This document shows, in pieces, positions 1 to 24,000 of a DNA stretch of 24,000 nucleotides. The stretch lies in contig NZ_AP017928.1 of assembly GCF_003584645.1 (NCBI RefSeq), positions 64,981 through 88,980 on the forward strand. The letters are read 5' to 3'. The first letter of the stretch is position 1. The number at the start of each line of letters is the position of its first letter. Source of the DNA: Methylocaldum marinum. GTDB taxonomy: Bacteria; Pseudomonadota; Gammaproteobacteria; Methylococcales; Methylococcaceae. The position numbers and the translations under genes are program-made. The notes below the pieces were generated by a model, which searched no databases, was not told the origin of the DNA, and was given only the letters and a program-made list of their open reading frames with translations.

Positions 1-2
1 CC

Positions 3-1265
3 CTGACCGGCGTGACCGGCGTGCTGAGTTACGGCTTCGGTGCTTACCGCCTGCTGCCTACGGCGGAACCTTCGTTCGTGGCCGACAATCCGCGCCCGGC
101 AGCGCCGCCGGCCTTGCCGGGCATCGGCTCGCTGCGGGTCGCCAGCTTCAACGTGTTGAACTACTTTAACGGCGACGGGTTCGGCGGCGGATTCCCGACC
201 GCCCGCGGCGCCGAAGACCCGGCCGAGTTCTCCCGCCAGAAGGACAAGATCGTTCCCGCCATACACGGCCTGAACGCCGACGTGATCGGCCTCATGGAAA
301 TCGAAAACGACGACGACGCTTATCCGGCGATCCGGGATCTGGTGGACAGCCTCAATCTTCATGCCGGCTCCAGTCAATACGCTTACGTTAACACCGGGAT
401 CGTCGGCACCGACGAGATCCGCGTGGCGCTGATCTACAAGCCGGCCAAGGTGACTCCGGTCGGTTCGTTCGCGATTTTGGATTCTTCGGTCGACCCGGAC
501 TTCAGCGACACCAAGAACCGGCCGGCCCTGGCCCAGGCCTTTCTGGACAAGCACTCCAACAAAATACTGACGGTCGCGGTGAATCATCTGAAGTCGAAAG
601 GTTCGGACTGCAATGACGTGGGCGATCCGGATCAGGGCGACGAGCAGGGCAACTGCAACCTGACCCGCACCAAGGCCGCGCAGGCCCTGGCAGCGTGGCT
701 AGCGGCCGATCCCACCGCGAGCGGCGCTTCCGAAATCCTGGTCATCGGCGATCTGAACGCCTATGCCAAGGAGGATCCGATTCAGACCCTGGAGCAAAAC
801 GGGTTTGTCGATTTGGTCCGGCTCTTCGGAGGCGAAGACGCCTACTCCTACGTGTTCGACGGCGAAGCGGGCTACCTGGATCACGCCTTGTCCGGTCCGG
901 CGCTTACCCATCAGGTCAAGGGTGTCGCAGAGTGGCATATCAACGCGGATGAGCCGGTTGCGCTGGACTACAACACCAACTTCAAGAGCGCGGGGCAGAT
1001 CACGAGTTTCTACAGTGCCGATCCGTACCGGTCCTCGGACCACGATCCCGTCATCGTGGAAGTGCTGGTGCCGGGCGACTTGGACAAAGACGGCGACGTC
1101 GACACGGCCGATTTCACCCGTTTCCGCTCGGCCCTGGGCAAGTGTCCGGGCAGTGCCGGCTATCTTGCCGAAGCCAATTACGACGGCGTCGGCTGCGTAA
1201 GCTACGCCGACTACCAGCGCTGGTACGCCCACTACAGTGCGTTTCGCGCCAAGGTGGGCCTGTAG
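3..1265 (+). CDS. ExeM/NucH-type extracellular endonuclease, C-terminal part (endonuclease/exonuclease/phosphatase fold plus a dockerin/EF-hand-like DKDGDVD tail). The 5' end lies outside the window.
   Basis: The frame is open from the window edge. Motifs LRVASFNVLNYF, GLMEIEND, NHLKSKG, VIGDLNAY and SDHDPV are typical of EEP nucleases. Stop TAG at 1263-1265. Confidence 0.8.
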   Translation: MTGVTGVLSYGFGAYRLLPTAEPSFVADNPRPAAPPALPGIGSLRVASFNVLNYFNGDGFGGGFPTARGAEDPAEFSRQKDKIVPAIHGLNADVIGLMEIENDDDAYPAIRDLVDSLNLHAGSSQYAYVNTGIVGTDEIRVALIYKPAKVTPVGSFAILDSSVDPDFSDTKNRPALAQAFLDKHSNKILTVAVNHLKSKGSDCNDVGDPDQGDEQGNCNLTRTKAAQALAAWLAADPTASGASEILVIGDLNAYAKEDPIQTLEQNGFVDLVRLFGGEDAYSYVFDGEAGYLDHALSGPALTHQVKGVAEWHINADEPVALDYNTNFKSAGQITSFYSADPYRSSDHDPVIVEVLVPGDLDKDGDVDTADFTRFRSALGKCPGSAGYLAEANYDGVGCVSYADYQRWYAHYSAFRAKVGL

Positions 1266-1326
1266 AAATCGCCATTCGGCCGCTTCGCGGGGACGAGGCG
1301 GCCCAGCTCGTTATCGGAGATAAATT

Positions 1327-1926
1327 ATGCCGACTTTGAAAGCCCACTCGGCGGTCGCCGTTCTCTGGCTATTGACCACCGCTCCGTGTCATTCCGCCGT
1401 GCTGTCGCTCGATCCGGTCGACGCTGCGCCGATACGGGCGGGCGATACCTTCAGCATCGATCTGATCCTGACCGAGGCCTTCGCCGGCTTGAACGCCGGC
1501 GACGAATTGCTCGCCTTCGGATTCGAAACCGCGTTCGAGAGCTCGGCCGCGAAACTGACCGGTGTGACTTACGCGTCGTCGTTCGGCGATGATGCCGCCT
1601 TACTCGGCCTGGATCTGGCCGGTTCCGCTTTCCCCGGCATTCCCAACATCCCGGACAACCAGAGTGTGACGCTCGCGACCCTCGAGTTTTACGCGATACA
1701 CGCCGGCGCGTTCGGCTTGAGCCTATCGGGCGATCCGTCCGAACCCGATCAAGGCCTGTTTTTCGGCCTTCACGGCCCGTATGCGGCCAATGCCGCCTTG
1801 TCCGTCGACATTCAGCCGAGCGCGGTGCCCGTGCCCGCCGCCTTCTGGCTGTTCGCCAGCGGGCTCGCAGGACTGTCGGGCAGGCGCGTATGCCGGACCG
1901 ACCGCGGGAAAGACGCGGTAGGATAA
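1327..1926 (+). CDS. Secreted protein with a PEP-CTERM-type (VPVP variant) exosortase sorting signal
   Basis: N-terminal signal peptide (AVAVLWLLTTAPCHSAV). C-terminus VPVPAAFWLFASGLAGLSGRR gives motif, hydrophobic helix and basic cluster. Confidence 0.7.
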   Translation: MPTLKAHSAVAVLWLLTTAPCHSAVLSLDPVDAAPIRAGDTFSIDLILTEAFAGLNAGDELLAFGFETAFESSAAKLTGVTYASSFGDDAALLGLDLAGSAFPGIPNIPDNQSVTLATLEFYAIHAGAFGLSLSGDPSEPDQGLFFGLHGPYAANAALSVDIQPSAVPVPAAFWLFASGLAGLSGRRVCRTDRGKDAVG

Positions 1927-2094
1927 CCGCCGTTGCGGACCACTGCTGCCCAGGGCGGTCCCCGTAACAAGACTCATCTAGCCGGCGGTTTCCCCGCACC
2001 CGGCCCCGGCCGAGGTGGTATGCCGCCGGGGCCGGTGACGGTTCAAACACGCTATGCTATGGCGTGTTCCGAACCGTCACTGGCCCTACCGAAG

Positions 2095-2631
2095 ATGACC
2101 CCTTACATTTCCACATACCGCGGCAACCGCTTCTATCCCGCCGAGCCCAGGGTCGAAGACATCGACATCGAAGATATTGCCCATGGTCTGGCCTATACCT
2201 GCCGCTTCAACGGGCAAACCACGGCTTTTTATTCGGTTGCCCAGCATTCCCTGATCGTCTGCGAACTCGTGCCGGAAAGCCTGAAGCGCGAAGCCCTGCT
2301 GCACGATGCGGCGGAGGCCTATCTCGGCGACCTGGTCAAGCCTTTGAAGGCGCTGCTGCCGGAGTTCGTGGCCATCGAGCATCAGGTCATGGCGGCGATA
2401 GCCCGCGCCTTTGGTCTCGGCGATTGGATCCACCCCGACATCAAGCGCGCCGACCGCATCGCCCTGGCGACCGAGAAACGCGATTTGATGCCGTATTCGG
2501 TCGAGCCGTGGAGCGAACTGCAAGACGTCGAGCCTTTGAGCCAACCCTTGCGTCCCATGAGTCCGAAGCTGGCCAAGCAGGCATTTCTGGACACTTACGC
2601 TCGACTGTTCGAACATCGCGCGAGCGATTGA
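2095..2631 (+). CDS. HD-domain phosphohydrolase
   Basis: H...HD signature (AQHSLIV ... LLHDAAEAYLGDLVKPLK). I prefer the ATG at 2095 (MTPYISTYRG) over the track start at 1933, whose N-terminal extension is Gly/Pro/Arg-rich and overlaps the end of the upstream gene region. Confidence 0.7.
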   Translation: MTPYISTYRGNRFYPAEPRVEDIDIEDIAHGLAYTCRFNGQTTAFYSVAQHSLIVCELVPESLKREALLHDAAEAYLGDLVKPLKALLPEFVAIEHQVMAAIARAFGLGDWIHPDIKRADRIALATEKRDLMPYSVEPWSELQDVEPLSQPLRPMSPKLAKQAFLDTYARLFEHRASD

Positions 2632-2740
2632 TCCCGTCCTCGATGAGCTTCCGCTTAGATGCCGGACGGTTGACGACCGTCCAGGCCGTGTAGGCCGCCT
2701 ATACTTTTCGGAGTTGTAATGCCATCAGGACAGGCTCCGC

Positions 2741-2824
2741 GTAACCCGCCGACCCTTCGGCTTGGCTCAGGACAGGTCCGAGGTTGCTCGGCGGGTTACG
2801 GCCTTGCGGCCTAACCCGCCCTAC
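2741..2824. repeat. REP/BIME-like cluster: three copies of the 9-mer TAACCCGCC in alternating orientation, forming nested hairpins
   Basis: GTAACCCGCCGA (2741-2752) is the inverted repeat of TCGGCGGGTTAC (2788-2799). GGCGGGTTA (2790-2798) pairs with TAACCCGCC (2812-2820) around CGGCCTTGCGGCC. Confidence 0.6.
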
Positions 2825-2958
2825 GAAAATGAATTTCTGATCGAAAGCGATTTGGAACAATGGGTTTTGACGACCCGCGATGGGTTGTTGCCGGTTCCGC
2901 TCGGGTTGGGGGCGGGCGGAACCGGGATTGAACAGCAAGAAGTGGAAAGGAGAAGGTC

Positions 2959-4251
2959 TTGGATCGGGAGATGACACCGGAAGAAGCGGTTCTGTATCAC
3001 CTGGCCGCACGCTATCTGAGTCTTTTGTTGCCGCGCAACGTCCGCGACGCGTTGGAGCCGCGGTTTCGGAAGGCGGAAGCGGTTTTGGGCGCGTCGCCGG
3101 AACTCGTCGAGTGGAGCAAGAAAGTCCTGCTGAGTTCGCATTGGGACGGAGTCCTGACGTCCCCGGGCGGCCTGGAAGCGCATGCCGGCCTGTTGTCCAC
3201 CGCGCTTTATGAAAGTCGCAAGGTGTGGATCGAATACGAAGGCAAGGACGAGCGCGTCCAGTTCAATCCGTTCGGCCTGGTGCAGCGGGATCGGGCCTTG
3301 CTGGCGATCGGTTCTTATAATCAACAGGCCCACCCCTTCATGCTGGCCGTTCGCAAAATCCGGAACGTGCAGCTGACCGACGAGCCGGCGGTATCGCCGC
3401 CGCCTGATTTCGAGCTTCAAACCTTTGTTGATACGCAGCTCAATTTTCCGACGAGCGCCGGGATTTTCGACGATCTCCAGCTGGAATTCGCGGAAAGTGC
3501 CTATGACTATGTCCGGTCTCACCTCTTAGTTGCCGACGAGGTGACGCTCGATCCTCCGGGAGAGTATGCCTACCCGGGCTATTTCCGACTGCGGGCCTCG
3601 GGCGTCCGGGATAGCCTGCGCTTTCGGCAATGGCTCCTGGGCTTCGGCGACGCCGTCCGGGTGCTGAAGCCCGAAGTTCTGCGCCGGGAGGTCGGGCGGG
3701 CTCAGCTGGATGGGCGCACCAATCTGGTCAATGCCGCCGAATTCGAACGCCTGCTCCGGCGGGAAATCGCCCGCTGCCGGCGCGATATTTCGGCCCGTTT
3801 TTGCCTGCTGCTGCTCGATCTCGATCATTTCAAGAAGATCAACGACACCCATGGCCATTTGGCGGGTGATCGCGTGCTCGAACAGCTTGCACTGCAGATT
3901 CGCGCCTATGATGCCTCGCGCTACGGTGGCGAGGAATTTGCAATTCTTTTGCCGGGAGCGGATGTCGGAGCGGCGGTCGACATCGCCGAGCGAATACGTA
4001 CCCGAATTGCGGCGTGGCCCTGGGAGAACGCGCTGGACCTGCCGATCGCGGTCACGGTCAGCATCGGGATTGCCGAATTCCCCGGCACTTTCGCGAAGCA
4101 GGCCGAGTTCATGCAGGGCGATACACCGGACGGGGATTGCCTGGCCGGTCTTGCGAAGTCGGTCAAAGCCGCGGCGGACCGAGCCCTTTATCAGGCGAAG
4201 CGAAACGGGCGGAATCGGGTTGCGAGTTTTTCGGATGCGGAGGATGTTTGA
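2959..4251 (+). CDS. WYL-domain / GGDEF-domain fusion protein (putative ligand-sensing diguanylate cyclase) with no recognisable N-terminal HTH
   Basis: TTG start 5 nt after AAAGGAGAAGG. WYL-like block VWIEYEGKDERVQFNPFGLVQRDRALLAIGSYNQ...AVRKIRNV. C-terminal GGDEF domain DLDHFKKINDTHGHLAGD ... RYGGEEFAILLPG (GGEEF at 3925-3939) ... ALYQAKRNGRNRV. Confidence 0.8.
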   Translation: MDREMTPEEAVLYHLAARYLSLLLPRNVRDALEPRFRKAEAVLGASPELVEWSKKVLLSSHWDGVLTSPGGLEAHAGLLSTALYESRKVWIEYEGKDERVQFNPFGLVQRDRALLAIGSYNQQAHPFMLAVRKIRNVQLTDEPAVSPPPDFELQTFVDTQLNFPTSAGIFDDLQLEFAESAYDYVRSHLLVADEVTLDPPGEYAYPGYFRLRASGVRDSLRFRQWLLGFGDAVRVLKPEVLRREVGRAQLDGRTNLVNAAEFERLLRREIARCRRDISARFCLLLLDLDHFKKINDTHGHLAGDRVLEQLALQIRAYDASRYGGEEFAILLPGADVGAAVDIAERIRTRIAAWPWENALDLPIAVTVSIGIAEFPGTFAKQAEFMQGDTPDGDCLAGLAKSVKAAADRALYQAKRNGRNRVASFSDAEDV

Positions 4252-4317
4252 TCGCGACAGGAATTTCGCGGGCCGAGGCCGTAATGCAAGTCGTCGCTGT
4301 TCGTCCGCGTGACTTCA

Positions 4318-4890
4318 TCAGGGCGCCCGTTGCTCGGCAAAATCGACGATCGCATCCAAAAAATCGGAGAAATGCCGAAAGCTGTGATCCCCGCCGTCGA
4401 TGACCGTCTGACGAGCGCCGGCGTATTTCCGGACCGCCTGGCGATAGTCCAATACTTCATCCCCGGTTTCCACCAGCAGCCAGAAGTGTTCGGGCCGTGC
4501 GATCCGCGGAACATCCAATTGTTCCAGTTCGGCAAGGTGTCGGGACGTGAATTCAAAAGTCTCGCCCGTGTAGAGATTGGTCTGGGGTCCCACGAACGGC
4601 GCCAGCGTCTCATAGGCGACCGCCGCAGGGTTGATCAACGCGGCCCGGAGGTCGTGTTTCTCCGCGAGATAGGTCGCGTAGTAGCCACCCAGCGAGCTGC
4701 CCACCAGGGTCGGGACCGTCCGGGATTGCGACAGCACCGCTTCGATCGCTTCGATGGCTTGTCGCGGACCGACCGGCAATTGTTCGCACCAGAACCGATC
4801 CGCCATGCCGCGCTCGGCCATGTGCCGTGCAAGGAGACGCGCCTTTGCGGACGCCGGTGAAGAGCGAAATCCGTGTAGATAGATGATCAT
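4318..4890 (-). CDS. yqiA: YqiA/YcfP-family alpha/beta esterase
   Basis: MIIYLHGFRSSP N-terminus, GSSLGG nucleophile elbow, C-terminal GGDHSF. Length is ~190 aa, as in YqiA. Confidence 0.8.
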   Translation of the reverse strand: MIIYLHGFRSSPASAKARLLARHMAERGMADRFWCEQLPVGPRQAIEAIEAVLSQSRTVPTLVGSSLGGYYATYLAEKHDLRAALINPAAVAYETLAPFVGPQTNLYTGETFEFTSRHLAELEQLDVPRIARPEHFWLLVETGDEVLDYRQAVRKYAGARQTVIDGGDHSFRHFSDFLDAIVDFAEQRAP

Positions 4891-5097
4891 GAAAGCTCCG
4901 TCGGGACAGCTTGTGCAATTCGAAACCGGTAACTACTGTTTCCGGGAAAATGGCATTTGGCATTACTTTACGGCATTGTCCGGCTTTCCACGAAGGCGTT
5001 CCGGATCGCTCTTGTTTCTTCGGGCGATGAATGCGCCGATTCGTAAGCACGGTTCGTCGGCTTGTGGTGTGAGCATATCCGTCGCTTTGGAGGCTGC

Positions 5098-5730
5098 TCA
5101 GCCGTCGGCTTCCCTGGCATCCCGAGCGAGCAAGGCCCGCAGCGCCGCCTTCGGGGCGTCGCGGAGCGGCACGCCGTGGTCGAAGCAGATCACCGCGAAA
5201 TCCAGCGCGAGTAAGTTCCGCACGCTTTGCCGGGTCAGGGCCGGGTTTTCGTGATAGGCGGCCGGTACGAACGCCAGAGGTTCGCCTTCCGCGTGGGCTA
5301 AAAGATCCGGACAAAACAGAATCCCGCGCGGCTGCGGCAACAGGAAGGCGTAATGCGCGGCTTCCGGCCCCGGCGTATGAATCGCCTGAAGCCCTCCCGG
5401 CAGAACATCGCCCGCCCGGTAGCGAATATCCGGTTCTTCCGCCATCGGCCGCGTGTCGACGGGGGCGTACACCTTTACTCCGAACTGGCGCCGGTAATGC
5501 CAGGCAGCCCGCTGGTGGCAGGCGGCGGTCAGGCAAATCGCTGCCGCCGGACCCAGCCGTTCGAGGGCTGCTGTTTCGAGCCTTAACGGATCGATCAGAA
5601 CGATACCGTTGCCGCACGCGATGGCATGCGCGTCGCTTTCGTAGCCGATACGATCGTCCTCTACGGACCAGCGCCACACTCCGGGCGCTACGGCCTCGAT
5701 TTCAGAGGCAATGGTTTTCGGTTCGGACAC
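5098..5730 (-). CDS. Metallo-beta-lactamase-fold-like protein (the canonical HxHxDH motif is not evident)
   Basis: Overall pattern GIVLIDPL ... IHTPGPEAAHYAF ... CFDHG. I place the start at the GTG at 5730, preceded by AAAGGAGG. The track start at 5805 adds a Pro-rich extension. Confidence 0.5.
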   Translation of the reverse strand: MSEPKTIASEIEAVAPGVWRWSVEDDRIGYESDAHAIACGNGIVLIDPLRLETAALERLGPAAAICLTAACHQRAAWHYRRQFGVKVYAPVDTRPMAEEPDIRYRAGDVLPGGLQAIHTPGPEAAHYAFLLPQPRGILFCPDLLAHAEGEPLAFVPAAYHENPALTRQSVRNLLALDFAVICFDHGVPLRDAPKAALRALLARDAREADG

Positions 5731-6007
5731 GAGACCTCCTTTAGGCACAGGCCTTTCTCGAAGAGGGTGTGCGGGAAGCGGCGGTGCCGGTGAAGCCGTC
5801 GGCAAAGGATTGCCGACCGTGCCGCTGTAGATCGCGAATCCTTTCGCGACATTACGCCGCTCGGCCGGCGGTTTGCGTCTTGATTTCCAAGACGGTATCT
5901 ACGCCGCGATCGGTTGTCATTCCGGACCAGACGCTTCCCACACACTTAGACTCCGGTTTCGTCCGTGTGCTCTGCTTGACACTCGATTTCTGGCGAGGCC
6001 GTGAATC

Positions 6008-6964
6008 CTAGAGGTCCAGGCGAAACATACGGACATCTTCCCGCTCGGCGCGTTTCACCGCATCCTTCTGCCGTTTTTCGCCGCCGATGATTTCCGGCAG
6101 ATCGTTCACGGCGGTGAAGCAGAATCGCCGCGGCAAAGCGGTGTAGAGCGAGCGGGGCGGTTCCCCGCAGCGCTTGAACAAGCGCCCGCTGTCGTGGCTG
6201 TGATACCAGATGCGATGCAAGCCGAATACCTCGACGATCAGCCATAGGGCCGCGGTCAGCGCGGCGTCGTCCCAGTAGCGGCGGTGAAAGGCCAGCCGTT
6301 CCTCGTAGTAACGGACCACGTCCTGCCAGCGTCCGCCGATGAGGCGGAACAGTCGAGGACGTTTTTCCACCGGCCTGGTCAGCCACTGCCGGGCGCGGGC
6401 GGCGGCCCAGCGGGCGTTGCCTATCCAGTCACTCTGCACCTCCTCGATCAGAGCCTCGCCCCGGGTCCAATCCAGGTCCAGCCGTACCCAGGCCAAGGTT
6501 TCGCGCACGCTCGAAATCGGATGGCCGACATATTCGAAGGGGCCTGCACCGGTTTGTCCCCGGGGCCGGACGAGGCGGCGATAGTGTCGTACATGGTCGG
6601 CGGAGAAGTCGAGTCGCAGCACCAGATTGATGCCCCGGCGGGATGTTTGAGCCCATCGGAATCGATCACGCTCGCCGCTCCAGGTTCCGATGGACAGCCG
6701 AAAATGCTCGACTGTCGGAGACCAGTCCAGGTAGCGGACGGTCTCGGCAGAGAGCTTGCCGTCGCCGTGATGCGCCAGCAGGGCCTTGATATTCGGCTTG
6801 TGTAGCAGCCCCGCGAAAGGACCGCCGCGCAGTTCGGCGATGCGAGGGCCGCGCGCTGCCGCGTGGCCGAGCAGGAATACGCCGTAGCGGTCCGGGTAGT
6901 AATAGAAATAAGACGATTCGTTGCTCAGGCAGGCGATCAGTTCCTGAGCGAGTAGCATTTCCAT
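6008..6964 (-). CDS. Hypothetical protein downstream of rtcB paralogue 1. No family recognised.
   Basis: Long ORF with protein-like composition from MEMLLAQELIACL. The upstream part of the track ORF (to 7171) is low-complexity. Start at 6964 or 6958 is uncertain. Confidence 0.55.
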   Translation of the reverse strand: MEMLLAQELIACLSNESSYFYYYPDRYGVFLLGHAAARGPRIAELRGGPFAGLLHKPNIKALLAHHGDGKLSAETVRYLDWSPTVEHFRLSIGTWSGERDRFRWAQTSRRGINLVLRLDFSADHVRHYRRLVRPRGQTGAGPFEYVGHPISSVRETLAWVRLDLDWTRGEALIEEVQSDWIGNARWAAARARQWLTRPVEKRPRLFRLIGGRWQDVVRYYEERLAFHRRYWDDAALTAALWLIVEVFGLHRIWYHSHDSGRLFKRCGEPPRSLYTALPRRFCFTAVNDLPEIIGGEKRQKDAVKRAEREDVRMFRLDL

Positions 6965-7235
6965 GATGAAGTCCTGTGTGTTCGGGTTCGTCTTCGGCGG
7001 ATGTAGCCCCGGGTCGAAATTCGCCTTGCGGCGGGTTGCGACAGCGAATGAATCGGCACACTCATGGTTAGTCTCCTGGTTGGTTGTGTTGGCAAAGCCG
7101 GGCGGAAAGTCGTTTCGCCTCGGCTTTCGTATCATCGAATGGTTGGAGGAACGTGCCGCGTCGATGTCCACCGCCGACGTTTCGGAGGCAGGACAGCCGA
7201 CACGGCGTTCGCTGCTGAAACGGAAAACGAGCCTT

Positions 7236-8444
7236 TCAGCCTTTCACGCACACGACCTGCTTCAAGGTATGCACCACGTCCACCAGGTCGGTCTGGCGTT
7301 CCATCACCCGGTCGATGTCCTTGTAGGCTCCCGGAATTTCGTCCACCACGGCTTTGTCCTTGCGGCACTCGACGCCTTCCGTCTGCTGCGCCAGGTCGTG
7401 GCGATTGAAGCGGCGCTTGGCCTCGCTGCGGCTCATGCGCCGTCCCGCGCCGTGGGAGCAGGAGCAGAACGACGCCGAATTGCCCTTGCCGCGTACGACA
7501 TAGCTCTTGGCGCCCATACTGCCGGGGATGATGCCCAGTTCGCCGTCCCGTGCCGAGATGGCGCCCTTGCGGGTGATGAACAGTGCTTCGCCGAGGTGGG
7601 TTTCACGCGCCACGTAGTTGTGATGGCAATTGATGGCCTCGCCCTCGGTGCGAAACGGCGGCAGATGAGGCCGGATCGCTTCCAGGATCAGATCCAGCAT
7701 CATGCGGCGGTTCAGCAGGGCATAATCCTGAGCCCATTCCACGGCTTCCCAGTAGTCGTCGAACAGGGGCGAGCCGTCGGCGAACCAGGCCAAATCCTTG
7801 TCGGGCAGCCGAGTATGTTCCTTTTCCGCCAGCTTGCGCGCCGCCGCGATGAAATACCGGCCCATGCAGTTGCCGATGCCGCGCGATCCCGAATGCAGCA
7901 TCACCCATACTCGCGAGGCCTCGTCCAGGCACAGTTCGATGAAGTGGTTGCCGCCGCCGAGGGTACCCAGTTGGGAAACCCAGGTGCGGACGAACTGGCG
8001 CTGCATCTTCATCAGCCCCGGATGCTTGCCGACGATGCGGTCGAGCCGGTCCGTCAGCGGGCGAGCCAGGCGGGCATGGGCCGAACCCTGGATCTTGTCG
8101 TAGGGGTGCTGTTCGAACCCCACCGGTACCGCGGCTTCGATGGCGCTGCGCAGACGGGCGAGGCCGTCAGGCAGATGCTCGGCGGAAAGGCTCAAGCGCA
8201 CTGCGTTCATGCCGCAGCCGATGTCCACCCCCACTGCCGCGGGGATAATGGCGGCCCGGGTGGGAATGACGCTGCCCACCGTCGCGCCGATGCCGGCATG
8301 CACATCCGGCATGGCCGCCACATGCCCGTGGACGATGGGCAGTTGGGCCACATTGAGAAGTTGTTGCAAGGCGGCCGGCTCGATATCGTCGGTCCACACC
8401 ATGACCGGTACTCGCCCTTTGTTATATCTCTGTTGAATAGGCAT
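7236..8444 (-). CDS. rtcB: RtcB-family RNA 3'-phosphate/2',3'-cyclic-phosphate ligase, paralogue 1 (not in the rtc operon)
   Basis: MPDVHAGIGATVGSVIPT, GVDIGCGM, HSGSRGIG, GELGIIPGSMGA, FCSCSHGAGR and the C-terminal HTLKQVVCVKG. The ATG at 8444 gives an N-terminus of the same length as E. coli RtcB. Confidence 0.9.
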   Translation of the reverse strand: MPIQQRYNKGRVPVMVWTDDIEPAALQQLLNVAQLPIVHGHVAAMPDVHAGIGATVGSVIPTRAAIIPAAVGVDIGCGMNAVRLSLSAEHLPDGLARLRSAIEAAVPVGFEQHPYDKIQGSAHARLARPLTDRLDRIVGKHPGLMKMQRQFVRTWVSQLGTLGGGNHFIELCLDEASRVWVMLHSGSRGIGNCMGRYFIAAARKLAEKEHTRLPDKDLAWFADGSPLFDDYWEAVEWAQDYALLNRRMMLDLILEAIRPHLPPFRTEGEAINCHHNYVARETHLGEALFITRKGAISARDGELGIIPGSMGAKSYVVRGKGNSASFCSCSHGAGRRMSRSEAKRRFNRHDLAQQTEGVECRKDKAVVDEIPGAYKDIDRVMERQTDLVDVVHTLKQVVCVKG

Positions 8445-8487
8445 AAATCGAAATCTCTGAATGAAAGTCGGGCATGCGGCGGCCAAT

Positions 8488-8520
8488 AAAAAACCCCTGG
8501 CGAGTGCAACTCGCCAGGGG
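8488..8520 (-). terminator. Intrinsic terminator between the mini-ORF and rtcB paralogue 1 (candidate attenuator)
   Basis: Minus-strand RNA reads CCCCUGGCGAG-UUGC-ACUCGCCAGGGG followed by UUUUUU. The stem is 11 bp and G+C-rich. It also reads as hairpin + TTTT on the plus strand. Confidence 0.8.
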
Positions 8521-8534
8521 TTTTGGGAACCTCA

Positions 8535-8577
8535 GGCCAGTGCCCGGAATACCGGCACCGGCCACGAGACCGTGACC
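8535..8577 (-). promoter_or_regulatory. Two overlapping, mutually exclusive leader helices directly after the mini-ORF stop
   Basis: GGUCACG-GUCU-CGUGGCC (8577-8560) and GGCCGGUGCCGG-UAUU-CCGGGCACUGGCC (8563-8535) share the GGCC at 8560-8563. Confidence 0.5.
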
Positions 8578-8625
8578 TTAGCCGGTGGTGATCGTGATCG
8601 ACAGAAAGGACTTGGGTACGGACAT
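8578..8625 (-). CDS. Candidate leader peptide MSVPKSFLSITITTG (15 codons, Ile/Thr-rich C-terminal half)
   Basis: AGGAG-N8-ATG. Codons are AUG UCC GUA CCC AAG UCC UUU CUG UCG AUC ACG AUC ACC ACC GGC UAA. It lies between a strong promoter and a terminator. Confidence 0.5.
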   Translation of the reverse strand: MSVPKSFLSITITTG

Positions 8626-8690
8626 CGTTCGAGCTCCTGTATCGGATGAGGGGGGAATAAACCCCGGTTGGAAGAAACGCTGTGGGTGGT

Positions 8691-8718
8691 ATTTTAGGAG
8701 ACGCCCGCAACGTGTCAA
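8691..8718 (-). promoter_or_regulatory. Near-consensus sigma70 promoter (TTGACA-N16-TAAAAT) reading toward the mini-ORF and rtcB paralogue 1
   Basis: Minus strand reads tcTTGACAcgttgcgggcgtctccTAAAATacc. The -35 is at 8718-8713 and the -10 at 8696-8691. Confidence 0.6.
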
Positions 8719-8811
8719 GAAATTATCGGAGCGGCATTTCTTAAGTGCGTCGAGAGCAAGCATTCTCCTCTGCATAAGGGGGGCGCCCGGAACCGGACGA
8801 ACGATTTGTCT

Positions 8812-10794
8812 TCACTGCCTTGCGGCGAGCTCCCGTTGAACGCCGAACCAGATTCGGGTTTCCTCCCCGGTGAGCTCCAGGAACCGGTTGAATTCGGCTA
8901 TATCGTTCACCGGAATTTCCGCACGGGGCATCTTCAGCTCGGTGTAAACGGTGACGCGGTCGCGCTCTTTCCGGTAATAGCGATGAAAACTCCCCCAAAG
9001 CGACTGGTAATCCACTCTGGGTCCCAAATTGTCGATGCGGGCTCCCGAATTCAGCCGATACGTGATTTGGCTTTGAAAATCGATTCCCTGGAACGAATAC
9101 GGGTAGCGGCTGTTGGTTGTTTTGACGCTTCTCGCAAGATCGCGCAGCCATGGATCGACTTCGACGATATGGGTCATTTGAGCCGGATCGAAAGCGTTGC
9201 GGAATTCCGTGGTGGAACTGATGACCAGGGGGAACGACGGGTGGTCCAGGCCCGCTAATCGCAGGCTCGGACTCACCTTGTCTCCCATGATGTTGCGATA
9301 ATCCTCCAGGAGCCATTGTTCCCGATCCACCTGGGATCGGGACTCCAAACCCGAGCGAATCCCATCTGCCCAGTGAGAGTCGTAGCTTCTCTCGAGCGTC
9401 TCGACGATGGTTCCGTCATCGGTCAGGCGGTTGTCCGCTTTCATTTCCATCTTCCAGGTAAACGTTTCGGAAGCGAGGCTGCCCGGTGCCTCGGTTCCCC
9501 GGCCGACTGTCAGTTTCACCGCTCCGTGGATGGCGCGCGGCAGAAATTCGGCAGAAAGGTAGGGGTCCGTCAGATCGACGCAGGATTCATAGTTCGGCGT
9601 CAGCTTTACGCAGGCGATCATGTGATTGAAGTACGATGATGCCGGCAGCAGCAGTTTGGAGAGTGAGCGCCTGTTAGTCGATGTCAGCACGGGATAGGCA
9701 TCCAATCCCACCTTTCGGGCCAAATCGACGAACAGCATGGTTTTGTCCTTGCAGTCTCCGAAGCGGTGCGCCAGGGTCGTTGTCGTCGGTTTGGGGACCA
9801 CGCCGCTGTGTCCGTGTTCGATACCGACATAACGAATGTCGCGGGAGACGAAAGCGAACAGGCGGTTCAGCCGCTCTTCCGGCCGTGCGGCGTCACGGAT
9901 CAGACGCTCTGCCAATTCCTTGATTTCCTTGCCCTTCGATAGCGCTGAATCGGCCAGTGTCTGCATGGTGGCGGAGATGGCCGCCCAGCTCGTCGGTTCG
10001 GCCAGAACCAGTACCGGCAGGACGTCGTAAGGCGAGGGCATATCCCGCTCGGTCAGGACGGGAGGAATGGCTTTCTTCGTGGCGCAAGAGAGACTTAGGG
10101 GCGTTTCCCGGCATGCCAGTTCGGGGTAGTCGGTTTTCCACGCCGGTCGCCGCCGGTTGTCGATCCAGTCGACCCGGACTTGAAAACTCTCGATGGGGGT
10201 GAAGCGGGCCGGAAATAAAATCCGCGACCACGGCAGGGGCGATTTTTTCAAATCGGAGACCGTTTTATAAACCAGGACGGAAATGCTGCCCGGCCTTATT
10301 TGGGGAAACGGTACGGTGACGTAATACGAATCGTTGAAGATATCAGGAGAATTATCGCTGGTGATTTGCAGGGTGGCGGGATCGACCTCTATCGTCGTAC
10401 CGTCGGGCTGGAGGACGTAAGCCTCCAGAATTTCCGCCCGCTGAGTGGTTCCGTCGACCCAGAATCCGCTGTTTCCCCCATTCGATATCCCGCTGGACGT
10501 AACGTACAGCTGGATACTATGGGTGGTCTCCTCGTCGAGCTTGTCGTCCCTGAGCACAAATTCGTGCTTTTCGGCCAAGGTTACGCTCCCATAGCCGAGA
10601 TTCTGGAACAGGGACATTCTTTCCGCGTGCGGCAAAAGATCCTGATAGCGATAATGGGGCGGCACCGGAGACCAGCGCACGAGTTCCGTCGTGTTGCCCG
10701 GCAATTTGAGGACTCGGTTGGCTTTTGCGGCCGCCGTTCCGGCCGATATACCGAGCAACGCGAACAGGCCTATCAGCCGACAAATGATGCTCAT
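8812..10794 (-). CDS. Secreted DUF3857-like / transglutaminase-like cysteine protease family protein
   Basis: Signal peptide MSIICRLIGLFALLGISAGTAAA. Transglutaminase core RFGDCKDKT, then NHMIACV and VDLTD (Cys-His-Asp). Its start ATG overlaps the upstream stop (ATGA at 10791-10794). Confidence 0.75.
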   Translation of the reverse strand: MSIICRLIGLFALLGISAGTAAAKANRVLKLPGNTTELVRWSPVPPHYRYQDLLPHAERMSLFQNLGYGSVTLAEKHEFVLRDDKLDEETTHSIQLYVTSSGISNGGNSGFWVDGTTQRAEILEAYVLQPDGTTIEVDPATLQITSDNSPDIFNDSYYVTVPFPQIRPGSISVLVYKTVSDLKKSPLPWSRILFPARFTPIESFQVRVDWIDNRRRPAWKTDYPELACRETPLSLSCATKKAIPPVLTERDMPSPYDVLPVLVLAEPTSWAAISATMQTLADSALSKGKEIKELAERLIRDAARPEERLNRLFAFVSRDIRYVGIEHGHSGVVPKPTTTTLAHRFGDCKDKTMLFVDLARKVGLDAYPVLTSTNRRSLSKLLLPASSYFNHMIACVKLTPNYESCVDLTDPYLSAEFLPRAIHGAVKLTVGRGTEAPGSLASETFTWKMEMKADNRLTDDGTIVETLERSYDSHWADGIRSGLESRSQVDREQWLLEDYRNIMGDKVSPSLRLAGLDHPSFPLVISSTTEFRNAFDPAQMTHIVEVDPWLRDLARSVKTTNSRYPYSFQGIDFQSQITYRLNSGARIDNLGPRVDYQSLWGSFHRYYRKERDRVTVYTELKMPRAEIPVNDIAEFNRFLELTGEETRIWFGVQRELAARQ

Positions 10795-12257
10795 GGCTTG
10801 TTCTCCGCAGCACTCAGGCGAAGGCTTTCCACCAGCGCCTGCACGGCATTTTCCTGGTTTTTCGTTCCTTGCCCTATGGCTTCGACGGTGTATTCCGGTG
10901 TGACTGCCGTGGCAACGAAGATGGCCTTTGCGGTGTTCATGACACCTTCGTTCCCGGAGAACCGAGCCAGCGAGAGCGGCGTCATTTTCGCCCCGGAGTC
11001 CAGGGTGCGGGTCTCGACTACCTCGACATTTCGCCACTGGGCGGCGATTATGGCGCGGCGCGCATCCACGAAACTGTCCAGCGACCGATGTTGAGTGACA
11101 TGGGCATGAACGACGACCCAGTCATTCAGGGTTTTACCCATCAATTCCAGATCGGTGCCCGGAAAAAGCGTGCCGGACGGCACGACCCGCCAACCTTCGT
11201 CCGGTATCTGCAGTCGATAGGTCGGAGTATGGCCGGATACGGATTCGCCGGGAGCGAGCCGTTTACCGGTGAAATGCAGGAACTCCGGCTTGCTTCCCAC
11301 CAATATCAAAGCCATCAAGGGCAAGCCTGCGATCAGCAGGCTTCGCTGTTTCCAGGTATACCGATTGTCGGGTTGCCTCCAATTCGGGCCATGCGCCAAT
11401 CGGAGGCGATTCATTTGTTGATGCAGTACCAACCAGGGGATGGCTGCGATCGAAACGGTCAATGGGTATAAAAAGCTCGGCATAACTGTCGGAGCGAATG
11501 CGGTGAATATCAATAAACCGGTCAATGCAGCAGGATGAAGAGGAAGGTCGAATCCGTTTTTTCTGGCCGAACGGGCAATCGAATTCGCCATCTGGAAGAA
11601 AATGGCGTAATTGACCAACGGAATAAGAACGCCCACGGCATAGAACCCGGGTTGGGTTCTTTTTTCCCCAATCTGGTTTAAATCCCTGATCGTACGATAG
11701 GTCAACATGACGGCATAAAGTGTCGCGCTCAACACCAAGAGAAAGTAGACCCGCCAGAGTTTCATGGGAGGATAGAGCGGCTCCGAAGGGTGATCGGGCA
11801 GGGCGTTGACTGGGGAGTGCGTCGGCCCCGCCGTCGCGCCGTCGTCGACAAGCCGCGACGCAAAATCGTTGCCGCCGGGTTGGCTATCGGATACTTTCCG
11901 TAATTTCTTATGCCGCTTATGGCCGAACCACAGCAGTATCAAGGCTGTGACGACGAAAACGAGGCCTGCGGTCAAGCCGATCGCAAACTGAGTCATGCGA
12001 TCATCGTGATAGTCGGTATAGACCGGCCCTATAAAAAATACCGACAGGGAAAGCGAGAGAGTTCCGAGATGGAAGCAAAATCCGCCGCGATATTCGGTCA
12101 TGGCCGCCGTCAAAATTATCACGCCGGCGACCAAGCACCCCGCCGCAAGAGTATACCCTATAAGACGATTGTCTCCCGCGTCGGCAATGGATAGAAACAA
12201 ACCCAACGCCCCCAGGAGGATAAGTAATATCCCACTGAAATACTGAGTTATTCTCAT
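10791..12257 (-). CDS. Multi-pass membrane protein with a C-terminal soluble domain, function unknown
   Basis: Several hydrophobic helices in two blocks separated by a basic/Pro-rich linker. Translationally coupled (ATGA) to the transglutaminase-like gene. Confidence 0.6.
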   Translation of the reverse strand: MRITQYFSGILLILLGALGLFLSIADAGDNRLIGYTLAAGCLVAGVIILTAAMTEYRGGFCFHLGTLSLSLSVFFIGPVYTDYHDDRMTQFAIGLTAGLVFVVTALILLWFGHKRHKKLRKVSDSQPGGNDFASRLVDDGATAGPTHSPVNALPDHPSEPLYPPMKLWRVYFLLVLSATLYAVMLTYRTIRDLNQIGEKRTQPGFYAVGVLIPLVNYAIFFQMANSIARSARKNGFDLPLHPAALTGLLIFTAFAPTVMPSFLYPLTVSIAAIPWLVLHQQMNRLRLAHGPNWRQPDNRYTWKQRSLLIAGLPLMALILVGSKPEFLHFTGKRLAPGESVSGHTPTYRLQIPDEGWRVVPSGTLFPGTDLELMGKTLNDWVVVHAHVTQHRSLDSFVDARRAIIAAQWRNVEVVETRTLDSGAKMTPLSLARFSGNEGVMNTAKAIFVATAVTPEYTVEAIGQGTKNQENAVQALVESLRLSAAENKP

Positions 12258-12595
12258 TAATTCACATCCTGTTATCGATTACGCTAAGAAATTATTCATG
12301 GCAATTTTGTAAACCGGTACCGCCCGAAGGCGGGTGAGGAGTGCCGACGACCGCCGCAGCCGGCGTTGAGCGAGAGATGGCGGGGGCAATGGAGAAACGC
12401 TTCGGGCGTTGCCTCCGCAAGCTGAAAATATGCACTGCGTACCCTTTGCGAGGTCTGTCCTATTATGAACGCGGAATTTTACTCCATGTACGGAGCGCTC
12501 GGCGGGGTACCGGTCGATCCGGCGCCATCGGTTGCGAAGCCTTTCTCGGCGGTGGCCGGGTTCCGGGCACACCTCGACGCTTCCCGCACAGCCGC

Positions 12596-14203
12596 TCAGC
12601 GGGTGGCGAGATCCGCCGCCTGTACGCTCTTCCAGTTCAAGCCGAACCGTGCAAGATACTTCCGCAGCCGGTCCGCGTCGTTGCTGCTGGCGCGAGTCGA
12701 GCGGGACACCGCGAACAGGCGGCGGCCGGCATCGGAGAGGCTGGCCGACTCGCGGCAGATTCGAATCACCGATTCCAGTTGCAGCCGGTCGAAAAGATCG
12801 ATTTTGGCCAAATCCTCCGCCGGAATCAGACGATCGATGCATTCGGTCCGGGCGTCGCCGCCGGGCTCCCACTGGCGGCGCAGCCGGGCGATCTCGGTGT
12901 CCACCAGGGCGTCGGATATGCGGCCGCCGTCCGCCAGGGTCGCAAGGCGCATCACGGAAGCGCCGAGATCGCGGAAATTGCCGGTCCAGCGGGCGGCCGG
13001 CGAGGTCGCGAAGCTCAGATATTTCTGCCGGGCCTCTTTGCTGAAGCGCACCATTCGCCCGAGCTCGGCGGAGTGACGGGCTAGAAGATAGTCCAGGTTC
13101 GGCTCGATGTCTCCGGGCCGCTGGGCAAGGCCGGGCAGGCTGTAGGTCCAGAGATTGATGCGGGCGAACAAGTCCTCGCGGAACCGTCCGGCGATGACGT
13201 CCCGGCGCAAATCCCGGTGGGTGCCGGCGATGAGCTGAAAATCGCTGCCCACCTCCAGATCACCGCCCACCGGGAAGAAGGTCTTTTCCTCGATCGCCTT
13301 GAGCAGCATGGCCTGCTCGTCCGCTCCGAGTTCGCCGATCTCGTCGAGAAACAATAATCCTCTGTCCGCGCTGCGCAGGAGGCCGCCGCGCGCCGTTACC
13401 GCGCCGGTGAACGCGCCTTTGACGTGGCCGAACAAGGCCGAAGCGGCGCCGTCTCCACGCAGGGTGGCGCAGTTGACTTCGACGAAGCGGCCGTCGATCT
13501 GGCGGCGTGCCTTTTTCAGTTCGTACACCCGCCGCGCCAGGAAGGATTTGCCGGCCCCGGTCGGTCCCATGAGCAGGATGGGCGCCCTGGAGCGTACCGC
13601 CACCTGCTCGATTTCGGTGATCACCCGGTTGAAATGCTCGTTGCGGGTGGCAATGCCGGATTTGAGCAGAGCGATGGCGTCGGACTGTTCGCGGGCGAAG
13701 CGCCGGGCTATGGGGTCGTACTTGGACAGATCCAGGTCGATGAGCGCGTAATCGCCGACCTGGTTGATGCCATGCCGCTTGGGCGGGGAGCTTTGCAGCA
13801 AGAGGCCGGGGAGGTAGCGCGCCTCGGCCATCAGAAACAGGCAGATCTGCGCGACGTGGGTACCCGTGGTGATATGAATCCAGTACGCCTCCTCGTCGGT
13901 ATTGAAGGGATAAGCCGTGGCGAAGTCGAACAGCGCCGAGTAGACCTCGCCGAAATCCCAGGGATCGGCGATGTCCAACGCGACTGGATGAACTTTTGTC
14001 TCGGGCGAGACCGAGGCGATGTCGGCGACCAGCTGCTCGACCAGGGCGAGATGCCGGTGCGTGTAGAGCAGTTCGAAGCGATGCACTACCAGGTCCTCGC
14101 GCTGAGTCAGGGCTACCGTGGGACGCCATTTCTCCCAGCGCCCGCTGGTCTTTCCGGAATCGAGCTGGGTGCCGACGAAACCGATGACGACGATTTTTTT
14201 CAT
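12596..14203 (-). CDS. rtcR: RtcR, sigma54-dependent transcriptional activator with an N-terminal CARF-type sensor domain
   Basis: N-terminus MKKIVVIGFVGTQLDSG...WEKWRPTV. AAA+ Walker A GPTGAGKS and the GAFTGA sigma54-contact motif. Divergent from rsr-rtcBA. Confidence 0.9.
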   Translation of the reverse strand: MKKIVVIGFVGTQLDSGKTSGRWEKWRPTVALTQREDLVVHRFELLYTHRHLALVEQLVADIASVSPETKVHPVALDIADPWDFGEVYSALFDFATAYPFNTDEEAYWIHITTGTHVAQICLFLMAEARYLPGLLLQSSPPKRHGINQVGDYALIDLDLSKYDPIARRFAREQSDAIALLKSGIATRNEHFNRVITEIEQVAVRSRAPILLMGPTGAGKSFLARRVYELKKARRQIDGRFVEVNCATLRGDGAASALFGHVKGAFTGAVTARGGLLRSADRGLLFLDEIGELGADEQAMLLKAIEEKTFFPVGGDLEVGSDFQLIAGTHRDLRRDVIAGRFREDLFARINLWTYSLPGLAQRPGDIEPNLDYLLARHSAELGRMVRFSKEARQKYLSFATSPAARWTGNFRDLGASVMRLATLADGGRISDALVDTEIARLRRQWEPGGDARTECIDRLIPAEDLAKIDLFDRLQLESVIRICRESASLSDAGRRLFAVSRSTRASSNDADRLRKYLARFGLNWKSVQAADLATR

Positions 14204-14347
14204 GAGATGTCACGCTAAAGCTTTATCCGGAAGTATAGAAAATGCCGGGGCTGTCGTTCTCCGGTTTTTTCTTGCTGTCTGACGTTGATTCAATTAAGTC
14301 TCATAAACTCAATGGCTTAAAAAATTTCATCGGCCGTTATCAAGGCC

Positions 14348-14363
14348 TGGCACACCGATTGCT
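14348..14363 (+). promoter_or_regulatory. Sigma54 (-24/-12) promoter of the rsr-Y RNA-rtcBA operon
   Basis: TGGCACaccgaTTGCT matches the consensus TGGCAC-N5-TTGCW. It lies ~40 nt upstream of the rsr ATG, which has an AAGGAG RBS. Confidence 0.85.
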
Positions 14364-14404
14364 CTAAGACTGGCGTAATCCAAAACGATAACAAGGAGAA
14401 CGTC

Positions 14405-15958
14405 ATGGCGAACTTACAGTTGTTCCGGAGCCTGCGCGGCCGACTACTGCCGCCGGCCGGCGCCCTAAACCACGAAGGTGCTCCGAGCTATGGTTTCAGC
14501 CCTAAACACCGATTGGCCCAATACGCGGCCACCGGCTGCCTGAGCGGGACCTTCTACGCCGGGGCCGAAGCGCAACTGGACACGATCCTCGCGCTGTGCC
14601 GGGAGGTGGATGCCCGATTCATCGCCAAGACTGCCGTTTACTGCCGCGAGAGAGGTTATATGAAAGACACTCCCGCTCTGCTGGCGGCGGTGCTGACGAT
14701 CCGGGGCCGGGAATTCCTGCCCGAGGTGTTCGGCCGCGTGATCGGCAACGGCCGGATGCTGCGCAACTTCGTGCAGATCCTGCGGAGCGGCGCGGTCGGC
14801 CGGAAGTCCCTGGGTACTCGGCCGAAAAAGCTGATTCAGCGATGGCTGAACCAGGCTTCCGAGCGGGACTTGCTGAACGCCGCGGTGGGCAACGCGCCGT
14901 CGCTGGCAGACGTGGTGAAGATGGTTCACCCGAAGCCGGCCGAGCCGTGGCGGGAAGCGTTCTTCGCCTGGCTGATCGGCAAACCTTACGATGAATTGGC
15001 CCTGCCGCCGACGACGCGGGCGTTCGAGGCGTGGAAGCGCGATCCCTCGGGAGAACCACCGGAAGTGCCGTTCCAGATGCTGACGGCGCTCGATCTCGAT
15101 GCCGAGCAGTGGGCACGGATTGCCCGGCAGGGTGGGTGGCAGATGGTTCGCATGAACCTCAACACCTTCGTCCGGCACGGCGTGTTCGAGATCAACGGAA
15201 TGGCCGACACGGTCGCGGAAAAACTGCGTGACGCGAAGGCCATCGCCAGAGCGGGTGTATTTCCGTACCAGTTGCTTGCCGCCTACCGGGCGGCGGGGAA
15301 GGGCGTACCGCCGGTGGTCCGGGAGGCTTTGCAGGATGCGCTGGAGATTTCCCTGGCGAACGTGCCGGAGATGCCCGGCCGGGTCGTGGTCTGCCCTGAT
15401 GTGTCGGGTTCGATGAGCTCGCCGGTGACCGGTTTTCGCGGTTCGGCGAGCACCGCGGTGCGCTGCATCGATGTGGCGGCCCTGATCGGGGCGGCCTTGC
15501 TGCGGAAGAACCGGGAGACAATCGTGCTCCCGTTCGAGAACGATGTGGTGACCGTAGATCTGAATCCGCGCGACACGGTACTGACCAACGCGGAGAAGCT
15601 GGCGAGTATCGGCGGGGGCGGCACCAATTGCAGTGCTCCCCTGGCTCGGTTGAACCGCCGAAAGGCCAAGGCCGATCTCGTGCTGATGGTCTCGGATAAC
15701 GAGTCCTGGGTCGACGCCACCCGGCGCGGAGCGACGGCCACGCAGCGGGAATGGGAAACCTTCCGGCAGCGCAACCCGGCGGCCAAGCTGGTCTGCGTGG
15801 ATATCCAGCCGTACGGCACCACGCAGGCGGCGGAACGCGACGATATTCTGAATATCGGTGGATTTTCCGACGAGGTGTTCAGAGTATTGGGCACGTTCGC
15901 GGCGGGGCAGCTGAATCCGGAGCACTGGGTAGGCGTCATCGAGGAAATCGTTTTGTAA
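14405..15958 (+). CDS. rsr: Rsr (Ro60 orthologue): TROVE domain plus a C-terminal vWA domain
   Basis: N-terminal TROVE-like sequence (NHEGAPSYGFSPKHRLAQYAATGCLSGTFYA...KTAVYCRERGYMKDTPALL). vWA MIDAS motif DVSGSM. Operon context with rtcR/rtcB/rtcA. Confidence 0.88.
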   Translation: MANLQLFRSLRGRLLPPAGALNHEGAPSYGFSPKHRLAQYAATGCLSGTFYAGAEAQLDTILALCREVDARFIAKTAVYCRERGYMKDTPALLAAVLTIRGREFLPEVFGRVIGNGRMLRNFVQILRSGAVGRKSLGTRPKKLIQRWLNQASERDLLNAAVGNAPSLADVVKMVHPKPAEPWREAFFAWLIGKPYDELALPPTTRAFEAWKRDPSGEPPEVPFQMLTALDLDAEQWARIARQGGWQMVRMNLNTFVRHGVFEINGMADTVAEKLRDAKAIARAGVFPYQLLAAYRAAGKGVPPVVREALQDALEISLANVPEMPGRVVVCPDVSGSMSSPVTGFRGSASTAVRCIDVAALIGAALLRKNRETIVLPFENDVVTVDLNPRDTVLTNAEKLASIGGGGTNCSAPLARLNRRKAKADLVLMVSDNESWVDATRRGATATQREWETFRQRNPAAKLVCVDIQPYGTTQAAERDDILNIGGFSDEVFRVLGTFAAGQLNPEHWVGVIEEIVL

Positions 15959-15972
15959 GAGGTGGGTGAAGC

Positions 15973-16041
15973 GCCCGCGAATGCCGGTGTGATTACATCG
16001 CTGTCACCGATATACGGATCACATCAATTCTTGTCGCGGGC
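15973..16041 (+). ncRNA. Y RNA-like module 1 (short, YrlB-like, no tRNA-like domain)
   Basis: Closing stem CCCGCGA (15974-15980) / TCGCGGG (16034-16040). Conserved cores GCGAATGCC (15977-15985) and CTTGTCGC (16030-16037). Inner stem TGTGAT/ATCACA. Confidence 0.5.
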
Positions 16042-16061
16042 CTTCACATTGTTTGATTCCA

Positions 16062-16166
16062 GTGCGAATGCCGGCTTGGACTACATTGGTAAGCGGGAAA
16101 CCGCTCGGGTTCGACTCCCGTGATGCCGGGGTAACCGGTATCAGGTCCAGCCAATCCTTGTCGCAC
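16062..16166 (+). ncRNA. Y RNA-like module 2 (closing stem + T-arm-containing multi-hairpin domain)
   Basis: GTGCGA (16062-16067) / TCGCAC (16161-16166). GGCT(T)GGAC pairs with GTCCAGCC with a bulged T. Internal hairpins are AGCGG-GAAA-CCGCT, the T-arm CGGG-TTCGACT-CCCG, and GCCGG-GGTAA-CCGGT. Confidence 0.6.
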
Positions 16167-16186
16167 GCTCTTTTGGCAATAGTTTG

Positions 16187-16295
16187 GCGCGAATGCCAGG
16201 CAGGACTCCATCGGGTCGCCGGTTCGATCCCGGCCCGCGCTTCGGCGCGGTAGCTCAGCGGGTAGAGCAGATGTCCTGCCGCCCTCTTGTCGCGC
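16187..16295 (+). ncRNA. Y RNA-like module 3 (YrlA-like, with a complete permuted tRNA mimic)
   Basis: GCGCGA (16187-16192) / TCGCGC (16290-16295). GGCAGGAC pairs with GTCCTGCC. T-arm GCCGG-TTCGATC-CCGGC (16218-16234). Acceptor hairpin CCGCGC-TTCG-GCGCGG (16235-16250). D-arm TAGCTCAGCGGGTAGAGCA (16251-16269). Confidence 0.75.
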
Positions 16296-16314
16296 TACTT
16301 TCTTGACGATTTAT

Positions 16315-16437
16315 GGCGAATGCAGGTGGAACTACATGCCTACGATGCCGGTTGTCGCGGGTTCGATCCCCGCCGGTCTCACCAGGGACCGTAGCTCAGC
16401 GGATAGAGCACCGAACGTTTCACCGATCCTTGTCGCC
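16315..16437 (+). ncRNA. Y RNA-like module 4 (YrlA-like, permuted tRNA mimic with an ACCA acceptor loop)
   Basis: GGCGA (16315-16319) / TCGCC (16433-16437). GGTG(G)AAC pairs with GTTTCACC with a bulged G. T-arm GCGGG-TTCGATC-CCCGC (16357-16373). Acceptor CGGTCTC-ACCA-GGGACCG (16374-16391). D-arm TAGCTCAGCGGATAGAGCA (16392-16410). Confidence 0.75.
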
Positions 16438-16447
16438 GATCTTTTTT

Positions 16448-16572
16448 GCGATGAATGCAGATGGAACTACAGGGTAAAGCGGTGGGTGAAGAGCCCACAG
16501 GTTCCGGGTTCAAGTCCCGGTCGGCCCATGGCCGGTAGCGAAATAGCGAGTTTCATCGATCCTTGTCATCGC
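16448..16572 (+). ncRNA. Y RNA-like module 5 (T-arm-containing, degenerate D region)
   Basis: GCGATGA (16448-16454) / TCATCGC (16566-16572). GATG(G)AACT pairs with AGTTTCATC with a bulged G. Hairpin GTGGG-TGAAGAG-CCCAC, T-arm CCGGG-TTCAAGT-CCCGG, hairpin CGGCC-CAT-GGCCG. It ends 24 nt before the rtcB ATG. Confidence 0.6.
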
Positions 16573-16595
16573 ACCTTGATGTTGGGGGAAGACTC

Positions 16596-17816
16596 ATGAA
16601 CCAGGAAAACTACGAAGTCATTCAGCCGGCTGATGGCCGGCACATCAAGCTGTGGACCCGAGGCGTGCCGGTCGAGGACGACGCCAAGACACAGGTGTGC
16701 AACCTCGCCCGGTTGCCGTTCATCTTCAGCCATCTGGCGGTGATGCCGGACGTCCATTTGGGAAAGGGCTCGACCATCGGCAGCGTGATCCCGACTCTGG
16801 GTGCCGTCATTCCGGCGGCGGTCGGGGTGGATATCGGCTGCGGGATGATCGCGGCGCGTACTTCGCTGAGCGCCGCCGACCTGCCGGACAACCTGGCGGG
16901 CTGGCGCGCCGCCATCGAGAAGGCCGTGCCGCACGGCAGGACGCCCGGTAACCGCGACCGCGGCGCCTGGAGCAACCCGCCGGCGGACGTCGACGCGGTG
17001 TGGGCGGAGCTGGAACCGGACTTCCGGCGCATCGTCGAAAAGCACCCGAAGCTGGCCAGGACCAACAACCGTAACCACCTGGGGACGCTCGGAACCGGCA
17101 ACCACTTCATCGAAGTCTGCCTGGACGAGGCCGATAAGGTCTGGCTCATGCTGCACTCGGGGTCGCGCGGGGTCGGCAACGCTATCGGCAGCTATTTCAT
17201 CGAGCTGGCGAAAGAAGACATGCGGCGCTATTTCATCAACCTGCCCGATGCGGACCTGGCCTATTTTCCGCAAGGCACGGAGCATTTCCGCGACTACGTG
17301 GAGGCGGTCGAATGGGCGCAGAGCTACGCCCGGCTGAACCGCGCGCTGATGATGAAGCACGTGGTCGAAGCCGTGCGCGGGGTAATGGCAAAGCCGTTCG
17401 AAGCGGAAGTCGAGGCGGTGAATTGCCACCATAATTACGTACAGCGCGAGCACCACTTCGGAAAGAACATCCTAGTGACCCGCAAGGGCGCGGTTTCGGC
17501 GCGGGACGGCGAACTCGGCATCATCCCGGGTTCCATGGGCGCGCGCTCCTACATCGTGCGCGGCAAGGGCGAGGAGCAATCCTTCTGCTCGTGCAGCCAC
17601 GGTGCCGGACGGATGATGTCGCGTTCCGAGGCGAAGCGGCGTTTCACCGTGGCCGATCAGGCCAGGGCCACCGAGGGCGTCGAGTGCCGCAAAGATGCCG
17701 AGGTGATCGACGAGATTCCCATGGCGTACAAGGATATCGACGCGGTGATGCGAGCCCAGGCGGATTTGGTGGAGATCGTGCACACCCTGAAGCAGGTGGT
17801 GTGCGTGAAAGGATAG
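16596..17816 (+). CDS. rtcB: RtcB RNA ligase (operon copy, paralogue 2)
   Basis: MPDVHLGKGSTIGSVIPT, GVDIGCGM, HSGSRGVG, GELGIIPGSMGA, FCSCSHGAGR and C-terminal HTLKQVVCVKG. ATG at 16596 follows GGGGGAAG. The track start at 16563 would lie inside Y module 5. Confidence 0.92.
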   Translation: MNQENYEVIQPADGRHIKLWTRGVPVEDDAKTQVCNLARLPFIFSHLAVMPDVHLGKGSTIGSVIPTLGAVIPAAVGVDIGCGMIAARTSLSAADLPDNLAGWRAAIEKAVPHGRTPGNRDRGAWSNPPADVDAVWAELEPDFRRIVEKHPKLARTNNRNHLGTLGTGNHFIEVCLDEADKVWLMLHSGSRGVGNAIGSYFIELAKEDMRRYFINLPDADLAYFPQGTEHFRDYVEAVEWAQSYARLNRALMMKHVVEAVRGVMAKPFEAEVEAVNCHHNYVQREHHFGKNILVTRKGAVSARDGELGIIPGSMGARSYIVRGKGEEQSFCSCSHGAGRMMSRSEAKRRFTVADQARATEGVECRKDAEVIDEIPMAYKDIDAVMRAQADLVEIVHTLKQVVCVKG

Positions 17817-17863
17817 GACCTAACCGAATCTCAAGCGGGACAGAAGTTATATCGGGAGAAATC

Positions 17864-18889
17864 ATGACCCAGTGGTTGGAATTGGACGGCTCGGAGGGCG
17901 AGGGCGGCGGACAGATTCTGCGAACGGCGTTGTCCTTGTCCATGTGCACCGGCACGCCCTTCCGCATCGTGAATATCCGCGCCAAGCGCAAAACGCCGGG
18001 GTTGATGCGTCAGCATCTCACCGCGGTGCAGGCTGCGGCGGAGATTTGCGGGGCGGAAGTCGACGGCGGCCGGGTGGGCTCCCAGGCCTTGAGTTTCGCC
18101 CCGGACAAAATCCGCGGCGGCGATTATCGCTTCGCCATCGGCACCGCGGGCAGTTGCACCCTGGTATTCCAGACCGTGTTGCCGGCCCTGTTGCTTGCAG
18201 ACGCATCCAGCCGCATCGAGTTCCACGGCGGCACCCACAATCCGATGTCGCCGCCGTTCCATTTCCTGGAACGCGCCTTTGTGCCGCTGCTGCGCCGGAT
18301 GGGGGCGGAGGTTTCGCTGGAGCTGAAGCGCTTCGGGTTTTACCCCGCCGGCGGCGGGAGCTGCACGGCCCGCATCGAACCGGTAGCGAAGCTCATGCCT
18401 CTGGTTCTCGAACAACGCGGCGCCCGTTTGCGCGCCTACGCGGAAAGCTTCATCGCCGCTCTGCCGGTCCATATCGCCCGGCGCGAACTGGATGTGATCC
18501 GCAGGCGACTGGGGTGGAGCGATGAGCAAGTCCTGCTGCGCGGTCTGGCGAACGATCAGGGACCGGGCAATGCCTTGCTGGTAACGTTCGAACACGACCA
18601 AGTTACGGAGGTCTTCAGCGGCTTCGGAGAAAAAGGCATCACCGCGGAAACCGTGGCCGAGAGAACCGCCGACCAAGTGCGCCGCTATCTGGCTTCGGGA
18701 GCCGCAGTGGGGTACTACTTGGCCGACCAGTTGCTCTTGCCGCTGGCCTTGGCCGGCGGCGGCTCGTTCACGGCGTCGGCATTAAGCCGGCATACGCTCA
18801 CCAACGCCGAAGTCATCCGGCGATTCCTCGGGATCGGGATTCGGATGGACAAAACCGGCGATGAAGCGTTTCGAATAGAGCTCGGATAG
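17864..18889 (+). CDS. rtcA: RtcA RNA 3'-terminal phosphate cyclase
   Basis: LDGSEGEGGGQILRTALSLSM, LMRQHLTAVQAAAEICGA, GGDYRFAIGTAGSCTLVFQTVLPAL and FYPAGGG closely parallel E. coli RtcA. The track N-terminal extension (from 17591) overlaps rtcB and is rejected. Confidence 0.92.
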   Translation: MTQWLELDGSEGEGGGQILRTALSLSMCTGTPFRIVNIRAKRKTPGLMRQHLTAVQAAAEICGAEVDGGRVGSQALSFAPDKIRGGDYRFAIGTAGSCTLVFQTVLPALLLADASSRIEFHGGTHNPMSPPFHFLERAFVPLLRRMGAEVSLELKRFGFYPAGGGSCTARIEPVAKLMPLVLEQRGARLRAYAESFIAALPVHIARRELDVIRRRLGWSDEQVLLRGLANDQGPGNALLVTFEHDQVTEVFSGFGEKGITAETVAERTADQVRRYLASGAAVGYYLADQLLLPLALAGGGSFTASALSRHTLTNAEVIRRFLGIGIRMDKTGDEAFRIELG

Positions 18890-19151
18890 TATCCCGGAAG
18901 GGAAAGACAAATGCCGGTGCCTGCCCCGGTTACCGAGTAAACAAGTTGCGTTTGCTATGCTTTTTCGGGTGTCTTTGAAGGGCCTTCAGAGGCCATTATT
19001 CCTCAGGATTACGGGGGGAGTTGTCAACAAACGGCGGGTCTAAGCCCCGCACCGAATCTAACAAAATCGGGAGATCCCCCGGCTCTGACGGGGGATACTT
19101 ACTTTTCGGTCAACCGGATCGCCTGCAAGCTGCGCTTGCGGGTTACCTCAA

Positions 19152-19457
19152 ATGTTGGATAGCGAGATGAACACAGACAGCGGAATTCCACCAGAGGCTT
19201 ATCTAGATCATGCATTTCGTCTTGGCCTTCAGTATTTGGCGTCCGGCCGATTTGCTGTTGCTGCCCGCTTAATCCCTGTCTCCGCGAACCTTTTGCACGC
19301 CATAGAGATGTTCCTTAAGGGCTGTCTCGCTCAGCACGCTGGTTTCGACAACCTACCTAAAGGTCGGAACGGCCATGATCTGGAAAAGCTTTGTCCACTC
19401 CTAAAGGCTTCGTCCAATAACGCGCTGCAGGACGACGCGCCAATGGCGCGCGCCTGA
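19152..19457 (+). CDS. HEPN-like domain protein, probably truncated or decayed
   Basis: The helical pattern LLHAIEMFLKGCLA ... GRNGHDLEKL resembles HEPN (A.E.aLKa...HdL..L). The ORF ends after ~100 aa in G+C-rich palindromic sequence. Confidence 0.35.
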   Translation: MLDSEMNTDSGIPPEAYLDHAFRLGLQYLASGRFAVAARLIPVSANLLHAIEMFLKGCLAQHAGFDNLPKGRNGHDLEKLCPLLKASSNNALQDDAPMARA

Positions 19458-19787
19458 GCCGAATGGTAGGACTAAAAGGAGAAATTGAATGAACCAAGTT
19501 TACGATAAAAGTCCATTAGCTGTAGCCGACGCCGGGAACCCTCGCGGTTCCTTCGAGTGCTCGGTAGCGGGCGCGGCTGAGCAAATCGTTGGAGGCGACG
19601 AGAGGTCTATCGGAGCGCCGGGTTTTCTCGGCGCGCGGTCAAGCGCGGTGTCCGCCGGATAAACCGTTGCTGGCTTCCGAAATCTTTGGTTCGGTGACGC
19701 GGGCGGATAGTGCGGTTCCCTGAAGTGTGTGCTGTTGCGGCCGCAGGGTAGACAAGCGGTTCGCCCGGTAGCCGCTTCGTCCGTCGC

Positions 19788-20105
19788 CTACGCCAACAGG
19801 GGGCGCAAGTAGTCATCTATGGGAAATAGGCCTGCGACTGCCCAGCACAGCACAAAGGAATGCAGCAGCGCCTTAGGAACGTGCCAAGCAGAGGGCGATG
19901 AAGCCGTCATAACAAATGATGGCAATACAATAAAAATGTAAAGAAGTGTGATGGCAAAGCTCACCACTGGAAAATGGTAGCTGAGTATAGCGCCAGCGAT
20001 GAGGAACAGTGGTGCTGGCGCGAGGAAGGCAATTAGTTGAGGCGTGTTATTATCCCAACGCAATAACCTTCCTGATTGTTCTTTCCACTTCAAGGGGACA
20101 GGCAT
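19788..20105 (-). CDS. Small membrane protein (about 3 predicted TM segments), unknown function
   Basis: Only long ORF in this A/T-richer stretch. It has hydrophobic segments and GGAG 8 nt upstream of the ATG. Confidence 0.4.
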   Translation of the reverse strand: MPVPLKWKEQSGRLLRWDNNTPQLIAFLAPAPLFLIAGAILSYHFPVVSFAITLLYIFIVLPSFVMTASSPSAWHVPKALLHSFVLCWAVAGLFPIDDYLRPLLA

Positions 20106-20361
20106 GTCTGAAGCTCCGCGGGACTATCTTGAGCAACTTATCAAAAATCCACCTACCGACAGCGAGTTGGACCGCCTGCTGAGCGGCGCCTTAAACGAGT
20201 CTGTCTTTGTGAAGTTCTCAAAAGATGCCTATAGCTTTCCGTTCACGTGGTGGATCGGCCTGTTGCAGGTATCAATGCTTGCCGGCGCCTGGGGAGCGCG
20301 TCATCAACGTGCAGCACAGATTCGTCAACAAGCCCTTGCACAGAGTCTATACCAATGGTGA
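20104..20361 (+). CDS. Hypothetical small protein with one C-terminal hydrophobic segment
   Basis: ATG at 20104 is preceded by AAGGGGA. It is coupled by a 7-nt overlap (ATGGTGA) to the next ORF. Confidence 0.45.
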   Translation: MSEAPRDYLEQLIKNPPTDSELDRLLSGALNESVFVKFSKDAYSFPFTWWIGLLQVSMLAGAWGARHQRAAQIRQQALAQSLYQW

Positions 20362-20819
20362 TAGACCCGAAGCGGAATGAGCGTACTGCCTATGTGGTTA
20401 GCTTTATAAGGAAGTACTTTAAGTCCTATCTCGTAGGCAGGGGCTTTGGGGGCGTCTTCACGGGGTACGCTCAGACCGGCGGGGCCAAGTTGCCTCTGAA
20501 GGTGGCGCTTCCCCAATCTGCAACGAACTTCACGATAGCTTCCTTTGGCGGCGGGGTGCTGGCAGTGGGGAAGGGCGCGCGCAGCGTAGAAGACATACTG
20601 TTCAGCACCATTACCGGCAAAGCAGCGTCACTGCCTGTAATGCCGCGCGTGACTCCGGTGCAGATCAACGCCCAAGATCCGGAACTTCAGGCCGTTATCG
20701 CCAACGCTCATGCGGTGAAAGAGATCAACAGCGTCAATCCTGTTGGCCCGATGTCGATCGAGGAGTTTTGTGGTCAGAGGCAGAACGCATCCCTTAGAGG
20801 CACTAGCGTTTGCCCGTGA
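20355..20819 (+). CDS. Hypothetical protein
   Basis: ATG at 20355 overlaps the upstream stop. The ORF is 154 codons in a lower-G+C region. No family recognised. Confidence 0.45.
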   Translation: MVIDPKRNERTAYVVSFIRKYFKSYLVGRGFGGVFTGYAQTGGAKLPLKVALPQSATNFTIASFGGGVLAVGKGARSVEDILFSTITGKAASLPVMPRVTPVQINAQDPELQAVIANAHAVKEINSVNPVGPMSIEEFCGQRQNASLRGTSVCP

Positions 20820-20931
20820 CTACTTCGTTCGGCGCCGATAGGTTCGGCGTGGGTGCTGCGGTCCTGAAAGCCGGTGTCACCCGCAGGCCTTCAACAACCC
20901 GCCGGAGCCCACGGCGTTAGGCAGCTTACCC

Positions 20932-21453
20932 ATGGAACATGCACGTACCGTAGAGCTACTCACAAAAATCTGCGTTGAAACGCCGGGGTTATCCGATGAG
21001 CAACTTGTTCAAGCGTTGGTCGCGCATGGGTGTGAGCCGGGCTTAGCGGTTGAAGCCGTCAGGTTTGTCCCCGTTGCCTTTGCTCGACAATTCCTAAATG
21101 GCATGGGTATTTCGTTCTCCGACACATACTGGAAGTTTTCACCCGACGGCACCATTCAAGAGCAAGGCTCCCTTTCAAACCATATTCTTTACTCTATGGC
21201 CTATGACTTGTCGCCCTCGCTGATGTCAAAGCCCGTTATTTCTAACGTTGCGTTTCGTTCCCCGGAAGCCAACGCAGTCAACAATGCACTTAACGGGGGC
21301 TCACAGCCTGCAAACTTGAAGCTGGCTCCGCTCGCGTTCTTTCTTGGCGAGCCGACGGAGTCTGGTTATGCAAAAGCACAGGAGCGTATCAAGGCATATC
21401 TCTCCGCAACGCCTTCCGCCTCGTCAACAAAGCCGTGGTGGAAGATCTGGTGA
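20932..21453 (+). CDS. Hypothetical protein
   Basis: ORF of 173 codons with protein-like composition, followed by a 14-bp perfect hairpin. No family recognised. Confidence 0.5.
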   Translation: MEHARTVELLTKICVETPGLSDEQLVQALVAHGCEPGLAVEAVRFVPVAFARQFLNGMGISFSDTYWKFSPDGTIQEQGSLSNHILYSMAYDLSPSLMSKPVISNVAFRSPEANAVNNALNGGSQPANLKLAPLAFFLGEPTESGYAKAQERIKAYLSATPSASSTKPWWKIW

Positions 21454-21478
21454 AATCACTGCGTAACCCGGCGCTCCA

Positions 21479-21509
21479 GGGAACCGAGAAGCTGTGCTTC
21501 TCGGTTCCC
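21479..21509 (+). terminator. Perfect 14-bp stem-loop downstream of ORF 20932-21453 (no U-tract)
   Basis: GGGAACCGAGAAGC-TGT-GCTTCTCGGTTCCC. Confidence 0.3.
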
Positions 21510-21540
21510 TGCGGCCTTCGGCCTCCGGTCGCCCCGGAGC

Positions 21541-22090
21541 ATGCACGGCCTGTGGAGCCCTGAAGCGTACCGAGAGGTCGGAGAGCGCAACTGGGAAGCA
21601 CATTTCGTTGAAGACGAGGCACTTGAAGTACACATCAAGCGCGGTGAGTTCGTTCCAATCTATGTTCATTCGAATGGCTCGCCGGTAATTTAGGCGAGTT
21701 GGCTCCGAGCAGTCTGCCGCTCACCTGACGGAGCAAGAGAAAGGCTGGCTCAAAAAGAAATCAGAACCATATCTCTTCGCTTCAAATGGCGTCGCGAACG
21801 TTAGCGGTATCGAATACATCGGCGGCGAGGTGAGCGGAACTGTGGCGGGAATACGCGTACCCGCTGGTCGCTGGCAAGCCGTTGTTCATCGACTGGATTG
21901 GCCTGAGCAGCTATACGACAAGACGACAAAATATCCACCTGACTTTGTCATCACACTGAACCCTGAAACAACGGCGATCTCATATCGTCAGTCAACGGAA
22001 ACATTTGCCTCGAACGGCTCCCGACAAGTGGACAGCTCGGACGGATATACAGCCATTGAGGCACACGTGGGGAAAACCCGAGGTTGCTCA
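21541..22090 (+). pseudogene. Frameshifted hypothetical gene whose 3' end is disrupted by the intron remnant
   Basis: Frame 1 reads MHGLWSPEAYREVGERNWEAHFVEDEALEVHIKRGEFVPIYVHSNGSPVI and stops at 21691-21693. Frame 2 opens at 21689 and continues with protein-like RVGSEQSAAHLTEQEKGWLKKKSEPYLFASNGVANVSGIEYIGGEVSGTVAGIRVPAGRWQAVVHRLDWPEQ... Confidence 0.4.
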
Positions 22091-22285
22091 AGAGGGCGTC
22101 AACCCCGCCCCAATCGAGTAACCGGGGGTTTCTCGCCCCCAGTCCCCACACCACCCGACATGCGGGTCCGCACCGGACGGTTCACGAGAAGGGAGCTCAC
22201 GATGAGGTCAGGCATAGCCATGAGCCTTCATCCACAGGTCGTGGATCGAAATCAGCCCCTGGCTTTTCAGCCAGTTGTTAGTCAT
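22090..22285 (-). mobile_element. Probable 3' remnant of a group II intron: last ~25 codons of the maturase plus a domain V/VI-like region
   Basis: Minus-strand ORF end MTNNWLKSQGLISIHDLWMKAHGYA* resembles the C-termini of bacterial intron-encoded RT/maturases (...N.WL..QGL.S...LW...HY). A 34-nt candidate domain V (GAACCGUCCGGUGCG-GACC-CGCAUGUCGGGUGGU) and the hairpin CUGGGGG-CGAGAAA-CCCCCGG follow. Boundaries are approximate. Confidence 0.4.
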
Positions 22286-22361
22286 CCCGGCTTGGGGCTT
22301 CGACAAGCTCAGCCCGAACGGAATCAATAGGGTATTTAAGCGCCGGATTAATAAGGCAGGA

Positions 22362-22393
22362 GTGGTGGTATTATGATGGCATAATACCACCAC
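22362..22393. promoter_or_regulatory. Perfect 14-bp inverted repeat, probably the operator of the RHH antitoxin
   Basis: GTGGTGGTATTATG-ATGG-CATAATACCACCAC, ending 9 nt upstream of the antitoxin ATG. It contains TATTAT/-10-like sequence. Confidence 0.6.
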
Positions 22394-22402
22394 GAGACAG
22401 CC

Positions 22403-22694
22403 ATGCCTGGCATCACTCTCAAGAACATCCCCGACACGTTATATCAGCGGTTAGTGGATATCGCTCGACAGCATCATCGAAGTCTTACGAAAGAAATTCT
22501 TTTCGCTCTCGAACGGCATGTTCAACAGCCATCCCACGACAAAACTGAACTGCTGCAGCGCATACGATTGCGAGTTTGTGTGGCTCGCCCGCTATCTGCG
22601 AATCCCATTGGTAACGGCAGACAAGAAAGTGGCGCATGCGTTTCCGGGACAGGCGGTAGCAATCGACCAGTTCCTAGGTACAACGGCCCCGTGA
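22403..22694 (+). pseudogene. Collapsed vapB/fitA-vapC/fitB toxin-antitoxin module: RHH antitoxin N-terminus joined out of frame to the C-terminal ~45 codons of a PIN toxin
   Basis: MPGITLKNIPDTLYQRLVDIARQHHRSLTKEILFALERHV is an Arc/RHH antitoxin N-terminus. A different frame (about 22548-22694) reads ...SAYDCEFVWLARYLRIPLVTADKKVAHAFPGQAVAIDQF, a typical PIN-toxin C-terminus. The N-terminal ~2/3 of the PIN domain is missing. Confidence 0.6.
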
Positions 22695-22835
22695 AGTATT
22701 GAAATGGGGTCACGGTGGATGCCACCCCAACAGGAGTGTTCGGGGGCATTGGGTCGAACGCAGAAACCAGCGGTGAGGACACCCGGACAACGTCTCCAGT
22801 GTGATGAAAAATCAGAATGTTAAACGTATTTAACT

Positions 22836-23459
22836 CATTGAGGTAAGCCCCCGGCTTTGCCGGGGGACTCACCGAGGTTTGACCTGTACAACGGTCATCG
22901 TGAACCTGAAATCTCGACCAAGAGAAGGAGGTTCACAATGAAAGAGTACCAGAAGAGTCTTTCCCACACCCGGTGGGATTGTAAGTATCATGTGGTGTTC
23001 ATCCCGAAGCGGCGGAAGAAAGAGATTTTTGGTGCGCTCAAGCGGCATCTTGGAGAGATATTTCATGAGCTTGCCGGGCACAAGGAATCGAAAATAGTAG
23101 AAGGTCACCTGATGGGCGACCACGTTCATATGTGTATCAGCATTCCGCCGAAGTATGCGATTTCGAACGTGGTGGGCTACATCAAGGGTAAGCGTGCGAT
23201 CCAAATCGCCCGGCAGTTTGGGGGGCGGCAGAGGAACTTCACCGGGGAGAATTTCTGGGCGAGGGGATATTTTGTGTCCACGGTGGGTTTGGATGAGGCT
23301 ATGGTTCGGGCGTATATCCGCCATCAGGAACAGGAGGATGAGCGTATTGACCAGATGAAGCTGGGCCTGTAAACAGCCGCCTTGGGCGGCTCATGATTTT
23401 ACGGCGCCTTCGAGGCGCTCACCCAATAAGCCCCCGGCTTTGCCGGGGGTGATTTAACT
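22836..23459 (+). mobile_element. IS200-type (IS200/IS605 family) insertion sequence. Boundaries are approximate.
   Basis: A single Y1 transposase gene is flanked by identical 23-bp hairpin-forming repeats TAAGCCCCCGGCTTTGCCGGGGG (22844-22866 and 23427-23449). The 8-mer ATTTAACT occurs at 22828-22835 and 23452-23459. Confidence 0.75.
22938..23372 (+). CDS. tnpA: IS200/IS605-family Y1 (HUH) transposase TnpA
   Basis: WDCKYHVVFIPKRRKK, HUH motif GDHVHMCISIPPKY and catalytic-Tyr region FWARGYFVSTVG. RBS GAAGGAGG precedes the ATG at 22938. The hairpin AGCCGCC-TTG-GGCGGCT follows the stop. Confidence 0.9.
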   Translation: MKEYQKSLSHTRWDCKYHVVFIPKRRKKEIFGALKRHLGEIFHELAGHKESKIVEGHLMGDHVHMCISIPPKYAISNVVGYIKGKRAIQIARQFGGRQRNFTGENFWARGYFVSTVGLDEAMVRAYIRHQEQEDERIDQMKLGL

Positions 23460-23462
23460 TAA

Positions 23463-23999
23463 AAAACAACTTACCGATGGACCGCCTTCGAACGCTACAT
23501 CGGCATCGACTATTTCGGCGCGCAAACGCCGACCGCCAGCCTGACGGGGCTGCGCGTCTATCTGGCGGATCGGACCACGCTTCCCGGTGAAGATTTGCCT
23601 CCGCCCGGCCCGCGCAAATACTGGAGGCGCCAGTGCGAAGAGCGCGCGAAGGCGAAGTCGGTGTTCCATTTCGATGTGCAGGGTGCGGTCGCAAAGTCCA
23701 GCCACGCCAGTATTCCTTGGCTGCGCTATCCGTATCGGCAACTGGACGAAAGGGCGCATTTTTGGCCTTTCGACGGCGGGGTCGTTCCGCCCGGTAAGTC
23801 GGCTATCACCGAGGTCTATCCCGCCTTGTGGAAACAGATGTATCCGACGGACGGCCGCACGCCGGACCAGCACGATGCTTATGTCATCGCGGGCTGGTTG
23901 CGTCAGGCCGACCGGGATGGCCGGCTCGCGTGCTTTCTCCATTCGGCCCTGACGCCTCCGGAGCGAACCATCGCCGAAGTCGGGGGTTGGATTCCGGGC
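23463..23999 (+). CDS. Conserved-looking hypothetical protein, 3' end outside the window and no canonical start codon in frame (possibly frameshifted at the 5' end)
   Basis: The frame is open from the TAA at 23460-23462 to the window end. It reads ...FERYIGIDYFGAQTPTASLTGLRVY...SVFHFDVQGAVAKS...HFWPFDGG...ITEVYPALW...DQHDAYVIAGWLRQADRDG... The only nearby ATG (23477) is in the +2 frame and terminates after 37 codons. Confidence 0.45.
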
Positions 24000-24000
24000 G

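Follow-up and report, generated by a model that had tools for sequence, protein, structure and literature searches.

Two copies of the RNA ligase gene rtcB are present in the window, which designates here the whole stretch of 24,000 nucleotides of the Methylocaldum marinum genome that was analysed. The copy considered below, rtcB paralogue 1 (rtcB1), can be regarded on sequence criteria as an orphan, catalytically intact ligase gene of the canonical RtcB clade. It is 59% identical to the RtcR-linked copy, and the stretches common to both include GVDIGCGM, NHFIE, LHSGSRG, NCHHNY and CSHGAGR. With a TIGR03073 score of 148 against a cutoff of 271.8 it falls outside the PrfH-linked clade. Its product is 100% identical to the RtcB of Methylocaldum marinum and shares 29% identity with E. 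coli RtcB2, and no RF-1 domain gene (prfH) was found downstream of it in the window or in the loci of close relatives. The motif TGGCAC-N5-TTGC was matched only once in the window, at 14348-14362, so that rtcB1 is not preceded by a sigma54 box. Since rtcR and this sole sigma54 box belong to the other rtcB locus, the view of the initial annotation that rtcB1 is controlled separately from the RtcR copy was retained. The ligase gene and the landmarks of the other locus are:

7236..8444, minus strand: rtcB paralogue 1, 402 aa (Pfam RtcB, E = 1e-126)
12596-14203: rtcR, beside the other rtcB copy
14348-14362: perfect sigma54 box, upstream of rsr
16313-16442: YrlA, in the RtcR-linked locus

The leader of rtcB1 can be described as six consecutive RNA segments (0 to 5), each of which would pair only with its neighbours. 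Its elements, in the order of transcription, are:

8691..8718, minus strand: sigma70-type promoter (TTGACA 8718-8713, 16-nt spacer, TAAAAT 8696-8691)
8652..8667, minus strand: 5' leader hairpin CCGGGG-UUUAUU-CCCC, from folding
8634..8638, minus strand: Shine-Dalgarno (SD) motif AGGAG, 8 nt 5' of the uORF start codon
8578..8625, minus strand: uORF of 15 codons plus UAA, peptide MSVPKSFLSITITTG (putative translation of the sequence)
8621-8615, minus strand: segment 0, CCGUACC (uORF codons 2-4), able to pair with segment 1
8571..8586, minus strand: segment 1, ACCGGC (last two sense codons), UAA and GGUCACG, from sequence and folds
8577-8560, minus strand: helix GGUCACG/CGUGGCC, from sequence
8551..8566, minus strand: segment 2, CGUGGCC..GCCGGU, with segment 1 or segment 3 as alternative partners
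8563-8535, minus strand: helix GGCCGGUGCCGG/CCGGGCACUGGCC, from sequence
8528..8547, minus strand: segment 3, two overlapping arms, CCGGGCACUGGCC and ACUGGCCUGAGGUU
8509..8522, minus strand: segment 4, AACCCCUGGCGAGU, the terminator 5' arm, with segment 3 or segment 5 as partners
8485..8505, minus strand: segment 5, the terminator 3' arm ACUCGCCAGGGG (8505-8494) followed by UUUUUUAUU, from folding

The promoter at 8718-8691 matches 11 of the 12 consensus positions in a promoter scan, and transcription is expected to start near 8684. It was found as first described, and TTGACA-N16-TA(A/G)AAT is kept in 9 Methylococcaceae relatives with an unrelated spacer sequence. It is also the single promoter-like site in the interval 7000-10000, in agreement with the earlier statement that the 43 nt between the U-tract and the rtcB ATG at 8444 hold no separate promoter. 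The hairpin at 8652-8667 has a G-rich arm resembling the 3' arm of the terminator, and a related hairpin is visible in several, not all, 5' leaders of Methylococcaceae relatives. AGGAG-N8-ATG and the 15-codon ORF are both present at the positions first reported; among relatives the reading frame of the uORF is kept (indels of 3 or 6 nt only) as its peptide diverges. Segment 0 is paired with segment 1 in the ribosome-free minimum free energy (MFE) fold of the leader.

Further downstream, the two helices at 8577-8560 and 8563-8535 have GGCC in common and are mutually exclusive, as had been proposed: segment 2 has segment 1 as one partner (7 + 6 bp) and, in the form GGCCGGUGCCGG (8563-8552), segment 3 as the other. 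The final hairpin and its U6 were likewise recovered, with a stem of 12 bp where 11 had been counted (8520-8509 : 8505-8494, 3-nt loop, -24 kcal/mol, then U6 at 8493-8488). A simple terminator scan listed no terminator at this hairpin; hairpin and U-run are evident in the sequence and in the folds, and the missing call was treated as a scanner miss. The 211-nt leader as a whole has an MFE of -88.6 (z = -5.3), and 0 of 200 shuffled sequences folded as well.

Folding also returned a candidate helix competing with the terminator, which inspection by eye had missed in the initial annotation. Segment 3 provides both CCGGGCACUGGCC (8547-8535), the 3' arm of the 2:3 hairpin, and ACUGGCCUGAGGUU (8541-8528), the 5' arm of this candidate antiterminator, which pairs at 11 of 14 positions (8541-8528 : 8522-8509). 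The hairpin has an energy of -12.1 kcal/mol in the window and of -11.5 to -16.3 in 8 relatives, and it is the local MFE in 9/9 Methylococcaceae leaders. Compared with shuffled sequences it beats chance only moderately (z = -1.6 to -2.7 across leaders; z = -2.2 and p ~0.03 for the window), and as its -12 kcal/mol are far weaker than the -24 of the terminator, it could work only kinetically.

Conservation of the leader upstream of rtcB orthologues

In Beta- and Gammaproteobacteria, the order of parts seen in the window recurs in front of most rtcB orthologues of the 402-aa clade: a sigma70-like promoter comes first, then an SD-led uORF (7-18 codons), the alternative helices and finally an intrinsic terminator, 18-110 nt ahead of rtcB. 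Leaders of this architecture, 75-81 of them non-redundant, were collected 5' of orthologous rtcB genes; the order of parts was seen in Methylococcaceae, Steroidobacteraceae, Oxalobacteraceae, Chitinibacteraceae, Rhodocyclales, Marinobacter and Alcanivorax. In the orthologous leaders that the scans returned, the uORF follows an SD-like motif, an SD match being one of the detection criteria of these scans. The distance from the uORF stop to the terminator is mostly 54-68 nt, and every subfamily has an SD-led ORF whose stop codon borders directly on segment 1. The gap from terminator to ATG is 18-50 nt in many loci, and where it is as short as 18-25 nt a separate promoter has no room.

The genes neighbouring rtcB differ in every close relative, hence the leader travels with rtcB. 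Closer relatives were identified by protein search followed by contig look-ups; a metagenome scan gave no closer relatives with a leader of the window type, the best match (80% identity) lacking the leader. The best conserved part of the leader is the ~90 nt past the stop codon (~90% identity between the window and L001), the uORF having diverged. Leader subfamilies are too divergent from each other for reliable alignment, and base pairing was compared within them. In the subfamily of the window (Methylococcaceae), the 1:2 helices are 98% and 92% paired with one double change (9 sequences), the corresponding values are 96% for the 2:3 helix, where one compensatory pair goes from CG to UA, and 97% for the terminator, where one goes from GC to AU; the candidate antiterminator helix has zero double changes. 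Covariation is minimal there because the helices are so conserved.

The best evidence that the cassette is more than a chance arrangement is this conservation of its architecture across orthologues. A function can be argued from the uORF, the position of its stop codon relative to the first helix and the terminator, all conserved across many genera. Of the conservation anticipated in the initial annotation, position and frame of the mini-ORF were confirmed, its Ile/Thr codons did not hold family-wide and covariation was minimal in the window's subfamily; the architecture of ribosome-mediated attenuation that it had recognized stands, with all its listed parts present and conserved and a candidate for the competing helix now added.

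One reading would make the unit from promoter to terminator an independent small gene (a ~195-nt sRNA or a 15-aa peptide) with rtcB transcribed from elsewhere, but although sRNA genes too are marked by a near-consensus promoter with a strong terminator behind it and the terminated transcript would be abundant and could act in trans, this is very improbable given a unit always co-oriented with and directly 5' of rtcB across families and changing neighbours, the 18-50 nt gaps, the lack of a second promoter-like site in 7000-10000 and a peptide that is not conserved.

Ribosome position and the proposed switch

The predicted effect of a ribosome on the uORF was examined by folding the leader with the corresponding positions masked. 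When segment 1 was left free (upstream sequence behind the ribosome excluded), the window MFE was exactly 1:2 + 3:4; with the ribosome mask at the stop codon it was 2:3, the terminator 5' arm being largely free. Over 81 non-redundant leaders, mean pairing of the terminator 5' arm was 0.69 with segment 1 free versus 0.47 with the ribosome at the stop codon; the difference exceeded 0.2 in 40 leaders and was of that size in the opposite direction in none, and its mean was 0.23 for real versus 0.014 for shuffled sequences (75 leaders), all these leader counts overstating the independent observations since leaders within subfamilies are phylogenetically related. In the window the switch appears only with the sequence behind the ribosome left out: when the 5' leader was kept in full, masking produced no switch signal (RNAfold), the terminator 5' arm pairing with the far-upstream GGGGUUU or with the SD region in every ribosome state.

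Pairing between the SD and an anti-SD is clear in Oxalobacteraceae and in some Burkholderiales and Rhodocyclales. Among 25 Oxalobacteraceae leaders this helix shows double changes at 5 of 9 pairs, and both alternative states are 93-96% paired, versus 28-65% in slid controls. As the main mechanism in the window it was rejected, being weak there (rank 34 of 86).

Considering anatomy, conservation and predicted alternative folds together, the leader can be modelled as a uORF-dependent transcription attenuator setting how much transcript reaches the orphan rtcB1, a reading to which we give a probability of about 0.65. We infer that the uORF is translated, and likewise where ribosomes would stand on it, which way the switch would work in vivo and what would induce it physiologically, as follows. 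The promoter probably initiates strongly and constitutively. With no ribosome on the leader, or after its release, 0:1, 2:3 and 4:5 would form and lead to termination at 8488. A ribosome standing at the stop codon would hide segment 1, so that 2:3 and 4:5 would form and transcription would again terminate. A ribosome held inside the uORF (A site at about codons 2-13) would hide segment 0 and leave segment 1 free; 1:2 would then form and release segment 3, the 3:4 antiterminator would be built, and RNA polymerase would enter rtcB. The signal would be elongation that is slowed or blocked on the leader for any reason (possibly tRNAs that are damaged or uncharged, damaged ribosomes, toxins or antibiotics that target the ribosome, or starvation), and with this leader RNA repair would have another input in addition to RtcR. 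From the recurrence of the same layout in many related bacteria, the ligase is probably switched on by ribosome stalling.

Leader peptide, codon content and other readings

The initial annotation had proposed the Ile/Thr codons of the uORF as the sensor. Peptides elsewhere are wholly different (MPRTAIHNAQHR, MFEQAGSKYDH, MHASNNLETNMNNAR, MSAHNLSGVTATR), no regulatory amino acid common to the whole family was found (T 12%, N 10%, R 10%, I 5%), and no run of one cognate regulatory codon is conserved across the orthologous leaders, the I/T tail occurring only in the Methylococcaceae subfamily. A frame-specific AY periodicity is real, but its codon phase differs between subfamilies, which makes it unreadable as a single amino-acid signal. 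With a peptide that varies in this way across the family, a general Ile/Thr sensor is not supported by the sequences, and the inducing cue is probably not Ile/Thr shortage specifically.

The part of the claim that stood concerns the Methylococcaceae, where all nine leaders kept an I/T-rich tail (ITITTG, IKIITG, ETITTG, NTIITG, FIFITG, FIFISG, KTNITG, NIITTG) written with synonymous codons (AUC/AUU/AUA, ACC/ACG/ACA), AYN codons representing 30% in frame versus 8-12% out of frame. This conserved tail with its synonymous variety leaves room for a local Ile/Thr bias in sensitivity, and tail codons 10-14 would lie near the last A-site positions (~codon 13) that leave the inner 1:2 helix free. An attenuation in which AUC ACG AUC ACC ACC is regulatory and the specific inducer is a lack of tRNA-Ile or tRNA-Thr in charged or intact form is nevertheless unlikely. 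Subfamilies of the same architecture elsewhere have no Ile/Thr bias; the 1:2 helix dictates the last two codons, ACC GGY; Phe and Asn are also accepted at positions -3 and -4; the tail is simply G-poor, as are uORF interiors elsewhere; and the AY phase shift between subfamilies suggests a constraint at the RNA rather than the amino-acid level. No biosynthetic logic connects rtcB with Ile or Thr, and the likeness to ThrL pointed out earlier was abandoned, having no counterpart in RNA homology: Thr_leader (RF00506) gave no match in the window even at E <= 10.

The high conservation of the ~90 nt past the stop codon (~90% versus L001), the z-score of -5.3 of the leader MFE and the use of a structured RNA (YrlA) in RNA-repair biology at the paralogous locus would also suit a riboswitch-like, protein- or RNA-binding sensor located between stop codon and terminator, with RtcB itself or broken RNA ends as possible ligands and the uORF incidental or tuning. 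We hold such a sensor for quite improbable, as it would need neither a stop codon abutting segment 1 nor an ever-present SD-led ORF, and as mutually exclusive helices of the attenuator type explain nearly all of the structure, with no conserved unpaired pocket evident. At gathering threshold, Rfam returned nothing for the leader, whether the window or 19 related loci were searched. The one match at E <= 10, a weak one to His_leader (RF00514; 35.5 bits, E = 5e-4, gathering score 49), is probably driven by the terminator.

Known systems and significance

The layout of the attenuator model (promoter, SD-led mini-ORF, alternative helices and terminator before the first structural gene) is that of the trp, his, thr, leu and ilv attenuators, in which, as in the model for the window, transcription terminates with no or full translation and reads through on stalling. 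The window differs from these in controlling an RNA ligase and in having no single regulatory codon run conserved family-wide. Compared with the trp leader, it has two additional segments in its chain, so that a stalled ribosome must leave the first post-ORF segment free instead of covering it. In the leaders of ABC-F genes (known from Term-seq) and of erm genes, elongation that is blocked on a short uORF changes the fold of the leader and lifts premature termination; these leaders control resistance determinants and usually need drug-specific nascent-peptide arrest motifs. The generic sensing principle would be alike, but no arrest motif is conserved in the family of the window. RtcR control of rsr-yrlA-rtcB-rtcA, to which the second copy in the window is subject, likewise places an RtcB ligase under RNA or translation damage; its mechanism, a CARF-sigma54 activator acting as enhancer-binding protein at a sigma54 promoter, is wholly different from that proposed for the rtcB1 leader.

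The closest precedent is the PA5471.1 leader peptide of P. aeruginosa, which controls the RtcB-like, prfH-linked armZ by stalling-dependent antitermination (PMC12057347, PMC13041342). Its inducers are ribosome-targeting drugs and defects in suhB, cca, fmt and folD (PMC12057347, PMC13041342, PMC3516279). The published work on this system shows that stalling of ribosomes on a leader peptide is able to induce an RtcB-family gene, also when tRNA defects in a cca mutant are the cause (PMC13041342). Both leader ORFs lie upstream of an RtcB-family gene and are similar in length (13 codons there, 15 here). The PA5471.1 promoter is constitutive, complete translation lets the terminator form and stalled or aborted translation gives read-through, a behaviour to which the window is likened from fold predictions. 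The rtcB of the window differs from armZ in belonging to another RtcB clade, with neither a prfH partner nor a known anti-repressor role. SD-led uORFs of 13-15 codons were also found upstream of the PrfH-linked rtcB2 of E. coli, of the AT-rich contig L172 and of Pseudomonas sp. YH-1, the homologue in the latter standing in for P. aeruginosa armZ in this comparison. These PrfH-linked leaders have a TLC(R/G) core (MTNPLSMTLCRPFQD, MTTLLCTLCGLLQN, MQALITLCRSRLA) that is absent from the window peptide, and their upstream regions show no obvious similarity to the window leader on informal comparison. Literature searches gave no leader peptide or attenuator for canonical rtcB.

In bacteria, broken tRNAs and rRNA are resealed mainly by the ligase RtcB, and to our knowledge the only well-studied route of its control is RtcR, which senses damaged tRNA ends. 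The cassette described here suggests a second, protein-free route that would directly read a consequence of RNA damage, in the form of ribosomes that do not complete a short ORF. Such a route would be widespread in Beta- and Gammaproteobacteria, where the leader is unannotated and absent from Rfam 15, and the PA5471.1-armZ-MexXY circuit, which is of medical importance, now appears to be a single case of something that RtcB-family genes do generally.

A broader and rather doubtful extension is that leader-peptide attenuation is the ancestral, general way of coupling non-RtcR RtcB ligases to translation, with codons tuned in each subfamily to the tRNAs at risk. It may comprise both the canonical orphan rtcB genes of Beta- and Gammaproteobacteria and the PrfH-linked rtcB2 of Enterobacterales and Pseudomonas, the control of MexXY by ArmZ being in that case perhaps a derived use. 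Ile/Thr (AYN) codons abound in the leaders of Methylococcaceae, and Asn/His/Asp/Tyr (NAY) codons in those of Oxalobacteraceae and Steroidobacter; NAY codons are read by the queuosine-family tRNAs, which are cut by anticodon nucleases of the colicin-E5 type. If this extension were true, the uORF would be a damage sensor for specific tRNAs, which the induced ligase would then reseal.

Anatomy and conservation of the rtcB1 leader

The orphan gene rtcB1 encodes a 402-aa RtcB (Pfam E = 1e-126) that is 100% identical to a Methylocaldum marinum protein and shares 59% identity with the window's other RtcB; the stretches common to both (GVDIGCGM, NHFIE, LHSGSRG, NCHHNY and CSHGAGR) contain the family's metal-binding residues and its histidine nucleophile. 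Downstream of rtcB1 lies a 387-aa ORF (window 6008-7171, minus strand) with no Pfam or NCBIfam match. All elements that the initial annotation had placed upstream of rtcB1 were recovered, with a terminator stem of 12 bp where 11 had been counted:

8718-8691, minus: sigma70-type promoter, TTGACA (8718-8713), 16 nt, TAAAAT (8696-8691), 11/12 consensus match
8638-8634, minus: SD AGGAG, 8 nt before the uORF start
8625-8578, minus: uORF of 15 codons, encoding MSVPKSFLSITITTG
8577-8560 and 8563-8535, minus: two helices with GGCC in common
8520-8494, minus: terminator hairpin, 12 bp, 3-nt loop, -24 kcal/mol, then U6 at 8493-8488
8444, minus: rtcB1 ATG, 43 nt past the U-tract

Pattern scanning of 7000-10000 returned this promoter as the sole promoter-like site and listed no terminator-like site, the latter being considered a scanner miss, since both hairpin and U-run stand out in the sequence and fold. 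The G+C-rich 12-bp hairpin together with UUUUUUAUU spans window 8485-8520. The MFE of the 211-nt leader is -88.6 kcal/mol (z = -5.3 against dinucleotide shuffles).

Orthologous loci from genomes (80) and metagenomes (80), at 67-86% protein identity, were compared, together with nine closer loci obtained by searching proteins and then looking up their contigs. Most members of the 402-aa RtcB clade share one upstream arrangement: TTGACA/TAnAAT promoter, SD, ORF of 7-18 codons, structured stretch, G+C-rich terminator, and rtcB 18-110 nt further on. Carriers include Methylococcaceae, Steroidobacteraceae, Chitinibacteraceae, Rhodocyclales, Oxalobacteraceae (Massilia, Janthinobacterium, Collimonas, Duganella), other Burkholderiales, Marinobacter and Alcanivorax; orthologues further off (~70% identity, typically ~398 aa) are mostly without the cassette. 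The SD-led mini-ORF recurs with its frame kept, and the attenuator architecture proposed for rtcB1 (promoter, SD-led uORF, alternative helices, terminator) is likewise present and recurring.

Nine Methylococcaceae leaders have identical promoter hexamers at a constant 16-nt spacing, the spacer sequence being free. The region from stop codon through terminator is ~90% conserved; the uORF body has diverged freely, yet its frame is kept, all indels being of 3 or 6 nt. The genes on either side of rtcB vary by locus among close relatives (L161-L169 examined); the leader together with rtcB is therefore a self-contained unit, which seems to relocate as one. Searching the window and 19 related loci against Rfam 15 gave no family above threshold for the leader, and the cassette is part of a widespread RNA leader family with neither an annotation nor an Rfam entry.

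In Oxalobacteraceae (loci L004-L066 and others), a conserved box CCCCGGCAUAAC lies at variable distance 3' of the terminator, before the rtcB ATG. The box contains CAUAAC, complementary to GUUAUG, in which the rtcB start codon lies, and CCCCGGC, a repeat of the terminator's 5' arm; it may be a second, translational control layer in this family.

Alternative helices and the predicted switch

Folding identified a candidate helix competing with the terminator, which the initial annotation had missed: ACUGGCCUGAGGUU (8541-8528) and AACCCCUGGCGAGU (8522-8509), the latter being the terminator's 5' arm, can pair at 11/14 positions. In isolation, this antiterminator segment folds as exactly the same hairpin in the window (-12.1 kcal/mol) and in eight of eight relatives (-11.5 to -16.3 kcal/mol), moderately better than shuffles (z = -1.6 to -2.7). 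Since the terminator is far more stable, the antiterminator would have to act kinetically. The antiterminator's 5' arm shares bases with the 3' arm of a strong hairpin, 2:3 (8563-8552 with 8547-8535), whose own 5' arm can pair alternatively with segment 1 in helix 1:2 (ACCGGC-UAA-GGUCACG, 8586-8571, with CGUGGCC..GCCGGU, 8566-8551); segment 1 can also pair with uORF codons 2-4 (CCGUACC, 8621-8615). Numbering consecutive segments from these codons (0) to the terminator arms (4 and 5), the leader is a chain of neighbour-exclusive helices 0:1, 1:2, 2:3, 3:4 and 4:5.

The MFE structure is 0:1 + 2:3 + terminator without a ribosome, 2:3 with the terminator's 5' arm largely free when the ribosome is at the stop codon, and 1:2 + 3:4 when segment 1 is free and the sequence behind the ribosome is removed. 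Termination would be expected for an untranslated leader and after completed uORF translation, and read-through for a ribosome stalled inside the uORF; as modelled, the switch logic is that of a classical attenuator.

Across 81 non-redundant leaders of all subfamilies, the terminator's 5' arm had a mean pairing probability of 0.69 with segment 1 free versus 0.47 with the ribosome at the stop; the difference exceeded 0.2 in 40/81 leaders and was equally large in the opposite direction in 0/81. For 75 leaders, the mean difference was 0.23 versus 0.014 after dinucleotide shuffling, and exceeded 0.1 in 83% of real and 19% of shuffled leaders. In 25 Oxalobacteraceae leaders, both alternative states were 93-96% base-paired versus 28-65% in slid controls, and the long-range SD:anti-SD helix had compensatory changes at 5/9 pairs. 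Masking the first codons of Oxalobacteraceae leaders raised terminator 5'-arm pairing from ~0.3-0.5 to 0.7-0.9. This SD:anti-SD helix, prominent in other subfamilies, is weak in the window leader. Covariation is minimal among the near-invariant Methylococcaceae helices: 1:2, 2:3 and the terminator show a single double change apiece, the antiterminator none.

In the 5' leader, the G-rich arm of a hairpin (CCGGGG-UUUAUU-CCCC, window 8652-8667, minus) resembles the terminator's 3' arm; related hairpins are present in several, not all, Methylococcaceae leaders. When the full 5' leader was folded with RNAfold, the terminator's 5' arm took other partners, the conserved GGGGUUU arm (8667-8652) or the SD region, and pairing with the G-rich arm was also predicted in truncated transcripts.

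Leader peptides and the Ile/Thr signal

The Ile/Thr codons of the uORF had been proposed as the sensed signal. Leader peptides are unrelated family-wide (e.g. MPRTAIHNAQHR, MFEQAGSKYDH, MHASNNLETNMNNAR, MPATAKTKETMR, MSAHNLSGVTATR, MTAATLAR, MKSQLKSSQR), and the commonest residues in 78 distinct peptides are T (12%), N (10%) and R (10%), with Ile at 5%; a general Ile/Thr sensor is therefore unsupported. The Rfam Thr_leader model gave no match to the leader even at E <= 10, and Ile/Thr as a general signal is probably wrong.

The codon bias itself holds within Methylococcaceae and is absent from the leader family at large. Methylococcaceae tails are consistently I/T-rich (ITITTG, IKIITG, ETITTG, NTIITG, FIFITG, FIFISG, KTNITG, NIITTG) with varying synonymous codons, and AYN codons (Ile/Thr) make up 30% in frame versus 8-12% out of frame. 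Ile/Thr-specific sensing is kept for this subfamily alone, as a minority alternative. The tail is partly structural because ACC GGY is one helix arm, it may partly reflect a G-poor composition constraint, and similar AY periodicity falls in another codon phase in other subfamilies, where NAY codons (Asn/His/Asp/Tyr) reach 0.31 (Steroidobacter-type) and 0.25 (Oxalobacteraceae-type) in frame. AY dinucleotides are 3-nt periodic inside the uORFs of all leader-bearing loci, the codon phase differing by subfamily.

Relation to other RNA-repair loci

The second rtcB belongs to a classical RNA-repair locus, which is complete in the window (12596-18889):

12596-14203, minus: rtcR
14348-14362: perfect sigma54 box TGGCACACCGATTGC
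14405-15958: Ro60/Rsr gene
16313-16442: YrlA Y-RNA-like gene (Rfam, 82 bits)
16563-17816: second rtcB
end at 18889: rtcA

Scanning of the window found no sigma54 box upstream of rtcB1, and the control regions of the two copies therefore differ, in agreement with the separate control suggested for them. As the initial annotation proposed, the rtcB1 leader would be a second sensing route beside RtcR.

SD-led uORFs of 13-15 codons also precede the PrfH-linked rtcB2 in E. coli, the AT-rich contig L172 and Pseudomonas sp. YH-1:

L170, 1740-1787: E. coli K-12, upstream of ykfJ/prfH
L171, 478-525: intact-operon strain
L172, 1341-1385: AT-rich contig
L173, 1365-1406: further PrfH-linked locus

Their peptides MTNPLSMTLCRPFQD, MTTLLCTLCGLLQN and MQALITLCRSRLA have a TLC(R/G) core in common and resemble the known PA5471.1 leader of P. 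aeruginosa. Between uORF and ykfJ pseudogene, K-12 carries a stretch (L170 ~1850-1925) missing from L171, which we take to resemble an ERIC/IRU-type repeat. The literature searched contained no description of a leader peptide on a canonical rtcB, and the E. coli RtcB2-PrfH paper mentions no leader (PMC9223846).

The nearest precedent for the rtcB1 leader is PA5471.1, a 13-codon leader ~250 bp upstream of armZ (PA5471), whose product is RtcB-like and which adjoins prfH (PA5470); its full translation lets the terminator form, and read-through results when ribosomes stall, whether under antibiotics or in suhB, cca, fmt or folD mutants (PMC12057347, PMC13041342, PMC3516279). Unlike PrfH-linked rtcB2, rtcB1 has no prfH; its protein scores 148 bits with TIGR03073, below the 271.8 cutoff, is 29% identical to E. 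coli RtcB2, and its leader peptide lacks the TLC(R/G) core. The rtcB1 leader would therefore work like the armZ leader and classical attenuators, belonging to neither sequence family. On the predicted folds, the cassette is probably a stalling-sensing leader-peptide attenuator with a precedent in the RtcB family; as such it would directly couple RNA repair to the state of translation and generalise a circuit previously thought peculiar to MexXY regulation.

What the first reader, a model, noticed from the sequence alone, without database searches (positions are those of the whole stretch)
15961..16595. Five tandem Y-RNA-like modules fill the rsr-rtcB spacer
The 637-nt gap between rsr and rtcB is built from five consecutive units. 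Each unit is closed by a long-range stem whose strands carry conserved cores.
- The 5' core GCGAATGC(C/A) starts at 15977, 16064, 16189 and 16316, with a variant GATGAATGCA around 16453.
- The 3' core CTTGTCGC is at 16030, 16157, 16286 and 16429, with a variant CTTGTCATCGC at 16562.

The terminal base pairs differ between units but stay complementary: CCCGCGA/TCGCGGG, GTGCGA/TCGCAC, GCGCGA/TCGCGC, GGCGA/TCGCC and GCGATGA/TCATCGC. This compensatory variation argues for selection on RNA structure. A second helix with a single bulged nucleotide follows in units 2, 4 and 5. Units 2-5 contain a T-arm (GGTTCGAnTCC-type loop), and units 3 and 4 contain a full T-arm/acceptor/D-arm set.

Established knowledge: bacterial Rsr binds Y RNAs (YrlA/YrlB) encoded next to rsr, and Salmonella has an RtcR-controlled rsr-yrlBA-rtcBA operon with two such RNAs. 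An array of five heterogeneous modules, one short and four tRNA-like, is more than that reference arrangement. It suggests a family of Rsr adaptors with different specificities.
Basis: partly seen in the sequence, partly recalled or inferred. Interest (0 to 1): 0.75.

Follow-up and report, generated by a model that had tools for sequence, protein, structure and literature searches.

The report
Five Y RNAs between rsr and rtcB
The gap between the Ro60-like gene rsr and the RNA ligase gene rtcB encodes five small structured "Y RNA" modules of the known YrlA/YrlB kind, and arrays of three to five such modules are normal in related bacteria, so this is a well-read but fairly ordinary example.

Summary
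The 637-nt rsr-rtcB spacer (15959-16595) contains exactly five head-to-tail modules. Each has a closing stem, a conserved asymmetric internal loop (5' AUGC / 3' CUUG) and a second 8-9 bp helix.

- **Family scores.** Rfam's YrlA model scores units 4, 3, 5 and 2 at 82, 66, 43 and 32 bits; only unit 4 passes the curated cut-off. Unit 1 is a short hairpin with the architecture of Salmonella YrlB.
- **Non-circular test.** A covariance model built without any window sequence recovers the same five (36-58 bits; next best hit 15 bits).
- **Operon.** The locus is the known RtcR/sigma-54 operon: rtcR divergent, a perfect TGGCAC-N5-TTGC promoter, then rsr, the Y RNAs, rtcB and rtcA.
- **How unusual.** Five is more than the two in Salmonella, but not among relatives. 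In 80 genome loci the median is 4 modules (range 0-8, 18 loci with five or more). In 80 metagenome loci the median is 3.
- **Age of the units.** Each unit is closer to same-position modules in other taxa than to its neighbours, so the five are old paralogue classes. They follow a recurrent order: short, T-arm only, YrlA, then often a second T-arm class.

Verdict: a new member of a known kind. That the classes have different partners is plausible but untested.

The parts
12596..14203 (-). rtcR, a sigma-54 enhancer-binding activator, divergent from the operon
   Evidence: Pfam RtcR 5.3e-81 and Sigma54_activat 1.5e-46
14348..14362 (+). Sigma-54 (-24/-12) promoter TGGCACACCGATTGC, 43 nt upstream of the rsr ATG
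   Evidence: It is the only zero-mismatch match to TGGCAC-N5-TTGC in the window. Function is inferred from the Salmonella RtcR-dependent operon (PMC7790460).
14405..15958 (+). rsr, the Ro60 orthologue (TROVE ring plus vWA domain)
   Evidence: Pfam vWA_Ro60 7.4e-18. Full-length match to D. radiodurans Rsr, PDB 2nvo, E 3.7e-20.
15971..16043 (+). Unit 1: short Y RNA module, YrlB-like. Closing stem GCCCGCGA/UCGCGGGC, loop AUGCC/AAUUCUUG, a 9-bp second helix and a small apical hairpin.
   Evidence: R2 (leave-window-out model) 56.0 bits. Fold z = -2.6. Aligns to the Rfam YrlB consensus with the same layout, but scores only 15.4 bits against a cut-off of 97. Local YrlA hit 21.9 bits.
16058..16170 (+). 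Unit 2: Y module with a V hairpin (GCGGGAAACCGC), a T-arm and a 9-bp hairpin, but no D-arm (the leading T-arm-only class)
   Evidence: Rfam YrlA 32.1 bits, E 5.5e-05. R2 35.8 bits. Fold z = -3.5. The class is conserved in 15 other loci, and 15 of 20 pairs show compensatory changes.
16183..16299 (+). Unit 3: compact YrlA-type module with a T-arm, a CCGCGC-UUCG-GCGCGG stem and a D-arm
   Evidence: Rfam YrlA 65.9 bits, just under the cut-off of 69. R2 46.0 bits. The orthologue in L006 is 85% identical.
16310..16442 (+). Unit 4: canonical YrlA with the Rsr-binding stem, V region, T-arm, acceptor-like stem (loop ACCA) and D-arm
   Evidence: Rfam YrlA 82.4 bits, above the cut-off of 69, E 5e-18. R2 57.5 bits. 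81-83% identical to YrlA modules of Burkholderiales loci.
16445..16575 (+). Unit 5: Y module with the closing stem GCGAUGA/UCAUCGC (U-A where the others have C-G), a V hairpin, a T-arm, a short acceptor-like hairpin and only the 5' half of a D-arm (the trailing T-arm-only class)
   Evidence: Rfam YrlA 43.1 bits. R2 52.1 bits. Fold z = -3.5. The class is conserved in 15 other loci, and 19 of 27 pairs show compensatory changes.
16596..17816 (+). rtcB, RNA 3'-phosphate ligase
   Evidence: Pfam RtcB 1.8e-131
17864..18889 (+). rtcA, RNA 3'-terminal phosphate cyclase
   Evidence: Pfam RTC 2.4e-80. The start ATG at 17864 follows a GGGAGA ribosome-binding site.
19074..19096 (+). Terminator-like hairpin after rtcA; probable end of the operon
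   Evidence: 8-bp stem with 6 G-C pairs and a T-rich tail. This is a consensus match only.

Best explanation
The spacer is an array of five bacterial Y RNA genes: one YrlB-like, two YrlA, and two YrlA-derived variants that keep the T-arm. They sit inside an RtcR/sigma-54-controlled rsr-Y RNA-rtcB-rtcA operon.

**Shown here**
- Every module has the same basal part: a closing stem ending in GA/UC, an asymmetric loop 5'-AUGC(C/A) / 3'-(A/G)AUCCUUG, and an 8-9 bp second helix followed by UACAU. This basal part matches the stem of the Rfam YrlA and YrlB consensus sequences.
- The basal part covaries across more than 500 modules that lie just 3' of rsr in 160 loci.
- The apical parts differ. They fall into classes that are conserved in sequence and in order across Methylococcaceae and Burkholderiales.

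**Inferred from the Salmonella, Mycobacterium and Deinococcus work (PMC4201824, PMC7790460)**
- The array is transcribed with rsr and rtcBA from the sigma-54 promoter when RtcR is activated.
- It is cut into about 70-135-nt RNAs in the U-rich linkers.
- Each RNA is bound and stabilised by the Rsr ring through its basal stem.
- The apical domain acts as the effector-binding or tRNA-mimicking part. It could, for example, tether Rsr to PNPase or another RNA enzyme, or compete for tRNA-directed nucleases.
- Different classes would then give Rsr different partners.
For: **Family match.** The Rfam YrlA model hits units 4, 3, 5 and 2 at 82.4, 65.9, 43.1 and 32.1 bits, full length. Unit 1 aligns end to end with the YrlB consensus layout.

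**Non-circular detection.** The leave-window-out model R2 finds exactly these five (35.8-57.5 bits; next best 14.6) with filters off.

**Covariation.**
- On an alignment made by MAFFT, not fitted to the structure, 92.5% of cells pair against 69% in shuffles.
- There are 106 double changes against 35 in shuffles.
- The covariation score is 0.648, against at most 0.143 when partners are slid.
- Helix 2 was not used to choose the sequences, yet it is 91% paired, and 7 of its 8 pairs show double changes.

**Location and strand.** The 544 R1 hits listed (558 found) all lie on the rsr strand, and almost all lie directly 3' of rsr.

**Operon parts.** RtcR, Rsr, RtcB and RtcA are identified. The promoter is a perfect sigma-54 match. 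No sigma-70-like promoter or terminator-like site falls inside the spacer.

**Old paralogue classes.**
- Each unit is 75-85% identical to same-class modules elsewhere, but at most 70% identical to its neighbours.
- The order short, T-arm only, YrlA, then T-arm only recurs across loci.
- The unit 2 and unit 5 classes have covarying apical structures.
- Orthologues of units 1-4 occur in L006, and of units 1, 4 and 5 in L001.
Against: - There are no expression, processing or Rsr-binding data for this organism, so everything after the DNA level is inferred by homology.
- Only unit 4 passes Rfam's curated YrlA threshold.
- Unit 1 scores far below the YrlB threshold. That model is built from Salmonella sequences only.
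- In a fold of the whole spacer, unit 4 is partly mispaired in the minimum-energy structure, and unit 3 forms only in the centroid.
- Taken alone, units 3 and 4 do not fold significantly better than shuffles (z = -1.5 and -0.75).
Confidence: 0.85

Rival explanations
1. Only the canonical YrlA (unit 4, perhaps unit 3) and the YrlB-like unit 1 are functional Y RNAs. Units 2 and 5 are decaying duplicates of YrlA that have lost their D-arm.
For: Units 2 and 5 score far below the Rfam cut-off (32 and 43 bits). They lack a complete D-arm.
Against: - Both belong to classes found in the same array position in many Burkholderiales and other loci.
- Those classes have conserved apical hairpins and compensatory changes: 15 of 20 pairs for the unit 2 class and 19 of 27 for the unit 5 class.
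- Their nearest relatives are in other taxa, not in the window.
- Their individual folds are the most significant of the five (z = -3.5).
Confidence: 0.06
2. The modules act mainly in cis, as structured processing or stability elements of the polycistronic mRNA. They would uncouple rsr from rtcBA expression or protect the transcript ends, rather than act as free ribonucleoprotein components.
For: - The modules lie within one transcription unit with no internal promoter or terminator signal.
- Unit 5 ends only 20 nt before the rtcB start codon, so cleavage there would define the rtcBA 5' end.
Against: - Homologous YrlA and YrlB are free, Rsr-bound RNAs in Salmonella and M. smegmatis (PMC4201824).
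- Modules follow rsr even where a large ORF does not follow closely, for example L074, L078 and L079.
- The conserved tRNA-like apical domains are not needed for a cis role.
- The two roles are not mutually exclusive.
Confidence: 0.07
3. The region is a degenerate tRNA gene array or a tRNA-derived repeat element with no present function.
For: - T-arms and D-arms are present.
- The Rfam tRNA model gives a 27.3-bit hit at 16385-16528 that joins the D-arm of unit 4 to the T-arm of unit 5.
- A YrlA origin from dimeric tRNA transcripts has been proposed (bioRxiv 10.1101/312249).
Against: - ARAGORN finds no tRNA in the window.
- The tRNA hit is below the cut-off of 29 and needs an 88-nt insertion.
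- The T-arm precedes the D-arm within each unit, which is the YrlA permutation.
- The non-tRNA basal stem is the most conserved and most strongly covarying part.
Confidence: 0.02

Closest known systems
Salmonella Typhimurium rsr-yrlB-yrlA-rtcB-rtcA operon (Chen et al. 2013; Chen et al. 2014, PMC4201824; Hughes et al. 2020, PMC7790460)
   Same: - Divergent rtcR, a sigma-54 promoter, and the gene order rsr, then Y RNAs, then rtcB, then rtcA.
- The short YrlB-type RNA comes first and the tRNA-like YrlA-type RNAs follow.
- The Rsr-binding stem sequence is the same: CGAAUGC ... CUUGUCG.
   Different: - Five modules instead of two.
- Two YrlA copies of different subtypes: a compact one of 117 nt and one of 133 nt with a V region.
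- Two additional classes that keep the T-arm but lack a full D-arm.
- No experimental data for this organism.
YrlA family, Rfam RF02553 (tRNA-mimicking bacterial Y RNA; structure described in bioRxiv 10.1101/312249)
   Same: Units 3 and 4 have every element: closing stem, CGAAUGC loop, second helix, T stem-loop 5' of the D stem-loop, and an acceptor-like stem between them.
   Different: - Unit 3 is 3 bits under the curated cut-off.
- Units 2 and 5 match only through the basal stem and the T-arm.
YrlB, Rfam RF02565 (Salmonella short Y RNA), and the long-hairpin Y RNAs of M. smegmatis (YrlB) and D. radiodurans (Yrn2)
   Same: Unit 1 has the same layout as the YrlB consensus: closing stem, AUGC loop, a helix ending in GAUUA, an apical part of about 20 nt, and UUUGUCGCG on the 3' side.
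   Different: Sequence similarity outside the core is low (15.4 bits against a cut-off of 97). Chen et al. 2014 found YrlB homologues only in Salmonella serovars by BLAST.
Metazoan Y RNA sets (two to four Y RNAs per vertebrate species, each bound by Ro60)
   Same: Several paralogous RNAs share one Ro60-binding stem and differ in the distal domain. The idea that each recruits different partners is the same.
   Different: - Metazoan Y RNAs are separate RNA polymerase III genes, not a processed operon array.
- Their distal domains are not tRNA-like.

Membership tests
YrlA (Rfam RF02553) | Covariance-model score at or above the curated gathering score of 69 bits | tested here: met
   Unit 4 scores 82.4 bits. 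The other units do not reach it: unit 3 at 65.9, unit 5 at 43.1, unit 2 at 32.1 and unit 1 at 21.9 bits. By this criterion only unit 4 is a member.
YrlA (Chen et al. 2014 criteria) | Encoded within 4 kb of the Ro60 orthologue and on the same strand | tested here: met
   All five units lie 13-617 nt after the rsr stop codon, on the + strand.
YrlA (Chen et al. 2014 criteria) | Basal stem carrying the GNCGAAN0-1G motif, the putative Rsr-binding site | tested here: met
   Unit 4 matches exactly (GGCGAAUG). Units 1-3 have CGAAUG with a different base at the first position. Unit 5 has UGAAUG, with a compensating A on the 3' strand.
YrlA | tRNA-like domain: T stem-loop 5' of the D stem-loop, with an acceptor-like stem between them | tested here: met
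   Units 3 and 4 have all three elements (alignments). Units 2 and 5 have the T-arm and a following hairpin, but no D-arm or only half of one. The feature is therefore not met for those two.
Bacterial Y RNA (functional definition) | Bound and stabilised by Rsr; carries tRNA-type modifications; can form a complex with PNPase | not testable with these tools
   This needs immunoprecipitation, Northern blotting or biochemistry.
YrlB (Rfam RF02565) | Covariance-model score at or above 97 bits | tested here: not met
   Unit 1 scores 15.4 bits, E 0.84 over 101 nt. The layout matches, but the model is specific to Salmonella. Unit 1 is described here as YrlB-like, not as a member.
RtcR-regulated RNA repair operon (rsr-yrlBA-rtcBA type) | Divergent rtcR with its CARF-like N-terminal domain and sigma-54 AAA+ domain | tested here: met
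   Pfam RtcR 5.3e-81 and Sigma54_activat 1.5e-46, at 12596-14203 on the - strand.
RtcR-regulated RNA repair operon (rsr-yrlBA-rtcBA type) | Sigma-54 -24/-12 promoter upstream of the first gene | tested here: met
   TGGCACACCGATTGC at 14348-14362 is the only perfect match in the window. Promoter activity was not tested.
RtcR-regulated RNA repair operon (rsr-yrlBA-rtcBA type) | Gene order rsr, noncoding RNAs, rtcB, rtcA on one strand | tested here: met
tRNA genes | Cloverleaf detected by ARAGORN, or the Rfam tRNA model at or above 29 bits | tested here: not met
   ARAGORN finds no tRNA gene. The Rfam tRNA model gives 27.3 bits, and only by joining parts of units 4 and 5 across an 88-nt insertion.
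Deinococcus Y RNA (Rfam RF01053) | Covariance-model score at or above 80 bits | tested here: not met
   20.1 bits, a partial match over the T-arm region of unit 2 only.

The most novel reading that the evidence does not exclude
The rsr-linked Y RNA locus may be a conserved, ordered set of at least four or five distinct Y RNA classes, not 'YrlB plus YrlA'. The classes would be: a short hairpin, T-arm plus hairpin, compact YrlA, YrlA with a V region, and V-T-acceptor with a half D-arm.

These classes share one Rsr-binding stem and have been kept apart across Methylococcales, Burkholderiales and other lineages. Current family models capture only about one module in five. Each class would couple Rsr to a different enzyme or mimic a different tRNA-binding surface.

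I found no description of these extra classes or of their fixed order in the literature I could read. The main reviews were not available.
Probability: 0.3. Interest if true: 0.6.

Novelty: new member of a known kind. Interest (0 to 1): 0.35.

Why it matters
How the bacterial Ro60/Rsr, Y RNA and RtcB system works is still open. Only the PNPase tether in Deinococcus is understood.

This locus adds one well-defined example and, more usefully, a comparative frame.
- Most rsr loci related to this one carry three to five modules that share a single Rsr-binding stem.
- Standard annotation, meaning Rfam at its curated threshold, finds only 13 of 68 such modules in 15 loci.
- The module classes are old and ordered. 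That supports the idea that Rsr uses a panel of adaptors and tells experimenters which RNAs to test.

For the window itself nothing departs from the known system, so the practical value is correct annotation.

Tried and rejected
- **tRNA genes.** ARAGORN finds none. The Rfam tRNA, tmRNA and tymovirus-like hits in the spacer are all sub-threshold matches to the T-arms.
- **Recent tandem duplication.** Rejected. Within-window identities are 0.34-0.70, against 0.75-0.85 to same-class modules in other taxa.
- **Internal promoters or terminators in the spacer.** None found by the consensus scan. TGGCAATAGTTTGGC at 16174, in the unit 2-unit 3 linker, is a two-mismatch match to the sigma-54 pattern. 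That is no better than chance: 24 such matches were found and 24.4 expected.
- **Fold of the whole 637-nt spacer.** Units 1, 2 and 5 fold as modules in the minimum-energy structure and unit 3 in the centroid, but unit 4 is partly mispaired. I treat this as uninformative at this length.
- **Closer relatives.** The metagenome scan produced none (best 76%), so per-unit orthologue covariation within the family could not be deepened. The loci served instead as an independent census.
- **Literature.**
  - The reviews and the 2013 Cell paper (PMC10870794, PMC6047535, PMC6542706, PMC3646564) are not held.
  - The supplementary tables of Chen et al. 2014, which list the copies per genome, are not held either.
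  - Whether arrays of more than two Y RNAs have been described explicitly therefore remains unchecked.
- **ORF 16303-16599 (98 aa, TTG start).** It overlaps units 4-5. I treat it as spurious, because it is made entirely of the structured RNA modules.
Full report
**1. What is in the sequence**

The window carries the following genes (Pfam; coordinates).

| Gene | Coordinates | Strand |
|---|---|---|
| rtcR | 12596-14203 | - |
| rsr | 14405-15958 | + |
| rtcB | 16596-17816 | + |
| rtcA | 17864-18889 | + |

- The rsr product matches D. radiodurans Rsr (PDB 2nvo) over its full length, E 3.7e-20. It also matches phage and vertebrate Ro60 structures.
- The only perfect match to the sigma-54 consensus TGGCAC-N5-TTGC in 24 kb lies at 14348-14362, 43 nt before the rsr start.
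- A terminator-like hairpin follows rtcA at 19074-19096.
- No promoter-like or terminator-like site was found inside the 637-nt rsr-rtcB gap.

This is the layout of the Salmonella rsr-yrlBA-rtcBA operon (PMC7790460, PMC4201824).

**2. The five units**

A simple scan looked for GAATG, then CTTGT 35-200 nt later, with at least five complementary closing pairs. It returns five modules in the gap and nothing else in the window. The one difference is that the unit-5 variant starts at 16450.

Folded singly, every unit gives the same basal architecture:
- a closing stem of 5-8 bp ending in GA/UC;
- an asymmetric internal loop, 5' AUGC(C/A) opposite 3' (A/G)AUCCUUG;
- a second helix of 8-9 bp followed by (C/U)UACA(U/G).

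A bulged nucleotide in the second helix is present only in unit 2.

The apical parts differ.

| Unit | Apical part |
|---|---|
| 1 | small hairpin |
| 2 | V hairpin, T-arm, 9-bp hairpin |
| 3 | T-arm, 6-bp stem with UUCG loop, D-arm |
| 4 | V region, T-arm, 7-bp stem with ACCA loop, D-arm |
| 5 | V hairpin, T-arm, short hairpin, 5' half of a D-arm |

**3. Comparison with curated families**

- At Rfam's gathering threshold the window has one hit: YrlA at 16313-16442, 82.4 bits against a cut-off of 69.
- With E-value reporting on the gap alone, full-length YrlA alignments also appear for unit 3 (65.9 bits), unit 5 (43.1) and unit 2 (32.1).
- Unit 1 aligns end to end with the YrlB consensus and has the same layout. 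It scores only 15.4 bits against a cut-off of 97. It also gives a local YrlA hit through the basal stem, 21.9 bits.
- ARAGORN finds no tRNA.
- A 27.3-bit tRNA-model hit at 16385-16528 joins the D-arm of unit 4 to the T-arm of unit 5 across 88 nt. It is an artefact of adjacent YrlA-type modules.

**4. Is it more than chance, tested without circularity**

I built a covariance model of the basal part only, with the closing stem and second helix modelled and the apical part left as an insertion.

- Model R1 used 29 modules as seed, five of them from the window.
- Model R2 used 25 modules, none from the window.
- With all filters off, R2 finds the same five intervals at 57.5, 56.0, 52.1, 46.0 and 35.8 bits. 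The next best hit in 48 kb of both strands is 14.6 bits. R1 gives the same picture.

On the MAFFT alignment of the R1 seed, which was not fitted to the structure:
- 92.5% of cells form standard pairs, against 69.0% after shuffling (0 of 500 shuffles reach this);
- 106 cells have changes on both sides, against 35 after shuffling;
- the covariation score is 0.648, against at most 0.143 when the 3' partners are slid by 1-3 columns.

The closing stem was a criterion for choosing the seeds, so its pairing is partly selected. The second helix was not a criterion. It is 91% paired, and 7 of its 8 pairs show double changes.

**5. Related loci**

*Genome set.* The Rsr protein retrieved 80 genome loci at 63-80% identity. 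The nearest are two Methylococcaceae assemblies at 80% and 76%, and most of the rest are Burkholderiales.
- R1 finds 314 modules in these loci plus the window. Every listed hit is on the rsr strand and, apart from a few isolated hits (such as L074 2879-2955 upstream of rsr, and hits inside or beyond the next gene in L006 and L076), lies just 3' of rsr.
- Counting the 300 hits listed, the median is 4 modules per locus, the mean 3.7 and the range 0-8. Eighteen of 80 loci have five or more.
- Undibacterium loci have seven or eight modules, five of them short.

*Metagenome set.* An independent set of 80 metagenome loci, many on truncated contigs, gives 244 modules. All are on the rsr strand. The median is 3, and 13 loci have five or more.

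*Standard annotation.* Rfam at its curated threshold annotates only 13 YrlA among the 68 modules that R1 finds in 15 of the genome loci. Standard annotation therefore sees about one module per locus.

**6. The five units are old classes, not recent copies**

- Each unit is most similar to modules of the same type and array position in other taxa. Unit 4, for example, is 0.81-0.83 identical to YrlA modules of Burkholderiales loci.
- Identities between units within the window are 0.34-0.70.
- Classifying modules as s (short), t (T-arm only), A (T-arm and D-arm) or x (long, no motif) gives the recurrent patterns stA, stAt and xstAt. The window is stAAt.
- L005 carries tAAt, which matches units 2-5 in order.
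- The spacer alignment with the two closest loci shows orthologues of units 1-4 in L006 and of units 1, 4 and 5 in L001. The acceptor-like stem of unit 4 shows compensatory changes between them.
- In the unit 5 class (16 sequences), 19 of 27 predicted pairs show at least one compensatory change. These include the T-arm, the short hairpin and a 3-bp stem that closes the apical junction.
- In the unit 2 class (16 sequences), 15 of 20 pairs do.

**7. Mechanism**

*Shown:* sequence and structure homology to YrlA and YrlB, operon context, covariation, and conservation of distinct classes.

*Inferred from published work on homologues.* Chen et al. 2014 (PMC4201824) report the following.
- Salmonella YrlA and YrlB and M. 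smegmatis YrlA and YrlB are bound by Rsr. The M. smegmatis pair is processed from a single precursor.
- Y RNAs with tRNA-like domains carry tRNA-type modifications, shown for Salmonella YrlA and D. radiodurans Yrn1. M. smegmatis YrlA is cleaved by RNase P and receives CCA.
- D. radiodurans Y RNA tethers Rsr to PNPase.

Hughes et al. 2020 (PMC7790460) show that the Salmonella operon is induced through RtcR by damaged tRNAs. They suggest that the tRNA-like domain might compete for an anticodon nuclease.

By analogy, the five units here would be excised from the operon transcript at the pyrimidine-rich linkers, for example CUCUUUUGG, CUACUUUCUUG and GAUCUUUUUUGC. Each would be bound by Rsr through its basal stem, and each would present a different apical domain. 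The class conservation found here fits it, but nothing here tests it.

**8. Comparison, novelty and score**

- The locus is a member of the known rsr-Y RNA-rtcBA operon type.
- Unit 4 is a YrlA by every sequence criterion and unit 3 nearly so.
- Units 2 and 5 are YrlA-derived variants. Unit 1 is YrlB-like in architecture only.
- Relative to Salmonella the array is larger. Relative to its own relatives it is ordinary.
- Chen et al. 2014 counted 355 YrlA-like sequences in 276 genomes and reported multiple hits per locus. Their tables, the later reviews and the 2013 Cell paper could not be read.

I therefore rate the finding as a new member of a known kind, with interest 0.35. The more novel reading is that an ordered panel of at least four conserved classes is largely missed by current models. 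I give this reading a probability of about 0.3 of being both correct and undescribed.

Noticed in passing
window 7236-8486 (- strand): There is a second rtcB paralogue, 59% identical to the operon rtcB, about 8 kb upstream. Its neighbours at 6008-7171 (-) and 8741-9316 (-) have no Pfam or NCBIfam match. No Y-like module lies nearby; the best R1 hit there is a 10-bit GC-rich hairpin at 8494-8520.
   Followed up: partly
L031 293-1498 and L057 4-1557: These loci carry arrays of about 9 and 14 tRNA genes roughly 2.5 kb upstream of rsr, presumably on the far side of rtcR. A tRNA array next to an operon that is induced by damaged tRNAs may be more than coincidence.
   Followed up: no
L006 about 1800-2035 and 3496-3635: In the closest relative, a roughly 240-nt insertion with internal inverted repeats separates the orthologues of units 2 and 3. 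An extra YrlA (86.5 bits, the best-scoring YrlA hit among the 15 loci scanned with Rfam) lies about 1.1 kb after the start of the next long ORF (presumably rtcB).
   Followed up: partly
L009, L011, L012, L013 (Undibacterium and a related assembly), about 5630-7145; also L084: These arrays have seven or eight modules. Five are consecutive short (about 60-75 nt) hairpin-type modules, followed by a T-arm-only module and one or two longer tRNA-like modules. They are the largest arrays seen.
   Followed up: partly
window 16385-16528; L006 2103-2233: The Rfam tRNA model matches across two adjacent YrlA-type modules, joining the D-arm of one to the T-arm of the next. The score is 27.3 bits in the window and 45.1 bits in L006, the latter above the curated cut-off of 29. 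Automated annotation could therefore call false tRNAs with long 'introns' in such arrays.
   Followed up: yes
L132 and L133 829-902; L155 1075-1147; L074 2879-2955: Isolated short Y-like modules (39-49 bits) lie about 1.1-1.7 kb upstream of rsr on the same strand, outside the main array.
   Followed up: no
window 16379-16382: The loop of the acceptor-like stem of unit 4 reads ACCA, like a tRNA 3' end. This fits the published idea that YrlA arose from a tRNA dimer. The loop is not conserved in the two closest orthologues (AAAU in L006, a longer GCCAACCAU in L001), so it is probably not selected.
   Followed up: yes
L005 (assembly labelled Verrucomicrobiaceae), 5636-6179: This locus carries modules matching window units 2-5 in the same order, beside an Rsr 71% identical to the window's. 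That points either to horizontal transfer of the whole locus or to a mis-binned contig.
   Followed up: no
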